DNA of 63,994 nt, the filler included, from Basidiobolus ranarum (taxonomy: Eukaryota): the NCBI GenBank assembly GCA_040143965.1. It is 3 parts of 3 records of this genome, joined end to end, with 100 filler letters (N's around TTAATTAATTAA, not from the genome) between each part and the next. Parts side by side here need not be neighbours in the genome. Positions count along the whole stretch, not along the records: positions 1 to 22,448 come from JASJQH010007061.1; 2 more parts are not named here. One strand, written 5' to 3'. Below, piece by piece: positions 1 to 63,994 of this stretch. Under the pieces are notes generated by a model. It was not told the DNA's origin, ran no database searches, and saw nothing but the letters and a program-made list of their open reading frames with translations. Position 1 is the stretch's first letter. Every line of letters starts with the position of its first letter. A program made the translations under genes and the position numbers.

Positions 1-855
1 CAATCTTTGAAAATAGGAGCTAGTTGCAAATTGGGTGTTCAATATGTTGGCCCCTTTGGCTCCAATTAAATCTAACAACACAAAAAGTTCGATCGTATCC
101 AAGCGGGAAATTGCGTTACCACCGATTGGATTCCCGATTTCTTGGAGCTTCGTATTTTCCCACTTCTCTGCCAAATGCCTAAACAAAATAGAATCAAAGA
201 TATGCTTTTGCTTCGGTTAATTCATTTCGGTGAGAAAACCTTACCTGGCTCCATAAATTGAATCAGTTCTTGACCAAGTGTGAAATGCCTCTTCACCATC
301 CAAGAATACAAGTTCTAAAGCCAATTCACTACTTTTCATCTTTTCAGAGCTCAATATATCATTGAGACTGTGGGCCAAATCCAAAAGTATCGCACAAGGA
401 ACAGCAGAATCCGTTGCACCGATAAAAGCATTTTCGTCAGGTGGTGGGAAATACTTGGAGTCAAAGTGAGCAGCCAAGACCAATTTTCTCTTGGCATTGG
501 GGTTATTCGAAGCAATTATATTGTTGAAACTAACGGTCCCCATGGGAGTAGTGTCATTAAACCTATCTTCCTCTATGTGCCAATTCAACTTTCGAAACTC
601 ATCAAGTATAAAATTTTGTACCTTGAGGTTCCCCTCGGTACCAGATACTCTAGGTATCAATAACGGCTTTAGCAACTCTCCTTCGATGCTCAATCTTGAT
701 GGTATGGTCAATTTCGAAAGTTCTTGAAATTCCCCACTTGTTAAGGTTACCTTTTGGGAGATATCCAAGTTACCAAAACCAAGAACTTCGAACGTACACC
801 ATACTAGAACTACTAAAGCCCTCGGAAAATAAAGTCTCGTTTTGACGCCTAACAT
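1..855 (-). CDS. Glutaminyl-peptide cyclotransferase (M28 family); 3' end runs off the window
   Basis: ORF 241-855 has an N-terminal hydrophobic segment and the motifs PRVSGT, LVLAAHFDSK, GATDSAVPCA, FLDGEEAF and DSIYGAR. After a GT-AG intron at ~182-244 it continues as HLAEKW. Confidence 0.9.
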
Positions 856-1124
856 GAGAATGAAGTGATAGCAACGAAATGAGACGTGGTATTTTCTATA
901 AATAGTACTATTATCGATAACTCCTATTTTTATGAATATTGATCGAGTTTTGTATATATTATTTGTCTAAATCAATCAAGGTTTTAAATAACAGGGGATG
1001 TGTTGATCATAATTTTAATGGACAGCAACCATGCTCAGCAGTCAACAAGCCTACATGAAATTTTTTGAGTGAATGATTCACTATTTACCAAGTAGCAAGT
1101 AAGAGGGTGGTTTTGGAGTGCTCC

Positions 1125-3288
1125 ATGAACGTAATAAATACTTTAGTGAAGAGTAAGAATTTGGCTCGTCTAAACATGAAACCTTTGTTTGCTGTCATTG
1201 GAACTACTGGAGTCGGAAAATCCCAGTTATCCATCGAGTTAAGTAAAAGCTTAAACGGTCAAGTGATAAACGGAGATTCTATGCAAGTAATTATTTTACG
1301 AATATAATAAACGAACGTTTACTTTTCATAGAATAACGTATATGTCCCAACACGTATTTTTCTCAAACTAACAAATTTACCAATCTCCTGTCCATTTGCA
1401 GGTATATAAAGGGTTTCCAATCATAACGAATAAAGTCACTAAAGAAGAGCAAGAAGACATTCCACATCATTTGTTGGACTTTTTGGATGTACAACAAGAA
1501 TACTCGGTGGTGGATTTCGAAAAAGACGCACTCAAAAGTGTATCCTTTTTTCCCTAAAAGTTGCACCATAGATTGTATTCAAGATAAACCTTTGATTATT
1601 ATTCTTAAATGTCTTAGATCGACTCTATACAATCTTCTGGGCAGATACCAGTACTTGTCGGCGGCACTCATTATTATATCCAGTCAGTCATTTGGAATCA
1701 ATCGTTGTTACCAAGCAATAGTGCTACGAAAGGAGCAGAACGAGAAAGCGATACCGAAGACGAATACGAGGATGTGGATACAAATACACTGTACAATAGA
1801 TTGAAAGAAATAGACTCCACTATGGCCGAATACTGGCATCCAAACAATCGTCGGAAAATCGTCAGAAGTTTAAAGGTCATATATATAAGTATGCGTGCCA
1901 AGAGAAACTCTCTATCTAATGTCTTGTTCAATACTTAGGTGTTTGAACAGACCGGAAAGAAACATAGCGAGTGGATTCAAGAGCGGGAAAAGCCTGAATT
2001 ACAGGAAGATCGACTAAGGTAGAGAATCTAGCTGGATATGATGGTCCTACTTTCTTACATCTCACTTATTGACTTCACTCTCTTAGGTTTCCCACGTGTA
2101 TATTCTGGCTGTACTCCGAACCTGAAAAACTATTTAAAAGGCTTGACGATCGAGTAGATAAAATGATCAACGTAAATCTACCTATTCTAACTATTGTCCT
2201 AACATCATCGAAACTCAATATATTCCTGTTTTAAGATGGGGCTATTCGATGAGTTAAAGGAGATGCGTGAACTAATCAAAACAAGCGAAGTAGAGTTCCT
2301 CAAAGATGAGGATGACTTTAGTCGCGGAATTAAACAGGCCATTGGTAAGTAGCGCTCTTCTTTCATCTTGCTATAGTCTTTCGTAAATCAACCTCAATCT
2401 TTTGTATTGCAGGATTTAGAGAGTTCAACGAATATTTTAAAGAATTGGAAAACAACGGAAACTCGGGTACCTCTCTTCTTTTTAATTTGCCATTCTTTCG
2501 ATGTCTTTTGTTGAAACTTTGATTGATTCTTTTAGAGAATCTAGACAAGTTGAAAGTCGAAGCGGTGGAAGCAATGAAATTGAACACAAGAAAATATGCA
2601 AAAAGACAGATCCACTGGATTCAAAATAAATTGATCCCCGTGTACGAGAAATCCATGAATGACAAAGTCAAGCTATATTTGTTAGATGCAACAGGTATCT
2701 ACACAGCATATGAATCGCTGATGAACTACGTCTCACCTTCACCTTTCTTCTCTCTAGACCTTGATCAGTGGGATACCAATGTCAAAAAGCAAGCGATGAA
2801 GATTGCCCAAGGTACAATTTTTTATTCTAATATAAAACCATTACTTCTCCCTAATCAACCGTCATATCCAGATTTCATCGAAGGCAATGAAACACCTGAG
2901 CCAACTAGTTTGAATCAACTTGCTAAAGATCTTCTCAAGCCACGGGAACACCGGTAATTCTGTTATTCTCTTACCCAAAGATCCTCCCTATTGACTATTT
3001 TACACATATTGATGCAACAGACACTCCGGTTCCGTGACAGAATGGAAAAAGTATGCATGTGATATATGCAAAGCCTCTAAAGAGTCCAGCAACCCTTTAA
3101 TCATCAATGGTGTCATAGAATGGGAGCAGCACCTCAAGTCGCGACGACACCGTAAACAATTACAATACAATTCCAAAGTCGCCAAACTAGGCTATGATCC
3201 AAGGGAATTTTACCAAAACAAAAAACGTCAGAGAGAAAAGGAAGATGAGATGGAAAATGAGAAGGAAACAACAAAGACTGATAAATAA
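1125..3288 (+). CDS. MOD5: tRNA dimethylallyltransferase with C-terminal C2H2-type zinc finger, ~11 exons
   Basis: P-loop [57 protein letters not shown]...HLKSRRH. GT-AG introns restore the frame. Confidence 0.93.
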
Positions 3289-3460
3289 AGCATTCGTTTG
3301 AAGGGCTGTTTAATGGTGTGTTTAATGGTAAACAATGGAATATACATACATATATAAGGAATTCGATAATGTCTCAATGAGGGATTCAAAATCAAGCAAT
3401 AACTTGATGAACTAGAAAATAATAGATAGCCAATATATGTCCGTGTTTCCATTCTGAACT

Positions 3461-4783
3461 TTAGATCAAACCAGCCTCCAGCTGTCGTTTGAAATACTCC
3501 ACAGTCTCCTGGATTCCTTGCACGACATTGAAGCGTGGCTCCCAGCCTAGAGACTGTCTAGCCCTGGTGATGTCGGGCTTGCGTCTTTGTGGGTCATCTA
3601 TAGTGGCGGGTAACAGCTTCAACGCAGCTTTTTTGTCCACTTGATCACGGATGAGCTCAGCAAACTGTAAGATGGTATACTCGTCGGGATTACCCAAGTT
3701 GCATGGTTCTGTTTGGTTAGAGTTCATCAACAAAATCAATCCATCCACTAGATCATGAACATATTGGAATGATCGAGTTTGGGAACCGCCACCATAGATG
3801 GTTAGTTCCTCGCCCTTCAAGGCTTGCATGATGAAATTGCTGACTACTCGGCCATCATTTTCATTCATTCGAGGCCCAAAAGTGTTGAAGATTCGAGCCA
3901 CTCGAACTTCAACATCAGCTTGGTACATGTAGGAGTACGTAAGCGTCTCAGCTACTCTTTTGCCTTCATCGTAACAGGCACGGGGTCCACTAAAGAATAC
4001 TGTAAGTATATCTCAAGATAAACATCATGTCATTTCATTAACGGCTTACATAGGATTGACATTTCCCCAGTAACTTTCTTTTTGAGGGTGCATCTCTGGA
4101 TCTCCATAAATCTCTATATATTAAAGTATGTTAGAAATCCCATACAAACTAAATTTGAAGTATTACTAGAAGTGAAGATAAAAAGCTAATTTACCGGAAG
4201 TGGAAGCAAGTAAAAATCTGGCTTTTACTCTTTTAGCCAAGCCCAGCATGTTCATGGTACCTAACACGCTTGTTTTGACGGTTTTGATAGGGTTGTATTG
4301 ATAATGCGGTGGTGAGGCTGGACATGCTAAGTGGTAGATTTGGTCCACTTCAATCAGAAAGGAGTCTACAACGTCATGCCTTACAAGTTCAAAATGAGGA
4401 TGTCCAATCCAATGTTGAACGTTTCTTTTGTTGCCAGTAAAGAAGTTATCTATTACGATGACCTCATGACCCATAATCATTAATCTATCTACTAAATGAG
4501 AACCAACAAAGCCAGCACCACCAGTGACTAGGATACGCTTCTTTTCAGAAGCTTTTAACATCTTGATTGGCGGGAAATTTTGTACTCTAGGCAAGGCTAC
4601 CAATTCCTCTGTATTAATAGGGGCGGACATTCTAGGTGGAAGGTAAATGTTCTGTAGTACGGCATGTGATACAACAGAATCTGCGTGGTCGTATCCAACA
4701 TATTCCACAGGACTTGTATGTCCGTTTAAACTTTGAGCTGAAGTATTTTCGGAGCTGCTCGGTACTTCATCTGAATATGCCAT
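3461..4783 (-). CDS. UXS1: UDP-glucuronate decarboxylase (UDP-xylose synthase), 3 exons
   Basis: [58 protein letters not shown]. Confidence 0.95.
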
Positions 4784-5520
4784 GATTGACTTAATAGGAC
4801 TCCGGGCTAAGATTTTCTTTAGTTGTTTTCACAAAGCGTCAAAGACTGTCGGATATGTGTAAGTTAGTATCTAAGTAACAAACGAAGTACTTTTATAATG
4901 GCCAATGAAGAGTTTAATCTAAAGATGAAAAAAAGCAATAGTGGATATAAACCTTTTACTGCAAATGGTAAACCACTGTGTTTAGATTTTGTTGAGTAAA
5001 ATGGCGAGCTAAAGTTTGTGGTAGTCCAAGATTTGTATAGGGAGTAAGGAGCTAACCTGGAGTTTGCAACTATATATATCCCGAAGAGAAGCGTCTGAGA
5101 GGAGCAATAAAATCAGATTGATCAGGGTTTCTCATTTGGATAGATTTTCGAATAATATGTAGAAAAGCAAATACGATAATTGTTATCCCTTTGGCCATCA
5201 ATGTTCATAAATATGGATAATGCCGATGGGACATATAAGGTAGGAGTGATCAAGCATTTTTGCGGAAGCTAAGCAAATATATTTATGAAAAAGAGAAGTA
5301 AACGGTCCATCAATGGAATTGATAGTTTATGGATGTATCTAGATCTCTTTTATGTAATACTAATTTCATGATTTTGTATACATGTATAAAGGAGAGTTAG
5401 GTCCATTCAAAGATACTAGCCATGTTCAAATAAAATGAGATTTAAGTATCAACATTGGTCAAGCTATAAAAGATTTTTGTACCTTCGTGATTTGATGTTG
5501 TGTTTCAGAATAAAAGAAGT

Positions 5521-5692
5521 GGAGATATGGTCAACGCATCGGCACAATTTCCCACAGACCAAACAAATGGTTACTGGTAGTTGGTTCCTAATTGTTGACT
5601 TTCCATCTAGAGCACTTAAGACAACTAAATAGCTGTCATGGCAGTGACTTGGCCGTAAGATACCTAATCACCGTGGCATGTGCACATGATCC
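5521..5692 (-). ncRNA. Putative structured ncRNA of unknown family, copy 1
   Basis: Identical to 7552-7724 and to the reverse complement of 17784-17956 except for a 1-nt indel in a hairpin loop. TATA box ~35 nt upstream on the minus strand; its stems need G-U pairs on this strand. Confidence 0.55.
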
Positions 5693-6440
5693 AACTTGTT
5701 CTTCAGTCCCTAACCCTGAATTTATATTTATATTACACTTATGGGATTTGTCATATTTTCTCTGCGTATCACTAATTTTAACGCTTCTGGAGATTTTAAC
5801 AAACCAAATTTCCTATTTATCTAACATAATCTGGCAAAGTCGAATTAAACCAATAAGAAATACCCTAACTCGTAGTCAATGAAAATCAGAAACTCACTAT
5901 TTCAGATATATCACAAACTTGCACTATCACCATCTATCATGTATTCTATTTAGAAAGTTTAATGGCATTAGAGATATTACGTAAAAGTCCAATATTAACC
6001 ACGGTAAAGGCAATTACGAATGGTATATTATGTTTGGATACTTAGCAGTACTAGAATACATTATTGCTTACTAATTAAGGTAGGATATCTTATTTGAATA
6101 TAAATACATACAGAAATAAGTTTTTATCAGTTTATACCATTCAAATAACTTATTGTGGCATACTTATTCCACCATATATATAGCATCTCCGATGATTTTG
6201 AAGGGGATATGGTACCATGTGAAATACCTGAACGCAATTGTAATTCTCATCGAAACTCCATGATCCTCAAGAGATGAGACATTGTTCAAGAACTACTAAT
6301 CCAAAGAGAATCTTAGTAAGAAAGAGATTTTAAATCGTTAGAAGAGTGGAGAAGGAGCAACCGGTTCAGGAGCTGTATTGATTATATGATGATTACCGAA
6401 CAAGTTAAGAGTAATGCAAAGCGTTGATACCCCTGATACA

Positions 6441-6502
6441 AAATAACTAAATACTAAGCTATATATGACTATATAGATGTTTAGGCTATGTAAATTTCAA
6501 CA
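6441..6502 (-). mobile_element. Short fragment of the copia-type LTR family (LTR 5' end)
   Basis: ataactaaatactaagctatatatgactatatagatgtttaggctatgtaaatttcaaca matches 22112-22171 and the reverse complement of 44873-44935. Confidence 0.75.
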
Positions 6503-6875
6503 TGAAGTTGACCTTGAGATTATGATCAATCATTCTACTGCTCATAACTTACATTTATAACGAAAAATTGAATGATATTGAACCAAGACCATTCAAAGTA
6601 ATATAACATGGTAACAAACCAATGAAATGGAAGTCCGGATATTAATCCAGCAGGTACACTATGTTCATGAGGTAAAAGCTCTATTTCCGGTGTTTGGCTT
6701 CAATCAGAGTAACATAGATTTGAAATTTTGGATATCTGAAGTTTAATATTTCGCTAGATTATGAAGAAGTAGAGATATTGTTGTAGTCATTCAAAAAGGA
6801 AGAGATTTTGGATGAATTCGGATAGGATATCTGAGTAAAATAATGAAATAAAGGGAAGCTCTAATACAACAAAAA

Positions 6876-6947
6876 GGGCTCAACCGGGAATTGAACCCGG
6901 GACCTCCACGACCCGAACGAGGAATCATACGACTAGACCATTGAGCC
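6876..6947 (-). tRNA. tRNA-Pro(CGG), intronless
   Basis: Cloverleaf with acceptor GGCTCAA/TTGAGCC, anticodon loop TT-CGG-GT and T-arm CCGGG-TTCAATT-CCCGG, followed by T5. Confidence 0.9.
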
Positions 6948-7551
6948 CTGGTTGATTGTTGAAGATTTTGGAAATGGTCATTTTCCTTTCAAGGTTTAGT
7001 TAACCCCTGTTATTTACCTATATGAGTATTCAATTATAATGATTGCCTAAAATGGATTAAAGAGAAATTCAGAATACTCACTCAATGCATTCAGTTCACT
7101 AGTTCCTACATAAGCTTGGTATTTGGCGATATCCTTGGAACACAATGTACAAAGTAACTATATCCATTTCTACAAAACTTAAATAACTAGGAATGCATAA
7201 TCATTAAACGATCCTCATCCGTAAAGAGTGGAGATGCTTTTGAGTATTAAGCCAAGTATCAATAACATAAACAGAGAATGATTGGTGTATTTGAAATAGT
7301 CCTGATGTTACTTGGATAACTAAATATATCTTAAATGTTTTCAGCACACAGCACCATGCTTGGTATAGCTATCTGACTGGCTGTTGGAATCCAATGTTAG
7401 CATAATAACTATCATGAACACCTACTGACATTGGTCCGATCGCGAGCGTAACATTTATCAAAGATTCACTAACAATAGGTAAATGTCCGATCCTAATAGA
7501 TTTCAACAATTCAGTAGTAAAAATTCCAATGTGTTTTAGAATAAAAGAAGT

Positions 7552-7724
7552 GGAGATATGGTCAACGCATCGGCACAATTTCCCACAGACCAAACAAATG
7601 GTTACTGGTAGTTGGTTCCTAATTGTTGACTTTCCATCTAGAGCACTTAAGACAACTAAAATAGCTGTCATGGCAGTGACTTGGCCGTAAGATACCTAAT
7701 CACCGTGGCATGTGCACATGATCC
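7552..7724 (-). ncRNA. Putative structured ncRNA of unknown family, copy 2
   Basis: Exact reverse complement of 17784-17956. TATAAA ~35 nt upstream and T-rich tail downstream. Confidence 0.55.
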
Positions 7725-8804
7725 AAATTATTCATCCGTTACTAGGTGCCACTTTATACTGTCAAGTGTTCATGGGATTTCGAAGCAATTTAAGATATTT
7801 TAATTTAATGAAGATAAACACTACATATGGATTATACTGTTTCTTCCTGAATAACGCAGTCTTGAACTATTCTTGTATTGGAAGCATTGCCACTCACCAT
7901 ATATCATACTGCTCGATATGGAAAGAGGGTGAGTAGATACTAACACTTGCAATTACCAGGTAGCCTATACATACTGACGATGGCAATGCTGAGCTTATTC
8001 AAAAGTTGAGGGAGGGAATTATTGATTCAAGAATGGTTTGGCCTTGGGGTGTTATATATGTCTCCACACTTGTATGCTTATGTCGTCAGTATTGTCAATG
8101 ATTGATCGGAAACTATATAAAGTTGCATGTATGCACTGGTTGTTATCTCAACCTCAGAAATTGTGACCAAAAACATAGAAAACATCTGGAACATAGATGT
8201 GTTTCGATTATGGTTTGGGCTTCGGAACCAGTGATGTGCAATACCTGAATAGTGATAATGGAGTGATTGTGTCAAGACAAAACTTCCACAATCCAACCAA
8301 AAAATAAGCGGATGATCAGGTTGAATGCACAGTGTATGGCTAGTACAATGTCCACAATGAACCTCTCCCTTGCTTGCCTTGACATATCAGCTACATTTGT
8401 AAATCTTTTTGTAGCTGCAGATCACGAAAACGAAAAACATGGGATTTACATCATCAATCTATCAATACCTAGTAACAAACTATACATGGAGAACGATTGG
8501 CTGGGCAGCTATATCTAGCATATATATCTAGCATACATAGATAATGATTAGCAGAGAAACAGAGAGCTGGGAAAGAACAATGTTTAGATTGCCGATGCGA
8601 CTGTTAAGGAGATTATCTGAATGTCTGTTATTTTCTGTTTTTCCGTGAATAATTTTGTTACGCTTAATGTTTGACCTTTATATTCTAGATTCTCTATTTT
8701 ATTCCTAACAGAGGATATATAAGGTAAAGTGGGTCATGAGTGTTCTAAACTTATTAGAAATTGCTTCTACTCTCGATATATCTTCTCAATTTCGCTTACC
8801 AATA

Positions 8805-11800
8805 ATGGACTCTGCATCTGTTGCTTTCTGCCTTGTTCAACCCGCCCTTAACACTATCCACGACATTGGTGACTTTAGTAATAGCTCTATTAATGTAGTC
8901 TCCACCTCCGTTGACTGCCAATACGAACCAAATGGCTTACCTTTGAGCAAATTAACTCAGCTTTGTGATCAAATCGTGGAATTACCCTGCTCTTACGAAA
9001 TCAAACCCACTAACCTAAATAAATGTACCACTGAAGAGCAAGGTTCTAACGTTCGTTACGTGATCCTCTTGTCAGGCCCGTCCCCTCAACTTATTGTTAC
9101 TCAGCGCGCTCTTCTGGAAAGATATCCCTCGGAGGTAGCTAGATATTGCCTCTTCATTTAGAATCGTCACTAATTGTTGCTTCTATTTTCAGGCGGGAGT
9201 AACCTTAAAGATTCATTGTGACGGTAATTTGTTTGAAGGCAACGAGTGGAAGCCAGAAATCCAGGCTAAAATTGATGATATCATTCGAGATGAAGAAGTT
9301 ATAATCAACTTGATCCCAACAAGTACCCAAGTATTTTCTGATACCGAGAAAGAGCAAGCCGTAGTTAATCTATCGATCCAGGGAAACCCCGGTGCTGTCG
9401 AGAGAGCCAAACAGGCGATTTTACGCTTGGAGCAAACTCATGTAAGAGATTTGAATTGTATTTGGATGACCCTAACCCTTACTCACTAATCCCATGTACT
9501 TTCCGCATTATAAAGCACAACGTGCATTGTGAAGAACTTAAAGTTGATGCACATCTGTTGGGAATTGTTTCCGGGCCTAATAGCTCCTACATCAGATCAA
9601 TTGAAAAAGAAACCCGGACCAGAATTATAGTTCCGAAATCATACGGAAATCTTTTGGAAACTAACTCCATTCCAACCCCTCCCAGAAGCATTCTTGTACT
9701 AGGTGACCAAAGTCAAGTAGAGAAAGCGACCCAAATGCTTAATAACTCCATATCTAAAGCGGTATAGTCATGAGCGTCATCATTATCACCTACAGATATA
9801 TCATTCTGACATGGTCATATTTTCGAATGTAATAATAGAATATGGACTTGATCAAGAGACACATTACTCTTCAGCCACGTAAGCTTGACTGGTTACCCGT
9901 TCTTAAATACTCAGAACTGATTGATACTATGGAAGTCAATGGTAAGTGTTGGTACAGATATCATTCAACTAGATGTCAATATTCATTTCTTTGGTAGGTA
10001 CATCCATAATATTTCCTGGTGTCAAATCGGCTCATCCATATGTCATTGTCTATGGCCAGAATGAAGTCGAGGTTTCACGAACTACCAAAACAATCATGCA
10101 AATGGTAAGAATATTTACAGGCATTTACAGTGCACCATAACCATACAGTTTCTGATAATTGCATCTTATGATAGACCAGTGGCATCTTCTCTGGATGGCT
10201 TTGGTTAGAGAATAACATTCCTAGCAGTCAAGCTATTCAATTGCCTTCTCAAGAAGAAACTGAGCAATTGATGAATCGCATTTGTGTGACTTCTGGTGCT
10301 GAGGTAGCCTTTCGCAATTGTTGCTTTGAAGTATGTGGAGAGCCTGATCAGCTTAAAACCGCATTTAGACTGATTGGCAACGAATATTCGTTCCAGGTAA
10401 GAAGCACTCCTTTCTAAGCTTTGATCATCAATATACTAAAAAGAACATCTCTTAGCTCTTTCAACGGGAAACCAAATTCCAAGTGGAATTGGCTACTGAG
10501 CATAGAGAGTTTATTAGCGGGAAAAAGAATGGAAAGATTAACAAAATCATGAAAGTGACTAATACCAAAATCGGATTTGAAAATCTAAATGAATGCAACT
10601 TCTTTATTAACATCTACAGTCCAGAGTGCAGTAAAACACTCGAGGGACTAAAACTTCTTCAGGTTAGCTAGTAATTCAAGAGATTACTATGAAATCTACT
10701 AAACGATTTATGGATATTTTAGGAGGAACTTCCAGCTGAGATTTCTTTCTATGTTCCTGAAAACTACCATAAGCGCATCATTGGTGTGGGTGGAAAAAAT
10801 ATTCAACGGATTATGAAGCAATTCGGTGTCTATGTGAAATTCTCGACAGCTGAAGAGTTTGCAGCCCAAGGAGCCTGCATTGAGTCGGGCGATAACGTCG
10901 TGGCGAGAACACCCGCCAAGAATATCAATAACCTTACCAATTTTAAAAAGACTATCATAGATATGGTTGAAAGCAAGGTATATTTTCGATTTCACTATTT
11001 TGCCAGAATGATTGATTTACTCATCTTGTATCATAATAGGATCAAGAATGGGTGCTCAACTCTAACGATTATCATTCGTCTGGATTTGTGTCTGAGCCTT
11101 TGCCAATGTCCAAGAGCAACTTTACACGCAAAGATTCAGGATTTTCGTATTCTTCGTTATCAAATAATGATGCGTATGAACCCACTATGCATGTATCGCA
11201 AAGACTACAGGATCTTGCATTGAATGAAAGTCGTGTTCGTTATCCATCCTCGGCTAATTTGCACCTTGCTGTCGATTCTGAGGCATTCAAGTTTTTGGTG
11301 AAAAAGATCAAACACGAGCTCAATATTATCTTGATATCGTCTCCACGCGACTATAATGACCTTCCATCTATGAGAAATAATATGGTTGATCAAGGATTTC
11401 ATACTTTTGTTATGAGATATGAAACAAGAGAGGCTAGCCTAATACCACGAGCTCAACAGATGTTACAAGATTTCCTTGCTGCGAATCATGTGAGTTTCTA
11501 CAAATGAATACATGCTCACTATTGTTGCTGATAAGTTATCACAGGCTCCTTTGACTAGTGTCGGCTTTGGTACTGATGACCCTTACCGTCTTCCTGGTAG
11601 ACATATCCCAGTTTCTGCCCCAGGTAAAGATTATACCAAGATATGTATAGGTGTATCCAGACTGACGCAAATAACACAGGGCATATGCGCGACAATCGAA
11701 GCTATTCATTGTTTGACCACAGATCCACTGGCTCATTTTTCGAACCCACAGTACAGGTAATATTATGAAGTAATTTTGGAGATTACGGTATTGAGTTTAA

Positions 11801-12356
11801 CCAATTTTAATCGAATACAGAGACGACAAACTGAACAAGGAATCACCTCTAATGTAAGTCGTAACACGTTGGATTTACTTGAAAATGGTTTTAACATGAA
11901 TCTTCTCTATCAATCAGCTCCAAATTCATCGCTCAGCTCGTGTTATCTCCGAATCATTCTTTGAGGAGAAGGTAAGTCCTGTTTGATTTCAATTCCGTTT
12001 TTGAAAGGACTAGTATTGACATCATTCTCTACACTTCAGAACAGTCTCAAGAACAACGTGTGGTCAAGTCCCTCATATGCTCATGACAGTATGGATAATC
12101 TTATTCATATCGTCAATCAATTACATATCTAACTTCCTATTCATTAGACGCACTCCCCAGGGCCCATTACAATGGTGCTCCTCGGCATATGTCCCAAGAA
12201 GGTAGACCTTATCACAACGACGCATCAGGTTGGCCAACTAGACGTGGTCTTGGACAAGGATTTAATCCATTTCAGACACCATCCAATGGTCCAACCGGTA
12301 CTGATGGTAACCCAACTCCAAAGGCCTCATTCTATTCCGGCTACTACGGATTTTAA
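8805..12356 (+). CDS. Multi-KH-domain RNA-binding protein (S. pombe Mug60/Bicaudal-C-like), many exons
   Basis: KH motifs EHREFISGKKNGKINKIMK and YHKRIIGVGGKNIQRIMK, plus DNVVARTPAKN. Low-complexity C-terminus ends at TAA 12354-12356. The start codon (8736 vs 8805) and the 3' microexons are uncertain. Confidence 0.8.
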
Positions 12357-12980
12357 ATCCAGCTAACCAAATAGATGCACACAGTTGTTTCCTCCTGATC
12401 AAGTCAAAATATAGTAACTTTGGCAAGATGTTAATTTAATTTCTTTCTTTTCTCCGCGTAAACATAATTTTTAGAATAGAATCGCCTCTTTTCTTGTAAC
12501 CGACATATCTTACCTTATCTCAGATAGAAATCACCGCTTTTTGAGGAAAAAATATCCCAAAGAAAAAGAGAAGTTTTGTCTTGGATATACCTTTTTCTCT
12601 TCTTTAATCAACAAAAAAAAATTCACTAATTTCATAATCGCCATCTGTATCAATGTACTCCGCTACCAGATGCTTGTGATATAGTTTGATAATTCTCCGA
12701 ATTTCTCGTAACCTGGACTTTTGCTAGTCATTCCTACAGGGCGGTCACTTCCTTTTAATCTACCAATTTTGCCCCTTCTCTTGTAAAGTGAGATAGATAA
12801 AAATAGATAGAACACTTCGTATTATAAAATAAATTCAACGATATCTTCTTTCTGCCACCCAAACGAATGAACCCAACCATAAGTATTTGAAAAGATTCGC
12901 TAAATTGATGTTGTGTTCTATGTACGTTGATTTATTCTACATCTTTGGAACTAAATCAAGGATGATCACTATCCGGTGTT

Positions 12981-14435
<1,455 letters not shown>

Positions 14436-14874
14436 ATTTTTACTAGAGTGGTTCAAATGGTTTAGAGCCTCCTAATGCACTTAAAATCAAGCACCTATTT
14501 CTTTCGTTTTTTTTTTATTTACTAAATTGTCGTGCTATGAGTCCAATCGAATATGGATTTGGGTATTTCCATTCTTGGATGGCTACTGGTACATCTATTT
14601 CTAGTGAAATTGCTGGTGATGATTATATGTGAAACTAAACGACTTTATTCTACAGTATTTCTAATGAAAGGAAAGGGAAGGGAAAGGAAGGGGAAGAAGA
14701 AAAAGAAAAGGTTAAATAGGAGATGATGGAAAACTTTCTAAATATGAATTAGTGGAGAATAGCTTTAGCAATGAATGATGTGAGGATTTTAATGTCCATA
14801 GATTGAAGACAATGTGAGACAAGAAAACTGGATGACTTTCAACAAGCTTCTATATACAACTTTACAACTCTACT

Positions 14875-17188
14875 TTAAATCAAATCATCTTCAAAAAATG
14901 ATTCTTCGATACCGTCCAGTAGACAATCTAGATCTTCTTCAATCACCGGTTGAGTGCTCGAGAATAAACTTTGAGAAGCAAATGCAGGTGGCGACTGTTC
15001 AGCGTTCGATGAACTATTGGAATCCTTCGGCAGTGGTCTTCCCGCACTTGTACCAGACATCGGATTGGGTAGAGATTTGTCAGGGCTAGATGGTAGATTC
15101 TTACTAAACAATCGATCAGTGAATAACTGTTTCTTTGGTCCAGGTAACTTGGGCTCATCTAGCATGTTAGAGGCTTCTATCAACTCCGAACTCTTTCGTT
15201 TGAGAAAAAGAGGAATATCACCATTAGAGGGGCTGAGCCTTGGATCAGATATAGATTTGGCCTGGGTAGATGATGAAATTAGGCTCTGCTGATCATCTAC
15301 ACTGAAAGACTCGGTCTGATGGAAGAGTGAGTCAGAGAAATCCGATTTCGACTTTTCTCTTAAAGGTGAATAACTAGGATCGTTTGGTTGGCAACTAGAC
15401 TGAGTCGCGGAGGGAGATAGAACTTCTTCTCGAGTGGATGGGAACAAATGGAGTATGTTTTGTGGTGTGACATTGAGATAGTGTGAATGTAGACTAGGAC
15501 TAAATACAGACACCTAGTAACGAACATGTAAGTATCTCGCATGGCAATGTAGTGAAAGAAACTCAATTTACCTGTTGAAGCACCAGTACAGTACCCGTGG
15601 AGATATCGTCTGGATACATCTCGACAACTTTTCGATGAATAGTACCACTGATCTCACCGGTTGGGTCAACAAAGGTTACGCCTACATTGATTTCATTCGA
15701 CCTGGTTTCTTTTATCATCAATATAACGTATGGGATCTTTTTCTGAAAACCATGATCCAGGATGTACTGAATATTGTAGCTGAGAAAGGGTGAAGCATTT
15801 TTCACGAATGGGACTGTGGATGGTGTGTACTTGGGCAGGTTCAAAGTCAACAGCATCTTAGACCAAGCTCCTGACACAAAGTCATCTTCCTGGAATGACG
15901 GGACACCATTGCGCGAAGGGGTTTTAGGTGAACTCAGTATGTTCGATCCAGGGGCATCCTGGTGTATCGGTTTCGTCTTCGGATCGAACGAACCCATAGC
16001 GAGCATATCTCCAGCAGGTCCAGGTAATCTACGTATTCTAGACTTAATCTTTCCAGTGCTACTGTTCTTTCGGTTGGTATGTGAAGTCAATGTAGCAGTA
16101 TCATTTCGGATATTTTGGCGAGGCTCAGAAAATGACTTGGAAAGCGTCTGATTTGTTGGAGTTTGTAAACGGCTAACGTTTAACGATGCTAAAAAGCTCC
16201 CTTTGGGCTTTGATGGAGTTTGTGGATCCACATGCTCCTGTCCATGTTTACTAGAGGGTTCAGAGACTAGTCGACTTGAATCTTTGCTCCGATGATTATT
16301 GAACGATTGAGCAATCAATTTATCGTTTGCTTGTTTTTGAACGGGGACTGACTCCGCAAGATCTCGATGAGGCTTCAAAGGCGCACTAGGTTTCGGTGAG
16401 CCTTCGGAATTCTTAGTCGATGTACTGCATATACTATTGAGTGGATTCTTAGAAGGATCACTGTGATTGTTCTTAGGTTTCTTATACAAAAATTTTTGAA
16501 GTGTTTGACTGCCAGACAGAGTTGGAGTTTGAGCATGGTTAGAAGTATGAAGTTGTGGTGAGGCTGATATAATACGTTCATCCGATGTATCTACCATGGG
16601 CTTATTATTCTTAATATGATTGGAAGGTTTGTCGTTATTAGGACCATTTTTCGTCACGGGAAGAGGACTTTCAGTAACAGGAGCGATATTAGCCTCTGAA
16701 TTATTGGTGACCATTTGAACTTTGGATTTCGAAGAGTATCCAGTGCCAGTGCGAAGAAATTTGGGAGATGACGTTGATCTCATAGGAGTCGAAACCTTTT
16801 CAATTTCCAATACATCTTCTGGAACTTTTATTTGCGACTGTTGGGATTGTTGTTCCTCAATTTCATCCAGTAAATCCAAAAGATCTTGATCAGCTTCCAT
16901 AACTTCAAAATCATCTTGAAATGGTTGGTTCGGTTTAGTTACAGAACCACTAGAAGGTTTATTATTGACTTTCTGTAAAATAACGTGGACAAGTTTAAGT
17001 TGATAAGTCATTTTAAAAATGAATTTATCTGATAACTAACCTCGCCAGTACCGAGAGTAGGTGGGGGAGTGACATGTTGACCTTCACGTAATTTGGAGAG
17101 AGCTGCCTGCAGGTTCTAAAGTTTAGAGGGAATGAGTTTAAGATAAATTAAATAACTAAACTGGTTTCTTGTCTACAACCTTGAACAT
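14875..17188 (-). CDS. HROB/MCM8IP (C17orf53, DUF4539)-like OB-fold protein
   Basis: RRLPGPAG, DFVSGAW, KIPYVILMIK, VDPTGEISGTIHRKV, TGTVLVLQQ|VSVFSPS and HYLNVTPQNI, flanked by long disordered regions. The 5' exons (ATG 17188) are inferred. Confidence 0.8.
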
Positions 17189-17529
17189 ATCGAACAGTAT
17201 ACACTGAACAAAGGCAAACAAACTCGTTCAAGCTTTACGAAAGAGAAAACCAAATATATGCCCAAAGAGTAAACAATACCAGAAATATATACACATTTAA
17301 TTTGTGATCTACATTTCCATATTTTGAGGTTTATCTATATTCTTCTAATAAACGAAATTGCGGTTGATCGCCTAAACATCGAACTTTAACCTGAGTCTAT
17401 CTATCAAAAATCAGGTTTCGTAAATTATCATTGGACTTAATCGCTTGGATAGGTATCTTGATAGCAATAAAAGTTTACTAGAACAAAAGAAAATAATGTT
17501 GATTTCCAATAATCTAATCAAACAACCAG

Positions 17530-17601
17530 GGCTCAATGGTCTAGTCGTATGATTCCTCGTTCGGGTCGTGGAGGTCCCGGGTTCAATTCCCGGTTGAGCC
17601 C
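17530..17601 (+). tRNA. tRNA-Pro(CGG), identical to the 6876-6947 copy
   Basis: Same cloverleaf as 6876-6947, with a T5 terminator at ~17606. Confidence 0.9.
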
Positions 17602-17783
17602 TCACTTTTTGCATCATTATAATCACGACTCTATCTCAATATTAGTATATCTCTCCACTAATGATTGATCTTACCATCTGTATTTCCTGCCAAAATATCT
17701 TTTGTTACTAAGAAATTGCACAACTTCCCATCCTTGACATCTGGTAGTATAAAATAGCAGCTAGAGTAACGGATGAACAAATT

Positions 17784-17956
17784 GGATCATGTGCACATGC
17801 CACGGTGATTAGGTATCTTACGGCCAAGTCACTGCCATGACAGCTATTTTAGTTGTCTTAAGTGCTCTAGATGGAAAGTCAACAATTAGGAACCAACTAC
17901 CAGTAACCATTTGTTTGGTCTGTGGGAAATTGTGCCGATGCGTTGACCATATCTCC
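17784..17956 (+). ncRNA. Putative structured ncRNA of unknown family, copy 3
   Basis: TATAAAA at ~17748. 5'/3' end pairing GGAtcATGTG/CATATcTCC, several internal stems, then CTTCTTTT. Lies 180 nt downstream of tRNA-Pro on the same strand. Confidence 0.55.
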
Positions 17957-18248
17957 ACTTCTTTTATTCTAAAACACATTGGAATTTTTACTATTAAATA
18001 ATAACATTGAAATATACAATATTGCTCTGAAACAACCACACATAATGTTTCTATCTATCCAACATAACGGAATCATGAAGATAAATATAACAAGAGCCTA
18101 TGATTACTGGTATTGCTTTATTATATTCTTGGTTAGTGAAATTAAAACTTCCATAGGACAGTTGAAAAAATTCTATAATTCTAATGATATCCGTTGCGTC
18201 AAGAAACCAATCAAAATAAGCCCCTCCTGATCATTAGGTGGGCATAAT

Positions 18249-21200
18249 TTAATTGAAATGATTCATTACTTCATCTAAATAGATCTTGGTTGTTACGTTG
18301 AAATCAGAAGCTAAGTTGATTGAAGGGTTAGAAGTAAGCAAAACAAACATTTACAAAGGGATATTTACCTTCTGTACAGGCATTGATGCTGCGTAAAATT
18401 CTGTCATTCAACTTTCCAAGGTAATATAAAAGTTCGATTGTTAACCGTTGCAGATCCTCGGGAAGTGAGTTAAAGGGGCCAAAGATAGGACCTAACGAGA
18501 AACAGGAAGTTAGCGAACTAGCGAATATGAAGATCAGTTTACACAACTTACCTTTGTTGGGAACAGTCACGTGGAAGAATGGAACCAAATTTAGCTGTAG
18601 AGAGTTGTGGAATGAACTGTCAAATAGATTGGATTTGTCTTGATTGATGAGATCCCGTAAAGCTCTTAATATTACCTGTCATAACATTTTGGGTAAGTTC
18701 AATAGCATATCCATAGGTTTTTTCAGAGCACACTTACTCGGCTTGTATTAGGTGAATTGCTTCTTAATGCCCATAACGTTTTAGGCAAGCTAAGGATCCA
18801 AACCTTCACAGCACTGGTAAGACCGGCCGATTCACCAACTATAAAGGATCCAGCATATTGAGGATGATTTTGGATCTTAAGAAGTATGTGAATACGAGAG
18901 CTTGATCATATTTTCATGTTCCTCTAGCTTACCGTAAGGATTCTCGTCAAAAACTCTAGAGCGAGTTTTTTGGTGATAGAATTAATATGCGAACGATTGC
19001 CGTAACTCATCAACGCCTAAAAATCAAGTCAGTAAGGTACTAAGCACCAACGATATTTTTGGAGTGTAAACTACCTTGAAAAGGATTTCTTGACGCTCAG
19101 TTTCCAAACTATTCAAAAATGTCCAGATAGATGGCATGAGAGCGATGAAGTGCTCCGGTTTGAAATCGGTGGTTTGAGTAGTCATGTTGGTTTCAACTTT
19201 CTCAAGCTATATTACTCAAGTTAGAAAGAAATGGAATAAGAAGGAAGTTTGTATTAAAGACAAACCTCCTCGCCCAAAGCAGAAAGAATATGCTGGTAAA
19301 CGCGGTCGGCCCACTTCGGGAAGATAGAGTTCTTTTCATCGTGAGAATTGAGGGAAATGAGAAATAGTGAAGTCAGCTCACAAAAAGCGGAATTCATATC
19401 CTGAAGGACAGATTCCACTTTAGCATCACGAATACCAAGTGCGTCATTACCAAAGGGGAAGTGTATCATGAAATGCTTGAGGAGCAGTTGAAGGTGCTCT
19501 TCTATCCACTTCTTCTTCACTTTACGGATTGTATTTCCACTCATGCCAGTTCGCCACAACACTCGCATCAACTTTAGCACTAGGTATACTGCTTCCAAAG
19601 ATGGTGTCATACTAACTGACCCAGTGGCAGTGAAAACGTTGGGTGAAGCTTCTAGCCATGTAGAGAGTAAGAATGGATTCAGGATTTCCAACATCTACTT
19701 GATCATAAAGAACATTAACTGGTGCTTAGCCGGAGAAAAACTAAAAGATTCAAAAATATACCTGAATGCTTTCTACTTCAACATCATCAGTGTCATGACT
19801 AATTCCTCCAACCGTTTGTCCCTCAGACTTGTTAAGAGTGCTCTTGTTGCTTGTATCGAATAAGTTCAAATGAGAATAAGAGGGCATAGTAGTATATTGC
19901 TCAGCATGAGGGAAAACCGTAATCGAGTTCTACATAATAGCTAGAGATGAGAAGTCCAGTCGCATGTTGAAAGGCTAAGCTAGTTCAACCTACCTTAGAA
20001 TCAGGCTTCCATGACACAGTGTTGGATTCAGTATCCATCATGGAAGCATTCTTAGAGCCTCCAACATAGTCAGATAAAAACCAAAACCTGTGGAGAAATT
20101 TAACATCGTTTCCAACCCTAAGTGGCATGTGAACAAACTTACGCGTCGCGTGAGGAATCATGGTACTTCAGCTTGATTTCCAAGAATTTATACAGACTGT
20201 TCATGGTGCTAATCTTGGACTATGATATGATAAGGGTTAGCATTGGCTAGACCTAATGGTGAGCTAGTAAAAATCCTTACGCCAGCATAACCTAGCTGAC
20301 TACGGCTACTAGACAAGGCAAATGCGCTGGCTATATTGCACAACAGTTAGTGCAGTTAGATAACATAGACTGAATAGCAGTTAAGTACCAGTAGTGATCT
20401 TTGTTGTGTTTGCAGTGGTTGAATCCACATTAAGTAAACTGATATAATTGGGGATGATCTAAAGCAAGCATCAGTGGCAGAGTACAGGTTGATTCTTGAC
20501 ATTGCATATCTTACCTTTTCCGAATATTTGATAACAGTTTGTGGCGAGATGTCAATCCAAAGATTTAAAAACTTGAGTGCATCAGTCCGAATATCTTCAT
20601 GTATATGAGTCATAGCCGAGCAAGTATATACAATAAGGAGGGGCAGGAAAGGATGAAGATCTGATTGATCGAGTTGTGGAAGAAACTCTGAAAAAAAGGT
20701 GTGCACTCCTTTGCGAACAGCTTCGTCCTAAGCAAATAAAGTCAGCTAAATATTCATATCGATAATCATGGGAGAAAACTAACATCGTCGACAAGCAGTC
20801 TGGTCATAGTGTTGATTAATGTTCCGAGAGAGCCACGAAGAACGTGTGGATGTCTGTTGAGGAGATCTTGGGTTCCGTGGATTGCATCTAATTTTTACCC
20901 ATTAATTTCTGCTGAATTATGGTCAAACACAGAATTTCGTTGGCTCCATACCTTTACGAACCGCAGAGCTGTAATGCTTCAATTGAGGGATGAGTTCATT
21001 GAGGGACTGATTTCTAACGTTTGTTAATTCGTTTGTTTTATCGAGTGCAATGCTCTGGTTCGGCAAAGAAACGGCTAATATTACAAAATAAATTAAGCTT
21101 ATGGACGGGATTCAATCTCGAAGGTAGAGCTACTGGTACCTCTGGATTTGAAACTCGTATCGGTGAAATTATCCGCTTGAACCTTTTTCTTTCCTACTTT

Positions 21201-21325
21201 CAACTTGGTTTTCTATGTTCGTGGGTGAAAAGGGTCAGTATACATGACTACCAGGCTATGTTCATGGTACATACTTGAAAATCCACATTCTTCTGCTTCT
21301 TTTTACGGCTACTTGTTTTGGGCAT
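18249..21325 (-). CDS. IPI1: Pre-rRNA processing protein Ipi1/TEX10 (Rix1 complex), multi-exon
   Basis: VDFQ|KTKLKVGRKK, NFTDTSFKSR, QLKHYSSAVRK, CSAMTHIHEDIRTDALKFL, FGPFNSLPEDLQR. Confidence 0.88.
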
Positions 21326-21822
21326 TTTGGTTAATAATGTATCTCTCTAAAATTACGAAACCAAATCACCGCTTCAAATTTCGATGTAGTGATTTTGTGA
21401 TTTGATGATTTTGTGTGGACTATCATTTGGTACGAAAAAGAAAAAAAAAATCCTTTTTTATCCAGATTCTGATAGGCTTTACATATTTCTCAACTACCCG
21501 ATCCGATCTTACATGGATTATGGTTTACTATACGCATATTTACTCCAACTGTGCTTAGTCTAATATCACTTGGTTCGAAGCTGGAAGATGAATATGATAC
21601 GTATTCAAATATACAAGTAGCTGTACACTTAAACTTGAAGGTGCCGAGTTCTCTAAGTTAATCCCTTCTTAACCCAGTTTGTAGGTCAAAAGTTCTGAGC
21701 ATAATCGTACCATATGTTGTGTATATTTCTTCCAATGTTATAGTCACTTTAGTAAATCAATATATAGCTCTAACTTACAGTAACCTAATTACTTAGTACT
21801 CCTCTTAATCAACTTACAATCT

Positions 21823-22260
21823 CTCTAAAGTATTCTGGGAGCCTGTCGGAAGTGGTTTGGTGAAATAGAGGAGTTGGTGCTCTTCACTTGTTGATTAATT
21901 GAGTTGAAAGTTGACATTTATAGTTTTGTCAAGATGTAAGCAAACTAACATGTAGAATATGCTTAAAAAGATTCCAGGAACATGTGTGCTAAGTCTCGGG
22001 CTTCTAGTACAAGTTTGAAAAAACTATATCTCAGAGAACTTCTAAGTTGATAAAAATATTTTGAGTAAATTCCTATTGAAAACAATAAGTAATATCTCAG
22101 TGAAGTATAAGATAACTAGGTACTAAGCTAAATACAACTATATAGATGATTAGGCAATGCTAATTTCAACACCCTCCCTCAACTAAATAGTCATATAAAC
22201 TAATCCTGATAAAGGTCTAAATTTCTGAAATTTCTGTCTAGCTACTGGTTTGGTTAATAT
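21823..22260 (-). mobile_element. Ty1/copia 3' end: RNase H C-terminus, polypurine tract and 3' LTR (~21823-22171)
   Basis: Minus strand reads ILTKPVARQKFQKFRPLSGL (copia RNase H end), then PPT GAGGGAGGG immediately followed by TGTTGAAATTAGC and a ~350-bp LTR. Confidence 0.85.
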
Positions 22261-22448
22261 TGTTAAAGTATTTGGGAGCCTGTTGGAAGTGGTTTGGAGA
22301 ATTAGAGGAATTGGTGGTTTTCACTTGTTGATTTACTGAGTAGAAAGTTGACATTTATAGTTTTGTCAAGATGTAAACAAAACTAACATGTATAATATGT
22401 TAAGGAAGGTCCCAGGAACATGTGTGCAAAGTTTGGGGCTTCTAGCAA
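22261..22448 (-). mobile_element. Second LTR copy (3' half) abutting the RNase H remnant, truncated by a gap
   Basis: Direct repeat of 21823-22010 with substitutions, terminating ...TTTAACA on the minus strand. Confidence 0.85.
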
Positions 22449-22548
22449 NNNNNNNNNNNNNNNNNNNNNNNNNNNNNNNNNNNNNNNNNNNNTTAATTAA
22501 TTAANNNNNNNNNNNNNNNNNNNNNNNNNNNNNNNNNNNNNNNNNNNN
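22449..22548. other. Assembly gap with artificial TTAATTAATTAA six-frame-stop linker
   Basis: N-run, TTAATTAATTAA, N-run; the same construct occurs at 44984-45083. Confidence 0.95.
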
Positions 22549-22550
22549 GT

Positions 22551-22835
22551 GGCTCAGGTGGTGAATATGGAGGTAACGGCGGTGGAAGTGGCGGAAAATA
22601 CGGTGGTGGTGGTGGATCAGGCGGTGACTATGGAGGTAATGGTGGTGGAAGTGGCGGAAAATACAGTGGTGGCGGTGGTGGATCAGGTGGCGACTATGGA
22701 GGTAATGGTGGTGGATCAGGTAGTGATTACGGAGGCAACGGCGGTGGAAGCGGCGGAAAATACGGTGGTGGTGGATCAGGCGGCGACTATAGAGGCAATG
22801 GTGGTGGAAGCGGTGGATCAGCCTATAAATACTAG
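22551..22835 (+). CDS. C-terminal fragment of a Gly/Tyr-rich repetitive protein; 5' part lies in the gap
   Basis: A frame missing from the ORF track reads GSGGEY-GGNGGGSGGKY-GGGGGSGGDY-GGNGGGSGGKY...GGSAYKY*. Synonymous third-position variation favours this frame; an AT-rich 3' UTR follows. Confidence 0.75.
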   Translation, partial: GSGGEYGGNGGGSGGKYGGGGGSGGDYGGNGGGSGGKYSGGGGGSGGDYGGNGGGSGSDYGGNGGGSGGKYGGGGSGGDYRGNGGGSGGSAYKY

Positions 22836-23459
22836 GTATAACATCATAAAAATGAAGAAACTTTATGGTTTTTGTATACATATACACAAATACCTTTCTA
22901 AATATATATCAATTGGGGAAATAAAATTGAATTAGATCATTTATCAGAATATGCATATTAGGCCAAGTATATGACTAGTGATAAGCAGTGTTCCTTCCCA
23001 ATCACTCGATCCGTCAAGAAGGATAAAGTGCTTATGATTATGGTTATGGTTACAACTTTTACTCTCAGGTGATTGTGATACTTTATAATGTGAACCTGTA
23101 CTCTTTTAACTCATTGCTCACTATTATTTTCTTTCCCTCCACGTGATGATCACCTAGACTCACTGATTTGTTGTAGTACTGATTAAACCGATACTAAAAT
23201 AGAGAAATAGCTTCCATATGTTGGAATGGTTTTCGGGAGAGAAAGCAAATGTTAAATATAAATACTGATATTCAATCGAATGTGTAGTGGTAATCTGATT
23301 CAACAATTTGACCCTATATTTACAATGCTCTATGAATCCTAGGTATACACAACGTTAACACCAATAAACGGTCAACTTTGGATCTGACATTAGTAGTAAT
23401 CTGCTTGATCAGAAATATTCTTTAGTCAACTATATTTTGAATCATGTAGCCACATGACT

Positions 23460-23651
23460 CTAAGCACACCTATCACGGCAAGAGTTTCCATGACTGATGC
23501 ATCCTAAGTTGCAGGTGTATTGGCCCCTTTGGCATCTGGATAGGCAGGCAGTTGTATCTCTGGAGCATGCATCCTTACATGGATTCCGTGCCTCCACAGC
23601 AATTGCTACGGTAATAACAGCTAAGATCAAGCGGAGAGGAGAGAACTTCAT
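23460..23651 (-). CDS. Small secreted cysteine-rich peptide (63 aa, 8 Cys)
   Basis: Signal-peptide-like MKFSPLRLILAVITVAIAVEA, regular CX3C-X6 spacing, and TATATAAA ~45 nt upstream. Confidence 0.8.
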   Translation of the reverse strand: MKFSPLRLILAVITVAIAVEARNPCKDACSRDTTACLSRCQRGQYTCNLGCISHGNSCRDRCA

Positions 23652-23898
23652 GATAGTAGTCGAATGGAATAACTAGGAAAAAACCGCCAGTTTATATATT
23701 CCCTTTGGTACTACCCTGGACCACACACAAAAATTATGGTTTTCCGGAAGTTTATGCTTACCAGAATAAGTGTAACTCCATAATGCAATCGAGAGAGGGC
23801 AACTTTAAGAATCTATACCTCAGGTAGTGTTACATTTATGCTACGTAGATAATAAATACCACTGCCCATTCCTCAATGATATTGTGCTACATATACAA

Positions 23899-24166
23899 CT
23901 TAGTTGCTTACCCATTTGTCTAATCAGGAATTTACTTGGAAGTTTGAAGATATATAGATTTTGATGACTTGTGCTAGAAGCCCCAAACCTTGTACATATG
24001 TTCCTAGGATTTTCCTTAACACATTCTACATAGTTGTCTGTTTATATCCTGACAAAACTATAAATGTTAACTGAATACTCATTAAATCAATATGTGAAAA
24101 CCAACAATTCTTCTAGTTCTCCAAACCACTTTTAACAAACTCTTAAAAACCCAAAATACTTCAACA
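23899..24166 (+). mobile_element. Degenerate LTR of the same copia family
   Basis: Reverse-complement match to 21823-22120, ending ...AATACTTCAACA. Confidence 0.8.
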
Positions 24167-24636
24167 GCTTGCACTGTTTAAGCCAGCAGATTTGGAGCCA
24201 CTCTAGGCTAAGTGTAGTCTCAAGAATATCAATGGCTTACTATTTCTGATAGAGAATCCTTGCTTTGTAGCTAACCATTTCACAAATGTCCGGTTTCTTT
24301 CATTACTTCAAAGAATCCTATTCATTGCGAGTGCCATAAAATGTAAGACAATTGAATGAAGTGTTCTAAATATCTCTACCTAGTCACTCACATTTGGCAA
24401 AAATGTGCACCACCTGCGAATCTTTACATATTTACGTTCGAGCGAATTCGTAATCTGATTGGTGAGTAGTCATTTCCAAATGTTTCACTTGAAATCACTG
24501 ATGTTTGTGATTCACGGTCTGGGCTATTGCCGCAGCTTGTTTTTACCCAGCATAATGCAAAGAGGCAATCTGGAGAGTGAAATATAAAGCATCCCTTGGG
24601 TCATCATTTAGTCAACATTCATTATATTTTATAGTT

Positions 24637-24987
24637 ATGCTTGATCACGTCGGAATATTAGTCAAGAACCTTGCTCAGAGTAAAGAGTTCTATGCACAAG
24701 TGCTTCAGCCCCTAGGTCATAAAGTGGAGTTGGAATTTCCTCAAGCTGTATGTTTTGGGAAGAACGCCATATTTACTATTGCTGAGGGCAGCTCTTCAAA
24801 TATCCATGTTGCTTTCCGAGCCAATTCCCGCGAAGAGGTGAACCTTTTTTACGAAACAGCCTTGAAAAATGGTGCCAAGGATAATGGAGCCCCTGGTATT
24901 AGAAGCCAATATGCTGATAACTATTATGCAGCTTTTGTTTACGATTTGGATGGAAATAATTTGGAGGCGGTCTATCATGAGTCCTAA
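24637..24987 (+). CDS. VOC/glyoxalase-bleomycin resistance family protein, copy A (intronless)
   Basis: MLDHVGILV...SKEFY, HVAFRANSREEV, KDNGAPG.R..Y...YYAAFVYDLDGNNLEAV, with TATAAA upstream. Confidence 0.92.
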   Translation: MLDHVGILVKNLAQSKEFYAQVLQPLGHKVELEFPQAVCFGKNAIFTIAEGSSSNIHVAFRANSREEVNLFYETALKNGAKDNGAPGIRSQYADNYYAAFVYDLDGNNLEAVYHES

Positions 24988-25914
24988 TGGCATCCATCAA
25001 ATAAATCCTTTATCTATCGAACGCCACTGAACTGGGCGTATGCAAGTTATTGTTTTCACTTTATATTAGAAGTAGTTGTCTCTTGAAAGGATATCTAATG
25101 ATAGATGGGTTGATTGTTTAGGGATAATGAGTGGTGAGTAACATCGATATAGGCTAGTATATGTGCATTCGTTAGTAGATTTACTTCGGGCCATTTGAAT
25201 CAGCTCACAACTCAGTGTGGTCAAAGATATAGGAAAGCAAATAATAGGAGGATTGTAGTTCAGTTGTCAATAAAGCTGGGTAAAGTAGGTGGTGTTGCTT
25301 AGTATGTGATTTTCTAAAGAAATATCAATTTCAAAGGTTATATTTCAGTTAGAAATTTGAATACATGTAAAAAAAATAAGCCTTAGCAAATATATGTATA
25401 TATGTGCAAAATAGGTGCTACGTCTACGGGCTGAAAACACCCCATATATTTACCAAAAAAATTGAAGGTGGGAACTTATACACTCTATAGAGCAAGGATC
25501 ATACCCCCTACTTTATGTTACTTGGAAGGATCATCGCAGTGGACATCAACCTACAATAATTAAAAGTTAAATTTGTGCTTTGGCGTCATCAAATGAAACC
25601 GTGGCAGTATTCCAACAGTATTCAGTGCCAATTGAATTTCAAGTATGCCATGAGTATATATAATATATATAACCAAGCCACCAGAAATAACAAGCAGTAT
25701 TGTATTGCGGTTGTGTTTCAGTGAATTGATTAGTTGATACGCATTTCTGAATGGTTCACATCGAATCACTACTCTGATGTGATCTGTATCCACGGTTTGA
25801 GATGCTGCCATAGCTTTCTTTTACCCGGAATAATGTGAAGAGGCCATCCGGAGAGTGAAATATAAAGCATCGCTTGGCTCACCGTTTGGTCTGCATTCAT
25901 TATATTCCCTAATC

Positions 25915-26265
25915 ATGATTGATCACGTCGGAATATTAGTCAAGAACCTTGCCCAGAGTAAGGAGTTCTATACACAAGTGCTTCAGCCTCTTGGCCATAA
26001 AGTGGAGTTGGAATATCCTCAAGGTGTAGGTTTTGGGAAGAACGCCATGTTTAATATCACTGAGGGGAGCTCTTCAAATACCCATTTTGCTTTCAGAGCC
26101 AACTCTCGCGAAGAGGTAGACCGTTTTTACGAAACAGCCCTGAAGATTGGTGCCAAGGATAATGGAGCCCCTGGTCTCAGAAGCCAGTATGGTGACAACT
26201 ATTACGCTGCTTTTGTTTACGATTTGGATGGCAATAATCTGGAGGTGGTCTATCGTGGGCCCTAA
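25915..26265 (+). CDS. VOC/glyoxalase family protein, copy B (tandem paralogue)
   Basis: Same motifs as copy A; promoter and 3' flank are also duplicated. Confidence 0.92.
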   Translation: MIDHVGILVKNLAQSKEFYTQVLQPLGHKVELEYPQGVGFGKNAMFNITEGSSSNTHFAFRANSREEVDRFYETALKIGAKDNGAPGLRSQYGDNYYAAFVYDLDGNNLEVVYRGP

Positions 26266-28174
26266 TGACATTCACAAATAAACACTTTATCCATTAAACT
26301 CCACTTTGAACTGGGTGTATACAAACTATTGTTTGTCGCGTTTTACATTAAAAGTTATCTCTTAAGGATATCTAATCAGTCATCAACTGTTGAGATTGTA
26401 AATGAGTTTATAGTGGGATGAGATCTGAACTATTTAGCAACGTTAGATAGTGAGCATTGGATGGCTGATTATTATATAAGTAATCTAAGTAATATTAGGT
26501 AGTGGATTGAGTGGATTGATATCAGTGATGCGATTTGGTGCTTAGGGTTAGTGGCTTAGATTTTACAATTCCAAAATGGCCCAGTTTCTAACACTGAGTA
26601 ACATCACACTCTGAGCTAGTATATATGGCATAATTGATCACTTCATTAGCAAGCTCACTTAAAAGCGTTTAAGTTGATAGACTATGCGCAGTCCAGTTCT
26701 TCTATTAGCCTAGTGACAGCCAAGTTTTTTCATTAGTGAAGAAGTGTTGGCGAATCACACATAAGTTTCAGTAACAAATAACAGTCGAAAGAAATAAGTA
26801 ATGGTCGAGAAAATATTGATTCTTTTCCAATGCTCTGCTTTTCTACAATATTAAGTTCAACGCTAGGAAATTCTCTGCTAGATGATTAAAAGCATGTTTA
26901 GACGCAAGTCACTTTTTATTCAGGGTAGTGTAAGTAGGGCCCAAAAAAGAACGAAGGAAAATAACATTGGGTTATGGTCGTGAGATATATCACGAACAAG
27001 ATCGCTGGTTACACTAATTTGATCTTTAATCGTTCCTTCATTAACCCGAATACTTGCCTTTATTCTACTTGGAACTCCAGAACAAGCCCACGATTACCAA
27101 TCATAATGACGAAGTCTTATTGTGGTAGAGAATAATAAATCTAGTGACTAAAAGGGACAGTAATGGTACCAACACCTTTGCATTCCTCTTTTGTTCTGTA
27201 TTCATCTTACCTACATCCAATGAAAACGCCATAAAATTCATAAATAGAGTTGAGAAGTAACAGAGCCACTAGATTCAGAAGTATTCCTACCCGAATCCTC
27301 TTGACGGCTACCTATTTTACTTGGTGATCAACTACTGCGACTGCTTCTCTAACCTTAGCCCTGAACGATAATTGAATAAAAATAGCACTATCTGCTATTC
27401 ATAAACACACCAAGCGCCAATCATAAGATAGATTTTCATTAACAAAACCGGATTGAAGAAATGGGTTTACAATCAGTATCACGAGGGTCTAGGCATCCTA
27501 TTGTTAGTTGAACTAATGATGGAGTGATTGGGTAGCCAGGACAAAATTCATCTGTGGCTTGGGATTATTGACCGGATATCTGGGTGATACAGTGAACAAC
27601 ACCAGAATCCAAATGGATGATTTTCTTGTACTGAAGTAGTGTCATTAAGACTGCGTATTCTATATATATATGTATCCACTCCAAGTATCATTTGTTTGTT
27701 CATATGAACAATGCGTGACTTGAGTAAAACTACCGAAGAATACAGTAAATATCGAGAATACCAACTATACGAGAATATCTTGGAGATAATTGTTGGAAAG
27801 TCCATATCTTTTCTGGGCTTTATCAATACCAATTTTCTACACTTGCTTTTTTCTTTGACGAAAGAAACGTCAACACGAATTTTACCACTAGCGTGATAAC
27901 ACAAGGTATTGTCCAAGTAGGAAGTTGCGTGGGATATATATTTGTAATATAAAGTTCCTGTTATATAACTAACAATTATAATTGGTACAAACCAACTTGG
28001 TTCTAGAATAAAATCCACGAAATCCTCTCGAAAATTCAGCAATTTTACGGCTATCTCGGAGTGACAAATCTAACCAATCAATTGGCTGGGATAGAGCCAT
28101 CCTAATCTCGGATGGAACAGATGTGGCTAGCACTTAATAAGAACGATTTTGTACTTGTGAATTGTTCATGCAAC

Positions 28175-31100
28175 ATGTCGAACACTCCTGCTATGCCGAG
28201 TGTACCCGTTTCTGAAAACACACCGGACTTGGGTAATGTCCCAAGCAAAGAAGAGACAACTAGTACACCTAATACTCCCAATATACCTAATATACCTAAT
28301 ATACCTAATATGCCAAGTGTCGAAGTAGTTGAGACAAATACCCTGCCACACGCAGATCAGCCAGTTACTTCACCTGTAGTCTCCGAAGAGCCTGCTCAAT
28401 TACCGAGCGAGCTGGTTCAGGAGAAAATTGTTGCAGAGTTATCTGACTCTAATACACCAATTCATTCTTTTAATCCGGAGGATTCACCTGAAGAAAAAGC
28501 AAACAAGACCAAAGAAACCGCCGGTACGGTTCTACCCAATATTCCTTTATCGAGTCGTGACTCGTTTGATACCAAGAGTATCATCAGTGAAAGTTCAAAG
28601 GGTCCTTTGAGACGCCAATCTACTGCTAGTACTACTTTGAGACGTCAATCCACTGCTAGTACCATAAAGTCCACTTTTTCTACAAATTCAGCTTCAGCCA
28701 TTGTTGGCTGGAAACAATCCAACGAAAGTTTCTTGGACACTTACTCTGGACAAGAGTGGCAAAACGCGCTTTGCTTGGTTACTGTGGTTCTAGTTACCTA
28801 TATTTTGGCCAGCTTAGGACTTGGTTTTGGTTGGTGCTTAATTGTTTTAATTTTTGCTGGTATGTGATTTATTTCATAATATTTGTGTTATGAAAAGACA
28901 AAAAATACTAATGACTCTTGCAATTCTAGCGCAATACTACAAGAATTCGATCAAAAGATTTCGAAGAAATGCTAGAGATGATATAACACGTGAATTGTCA
29001 GTTGCAAAGGTATTTACTTTTAAAATACAACTGCCTCCATTATATTAGCTAAATATAAGTATCATCCATAGCTTCTCACGGATACCGAGTCCACCGAGTG
29101 GTTGAACACCTTCCTCAGTAAATTTTGGTTAATTTACGAGCCAGTTCTTTCAGCAACGATTGTCGGTATTACCGATGGCATCCTAGCTGTCTCTACACCA
29201 GGTTTCTTGGATTCCCTTCGTCTTACCGAGTTTACCTTGGGAACCAAGGCACCAAGGGTGGAATCAGTTAAGACTTTCACAAATGACGATGATGAGACAG
29301 TGGTAAGTGCATGCACCTATGAATATAACTACTGTAGTGAAAATAGAATTAATTTGTTTATCAGGAGATGGAGTGGGATGTATCATTCACCCCCAATGAT
29401 CTTGAAGACCTTACCCACCGTCAACTGAGAAACAAAACCAATCCCAAGATTGTTTTGGAAGTTCGCGTGGGTAAAGGGTTTGTTGGGGCTGGAATGCCTA
29501 TTCTCGTGGAGGATGTTTCCTTCAGAGGCCGTATGAGAGTCAAAATGAGACTAATGAGTAACTTTCCACATATGCAATCCGTCGATCTATGCTTTATGGA
29601 GCCTCCCACTATCGACTATATTCTGAAGCCCATCGGAGGAGAAACGTTTGGCTTTGATATCTCTCATATCCCTGGGCTGTCGTCTTTCATCAAAGAGCAA
29701 ATTCACGCCGTACTTGGCCCGATGATGTATAATCCTAACGTCTTCACCTTAAATATGGAACAGCTGATGAGTGGCGTCGATACGGAAGCTGCTATTGGAG
29801 TGCTAAAAATCCGCATTCGCCACGCCAGAAACTTGAAAAATCTTGAAGTAGTCGGTCTTTCTGATCCTTATGTGAGGTTAAATATCAACAATCGAGCCGA
29901 ATTGGGACGTACTGCCTTTAAGCAAAATACTTTGAATCCATCTTGGGATGAGACGTTCTACATTCTAATTCACGATCTCAACGAAACCCTTGCTCTAGAA
30001 GTCTTTGATAAAGAAGAAATTAAGAAGGACCGTAGTTTGGGTACAGCTACATTCAATATGTCTTCTTTACTGGATGAGCCCAATCAGGATAACATCATCG
30101 CAAAGGTCATCAGAGAACGTGGTAAAGAGCATGGTGAGGTGTGCTTTGATGCCAATTATTATCCAGTGATTGAGCCGATTATTGAAGAAGATGGAACCAC
30201 CACTCAAGTCGAGTCCAACCATGGAATACTCAAAGTATATGTCCATCAGGCCAAAGACCTTGCTAGCAAAGCTTCCACCAAGCTCAATCCCTATGGCGTC
30301 GTTAAACTCAATGGTACCAAGCTTCTTTCTACCAAAATATTGAAGAGAAAGGCGAACCCGGTTTGGGAAGATGCTGTAGAATGCTTCATAGGTGACAGAT
30401 CCAAGGCTATTTTGTCCATTGAAATCAAGGATGAACGTGGCCTTGCTGTAGACCCCTTACTAGGGAATTTCAGCATTGGCTTAAACGAGGCCTTAAAGAG
30501 AATGGAAGAGCAAAATCAATGGTTTAACCTTAATGGTCATGCTTCAGGTAAGGTACGACTATCGTTCGTTTGGAAGCCTGTTGAGATCAAGGGTGGAGTT
30601 ATCGCATCTGGTCACCTTGCTCCACCTACTGGAGTGGTAAGATTGGATATCATCGAAGCCAAGAATTTGAAGAATGTCGAAAAGATCGGTAAATCGGATC
30701 CATATGTTATCGTGTCTGTTTCTGGAAGACCTCTCTCTCGGACTGAAGTTATCGATAACAATCTAAATCCCTCATGGAACGAAACCCACTATATTGGAGT
30801 CAGAAGTCCACGGGAAGTGATATACTTTGATGTGTACGACTTCGATAAAGTTGGAAAGGACAGACTTTTAGGCTCCACTTCTATTCCTGCTCAACAAATA
30901 TTGGGCGAACAGATCAACGAGCATCAATGGGGGCCTGGGGCTCCCAAAGATCTAAAGCTCAATTTGCACCTTGAAGGGAAAGAGAAAGGCGAGATCCATG
31001 TTAAAGCTAGTTACAATCCATTTATAGAATTAGATACGGGAAGCAATCTCGCTGGACCCCAATCACAACCCATTGATCAGTCGCTAGAGAGTTCGGAATC

Positions 31101-33135
31101 ACCCGTCGACACTACCACCGACACCGTTCCACTTGCAAAACCCATTGATTATACCCAATATTCTACCGGCTTACTCTCTATTATAGTGGGTAATACCAGA
31201 GGCATGAGACGCCGATCTGAACTCGTTTATGCCGAGGTTCTTCTCAACAGCAATGAGTACAACGTTGTTCACCGAACCAAGCCAACAAAAAGAGCATTGA
31301 ATCCTAGCTTCGATGAAGAGTGCGAGGTGTTTATTCAAGAAGCTCAGTTCGCAACAATCACGATCTATCTTCGAGAGCAGATTGATGAGAGAAGCATCGT
31401 TGCACGTAAAACCATCGACTTACCTACCATACTAGAACAGTTGTCTAATGGGATTCCCGAAGATGGATTTTGGTATGAATTTGAGAATACCGATGGTAAA
31501 ATTCAACTCTTTTTGAAATTCTCTCCTGTTGAGATACAAATCGATGAATCCGAGAGTTGGATTAACAAAGGACTAGTAATGGTAAAGATTCTAAAAGCTG
31601 AAGGACTACGTGCTGCTGATTCTTCCGGAACTAGTGATCCATATATAGTGGTAACTCGCGATGGTGAAAAGGTTCACAAAACTAAAGTCATCAAGAAAAC
31701 GCTTTCACCAGTATACAATGAAGAATTCAGTACGCTAATCCATGCTCGTAATGAATCCTCTTTGGTTTTCAATGTATACGACTGGAATCAAGTTCAAACT
31801 CATGAACAGCTGGGCTACTTCCAAATAAGCACGAAGAACCTAGAGCCCTTAACATGGATTCAGGATGACTATAGTCTTACAGATGGCACTGGAACCGTTA
31901 GTTTAAAGATTATGTTCAGGCCTGAGCATGTAGGTCGTATGACTACCGACCGTAAACAAACATTCCAGGCTGCTACTAAGAGTGTTATTGGGAAAGGAGT
32001 TGGTGGTGCTACCAGAGCTGTTGGTGGTACTCTTGGTGGTATTAGCAAGGGTGTTAGCGGACTGCTTAGTTTGGGAAAGAAAACATCTAGTCGGGGCTCT
32101 ATTTCTGCTCCTCGTCCCAATACCAATATGCCACAGGAGGCATCGTCAACCAGAAGCAACAGCATTAGCAGTAGCTTCAGTAACAATGTACGCAACTCAT
32201 CGGATGTGCCAAATTCGTTAGAAACACCGAACATGCCAAATATGCCAAACATGCCAGAGAAACCTAACTTGCCAAATATACCTGAAACATCCAGTAAGTC
32301 AGAAATACCCAACATGCCTTATATGTCGAATACCCCATCAGATTCTGCATATTCCCAAGCCAGTGTTGACGATATTAAAGCACCGATCACACCCGTCTCT
32401 CCCAAATTTAGTCTAAACATTGAAGAGGAAGCTATTGCCAATGTTGACAATAATATCGAACGTGACAGTGTTAAAAAAGATTTATCGGGACTGTTTAGTG
32501 AAGCCCAAGTAGGAAGCCAACTAACTACTGATAACGCTAGAATCTCTAGTCCATCTTCCATCAATGAACCTGAGAATAGCTTCCACTCATTATCAGCACC
32601 ACAGTCACCTATGTCTAACAGATCTTCCATCGCCAACCTAGATGATTTTAGTGAGTTCTCTGGGGAGAGTGATGGTGAACATGGATTTTTGACAGTGGAA
32701 ATCTTACAAGCTAAAGATCTCATTGCTGCCAATAGCAATGGATCAAGTAACCCTTATGTTCGTGTCCGTTCAGATCGCAAGACGCTTTACAAAACCAAGG
32801 TCTGTAAGAAGACTCTTGAGCCGAAATGGAACGAACGTTTCACTATTCCTGTCCGTAGTTCTTCGATTAAACTTCACTTCTCCGTTCGTGACCGAAACCT
32901 TCTTCAAGACTCTTATCTAGGTGAATACGAGGCAAATGTATCAGAGCACATACAACTTAACAGCCAAGTAGGAGACGAGAACTGGGTAGAACTAAGAAAG
33001 ACCGAACGCGGTAAACTTTTATTGAAATTTACCTTCATTTCAAATACTTCACCTAGGTCAAGTGAAGTGTTTGACTCGCTCACTAGCTCTGCAAAGAAGA
33101 AACTCGGCTTTAGCTCGTTTAGAAGAAAACTTTAA
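28175..33135 (+). CDS. TCB: Tricalbin / extended synaptotagmin (TM hairpin, SMP domain, ~6 C2 domains), 4 exons
   Basis: ESTEWLNTFLSKFWLIYEP, FTLGTKAPRV, DYILKPIGGETFGFDI and repeated SDPY C2 motifs. Confidence 0.93.
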
Positions 33136-33621
33136 GGATACGCTTTTAGTTCCTTCTTTTCACTTGTATTTTCAAAGTATCTTGGACCGTTGTTTGTCAA
33201 ATCATGTTATGTGTGATTTAATTTTGGATGTTGTTCTATTCGCCTTCCTAATAATAGGAAGGATATATAAATATATACATATGTGTTTCAAGAATTTTCA
33301 TAACTAATCCCAAGCAAGATAACAAAAAGCAGTAAGAATGCTGAGATCCAGCAATCATGCAGCATACTGATAGTTGACGCGATTTTGATTGGATAGAGGT
33401 TATTTTGAAAGTCAATAAATGATGAGAATTCCTGTTTCAACAAGTATTATAGTCATGGTTTTCCGTATTACCCCAACTTCATTAGATAGGACAATTGAGC
33501 CAATCATACATCGGGTCATTGTTGAAACAGTAGAATGAATTAATAGAAATATTTATTAACCAGATAGAGAATTGGGACTGACAAATATACACGACCCAGC
33601 CTCCCATTTTTGCTGAATGAA

Positions 33622-35384
33622 ATGGAAGCAACCTTAGCGCGTTTACCTAACCTCATTTTTAGAAAGACTGGAGTGTACAAACTATTAACTAGAAGCTCTA
33701 CCTCAGTAGCCGCGAAAAAGGTGGCAGAAGTCGAGCCGAAAGGAAAGCTTAGTCGAAGTAATTATGTTGTTCGTACTCCTCAGAATCATACGTTTCGGGT
33801 TAATCTAAAAAACTCCCCCAACCTTGTGGGAGTACGTTCAACCAGAGGGATGAGAGACTATAACGAGGATAGATATAAGAGTTTAACGGTAAAACTTCCA
33901 AACCACGCCAACCAGCTGTTATATTTTGGAGTGTTTGATGGGTTCGTTAACTAGTTTTCTTATTCCTTCTCAAAAAATCTCTTGTTCATTTTTAATGTAT
34001 AATTTTAGCCATGGGGGTTCTCATTCCGTAGATTACCTTTCAGCTCACCTTCATGAAAAACTTGAATCCATGACAACTGAAGATGCAGAAACTATCGTTG
34101 ATGCATATAGGAAATTTGGTATTCGTTGGTCCAAATATACTCCTGCCTATATTGGCCCATTACTATACCAGAAGCGGGCTTCTTCTTATCAGCCGACCTA
34201 TGAAAGACACCTTTCACTCGAGCAAAGAATGGTATTGTCCTTTTTACAACTAGACCTCGAGGTAACTAAGGTTTTGAGATATCACGATGGTTCAACCGGA
34301 TCTATAGCCCTGATTGAACCGATGAATGGGAGCCCTTTTTGGGCCTCTCCTCAACTGGCTATCACTGTATCTCACGTCGGGGATACCAGGTAGGATCCAA
34401 GTTTATACAATGATGAGTGTTTAGCTCCAGCTGACGATTTTCTGTAGAGTCATACTTTGTGATACTTCAAGTGGAAAAGCAGACACATTAACAACCGATC
34501 ATCATCCGAGTATTAAAAAAGAATTCGATCGTATTCGAAAGTACGGAGGCTTCTTCACTAGAGATTCTTTTGGCGAGGAAATGACTGTTGGTCAGTTTGC
34601 TAACACCCGAGCTTTTGGTGATCCGATTGGCAAACGGTTTGGTGTAATTGCAGAGCCTGACATTATTGTGCGTAAGGTTGCCGGGGAAGAGGTGGCCTTT
34701 ATGGTTCTTGTTACTGATGGAGTAACCTCAGTCATGACCGATCAAGAGATTGTTGATACTGTAAGTGGACTCTTGAGATTTGTAGCCAAGCATTAATCTA
34801 AACGAATCTTAGGTCAAGACTTGCCCTGATCCTACATCTGCTGCATTGCGCATTGTAACGTATGCTGAGCAATTCGGCTCTGACGACAACATCACAGCAA
34901 TGGTATGTAGTCCATTCATTCACTTGTGTATACAATATTCTCATGCTTGACTCATGAATAGGTGGTACGACTGCCTGGCTGGGGCACTCCGATGCCTGAT
35001 CTTTCTGCGGACGTTCGTAAGTGTAGATTGGAAGCCTCATCCTCAAGAGGGCCTCGCATGGGTTCTGGGATGTACAGCGACCTAGCTCAAGCGGCAGACA
35101 TCAAGGAGAAGACGATCAAAACTCTCTTTGAGGATGGGATATTTCATGAATTATCCGAAGAGCAACTCAAGGACCAGATGAACAAATTTGGCATTAAGCT
35201 AAGCATTGGAGTTGGAATGCTTCCTGGTGATGAACCTGAGGATGAAGACTCTGATCACAGCGTTATTGACATGTTTTTTTCGGTCTTGAGCAGACCCCGA
35301 TCATCCGTACTAACTTCGGGGGATATCAAGAAGGCTTGGAGTTTATTGGGAGTTACCACGGCATCAACTGCAACTATGAAATAG
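33622..35384 (+). CDS. PP2C-type protein phosphatase (Ptc6-like) with C-terminal extension
   Basis: RGMRDYNEDR, YFGVFDGHGG, GSTG, HVGDTR, ANTRAFGD, VLVTDGV, SDDNITAM. Confidence 0.9.
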
Positions 35385-35557
35385 CCCAATTCGACTAAGC
35401 GATCAGAGAGAGCACATTTCTTTCCTTCGTTCTTTCGTTCCTTCATTCCCTCATCGATACTGTACCATAGGATAGATATCGGCACATCTTGTTGTGGCAC
35501 TGTAAATAAGTTCAAATCCAAGTTTATTAAACCAGATCTTGGACATTGGATCAATCT

Positions 35558-35585
35558 ATGTGTGTGTGTGTGTGCGTGTGTGTGT
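35558..35585. repeat. (GT)n microsatellite between convergent genes
   Basis: About 13 TG units with one CG interruption. Confidence 0.9.
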
Positions 35586-35656
35586 ATATATAGCCATGAA
35601 ACGGATATGATGATGACAAAACTTTAAACAAAAATCTACATGGGCCTTTCCCTACT

Positions 35657-38101
35657 TTACGGAGAGTTTGGGGATGGGGGCTGGACATTTGGAAATGGGA
35701 TATTAGGGTCTACATCGTTAGAAGATGCAAGGGGTTTGGATTTCTTAGCTTTTAGAGATTTCAATTCAGTCTTCAGATGTTTGAGTAATTTTCTTTCCGC
35801 ACGACGAATCTCCTTTTCTTCGTTCATGAAGTTCCATTGAGTCTCCTTTGAAGTGAGTTGATTTTGTAATTTCCATTTGGCTATTTCCAAAGTAGCATTA
35901 ATCCATTCATTTCTATAATTCCTTTTCTCCAATTTACATCTTTCGTATTGTTGTTGGATGTGATTCCTATCATGTTTCAACTTTTCAATTTCTTTTTGAA
36001 GTTGTGAGGAATGTTGTTTACTAACTTCTAGATGGACTTGATTTTCTTTTACCATTCCAGAGTATTTACTACATTGTTGCTCGAGTTCTCGGATATGTTT
36101 CTCGGATTTCTGAAGGTGCCTCTTCAAATTTCCTATCTCCTCTTTCAGTGCATTCATTTGTGAATCTTTGGTTGGATCAACTGCTGGATGGTGGCCACGT
36201 TCACCCTCTACATTCCAATCTTTGGCCAAGTGAGAGTCGGGTGTGGTACCTTTGGATTGCAGGGGTGGTTTGGGAATTCTGTGGAGATTCTCGTGAACTA
36301 TGTCTGTCTGTTCGTCACGACGAGATGGTGAGTGCTGGGATGAGATTACCAGAGGATCAAGTTGACCATCATTTCTCGAAGGAACCACCCTTTCTAGATG
36401 CATATCCTCTCGGTGAGGGATTGTGAAGCCTATAGGTGTAGACAAGTTCGTGATGAAACCAACATCTGAGATTGATAACAACACACGTAAGCTGGCGACC
36501 GAAGATTTGGTGGACTGTTGAATAACTGGTACGGTGAAATTGAAAGAATCCGAAAATCGAGCTTCAGTATTTAAGCTAGCATTTCGCTCCTGTAATAATG
36601 GATTGAAATCCACAATACCAATCCCTAATGAACGAATCTCCTCCGATTCCTGGTATTTACCCAGGAGTTTGATATACAACGGTGTAGAGAGAAGTTTCTC
36701 CAGCAGCCGATTGGGAAAGGAGAAGAATTCCATGGTGTAAAATGAGTTGGGTAAGAATACTTCTGTATTGGGAGGTATCTCGATACTAGGTTCGGTGTAA
36801 ACGGTTTTCTTGGTGTTTAGCCAATCATAATTATATTCTAGGTAGGCGTTCTCGAGATGAGTATTATTTGATGATATGGAAACGAGGTGGATAGTTATTA
36901 AATAATGGTCTAATGGTTGTCCCCCATTGACTACGAACGGATGGAGAATATCTTTCTCGATCAACGATAGACTACATCCGATGTATGGTTCGTCAGGTTC
37001 GTCCAATCTGTCTGCTCCCGAAACTGTTTCTATACCGTACAATCCCTCAAAGAAATGAGGTTCACCAGAGGCCACTTGAAATAGGTCACTAATTGACACC
37101 CTGGCACATCCCATGATTCGTGCATCTGACTCTTGATAAAGATAAATAGCAACTAAAGGACAATTGGCGAAATACTCTTGAATCTCATGCAAACTCGATC
37201 GAAGATTCACGAAGATACGTGTAGGTGACCAGGAAGAAGAGTCGGTGGATGGAGAGAATTTTTCTGTGATGATATCTCTATCGAATAATTTGAATTGAAA
37301 ATAAAATCGGGATGCACTCGAAACTCTATACCGAGTGAATAGGTTTTGCCAGAGGGTAATTCCGAAATAAAAGATATATTCGACAGTTCCATCCCCTATA
37401 CGATAAAACCTGTCTCCTGCAAGAGCTTCATGTGTTATTTTAGAAGAGGGTTTGACCGTGTTAGCTGGCGCCAGATAATGATTGATATTTAGTAATTTGG
37501 AAGCTATTCGCTCTGATATAGGTGTTTCTATAGGCCTACGTTCAGGTGTTGGCATTGGTGCACTGGGTAGGGTAGGAATCTTTGCTTTTGAAAACTCCTG
37601 TTTAGGCCCAGCTTGAAACAGAATACGAAGCTCAGGCCTTATTCCATTTTGTCCTTGACCTTTCTTGACATTTACCAAGGAGAACCACTTTGGTTTAGGT
37701 TCAGAGGTAGGACTTTGAACCTGTCGTAAATCCAATACTATAAAACCAATCTCTTCTACGCTATTCTTCTCTTTACTAAAGGAAAAACAAGTGAGCTTCA
37801 CCGTAGCTTTCTGAGTACGAAGTAGGTGTAGTGTTTTATGCTCTAAAGTCCATTCAAGTTCTGTATCCCAGAGGGGTCTCGAAGTTTGCTCGATTCTTTC
37901 GGTACTTAGTAATTCATTGTAGAATTTCCCTTCAACAAAGATGTAAGTCCCTCGTTTACGCAGAAATTGTCGACCTATTTTCTGAAAGTTAGTAAAGTAG
38001 CTCGAGTGAGTAATGGTAATCCTTTAACTTAACCCAAACAGGACTTGGAACTTTACAAACTCACCTTCTAATATGGTTGCCAAAACAGTGCACAAAACCA
38101 T
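35657..38101 (-). CDS. CEP120: CEP120-like centriolar protein (three C2 domains plus coiled coil), 2 exons
   Basis: Exons 38065-38101 and 35657-37974 give MVLCTVLATILEGRQF...VEGKF...LSTE...P.WDTELEW......LH..R.Q...VKLTCF...EEIGFIVLDLR...PKWFSL, which follows the CEP120 C2A domain as I recall it. C-terminal coiled coil. Confidence 0.8.
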
Positions 38102-38489
38102 TTGGACTGAACAATGCTATTCGGTCTGTTAGAAAGGGATATATAATCACGTCAACCCTGTATCCTGATACAAATATGGATGGGTGTTTGTTTTGATTTT
38201 TGGTAGGTGAACTTGAAATCGATTTAATTGATTGGTTATTCAGATTTGGAATCTCGTCTAAGAGCCCGTTACAAAAAGTAGAAATTAGTAAGAAATTCTT
38301 GCGTGCCATTCAAGGTATATGCCTAGTGGATACTAGAACCACTATTCAGCATCAAGCACAGATGATTAGCTTTGGTTTTACAAGAACAGGGACGCTGTTT
38401 GTATCATTCGATCGACAAAGATCCATGAACAAACACAACATTACATTATTAGGCATTAATTGGGACTGATACGCGTATCGTAAGACCCA

Positions 38490-39989
38490 TCACTTGTAAT
38501 GACTGGGCCTATTTCTAGCTATGTGGAAATCATCATACAATCTTCTGAAGGCACCTTCTTCCACTCGAGAATACAAGACGGTCATTAGGAAGAACAAAAA
38601 GGAATATATAGCTGAAGAAACAATGAAAATATCAAAAATAACTATGGCCCACGAAGGGGGTCTAATGACAGAACACACAATCAAAAGAATTATCCATACA
38701 CCCGACCCAATTCCAAACTGTACAAGATAACCAGTTCTTCTTTTGTTGGCGTTGCTGAGTCCAGATGATAAAAGCTCAACTACTTGCTCTATTATTCCAG
38801 CATCCAGTATCGAACAATCCGTGGCCTTTTCAATTTCGCCCTTAGTCTTTCGCGTGATGGTAAATACAGAACACACTCCGAAATGATCCGAATAAGAACA
38901 CTTCAGACACACCACTGGCTCAGTCAGGCAGACTCGTGAAGATAGACATTTCAAGTCTGACGTGTGACGATAGAATATATAGTCCAATCGCTCTCCAGGC
39001 TGTTTCTGGTTGATTCGGCCTGACAATGTGTTGGTGGGAGTAGCGCATGTTAATCCATTGTTGCTAGCAATCTCCGACATTTTTATTCCCGAATTATAAG
39101 GAGGGTAAACCACCGTCGACCCATTAATCTCGTCCCAGGAATCGGTCAGTCCAGCATATGATTTGATCATTGTAATAACAAGGTTATCTGGTATGCTGTT
39201 GTAGTCACCCAACTAAAGCAGATGAGAGATACAATAATCTTAATATAAAATCATGCCACACGTTGGTTGAATATAGAAGTATTACCGATATAACATGATT
39301 TCCGCTGGCAACTGCATCTTTCAAAATACAAGAGAGCTCCCATCCTTGAGCTGCACGATGAAACCCATTTTCATCATTTGGATTATATTGAGCAATCAAC
39401 TGACAACTGAGGTTAGCTATGCAATTAGAAATATGGTGACTTTTAGAGAAATCTTACATGTGTATTGTACACTTCAATAATGTCCCCATTTGGATGTAAC
39501 AAGTGACAACAGCCTACTGCTTTTGAAACATACCAATCGCCTTGAAGTACTTTGAGTGGGTTTCCGTTTAGCGAATATGGAGTTGCAAAGGATTTTATAA
39601 TAGGGAATTTGGAAAATATGGCTAGACCAGCACCGAAAACACCTCTAAATAAGAGCGAATAAGAGGTTATTGAGTGCTCGATTTCGTTGACTAAAGAATT
39701 CTAGAACGTTACGTGTGAAAGAAATGGGTATATGGGAGGGACGCTCTGGTTTTGTGTCTAACCATCTCAAAGTCATTATAAACCCATATTTCCTGTAGTC
39801 CAACAATGTCATATTCACTCTCGACAAGATGTTGTGCAATGGCCTCTAAACGCTCTTTTCGTTTTTTCGAAACGAACTTGAGTCCCCTTTTGTTGAAACA
39901 AGCAATAGGTTAGGAAGACGCAAGGTAAATTGGGAATATTTTCAACCTTACCAGCAGTTTAGGCTTAACACCTGGAATTTATTGGACAT
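38490..39989 (-). CDS. ISC1: Inositol phosphosphingolipid phospholipase C / neutral sphingomyelinase
   Basis: LSLNCWGLKFVSK, DIVGLQEIW, GLAIFSKFPI, YNTH, GDYNS, RLDYIF, SDHFGV and two C-terminal TM segments. Confidence 0.92.
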
Positions 39990-40441
39990 AGGGTATCTTG
40001 TAGAAGGCTGGTCGAAGGAAAGAGTTCGAGTATATCAAGATAATGCGCTAAATCTATCATGATTTCATTGTTACCAATTTAATTATTTCAACTATTCTCC
40101 TAAACAAGAGAATAGTAACAAATTAGGCAAACCAATCACACACTAGTCCTGAGCATGTTGAATATATGCTCTGCAGATCGTGGCGAAGTATCTGACATGT
40201 TCACGTGATATCAGCATACACATCACATGATATCAACACAAAAGGCTAAGAATAACTTTGATCGCAGAACAATTTTTTGCAGCAAAAGAAATAGGGCTCG
40301 GGAACAGTCTTTGGATGAAGTGATTACCATATTTGGAATGAAAGTAGATGGTTGAGATTGTTCATAAAATTAGTTAGGTAAACTTGAGTTCTCCCCCTTT
40401 ACTTATTGCCGCTCAGTTTACCGAGTACGGTCTAATTTCAA

Positions 40442-40722
40442 ATGGTACGTGTATCCAACATTACATCCATCCATCACGGAACCGTGTTGTAGAAATTTCT
40501 GTAAGCTAACTCAGAATATAGGAAAAACAAGCTCCCGTCAAGCACGCTAAAGTTATTAAGGTCCTCGGCCGTACCGGTTCCCGTGGTGGTGTCACCCAAG
40601 TCCGTGTCGAATTCATGGATGATACCTCTCGCTCTATCATCCGTAATGTCAAGGGACCTGTTCGTGAGAACGATATCTTGGTACTTATGGAATCTGAACG
40701 TGAGGCCAGACGTCTTCGTTAA
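40442..40722 (+). CDS. RPS28: 40S ribosomal protein S28 (eS28); first coding exon is ATG only
   Basis: ATG|GTACGT intron 40445-40521, then [31 protein letters not shown]...EREARRLR*. Confidence 0.97.
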
Positions 40723-41454
40723 GCTCACGCACCCGATTATCGTGGAATCTTTTGGAAATAAAACACATTCCTAACTTACTATTTGCTTGCCACACAATCT
40801 TTTCTCCATATCAACTTACTTTAGTAAGGTGAATAGCACCCCTTTACCTCGCCTTTGGCAATGAGATGATTCGTTGTAATTAAAGAGCTACTTTGACGCT
40901 ATGTCGTTACATATATAAAGACATGGCATAACCACTTAATAAATGCTGTAATAAGAGTATTCGTGTGCGCGTGGTGGTGTCGATCACCTTGGGAAAAGAA
41001 CTGCATGTCGTATTTCTTATCCTTGGTTGGTTGGTAACTTCATATAATGTGGAGAAATGAACAAATCATCATCAGTTTGCTCTCGACCATCAATAACAAT
41101 TTCGAATATAGAATGGAAACCCATTTAAAATTGTATGAAATCGCAAATATTCTATGGATCTACGCCGAGCAAATAGAAAATGATCCCATTTTCTGTCAGG
41201 TATATTCTATACTTCCTCAAGTCAATTCGAACTGATGGGAAAGTGTTCCAATCAGCGTGATTTCTTTGACTTTTCACTATACCACTTGTCCACCTTCATA
41301 CCTACTCTTTATTCGAATACTTGTTTATACTTTTGAAAGACTCACCTAAGAAACCGCTCGTATTTAAACCACTCTATATAGGATACCCAGAGCCCAATAC
41401 ATCCTGCCATCGTGATAAAAGTGTTTCTTCGTTAGTTGTATTAGGCTTGATATA

Positions 41455-43990
<2,536 letters not shown>

Positions 43991-44580
43991 GAGTCTTTTG
44001 ACCATCTCGTTGCCGACATTAAATACTAACAAGCAAGAAAAAGATCCATTCGACAACTAATATAGACTTATGAAACCAGATGTAGCTGATAATACCACCT
44101 ATCTCTCTATCCACTCAATCACGAGGACGCCCACGCGCACAAGCACAATCGCTTTGATACCCAACTCTATAGTGACTTCACATTTCTCGTCAATTTGAAT
44201 TCTTTTTTTTGTAGTGTTACCTCTGTCTCTCTTTCATCACTGACTCACTCTCTATTTTTGCCAAACCTTGTATACATAATATTTACCCCCCCCCAATCTA
44301 TCTCGTGTGTCAAGTCCACATCGGTGTATTTCTTTCACATCTGATTCTTGTTCTTTTTTAACACTTTGCCATGGATCATTAGAGATATGACCACTAAGAT
44401 ATCAATAAAGTATAATCAATATAAAGATTCGGGATATTTTGAGAGTAACTCTCTCATAACAACCCTGACCAGTAATATAACACCCACAACTCAATGTATA
44501 CATAGTGTATACACCCAGCATTTAAGTATGTAAGTTGATTCTATATATAAAAATCACCCTTTTATAACAGATGCTTAAAC

Positions 44581-44983
44581 TGTTGAAGTATTTTGGGAGT
44601 TTGTTGAAAGTGGTTTGGAGAACTAGAAGAATTGTTGGTTTTCACTTATTGTTCATTGAGTAGAAAGTTGACATTTATAGTTTTGTAAAGAGGTAAACAA
44701 AAAATGTATAGAATGTGTTAAGAAAGATCCCAGGAACATGTGTGCTAAGTTTGGAGTCTCTAGCACAAGTTTGAAAAATCTATATATTTGAGAACTTCCA
44801 AGTTGGTGTCAATATTCTAAGTAAATTCCTCTTGAGGTGATATCTTAGTTCAGTAAGAAATAACCAAATACTTGTTGAAATTAGCATTGCCTAAACACCT
44901 ATATAGTCATATATAGCTTAGTACTTAGTTATCTCATAATTCACTAAGATATTATCAATTATTCTGAATCAGAATTTACTTTA
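44581..44983. mobile_element. Two copia-family LTR pieces in opposite orientation (44581-44872 minus; 44873 to gap plus)
   Basis: TGTTGAAGTATT... matches 22261 onward; TGTTGAAATTAGCATTGCC at 44873 is the LTR 5' end. Confidence 0.85.
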
Positions 44984-45083
44984 NNNNNNNNNNNNNNNNN
45001 NNNNNNNNNNNNNNNNNNNNNNNNNNNTTAATTAATTAANNNNNNNNNNNNNNNNNNNNNNNNNNNNNNNNNNNNNNNNNNNN
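44984..45083. other. Assembly gap with TTAATTAATTAA linker
   Basis: N-runs flanking the linker. Confidence 0.95.
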
Positions 45084-45539
45084 TACTTTATATGGAAGTC
45101 ATATTCTTTGGAACATTTCATGAAATCTAACCAATCATGTCAAGCCCCACATAGTGTATTTCTACCCAGACCTTCTATGGAAGGTCACCTGATCATCCTT
45201 ACATCATCCCTACATCATCCCTACATCATCCCTCTTTGTGTTGGTCCTTGTAGTCCCCAACACCCCAACACTTGAACTTGCCACAGTATATTCCCTATTC
45301 CACTTATTATGTTTCACCATGCAATATCTATATAAGCCCCATGTATTCCTTGATCAGACTGAGGGCTGATCAATGCCAGTTATCAATAAAGATTCTTGCC
45401 AAAGTATCTTCCCTGTCCAGTCTTGTCTTGTCTTGTCTTGTCTTGTCTTGTCTTGTCTTGTGGTCTACACCCAAGTACTCTCCTGCTTTATAGCCTCTTG
45501 TTGTTGTTTCAAGTCCTTGTGCAGTTCCTTATTGTGACA
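45084..45539 (+). mobile_element. Probable LTR of a second family, containing (CTTGT)8 and ~3 ACATCATCCCT repeats
   Basis: TATATAA at ~45329, AATAAA at ~45385, terminus TGTGACA, no CpG. Confidence 0.5.
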
Positions 45540-45654
45540 AAAGAAGCAATATGGTTGAGAAAACTCTCAACAGATTGAGGCTATTCTCAAAATTTGGCAA
45601 TTACAATATGTATCCTGCAGAAACAGTTCTAAGATTCTGCACTTGACTATTTCT

Positions 45655-46059
45655 TGTTGAAATTGACTTTGCCTCAACACCTATATAGTCATATATTGCT
45701 TAATACTTAGTTATCTTATATTACACTAATGTATTATCCCTTTTTTTCAATTGGAACTTACTTAGAATATATTTGCCAACTTAGAAGCTCTCAGATATAT
45801 AGATTTTTTCAAACTTGTGCTGGAAGCCCAATACTTGAAACACATGTTCCTGGGACCTTTCTTATTCTCCAAAACACTTTTAACTGGCTCCCAAATACTT
45901 TAATACCATGGACCTTCCTAAACACATTCTACTTGTTAGTTTGTTTATATTTGTACAATATATTAATGTCTACTGGATACTCAATAAATCAACAAGTGAA
46001 AATCACAAACTTTTCTATTTCTCCAAACCACATCCAACAGGCTCCAAAATATTATAACA
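45655..46059 (+). mobile_element. Solo LTR with 5-bp target-site duplication TTTCT
   Basis: TGTTG...AACA, flanked by TTTCT at 45650-45654 and 46060-46064; carries an internal ~45-bp extra copy of its own 3' end. Confidence 0.88.
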
Positions 46060-46064
46060 TTTCT

Positions 46065-48800
46065 TTGGTTTGGTAAAGTTTAACACTTCTTATCTACAAA
46101 TCTCTTGAATATAACAAAATGCAAAAACCTGAAGTATTGGAGATATATATATTGAGAAGAATCTTGAAAAGATTTCTGCCTGATAACTACTGGCAACATA
46201 GGGAGTGGTTTGTGGGTATTGTTAATATACTCTTATGAGTTCAACTTATGTTGGTACATCTTGGGCAGATTCAGCTACAGTGTAAGGATTTTGTAATTGG
46301 ATACAAAAAACCTTAATATGGGCTTAAAGAATATAGACTGAATACACAATGTCATTCAATACATTCCTTGCTGCATCTTTTGCAATGCTTAGATAATATA
46401 AGCCCTTGCTATATATTCCAGGAGTTCCCAATGGAGTGTATCTCAAGTGAAATGATGCTTCTTGTGAGATCACCAGTACTATAGTATGCTGATCTAATTG
46501 ACAATGTAACAGCAAAATCAGTGATGGATGTAATGTAATGGGTTCAGGGGGCTCCAGACTGTGTTTACCTTTTAACAAAGGGCTCTCTTCAATGTTCCCA
46601 TGGGTTTTTGCATTGTTTGACCACAATAACAGCAATAAAATTCCATCTATTGACACAGAGTAAGTCTCTTTATTAATCAAACTATGTTGTTCTTTTGATA
46701 ATTGGATAGCATTTCTAGGAAAGCTGCAGGACAGATTTCTTGTTGAGATAGAGCAATATATTCAATATTATTGTTTTGGCAATGGGGTAATCTGTTCAAG
46801 CAATAACACTACTGCCTGTGGCAGAACAACTGTTGATTGCAAGTTTGGGATATTTTGCCTGAGTGCTTTATGAAAATTTGCTAGCATCCAAGAGCTTATT
46901 CTCATTGTCAATGGTACCAAGAGTCAGCTATTTGCCAGGTGTCAGTGCTATTCTTAGTTTCAGATGTTTAGCAATTCTTCCACCATTAGTTTGCTAGCAA
47001 AGCATATTGATGTTGTTGAGTTATGTCTGATCAGTCATGTATATGCATATGAAGAGGCCAAACACAACAAGATTCTTATATTTTTTGATTCTCATTATGG
47101 CTGATATACAAAGCCTATAGCATCTACATAAAGGCATGCATATTAACTTGAATTCCTATAGCACTAAACCCAGTAATTTGCCATTTGAAAATTGGTTTTT
47201 TCCAAAAGTTGTAGGAAGTTGAATAATGCATGCCCAATATTGAGGATTGATATTTTGGCATGTGTGAATACCATCACAATACTATTAGGAAGCTGCTATT
47301 GTATCATCAAAATCACTGCAGAATACAAGCTAACAATATTGGGACAGTCCTCTGATGGTTTTGTGCTCCAGGAGGGTGCATCCAATCTGGATCAAATTGA
47401 TTTTATACTTGTTTGGGTTAGAAACACATTTTGAGAGGTTCAAATGAGGATATATATCAAGACATAATTACTCTACTACTGGTTTTCCCAGTAAGGACTA
47501 CCAAAAGACTTAATGGTTATTCTAATATTCATAGGTAGATTATAAACTGATGGCTAAATATTAACTCATATACAGTCTGATAGTAATATACATAAGTTCA
47601 AGCCTCACCCTATCCTCAATCTCCAACATATTAATGGCAATTCATTGTTGGATCTTAATCTTTATGCAACATCTTGGTTAACTTTATTTATGCTCTATAT
47701 ACAAGGAAAAGGAAAGCAATCTATATATACCCCTATATTCCTATTAGGAGTGCCTGTATATCTATACAATGAGTATGTCTTATTACCAACATTTATCTAT
47801 TATATCTGATTGCACAACCTCCTGAATATCTCAAACAATGTATTTACTTCTCTGCTATATAAATCATAATATTCTTGTCAGAATAAAGCTACTGGAACAG
47901 TATCATAAGTTACTTCTAATATATAAAATATACCCCCTTTATGTCCAGATCCTCCAATATTTAAGCTTAACTGATGAATTCCAGTCTATCCAAGAACCAA
48001 GAGATATAAGTTACAAGGGGGATAATAGAAGTATCTTTGAATTTGATTAAGATATGATTATGATCAGAAAAAGAGCCAATAACATCATTACTTGTTATGA
48101 GATACCAGCTTAAATGATCTAATTAGTAATATATTTAATGGAACTTATCTCCCTTGGTTTAAATTTCCTTATAATCTTACTAAGCACAACTCTTGGATAT
48201 AGTAACAGGTAAGATACTATTAGATATTTGTAATGGATATGAAGGAGATGTCAAAAAGTGGATAAAGTGTATATCATATAAGTTCTATGCCATAGACTCT
48301 AAATGCAACCTAAGAGACATTCAATATCATATACTCTGTTTAAGATGTTCAATCAAGACCATTCTCAACAATATAAATTATGACATCATCACCCCATTCT
48401 CTGTACCTTTGAACAATAACTTCCTCAATTATGGATGTAACAACTCATCCTCATTCTATTGAAACACCTCAAGCTGCGATATCTTCCAATGTTGAGAAGG
48501 CTCAAATTAAATCTCCCTACACAGTTACTGCTGAGAAAATTATTGAAGATAGAGTAGATGTTGAATATGTTCATGAGAGACAATGGGTATAAAGTAGATA
48601 AGGTTACTAATGCTATGAGATAGGTATTTCTGTCAAGTATACTATTGCTAAGATGCATTCTTACTATATGTATAGCAAACTGTAAACATAATACTGATAG
48701 TACATATTATGGAACAAACATAGTCTAAAATATATATTACATATTTCAGGCAGTATACTAATTATATATCTTAAAATACACCACTTATAGAATATATTAT
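46065..48800. mobile_element. Highly degenerate repeat/transposon relic, family not determinable
   Basis: AT-rich, essentially CpG-free, no credible ORF, adjacent to LTRs. Confidence 0.5.
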
Positions 48801-49921
48801 TATAAGTAGTACACAGTTACGCTATCTGATGAACATACTTCATGTTAACTAGTTCGTAGGAATAACACTGAAAGTACTTATTCCAATACTTGAGTATTAG
48901 ATCTTTGCAGGCTCTTGATTCTGTCGAAGCTTTCTGTTTGTCTGGTTTGTAGTTATTGAGGAGGGACAAAAAGACTTCTTTAAAAAAGCCAACATTAATG
49001 AAGTCCTCTTATCTCGACCATTCTTGTGGCCAGCTCTCCATATGGTCGCGGAGGTAGATATGATCGAGGATACGATCGTGGAGGATGCAAGGGACGCTCT
49101 GTTATGAACATCTTGGCTGATGACAGATGCTTCTCATGGTTCATGGATAGCCTTACCTATAAGAGTGGGCTTGTGAGCGACTAGTTCCATAACATCAATA
49201 ACCTCTCTTTTTTATATAACTCTCTCCCCCTTTATTACACGTTTTCTGTATCTTCGTGACTTTCTTGTATCTTCTAGTAAGTAGTTTTGCAAATCCGAAA
49301 CTGGATTTTTTTTATTTCCTCATATCTTTAAACATTCATTTAATTGAATTCACCAAAGAGGTTCAGCCAGCATCTATAGTAGAAAATTAATAAATACTTC
49401 TGCAACCACCAAGAGGTCACTTTCCCACCATTGAGTATAGAGACGCGAATTTCCTAAAGATTACGCGAACAAGACCAACAGGGAATATTCATTATACGAC
49501 GTTTGTGAAGCAATATCTGAAAGTGTTGGTTTGACATTTCTGTGGATAGTTATGTCAGTGGACTGCACGTATTCCTAATTTACTTATGAGGCATATTTTA
49601 TCCAGGCAGTGTACATGCTGTTTGTGTCGTTGAGAGTGAAGTACACAACGTCTGTTCCTTAGAGTTCTCCCTTAATGAGAATATCTCTTTAGAAGCGAAA
49701 GCACAAATTTCGATGACAAACTTAAGTCTTATATAAATATACAAATATCTGATCATTTAACAATGGATTTAGAAGGGGGAAGAGATAAGATGGATGTGAG
49801 TATTTAAAAGAATTCTTATGTACATCCATAGCGGAGGGATTTAAAAGCAAGTTGGATTATGGGTAATACTTTAAAAGTGAATTTGTAAGGGTTATCTTAT
49901 ATCGAGTTGATCGGTGCCGAT

Positions 49922-51499
49922 TTAGACAGATTCACTTATACTTCCCACCCTGTTCATTTCGTAATTTTGTACATCCGAAATGGGTTCGTTAATTTTGGAA
50001 TGGGTTCGCCCGTATAACCCGTATATCACTAATCCTACCCCTATCCAAGCAAACAGCCGTGTAATCGTAGAGACGGTAGCTGCGCATATCAAAAGAACAG
50101 ACAGTATAACTCCAAGAACCGGTATCACATATGGTCCAAATGGAACTTTGAACCGACGAGGAAGATCAGGTCTCTTGATACGCAGGATAATCACACCAAT
50201 GTTCACCAATACGAAAGCAAATAGAGTTCCCACTGAGCTCATCTCACCAAGTATATCTACTGGAAGGACCCCTCCTAATATGGCACACGAGGATCCGGAG
50301 ACAACCGTTGTTACCCAAGGCGTTCTAAATTTTTTATGAATTTTCGCTGCACATGATGGCAATAAGCCATCATGGGCCATAGAATAGAAAACCCGTGATT
50401 GTGCTAGTAAAAATACTAGCATAACAGAGGTGAGACCAATCAGAGCACCAAACTCTACAATGATTGTCAACCAGCTCATTCCCGTATATTCAATTACTAC
50501 CGAGATAGGCGAAGGAGAATTGAGCTCCTTGTAAGGGACAACTCCGGTCATTATCATACACATGGCGATATACAACACCGTACAAATGATAAGAGAGGCG
50601 CATATCCCGATTGGGAGATCCCTTTCGGGATTCTTGGCTTCTTGCGCCACCGTCGTAACCGCATCAAACCCGATATATGAGAAAAATATTGTAGTAGCAG
50701 CGGTAAACATTCCAGAAGCACCGTACATGCTGAATGCCCCTTCGTTAGGTGGGAAGAATGGCGTGTAATTCTTTGGATCAACATGTCGTATGCAAGCCAA
50801 TATTAGCAGTACGATAACGAGCAACTTGGTGATAACAATCACGGTATTAACTCGAGCTGATTCACGCACTCCCGTATAAAGCAATATGCTAATAGTTAAA
50901 GTGATGAATATTGCTGGCACGTTTAGTACATTCCCAGACATACGAAAGGATTGGGTATCTGTGTCAAACACTATTGGGGCTGAGGTGTATCGTTCACTAA
51001 TTTGGATACCAAAAGTATTCTTCAAGAAAGATCGAAAGTAGCCGGACCAACCAACAGAGACCGTGGCTGCACCAACCAAGTACTCTAGGATTAGATCCCA
51101 TCCGATGATCCAACCAGCAAGCTCCCCCATTGTGGCATAGACATAAGTGTAAGTAGAGCCTGAGAGTGGAATCAAACTAGCCATCTCAGAAAACGAAAGG
51201 GCAGCGGTGCTAGCAGCAACGCCAGAGACTACGAAAGAGAGGACTACAGCTGGTCCTGCATTTTTGGCGGCAGCTATACCCGTTAAAACAAAAATACCAG
51301 CACCAATAATGCCACCAATTCCAATGGCTGCGAGATCAGCTGCATTCAGGGTCCTTTCCAGCATAGAGTTTTTGGCATCTGCTTGTAGACGATCGATGCT
51401 CTTGGTGGCAAACAGTCTCTTCCACCCTTTCGACGGCTTGCTAGAGCGACCATCTGCTTGGATATGAGTTACCTGTGCTTTAGAAACCTTTACCTCCAT
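49922..51499 (-). CDS. APC-superfamily amino acid permease (CAT/YfnA-like), intronless
   Basis: GIGGIIGAGIFV, GPAVVLSF, GSTYTY, GELAGWIIGWDLILEY, FFSYIGFDAV, EAKNP, RVFYSMAHDGLLP and ~12 TM segments. Confidence 0.93.
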   Translation of the reverse strand: MEVKVSKAQVTHIQADGRSSKPSKGWKRLFATKSIDRLQADAKNSMLERTLNAADLAAIGIGGIIGAGIFVLTGIAAAKNAGPAVVLSFVVSGVAASTAALSFSEMASLIPLSGSTYTYVYATMGELAGWIIGWDLILEYLVGAATVSVGWSGYFRSFLKNTFGIQISERYTSAPIVFDTDTQSFRMSGNVLNVPAIFITLTISILLYTGVRESARVNTVIVITKLLVIVLLILACIRHVDPKNYTPFFPPNEGAFSMYGASGMFTAATTIFFSYIGFDAVTTVAQEAKNPERDLPIGICASLIICTVLYIAMCMIMTGVVPYKELNSPSPISVVIEYTGMSWLTIIVEFGALIGLTSVMLVFLLAQSRVFYSMAHDGLLPSCAAKIHKKFRTPWVTTVVSGSSCAILGGVLPVDILGEMSSVGTLFAFVLVNIGVIILRIKRPDLPRRFKVPFGPYVIPVLGVILSVLLICAATVSTITRLFAWIGVGLVIYGLYGRTHSKINEPISDVQNYEMNRVGSISESV

Positions 51500-53424
51500 T
51501 AGATTTCCAACAAATATTTAATAGCGGGGTACAAATCGGTTGATGAAAACAAGATGCAACCCAAAAGTGAATCAGATTAACTACTGCGATAAACCCTTTT
51601 AAATATCCAACTCAATAATCGCAGTCCCAGCTGTCTAATACTCTTTCAGGGTCTATATCAACAATATCCTCGGTCTCAAAGCTGGGAATATCCAAAACTT
51701 CCCGCAAGTTGGTTTGAGTTTCACGTAGTTGAGACTTGGTGCAGCCATAATTTGGATCAGGTCTCTTGGTGAGAAACATGATTTACTAGATTGCTAATAA
51801 ATAACGATATGTAAATATCTGTTCATCTTGAGCAATGTTCAGCTATGAAAAATCACTTCACTCCCATTCTAAACCTGCCGATATAGTAGCAGTTGAAGAA
51901 CGAATCCGAGTCTGCCATTCACTTGGGTCATCTGATATATGTTGGTGAGACATACCTTATTTATCGCGCTATATCTGAATCTGTATTTACTGTGCAAGTG
52001 ACTCGCTTGTGACAATCAATATAGCAACAAACCAGGGACAACTTGACTTTAGAAATCGCTAATTAATTTCGAATCTTGGAGTGCCCCATTTCCAAGCTTA
52101 TCCGATCGGTCGAATTACATGGACTCATCGCTAATCTTGATGTGGATATTTTGGATGTCAGAGAGTACCAAGGTTTATTACTTGAAAAGACCAAATATAC
52201 GCAACTACCTTCTAAGGGAGCTTGACTCAACCCCGTCATGGTCTACAGCAAACTCATTGGAGTCGTAGCTGGTGTGCCAATCAGGGCAGTTTTACATCTA
52301 AGATACGGCATTCAACACTAGTGTCACATTTCTTGAACAATAAATACAGTTTCACAATCTCAAGTATGTTGGCTTCCATAATCAAAGTCTTTATATATAT
52401 ATACATATTGTGTGTGTGCAAGATGCAGCTTAGAGAAATTTGTATCCCCTCATATGAGCCAGCATGAGTGTTCAAAATGATAGCCGAGGCTAGGCCTGTC
52501 CAAATGCTCCATTTTTGTATTGGCAATGTTTGTTGTAACTTGATAAGATTCCGCAGCCCTACTATCAACATCTGGTTTTTACTCACTAGATCAAGTAGCA
52601 AGCTCACCTCATATGAATCATCATCCTTTCACTGTAAGAACGTTCTTAGGGTCACTTTAGTACTGTTTATTCCGTATAGTGGTATGCAAACAGATTACAA
52701 CCAAGCTCTGTACTGAGTGAAATAGCTATTACTTTCAATCTTGAGGCCATTTCCCGTGCCACATAGCCTATATCAGCATCTAAAGTGGTGTGGGGAATAA
52801 CGCTTGTTGCGACGAAGAAAAGGCACTGGTAGCTGTGCACCAATACTTTCTGAGCATACTCTCACCTACTAAGCTGGTTTTCGCCGGTTACGAAGTTGGC
52901 AAGAAATTGCAGTTTATTGATTCATCGCATCCCCAGGATCGTTTCCATTTCAACGAATACTACTTTGGTTACATTTACTGTCACTGGCACAACAATGATT
53001 GTCAAACCATCTGACGAACTTTTAAACTTTCAAGCAAACATTTGCACCAAAGCTTAATGGATTGATTAAATTTTGGTCGTAATGTGCTACATCAACTACG
53101 TCTTCCATTCCAATCTGTATTACCAGCAGTGTAGACCAATGCACGATCCAACCACAATGACTTACCGTTGGGATGGGCTAATGGGAGCACACTACATCAT
53201 CTGACGATAAAATCAACATACAAGTGATATTCACATATGCGTTACTTGCTATGCAGACAGGCAATTCGGCCATTACTCATACTGCAATTAATTGATTCTA
53301 TCGCAATGAAAGGAAACCAAATTAATGATTCTTGATGAAATTAAATGCAGAGTATGGAGAGTAAAATGTCCATTTATTTCGGTTATATTAGTTTGTGAAC
53401 ACAGAACTAATGATTGGATAATGC

Positions 53425-55487
53425 TTAGTGAAGAGAACCGTTTCTCTTGTTCAAGAACTCAATAAGGTCATACTTGGTGACTACACCCAAACACCATTTA
53501 GACTCTGTGTCAGTTACAAAAGCAACCGGATTATGCTCAAAGAAATCCCACAACTCAACAAGTGGGGTATCAAGGGTTATAGGAACATACTTCTTTTTGG
53601 TTGAGAACTTGTACATCCATTTCTCAACCGTATCCTTGAGGTCTACATCTCCTTGTAAACGAAGATTTCCTTTGCTAATAAATCCAACCATCTTCTTCTT
53701 GGAATTGATTACTGGTAGTTGATCAAAATCTCTTCCATCCATGATTGCAAGGGCTTCGCCGATACTGGCATCTGTTGAAATACTAGTAGGAATTGGCAAA
53801 TTTAACTCCGCAATAGCTGCACCCCTCCACTTTTGTGCTTTACGTCTAATTCTATCCGCTGATCCCTTGTCAAGAAGCTCGTTTTCGATTAACCAAGTTT
53901 CACTAGAAGTATTATAAAAGTTAGAGATTATGAATCACAATCAATTTCGACCAAGATCAAACTCACTTTAATAGGGTTGAATCATAATTTCTAGCAGAAT
54001 CATTGAGCAAAACCACGCATCTTTGGGTGCTCTCGAGGGTAGCAGCGGCGCGAAGGGCAGCTACTACAGCTGCACCAGAGCTACTTCCTGAAATGCTCAA
54101 AAGTTAATCATCATTATGGTAAGATATCGTGAGTTGGAAATTTATATTCTACCACAAAGTAATCCTTCTTCAGCTATGAGACGTCTAGCCATGCCAAAAG
54201 CTTCTTGATCGGAAACAATTACCCATTCGTCAACTAGAGATTTGTTCAAGAGTGAAGGAACAAAGTTGGACCCAAGACCCTGAGTCTGAAATGAAGGAAT
54301 CAATCAATACATTCCAGTAGAAAAGATTTCGTGAGTTTATATGGGGATTACCTTATAGTTGACCACTGCTAGAGTTTCATCTGTACTGGTAACAGCCGAT
54401 CCTTGCGCATCTACCCCGACAACCTGAATACTTTACAAGTTAGTTGACCAGTTACACATTGAAACTAAACACATGTACTGCCAATATAACCTTGACATGA
54501 GGAAGCTTGGTTTTCAGGCGATTAGCAATGCCTGTGATGGATCCTCCAGACTCAACTCCAATCACGACCAAGTCTAACTTCTCGCTACATTGTTGCAAAA
54601 TTTCATCCGCAGTTTCTTCATGAGCAGCCACACTATATTGATTGGAATACTTTGAAGTTGTCAGGATGTGTTTTGAGATCCTCGAGATGTTTCCATATAT
54701 ATGAGAAGATGGCTAACCTCGTCAATAATAAATGAATTGGAAGTATCGGCAGCAAGTTTCTTGGCCACCCCAATGTGAGATTCAGGTGAGTCGTGATGAG
54801 CATCAGCAGGAGTACGTAAAATCTCAGCGCCCAAAGATTTGAGCACTTGAATCTAAAATATAAATATCATAGCTGAGTACATAATTGAAAAATGAACGAA
54901 CAGGAAGCAGCGAAATATACTTTTTCAACGCTAGTTTTATCTGGAATAATAGCAACGATATGGTATCCTTTTCTAGCAGCGAATAAAGCTAAACTCACAC
55001 CTGAAAGAGGATTAATTCAAAACTCGAAGCAAGAACAGAATAGAAAGCTACCAACTTAAGTTTCCACTGGTAGGAATTATCAAAGTACTCTCCCTGGAAA
55101 TTTTTCCTTGACTCTCAAGATCTTCGAGAACTCGTTTGGCAACTCGGTCTTTGAGAGAACTAAAAACTTACGTTAACAAAATAGGAAGCATAGTATTGAA
55201 ACGTGAAGTGCAACTTACCCTCCGGGATTTAAAAATTCACACTTTCCCACTAAAACAACAAATTAGTAACTAACTCAAATATTTTTCAAACCGAAAGACT
55301 GATACTTTACATATCTCACACTTGACGGGGTTTTCGGAGTCAGTCTTTAAATGAAGTCTAACCAATGGAGTGCAGCCAACCTGGTCTATGTTAAAAGAGC
55401 TGTAAATTAATAATCTTGCAAGAACAATATAATTCTCAGAGGCCATTTACCTGAAATGTGATCGATAATAGGAGGAAGTCTTGACAT
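53425..55487 (-). CDS. Divergent cystathionine beta-synthase-like PLP enzyme with C-terminal CBS pair, ~11 exons
   Basis: VGCTPLVRL, GKCEFLNPGGSLKDR, PTSGN, LGAEILRTP, SPESHIGVAKKL, ARRLIAEEGLLCGSSSG, DSARNY, FDQLPV. Confidence 0.88.
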
Positions 55488-56321
55488 ATTTGGTTTCTAA
55501 CAATATTTCACTTTTAGCTTGATGTTCAAAGTGTACAACTTACGTCTGTCAGTGTTGAAAGGTACTAGCTAAGCCATGACTGATGTTACATCTAGATAAG
55601 GTCGATTTTCTTTACTAGATGATTTCGACATTCATAGCTTATCTCATTGGTTCCACTATTCTTAATTCGTACTATGTTCACGCTTTTGTGACTAATACTT
55701 TATAACTATAGTATTAATGATTCATTTTACACTGGAACCGCTGCTGCAGGGCTAGGGTCGTTATATTGATTGCTAAACGATGTCAAAACCTGAATTTAGA
55801 CATCAAAAATCAATACCAAGTTTGAAACAAGACATGTCGCTATTCTAAGGATATCAAAAAAAATGGGATGAGCAGTAGAATTGATATCAGAATACTAATA
55901 GTAAAGAAGACACTATCTAAAACATTCCTCCGATACAATGGAAATAATGCTTGGGATTGGTAACCTAGTTCTTACGCAAAAAGTGCAAGGTGCTACGCTT
56001 GGCCGTCATCCTCACCAAACTCAATCAGCTCGACATTATTACCAATGCCTTCCCAGAGTTGAGCTTTACACTTTGAAAATAAAGGACGGATATCTAAAGA
56101 AGAATAAGGATGGTATCTGGTTTGCTGATAAGTTTGTTAACAAAGGCATTATATTGCCCAAATATGGGAAAATGCGCCAGGACGAAGAATACTTTAAATT
56201 TATTCGCATCTTCACTGCAAATTCGTTCTATCTACGGAATATTTTGCATGCCATTTGCCTATCTTGCATTCAAAATATGAAAAAATTCAACATTTTGAAT
56301 GAATAGATGCTACTTGGATCA

Positions 56322-56546
56322 AACTATTTAAACTTAAGATTGAGATGGATGGAAAGGCTTTTTAGACGAATGAGAATTAATTTTGGACGATTTTCGGTTT
56401 TTTTTGGACGTTACACTTTTTTTATAAGTTATTTGTCTAAAAACTAACATTGTTTCGTCTCAAATCAAATTCTCAATTGTCTGAAAAACATTTCCACTCA
56501 TCTCAAGTCAAATTCTCATTCGTCTCAATCTTAAGTTTAAATACTG
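56322..56546. mobile_element. MITE / foldback element
   Basis: Terminal inverted repeat TATTTAAACTTAAGATTGAGA / TCTCAATCTTAAGTTTAAATA plus a ~50-bp imperfect inner inverted repeat; right end ...TACTG followed by TA. Confidence 0.8.
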
Positions 56547-56857
56547 TATGACGAATTGATCAATTTAAATAAAATTGACTAGTCACCATATTGGGTAGCT
56601 TCAAGAGTATTTATGATAAACGAGCTAGTTGCAAAGTGGTCCTTGTCATTTTAAAGACGTATGCGAAATTCATACACGATTGAACGAATAACCTGGTAGA
56701 ACTATTTCTTTTTATAGTACCAAATACGTATGAAAGAATACCATCCTTTAGAGGTAATAGTAATAGTATCACACTCCTTCTAAAAGCACCTAATGTGTGC
56801 ATTTACATTGCTTCAATTCAATTTTCACTAAATTTTTCTTTCCTCGATTTTCTATAG

Positions 56858-59432
56858 GTAAACCCCATATTTGTCGACCATGTTCTCTCAGTAGAAGCCG
56901 CACGTCCATGGGTAATAAACTAGTGTTTTTTTAATCCTAATAGGTGACTAATATCTTATTCACTCAACAAGCGATTGAACTTATTGGCAGTCAGTCGCAA
57001 AGATCCTTTGAAATTCTTCATAGGTAGCTATTCAACTTTACTGGCATGAAATGTACATAGAGATCCTGTTTTGAAATTCTTTTATAAACGAACATAAGCT
57101 TTACATGACGAGATATACGTATACCAATTGTTGGATCCGTACGATAAGCCCAAGAATCCGATTCTAAAGTTAAGGTCGGTCAATCCAAATCCACCAGTAA
57201 TCGCTGAAGAGGACGACCCCAGCTGGCCTGTATGTTTTACGTTACTTTTCTCATTCCTTGTGAAGTTTATCTTGGTTAATTTATTTAAACTGTAAGAAGT
57301 GTGCCATTAATGCCATCAAAGTCGGAATGTTGGGCTCTGAAGAAGTTCTTGTTTCTGTGGATGATAGTGGAGAAGTTCGTGCCTGGTTCACTGAAAAACT
57401 TGATCGGAGTCCATTATGCTTTAGGTAAGAACGAAGAGAAGTCAGTATTTCCTGTTTACTATTTATTGGCTAAATTACTCTTTGACTCCAAGTAACAACG
57501 TTTCTACTTGGGGAATAGCATTGAACGGACCTCGACATCTCTTAGCGGTGAGTGCAAATTCCCATAACATTACTGTATACAGCCTTCGAGGTTCTAGAGG
57601 CTCCGAATATTCTCCAGTTGGCTTGGAATCAGATACACCACTATCTGAATTTGAGGATCCCCTTTACACCACCACCGATCTTCATTCACAGGATGTGAAT
57701 GATTCAACAAGAACTCTAAAAGGTCACAAACATAACGTACCCAACATTGACATTAGTCCGTGTGGAGAGTTTCTAGCCTCTTGTAGTATAGATGGAACGT
57801 GTAGAGTATGGAATTTACTTAACGGAGAAACTATTTATAAAAATAGTATAGGAGATGCATGGTACGTTTATACTTTGGTATTTAGCCAATGAGTTGGATG
57901 TTGAGCTTTGTTGAATTCATAAATAGGGGATGGACAGCACTATTTGTCTCAATTGCCTCTTTCAAGCATATATCAAGTTTCGCGCTAGGGTGGGAAAACA
58001 CTTCGCAGGATTCAGTTACAAATGTGACCGACTTGACCAACCCTTTGAATCCGCTTTCTCTTCGGTATGCAATTGACCAGTGGCGAAGATCACATCGTTC
58101 CGAATCGGACGAAATCCACTCCAATACGGAGTTAATTTTGATGAATGACGAAATAACCGAAGATTCAGTGAGCGATGATGATATTGAATATGGATACTAC
58201 AATGGTAGTGAATTAGCTGACCAGGATGGCTGGAGTGAGGGAGAGATAGATGAGTATGATGATTGGAATGGGTTTGACGAATTAGCCGATGAAGAAGATG
58301 CGGACACCGTATCCGGAGATGATAGTTTAGATGATAATGCCACTGAAGCAATGTGGGAAGTAGACACCACAGCAGCGACAGTCCAATCTGATGATCATTA
58401 CACTATCACCACAGATGAACTGGAGACTGGATCAACAGAGATTTCCCATGATGTTTCGAATAGTCGGGCCACAACCGCTACTGAAGAGTCTAATACCACT
58501 ATCCGTAACCCACCCAGACATCGTAATCGCTCAAGTTTTACACTGCCATCCACTCAGACCATTCCTCAGTTAGAGAATGATAGTACCAACTCAAATAGCA
58601 GATCCATTCCATTTTCTTACTCGCAAATTCGCCCGCTATTCTCCACGGTTCAACAACGCACACCTCTTTTGGCTTTACCCGCACCTACGCTGACGGAGCC
58701 GCCATCCCCCACAATTGATACGTATACCTCCACTCCCAAGCCTTCTCAAAAAAAGCTTCCTTGGTTGATATTGTATAGCACTGTACATGATCTGTTACTA
58801 CTTGATCCATCTAAAAATTTGTCGCCTCTTCATTGTGAAAAACGAATCATATCCAAGGTAGATAACCGTAGGATTCGTATGCTCAACTCCTTTGATAGAC
58901 TTTGCATGATAGAGGTGAGTTGTATTCAGCCAAAGCATTATTAATTAATACAACTAACAAATACATGTCTATAGTGGATTGAGGAACTAGGCTTGGCAGT
59001 GATAGCTAGTCAAAAGGGAAAAGTAGCTCTAGTTCGTGCCTTAAGGTATCTCAAAATCAAATCACATCTCACTTGATCGTATAGTTAAAAATAACATCAT
59101 TAGAATATGCACTGCCTCTGGTGAGGAAACGTTTATGCTAAACTCTGAGACATACTTACCTCTCGAATTCACTCCTTCCGCGCCATTGTTGGGTGTGTAT
59201 TATATACAATTGCTAAGGAATTACGCCAGTTGCATTTATAACTTACTCTTCATGATAAATAGGAATGTTTGTGTCGCGCTTTCCGCCAGAAACGCATCCT
59301 CAGAATTTACCAGATCCCGCTCTACAATTTTACCATCTATATTTGCTCTACTATAATGGTGCGATGCTTTGTTACGAATTGAGAAGAAAGAAGGAAATAA
59401 ACCCATTGCGAAAGGATGATCTGATGGTCTGA
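56858..59432 (+). CDS. CRT10-like WD40 protein; 5' end uncertain
   Basis: WRLNLL, INAIKVGMLGSEEVLVSVDDSG, STWGIA, LAVSANSHNITV, GHKHNVPNIDI, DRLCMIEWIEELGLAVIASQKG. Confidence 0.8.
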
Positions 59433-61512
59433 TATAGCTATGATAGTACAAATAATATGTGTTCCGATAATCTTTTGGCCTTAACGAATCTCCTCTTGTG
59501 ACTCTTAGCACTGCTTTCTATTGATCTGTCAAAGTATTTGCCAAGTTATCATTTAATTTCTGTAATTACTACTGTCTTGCTTATTCAGAAGAGACTAGTT
59601 TTCTCAACCTATACGAAGACGCATCAAACTCCCGGTTTAGATGCTTGCTTAATGGGTACAAATAAAGTGAACACATTCACCAGAGAGCTCAAATAACAGT
59701 CTTTAACGTTATGAAAGTGGTTCTGCTACTCTTTGTACTGACACTTTTATTTGTTTCGAGAAATCAGTATTAAACACCCATTTTTGTACATTATTCCTGT
59801 GACAGATAGTGACATACGACATTTAAACATGACTGGACCTATTCCCGAGTATTATATCTTGAAGTTTATTATCTATACATTCCAGCAAGTCCGCTCTTTG
59901 CGCACAAAGCTTCTAGAACCCTCTTTTACATGAAATGTGCTTTATCGAAACACTTTTTAACTACTTTCTCTTAAATTAGAGAAAAATACCACCAAAAAAC
60001 ACTTTTAAGTCATGTTAATTATACTTTTTTATAATATATATCTTGGAAGAAAGTAATGGTTTTCATTATTAGAAAACTTACTATAAGCAAATCTTGGACG
60101 TTTCCAAAACTTACATTGATCTTGGCTTGACCCGGAAGATGTGATTGCTGCTAGAAAACTTTATTCTTATGAAATAACATGTGGTAATAACCATAATGTC
60201 AGAAGTTTGGAACTTATTTACACAGTAATTGAAGATACAGCCAGTAATGTAAAATTCTAAAAAAATAGTTTTAAACGGATTTACTGGCATTGGATCCAAT
60301 TTTAGGTAGCATCCCAGAGTGTAATGGAATTGCCTTCTTAATGTCAGACTGTTATCTGATTAACCTGTGATAAATACACAGCTAACCCATGTAATTCAGA
60401 GATATTGTCATTTGCATAACGCTTGCAAAAAAATGAATCAGTTATGTTATAGTATATATCATTATAAATACCAGGGTTCTTAGCCAAGATGCTGCAATAT
60501 CTACAAGTAGGGTTCAATGAGTATATGTGCTTATATGGGAATGATGTTCAAGTGAATTTCTGCTTTTCAAATTAACTTACAAGTACACTAAAAACGAGTC
60601 ACATCAAAAGGGAAAATACTTTCTTGGAGAAAGTTCTAAGCAGACTACACAACGACTGGATGGGAGTAGATATGGTATCCGGATAACAACGAAACCATCT
60701 TAGATATTAGAGTGCTTATCGTAAGCACTCCACCAGCACATTGGACAAACCTACACAGTTGGACTACATGTCCGTGTACAAACTGTGATACCAGTCGTAA
60801 AAGTTTAAGAGAACCCACCTAGCAAATGCGCATGATATACTAGATAAGAATCATGTAGTACAGTGAAACTTGATTAAAATTTCAATATTACCATCATTAA
60901 TACTTAACTTGAATAATATTGGTTTAATTATTCTACCAGCGTCTATTCTTAACTACAAGCCTTATCTGCACCCTTATCACGCATCCCATTGTCGGTTGGT
61001 ATACGAATCAAACATCGTAGCCATTTTGGTGGATTGTAATTTGGTAATGTAAGCACCACTAATTGTTTCCGTATCTAAACTAAGATTTGTGATGATTGTG
61101 TTAATATCCTATTGGTACCAAATTGCAAATAGCTACACTGTAATTAATAAGCGATATTTGATCTAGCAAATTCTAATCATTTTGTATCTTTGGTAGCTCC
61201 TCCCTCAAACTCAATTGCTGGGGTGAGGGGCAGCTTTCTCGCTTACTACGAGATTCCCCATCTGCTATCCTCCGATATTCCCGATCTGACCCCGTATTTC
61301 TCTGATAGGCAAACAATTCAAAACGATGTAAACTTTTAAATTGGAATTATAATAGTTTTCTTTCAGAAATATTGTTCGGTTTTAAATATAGATTACAATA
61401 CTAGATATCAAACATGCAAGTGATATTGAGTTCATTTCTAATAACTAATGAATGAGATGCTACGTTATGTAGATATCTGACATGAAGGTAATTGATTATG
61501 GGATGATGAAAT

Positions 61513-62548
61513 TTAATCTTCTTGAGATTCCAAGAATTCGATGGCATCGAGGGCAGCTTTACAACCAGAGCCGGCAGCGGTAATAGCCTGTCTGTAACGA
61601 CGATCTTGGACATCACCGGCGGCAAAGACACCATCAACGTTGGTGTGTGTGGATCCAGGGGTAACCTTGATATAACCATCAGTATCAAGATCAATAACTC
61701 CCTTGAAGGCATCGGTGTTAGGGGTGTGACCGATAGCATAGAATAGACCGTTCACTTCCAATTCACGAGCCTCTTGGGTCTGGGTATCCTTAAGAGTCAA
61801 GCTTCTCAACAAGCTACCATCACCCTTGGCTTCAACAGGAGCGGTGTTCCAGAGAATTTCGACCTTAGGATGCTTCATGAGACGGTTGGCCATGATGGTG
61901 GAGGCACGAAGTTTATCACGTCTAACCAAAACGTAAACCTTGGAGGCATATTTGGTCAAGAACATAGCTTCTTCAGCAGCAGAGTCACCACCACCAACGA
62001 CAGCCAAGGGCTTGTTTCTGAAAATGGGGACAGCTCCATCGCAGACAGCGCAGGCTGAGATACCATTTTGCCAGTAAACATCTTCTCCGGGAAGGAAGAG
62101 ACGTCTGGCAGTGGCACCGGTGGCAATAATGATAGAGTCAGCAGTATCGGGCTCATCAGTCTCAGAATCAGCTCCTTCTCTCCAGATTTTGAAAGGACGA
62201 GCAGAGAAATCGACACGAGTGATGGTCTCGGTAATGATTTCAGTACCGAACTTCTCGGATTGCTTACGGAAGTTATCCATCATATCTGGGCCAGTAATAC
62301 CTTCAGGGAAACCAGGGAAGTTTTCGACTTCAGTGGTGGTAGTCAATTGACCACCAGGAGCAATACCACCGGCAAGCATACCTTCGAACATAACAGGCTC
62401 CAAGTTAGCTCTTGAAGTGTAAATGGCAGCAGTGTGACCAGCAGGCCCAGAACCGATAATGATCTAGTAATAAATTAATTGATGAGTAACGACTTCGAAA
62501 AACCCAAGTTCATAAAGTGTGTATAGAACTTACAACGCGTGCGTGCAT
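61513..62548 (-). CDS. TRR1: Thioredoxin reductase (low-Mr fungal type), 2 exons
   Basis: [32 protein letters not shown] redox motif, [14 protein letters not shown]. Confidence 0.97.
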
Positions 62549-63994
62549 ATTTAGTAAAAAGGTAGAAGATAGATCGAAGGATGCCGAGATACCAGAAGAA
62601 CGAAGAGTTTATAAAGGATTCAAAATTACTATCGGAGGGCCAATAACGTAGATTGCAATGAAATTTTTAAGATGCTGAAAACACATTTGTCAACCCAAAT
62701 GTTTTACTCGCAAGATAGACCAATAGACAGCCTTCAAAATAAATATGGTAAGCCACACTTCAGTGTCAGGTACCAAAATAAATTAGGATTTGTCAATTAC
62801 TAAGCACTTTGATATGAATTATCTCGATTGAGTGAGCATCGATTCAGAAATCTCTGCTTCCTTCAACTAGAAATGGCGAAGCTTTTGTGTTACCATCATC
62901 CGTAGCTATCCGGCCAATGGTGGGCCCACATCATTGCTATGGCTGTCAAGATCTGAATCATAGCAGACTTGATGATTAATTCTCTATTTTGACTGTGTCG
63001 TGTCTGTGCCCCTTTGCAACCCCATTGTAGAGGAGTTCAAGGCGTTGCGGCAGTTAAAATATCTTCAGCAACGCACTCTTGCCTAGCATGTTCACTAGAT
63101 TGATGGTGATGCGATGGATAGGTGAGCCCCTGTTCACTGATACGAGTTTCATCTCGCCAATAGATGTTAGTCCAATTGATAATATCCATCAGATGGGCGG
63201 ATCTGATTATTAATAGCATGGACTACTCGCCAACATTTTCAATCATTTTAGGAATACTCAGATAGGCATCAGAATCGTTTGCTTACTGTTGTTAGCATCG
63301 CCATACAGGTGGTGGCCATCTGGGTTACAATTGCGCTGTGTTGTCCACACATCTATGCTAACGTGGTGCAAATATCTCCCTGCCCCCAATCCCATACTGA
63401 AATCTTACTCATTTGTGTTGCGCACCGTTGGTGCGAAAACAAGTATAGCTCTAAAGCCAACTTGTGTATGCTAACTGTTAGAGGCGCCTTGAGTAACTTG
63501 TACCGATTCCAGAGATTTCAGATGTGGGCATTCAAACTCCTTGAAATGATAACATTACTTCTCCTAGCCCACTTACACTGCTTCAAGCCAAGCTGTTTCC
63601 CGATCCACGTGAATGAATGTCACCTGCAAGCAAGATAAGCTATGGATGTTAATTTAAGAACCTCATTTGGCCTCATTTGGATCATCTCCTTTGATAATCA
63701 TATGCTAGTTATCACCTATGTTATCAGATCGAATACTCTTGCTGATTAATGCGCTTACTCGTCATATGATCGTAAACTTACCAAGGTGCAGTGGCCCATC
63801 CAGAATAAAGTCTATGTGTATGTTTCTTGCGACATACAATTCGCTATACATGTCTCTGTGTTACTGGGAAGCTGGGGGCGATGAAGTTCGATCACGGTCT
63901 CTTCGGAAATCATCATTTGGATGCCTCGTGCCTTTCCTGGCCACCGACAATTGATTATCGTGTTGAGATGAAGTCAGTGATGGGTTTCATCCTA

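Follow-up and report, generated by a model that had tools for sequence, protein, structure and literature searches.

What is the block of sequence that recurs three times within a short genomic region of Basidiobolus ranarum: does it specify a small non-coding RNA, and, if so, does this RNA belong to one of the classes already described? The original prediction had portrayed it as an unrecognized, structured RNA gene in three near-identical copies, each endowed with a TATA box and a pseudoknot topology resembling that of RNase P and RNase MRP. We examined these propositions in the window, i.e., the whole stretch of DNA analysed (63,994 nt, filler included), and by comparison with collections of RNA families, proteins, genomes and metagenomes.

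A conserved core in diverged flanks

A BLAST search with the core against the 64-kb window recovered exactly three full copies of a 177-nt block, all located within 12.3 kb. Copy 3 occupies positions 17784-17960 of the + strand (annotated as 17784-17956; 100% BLAST identity), copy 2 lies on the - strand (7724-7548, annotated as 7552-7724) and is identical to copy 3, and copy 1, also on the - strand (5692-5517, annotated as 5521-5692), is 99.4% identical, the sole difference in the core being the loss of 1 nt from the loop of predicted hairpin 17839-17857. The claim of three cores separated only by a 1-nt indel in a loop is thus borne out over the full 177 nt. The remaining matches to the core in the window span only 12-26 nt, with BLAST E-values of at least 0.11.

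The limits of the conserved block are sharp. Identity among all three copies spans positions 17782-17965 and extends to 17978 with a single mismatch. The pairwise alignments reach somewhat further, covering 254 nt at 96.5% identity for copies 2 and 3 and 210 nt at 97.6% for copies 1 and 3, and all but one of the differences between the copies are located in the flanks. The near flanks are ~88% identical (nine differences in 77 nt between copies 2 and 3, four in 33 nt between copies 1 and 3); at 15-40 nt from the core they become unalignable, in agreement with the rapid decay described originally, and outside the aligned blocks nothing aligns. Such an abrupt boundary between core and flank conservation is a pattern typical of multicopy RNA genes.

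The same three copies can be read without invoking any RNA gene, as repeated or selfish DNA that arose by recent copying or gene conversion or that represents a SINE-like element, in which case the TATA box and the T-run would be incidental. The occurrence of only three nearly identical copies in so short an interval fits recent local copying, and gene conversion or recent copying of a functionless block could also yield three identical copies. On this reading, however, it is difficult to see why the core should be perfect while the sequence a few tens of nucleotides away can no longer be aligned. Moreover, the copies reside in two intergenic stretches, which also carry two identical tRNA-Pro(CGG) genes, and their arrangement relative to these tRNA genes differs from copy to copy, which likewise argues against this reading. 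Hallmarks of mobile DNA were sought in the 90-nt flanks of each copy, where no direct repeat of at least 7 nt and no inverted repeat of at least 8 nt links the two sides, as expected from the earlier remark that terminal inverted repeats and target site duplications are missing; nor did we find an A-rich tail after the copies. With no target site duplication, terminal repeat or A-tail, and with three copies in the window, the element does not have the makings of a SINE or another transposable element, and we consider the repeat reading unlikely. One argument raised against it in the original prediction, that CpG dinucleotides are retained in the block and largely lost from local transposons, turned out to be weak: the core contains four CpGs, with an observed/expected ratio of 0.47, which is below the window mean of 0.70. 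In the region 44001-48000 this ratio is 0.11.

Putative promoter motifs, T-run and orientation

Each copy is preceded by two motifs at nearly constant positions, which are counted here from the core's first G. The TATAAA motif starts at -36 in copy 3 (17748-17753, + strand) and at -34 in copy 2 (7753-7758, - strand), and copy 1 carries two tandem TATAAA motifs (5721-5732, - strand), which start at -40 and -34, so that the previously noted spacing of 34-36 nt is found in all copies. Further upstream, the hexamer TCCCAT starts at -58 in copy 3 (17726-17731, + strand), at -53 in copy 2 (7772-7777, - strand) and at -54 in copy 1 (5741-5746, - strand). The hexamer did not figure in the original prediction.

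In copy 1, both TATAAA and TCCCAT fall outside the block that can still be aligned and have thus been kept in an otherwise diverged flank. Their fixed distances from the core point to selection on a promoter, which is not what would be expected of a repeat with incidental motifs. The combination is also rare: TCCCAT followed by TATAAA after a spacer of 8-22 nt has five matches at four sites in the 64 kb, against 0.46 expected, and five matches were reached in none of 100 shuffles. Three of the four sites stand upstream of the copies. The fourth (9490-9514) lies inside an apparent intron of a coding gene, with nothing conserved downstream, and was discarded as a further candidate.

On the core's other side, CTTCTTTT is present downstream of each copy, and ACTTCTTTT follows the core in all three, which confirms the existence of a common downstream motif. 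It includes a run of four Ts, a putative terminator for RNA polymerase (Pol) III, situated directly after the core in copy 3 (17962-17965, + strand) and at the equivalent positions in copy 2 (7543-7546, - strand) and copy 1 (5512-5515, - strand). Four Ts are perhaps too short to act as a Pol III terminator in fungi, and beyond them ~13 further nucleotides are common to all three copies, with one mismatch, so that the 3' end of the RNA can be placed only tentatively. In the opposite orientation, only three Ts follow copies 1 and 2. The strand originally proposed as the sense strand (+ for copy 3) is thereby upheld, with a change of argument: the T-run, T4 against T3, is a better guide to orientation than the five G-U pairs on which the assignment had been based. 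Obvious internal promoter boxes are absent from the block. By sequence, then, all three copies display the components of an snRNA-type (type 3) promoter gene, namely an upstream element, a TATA box and a T-run.

A candidate family of small RNA genes

In our assessment, these features make it somewhat probable (roughly 0.58) that the three loci constitute a small family of genes that specify a non-coding RNA of ~175-195 nt in Basidiobolus. Each gene would be served by an external snRNA-type promoter, with TCCCAT ~55 nt and the TATA box ~35 nt upstream; transcription would begin at or just before the conserved TTGGATC and would terminate at the T4 run downstream of the core or shortly beyond it. 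Given the combination of an snRNA-type promoter with an oligo-T end, the transcript is probably produced by Pol III, a gene of the Pol II snRNA type being a possible alternative. The predicted product would open with a short palindrome at the 5' end, followed by two stable hairpins and a less tightly folded 3' domain, and would stand outside all Rfam families. Its most likely role would be that of an RNA scaffold or guide in an abundant nuclear ribonucleoprotein (RNP), as suggested by the perfect conservation of the full length in several copies, which is reminiscent of snRNAs, and by the proximity of the genes to tRNA genes. What survives of the earlier interpretation is, accordingly, a small, multicopy, unclassified gene of the RNA type, with a TATA box, a T-run and no transposon hallmarks; its likening to RNase P and MRP does not (see below).

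Searches for known families and relatives

The family assignment was addressed with Rfam 15 at increasing permissiveness. At the gathering score, only tRNAs (the two tRNA-Pro genes) were detected in the whole window. With permissive filters and E ≤ 10, nothing was found on the element, either in 801 nt around it or in a 5.5-kb stretch spanning copies 1 and 2, and when the 221-nt sequence was searched alone at the same threshold, the sole row returned was an 8-bit, 15-nt fragment of the Fungi_SRP model on the opposite strand, which we regard as noise. The models that produced no match include those of RNase P, RNase MRP, snRNAs, U3, 7SL, snoRNAs and ribozymes. The search recommended along with the original prediction thus bears out its description of the gene as unrecognized: apart from this fragment, no described family matched, the threshold of E ≤ 10 applied to the 221 nt included.

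Several classes were, in addition, considered by inspection against their characteristic motifs. Telomerase RNA was rejected because CCCTAA was not seen in any permutation, nor was a convincing template repeat, the presence of three copies being a further contrary point. For C/D and H/ACA snoRNAs, no Rfam snoRNA model matches and the ends lack a TGATGA/CTGA pair; an ACA does occur at 17974-17978, ~33 nt from the internal loop, whereas the ACA box of H/ACA RNAs is found at 14-16 nt from it. U3, 7SK, Y, vault and spliced-leader RNAs were dismissed in the same manner, as were hammerhead ribozymes and tRNA-derived SINEs; no family model matches for any of them.

Nor did relatives come to light in the sequence collections scanned. 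When metagenome contigs were searched for exact matches to a 21-mer and to a 23-mer from the core, none was returned, and a scan of viral contigs was likewise empty. A single match among prokaryotic genomes, in a Desulfamplus metagenome-assembled genome, was set aside as a chance 21-mer with unrelated flanks. In the literature on Basidiobolus snRNAs and on Pol III transcription and non-coding RNAs of early-diverging fungi, we found no description of such an RNA. We regard the RNA as a credible candidate for a new family. It is conceivable, with a chance somewhat below even, that it is the first representative of a class not yet described, that is, an abundant small RNA of the snRNA type with its own RNP and function, unrelated to the Rfam families.

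Predicted folding and the comparison with RNase P and MRP

The minimum-free-energy fold comprises a weak 5' hairpin formed by a 12-nt palindrome, two good hairpins and one long, interrupted 3' hairpin. The first of the good hairpins (17803-17834, + strand) contains 8 + 3 bp interrupted by an A/A internal loop and capped by an apical loop of 8 nt (z = -2.6; 2 of 200 shuffles as stable), and the second (17839-17857, + strand) consists of 8 bp closed by a U-rich loop (z = -5.3; 0 of 200), both scores being flattered by the selection of these pieces after the fold had been seen. The 3' domain (17860-17960, + strand), which includes a GTCAAC/GTTGAC helix, does not exceed shuffles in stability (z = -0.8). 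The loops of the predicted hairpins read TGCA, ATCTTACG, TTT and TTTGTT. The + strand, at -48.9 kcal/mol, folds better than the - strand, at -43.1 kcal/mol (z = -1.16 versus -0.38). Hence, the description of the RNA as structured holds for the two hairpins and fails for the molecule as a whole, since 28 of 200 shuffles are at least as stable as the whole RNA and a longer version fares no better (z = -1.08). An overall fold within the range of shuffles is also in keeping with the repeat reading.

All 43 base pairs drawn by hand in the original prediction are standard pairs, five of them G-U, so that each of the proposed RNase P/MRP-style helices can form; however, G17793 had been placed in two helices at once. 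All 43 pairs are invariant across the three copies, and covariation consequently provides no evidence either way.

These pairings had been taken to indicate a minimal RNase P/MRP-like RNA without a specificity domain, in which a P1-like stem closes the ends, a P2-like helix crosses P4 and a CR-I-like motif, GGAAAGTC, marks the 5' strand of P4. Some observations favour this reading. The 8-mer GGAAAGTC arose in only 31 of 20,000 shuffles, and the GTCAAC within it pairs with GTTGAC beside the 3' end, in a helix that is also part of the minimum-free-energy fold. The promoter would be compatible as well, given that type-3 promoters drive MRP RNA genes in some lineages (PMC8287931). Nevertheless, the Rfam models of nuclear, bacterial and archaeal RNase P and of RNase MRP did not match at E ≤ 10, whether 801 nt or 221 nt were searched. 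The crossing arrangement itself was scored in dinucleotide shuffles as a terminal stem, a helix next to the 5' strand of that stem and a further, crossing helix with its 3' strand adjoining the terminal stem; 313 of 1000 shuffles attained at least the 15 pairs observed, and the topology is therefore not beyond what chance produces. As to the rarity of GGAAAGTC, this motif was picked with hindsight, out of the many with which a reader is familiar.

The predicted fold does not favour the proposed architecture either, for in it an internal AGATGG segment takes up the 3' strand of the proposed closing stem, and the P2-like strand is occupied by the palindrome. In P4 of RNase P and MRP the U of the GTC is bulged, whereas here it is paired. 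Between the P4-like strands there is only one short hairpin (17897-17925) and no specificity domain with the T-loops of CR-II and CR-III; the original prediction had itself seen no clear specificity domain. Three copies would be unusual for genes of these RNAs and count against such an identity. In a recent structural and phylogenetic study (PMC13184271), the features of MRP RNA conserved from protists to metazoans are given as a GARAR pentaloop on P8, a 3-bp P5 beside CR-I and a six-nucleotide CR-IV, and for RNase P RNA an eight-nucleotide CR-IV and T-loops in CR-II/III are reported. No GARAR pentaloop occurs among the predicted hairpin loops, and neither a 3-bp P5 nor a 6-nt CR-IV could be placed by inspection.

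The resemblance to RNase P and MRP RNAs thus amounts to an A-rich GGAAAGTC ahead of a long-range helix with its partner near the 3' end, to ends that can pair and to a crossing helix that can be drawn. Against this stand the missing covariance-model match, a topology within chance, the number of copies and the lack of an S-domain, a GARAR pentaloop and a recognisable CR-IV or P5. We consider a minimal RNase P/MRP-like RNA highly improbable, and we would attach just as little weight to the special case of the proposed new class in which a real P4-like pseudoknot would form the core of an RNase P/MRP-type ribozyme devoid of a specificity domain.

A divergent snRNA, a peptide or a spliced leader?

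If the loci are RNA genes, they might still belong to a known class that has diverged beyond the reach of Rfam, such as an Sm-class snRNA (U4atac, U5 or U7-like) or another RNA of the snRNA type, with a role in splicing or 3'-end processing. A multicopy gene of snRNA-type architecture is what this explanation calls for, and a motif resembling an Sm site, ATTTGTTTGG, is present at 17909-17918. Stretch 17841-17860 may resemble the pairing and Sm region of vertebrate U7, which is a lead and no more. U7 is, however, much shorter than the ~175 nt seen here. The Sm-like motif forms the apical loop of a predicted hairpin instead of the single strand between stems expected of an Sm-class snRNA, which would also bear a trimethylguanosine cap and bind Sm proteins, and the k-turn with tandem G-A pairs that U4 or U4atac would require is not apparent in the hairpins by inspection. 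None of the Rfam 15 models of U1, U2, U4, U5, U6, U11, U12, U4atac, U6atac and U7 matched the 221 nt at E ≤ 10.

The phylogenetic context leaves some room for such an RNA. According to PMC11347168, U4atac has not been confidently found in zoopagomycotes, and early-diverging fungi are reported in a preprint (bioRxiv 10.64898/2026.10.14.759114) to retain SLBP and histone stem-loops but to have little of the U7 machinery. However, the putative divergent U4atac of Basidiobolus meristosporus mentioned in the former source was recovered by its model at a lower threshold (PMC11347168), which the RNA described here was not. On balance, we regard a divergent snRNA as unlikely.

Two further possibilities would assign the locus to messenger or leader RNA. 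A 54-codon open reading frame that starts at 17837 could encode a small secreted peptide, and a spliced-leader RNA could donate its 5' 30 nt at AG/GTATCT. The frame has a hydrophobic start and is open in copies 2 and 3, and GTATCT, which is similar to a 5' splice site, is accompanied by the Sm-like motif. In copy 1, however, a frameshift leads to a stop once four codons have been read; the frame ends beyond the block shared with copy 1, and the limits of conservation bear no relation to its own. Protein collections yielded no relative of the 54-aa product or of that of a 78-aa frame on the - strand. The putative leader, for its part, would contain two AUGs, and trans-splicing is not known to occur in fungi. 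Both possibilities appear very unlikely, and a small non-coding RNA gene family is the reading that we favour.

Parallels in gene design and possible significance

The proposed genes would not be out of place among those with type-3 promoters. According to PMC8287931, promoters composed of an upstream sequence element (USE) and a TATA box drive many small RNAs, and genes of this design (U6, 7SK, MRP, plant U3, and plant and ciliate telomerase RNA) share with the loci described here an upstream element and a TATA box, situated ~55 and ~30-35 nt before the RNA, an oligo-T directly after it, a lack of obvious internal boxes and a short, multicopy gene. In contrast to U6, 7SK, MRP, U3 and telomerase RNA, the Basidiobolus RNA matches no family and contains no CCCTAA permutation, and, unlike in described type-3 genes, its upstream element, a putative site for SNAPc, is a conserved hexamer only.

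A second parallel is offered by the Class I RNAs of Dictyostelium, which, according to PMC7919456, are a lineage-restricted group with a C-rich DUSE ~60 nt before the start and a T-run after the gene. The RNA of Basidiobolus is similarly an apparently lineage-restricted, multicopy non-coding RNA with a C-rich motif ~55-60 nt upstream and a T-run downstream, and its 5' and 3' ends can pair, as those of Class I RNAs can (PMC7919456). It differs from them in the lack of their 11-nt motif, in the presence of a TATA box and in the supergroup to which the organism belongs. It is also much longer, Class I RNAs measuring 42-65 nt. We propose both parallels as analogies in gene design and make no claim of homology.

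The inventories of non-coding RNAs in early-diverging fungi, the assemblage to which Basidiobolus belongs, depend almost entirely on Rfam models derived from animals, plants and yeasts. Should the loci indeed be RNA genes, they would add to these inventories a new RNP, from the fungus with the richest minor-intron set known among fungi; should the RNA instead prove to be a divergent version of one considered 'missing', a gap in the evolutionary record of the corresponding machinery would be closed. The module formed by TCCCAT and the TATA box could also be used to search the lineage for further snRNA-type genes, a use for which the USE in plants and the DUSE in Dictyostelium set a precedent.

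As for the surroundings of the loci, the window is eukaryotic, and its long open frames specify a tricalbin-like C2 protein, a Cep120-like protein, an amino-acid permease, an HROB-like protein and a thioredoxin reductase. The last of these places the window in the genus Basidiobolus, for it shares 100% identity with a protein named as that of Basidiobolus ranarum and 96% with its counterpart in B. meristosporus.

Sequence features of the RNA copies and their surroundings

The core of the candidate small RNA contains, close to its 5′ end, a perfect 12-nt palindrome, CATGTGCACATG (17789-17800, + strand, in copy 3), which is present in all three RNA copies and could form a weak hairpin, mediate an RNA dimer contact or serve as a binding site at the DNA level. 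Outside the window, 21 nt of the core are matched exactly in a contig of a Desulfamplus metagenome-assembled genome (L001, 2987-3007, − strand), where the flanks are unrelated; by our own estimate, about 0.3 such 21-nt matches would be expected by chance in the collection of prokaryote genomes scanned.

The putative promoter arrangement of the RNA copies, TCCCAT-N-TATAAA, has a fourth match at 9490-9514 (+) in a coding gene, where it falls within an apparent short intron (GTAAGA ... TAAAG). No conserved sequence follows this match, which is therefore probably due to chance. Two identical tRNA-Pro(CGG) genes, the likeness of which extends ~27 nt upstream (95% over 102 nt), are arranged differently with respect to the RNA copies: the one at 17502-17602 (+) is located 180 nt upstream of copy 3, whereas that at 6875-6975 (−) is found ~600 nt downstream of copy 2.

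Other features of the window

A domain of the Cep120 type (PF12416, E = 5.5e-10) lies in a 788-aa open frame (35657-38023, −) that also resembles ciliary or centriolar C2 proteins in its features, which is noteworthy given that the fungus is non-flagellated. Basidiobolus retains a centriole-like nucleus-associated organelle. The thioredoxin reductase encoded at 61513-62463 (−) has numerous paralogues in Basidiobolus, with identities of 100, 96, 92, 89, 84, 83, 81, 78 and 73% to proteins named B. ranarum or B. meristosporus, a series consistent with a highly duplicated genome.

The AT-rich stretch 44001-48000 (GC 0.335), with a CpG observed/expected ratio of 0.11 compared to ~0.7 elsewhere, is probably a transposon that has decayed or been methylated or mutated. 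It contains simple repeats, including (GTCTT)x8 at 45420-45461, and N runs (44984-45027 and 45040-45083) that coincide with the filler joining two records. Similarly, the N runs at 22449-22492 and 22505-22548 coincide with filler between parts and are directly followed by a Gly-rich-looking tandem repeat array (22549-22808) with periods of 33, 63 and 99 nt.
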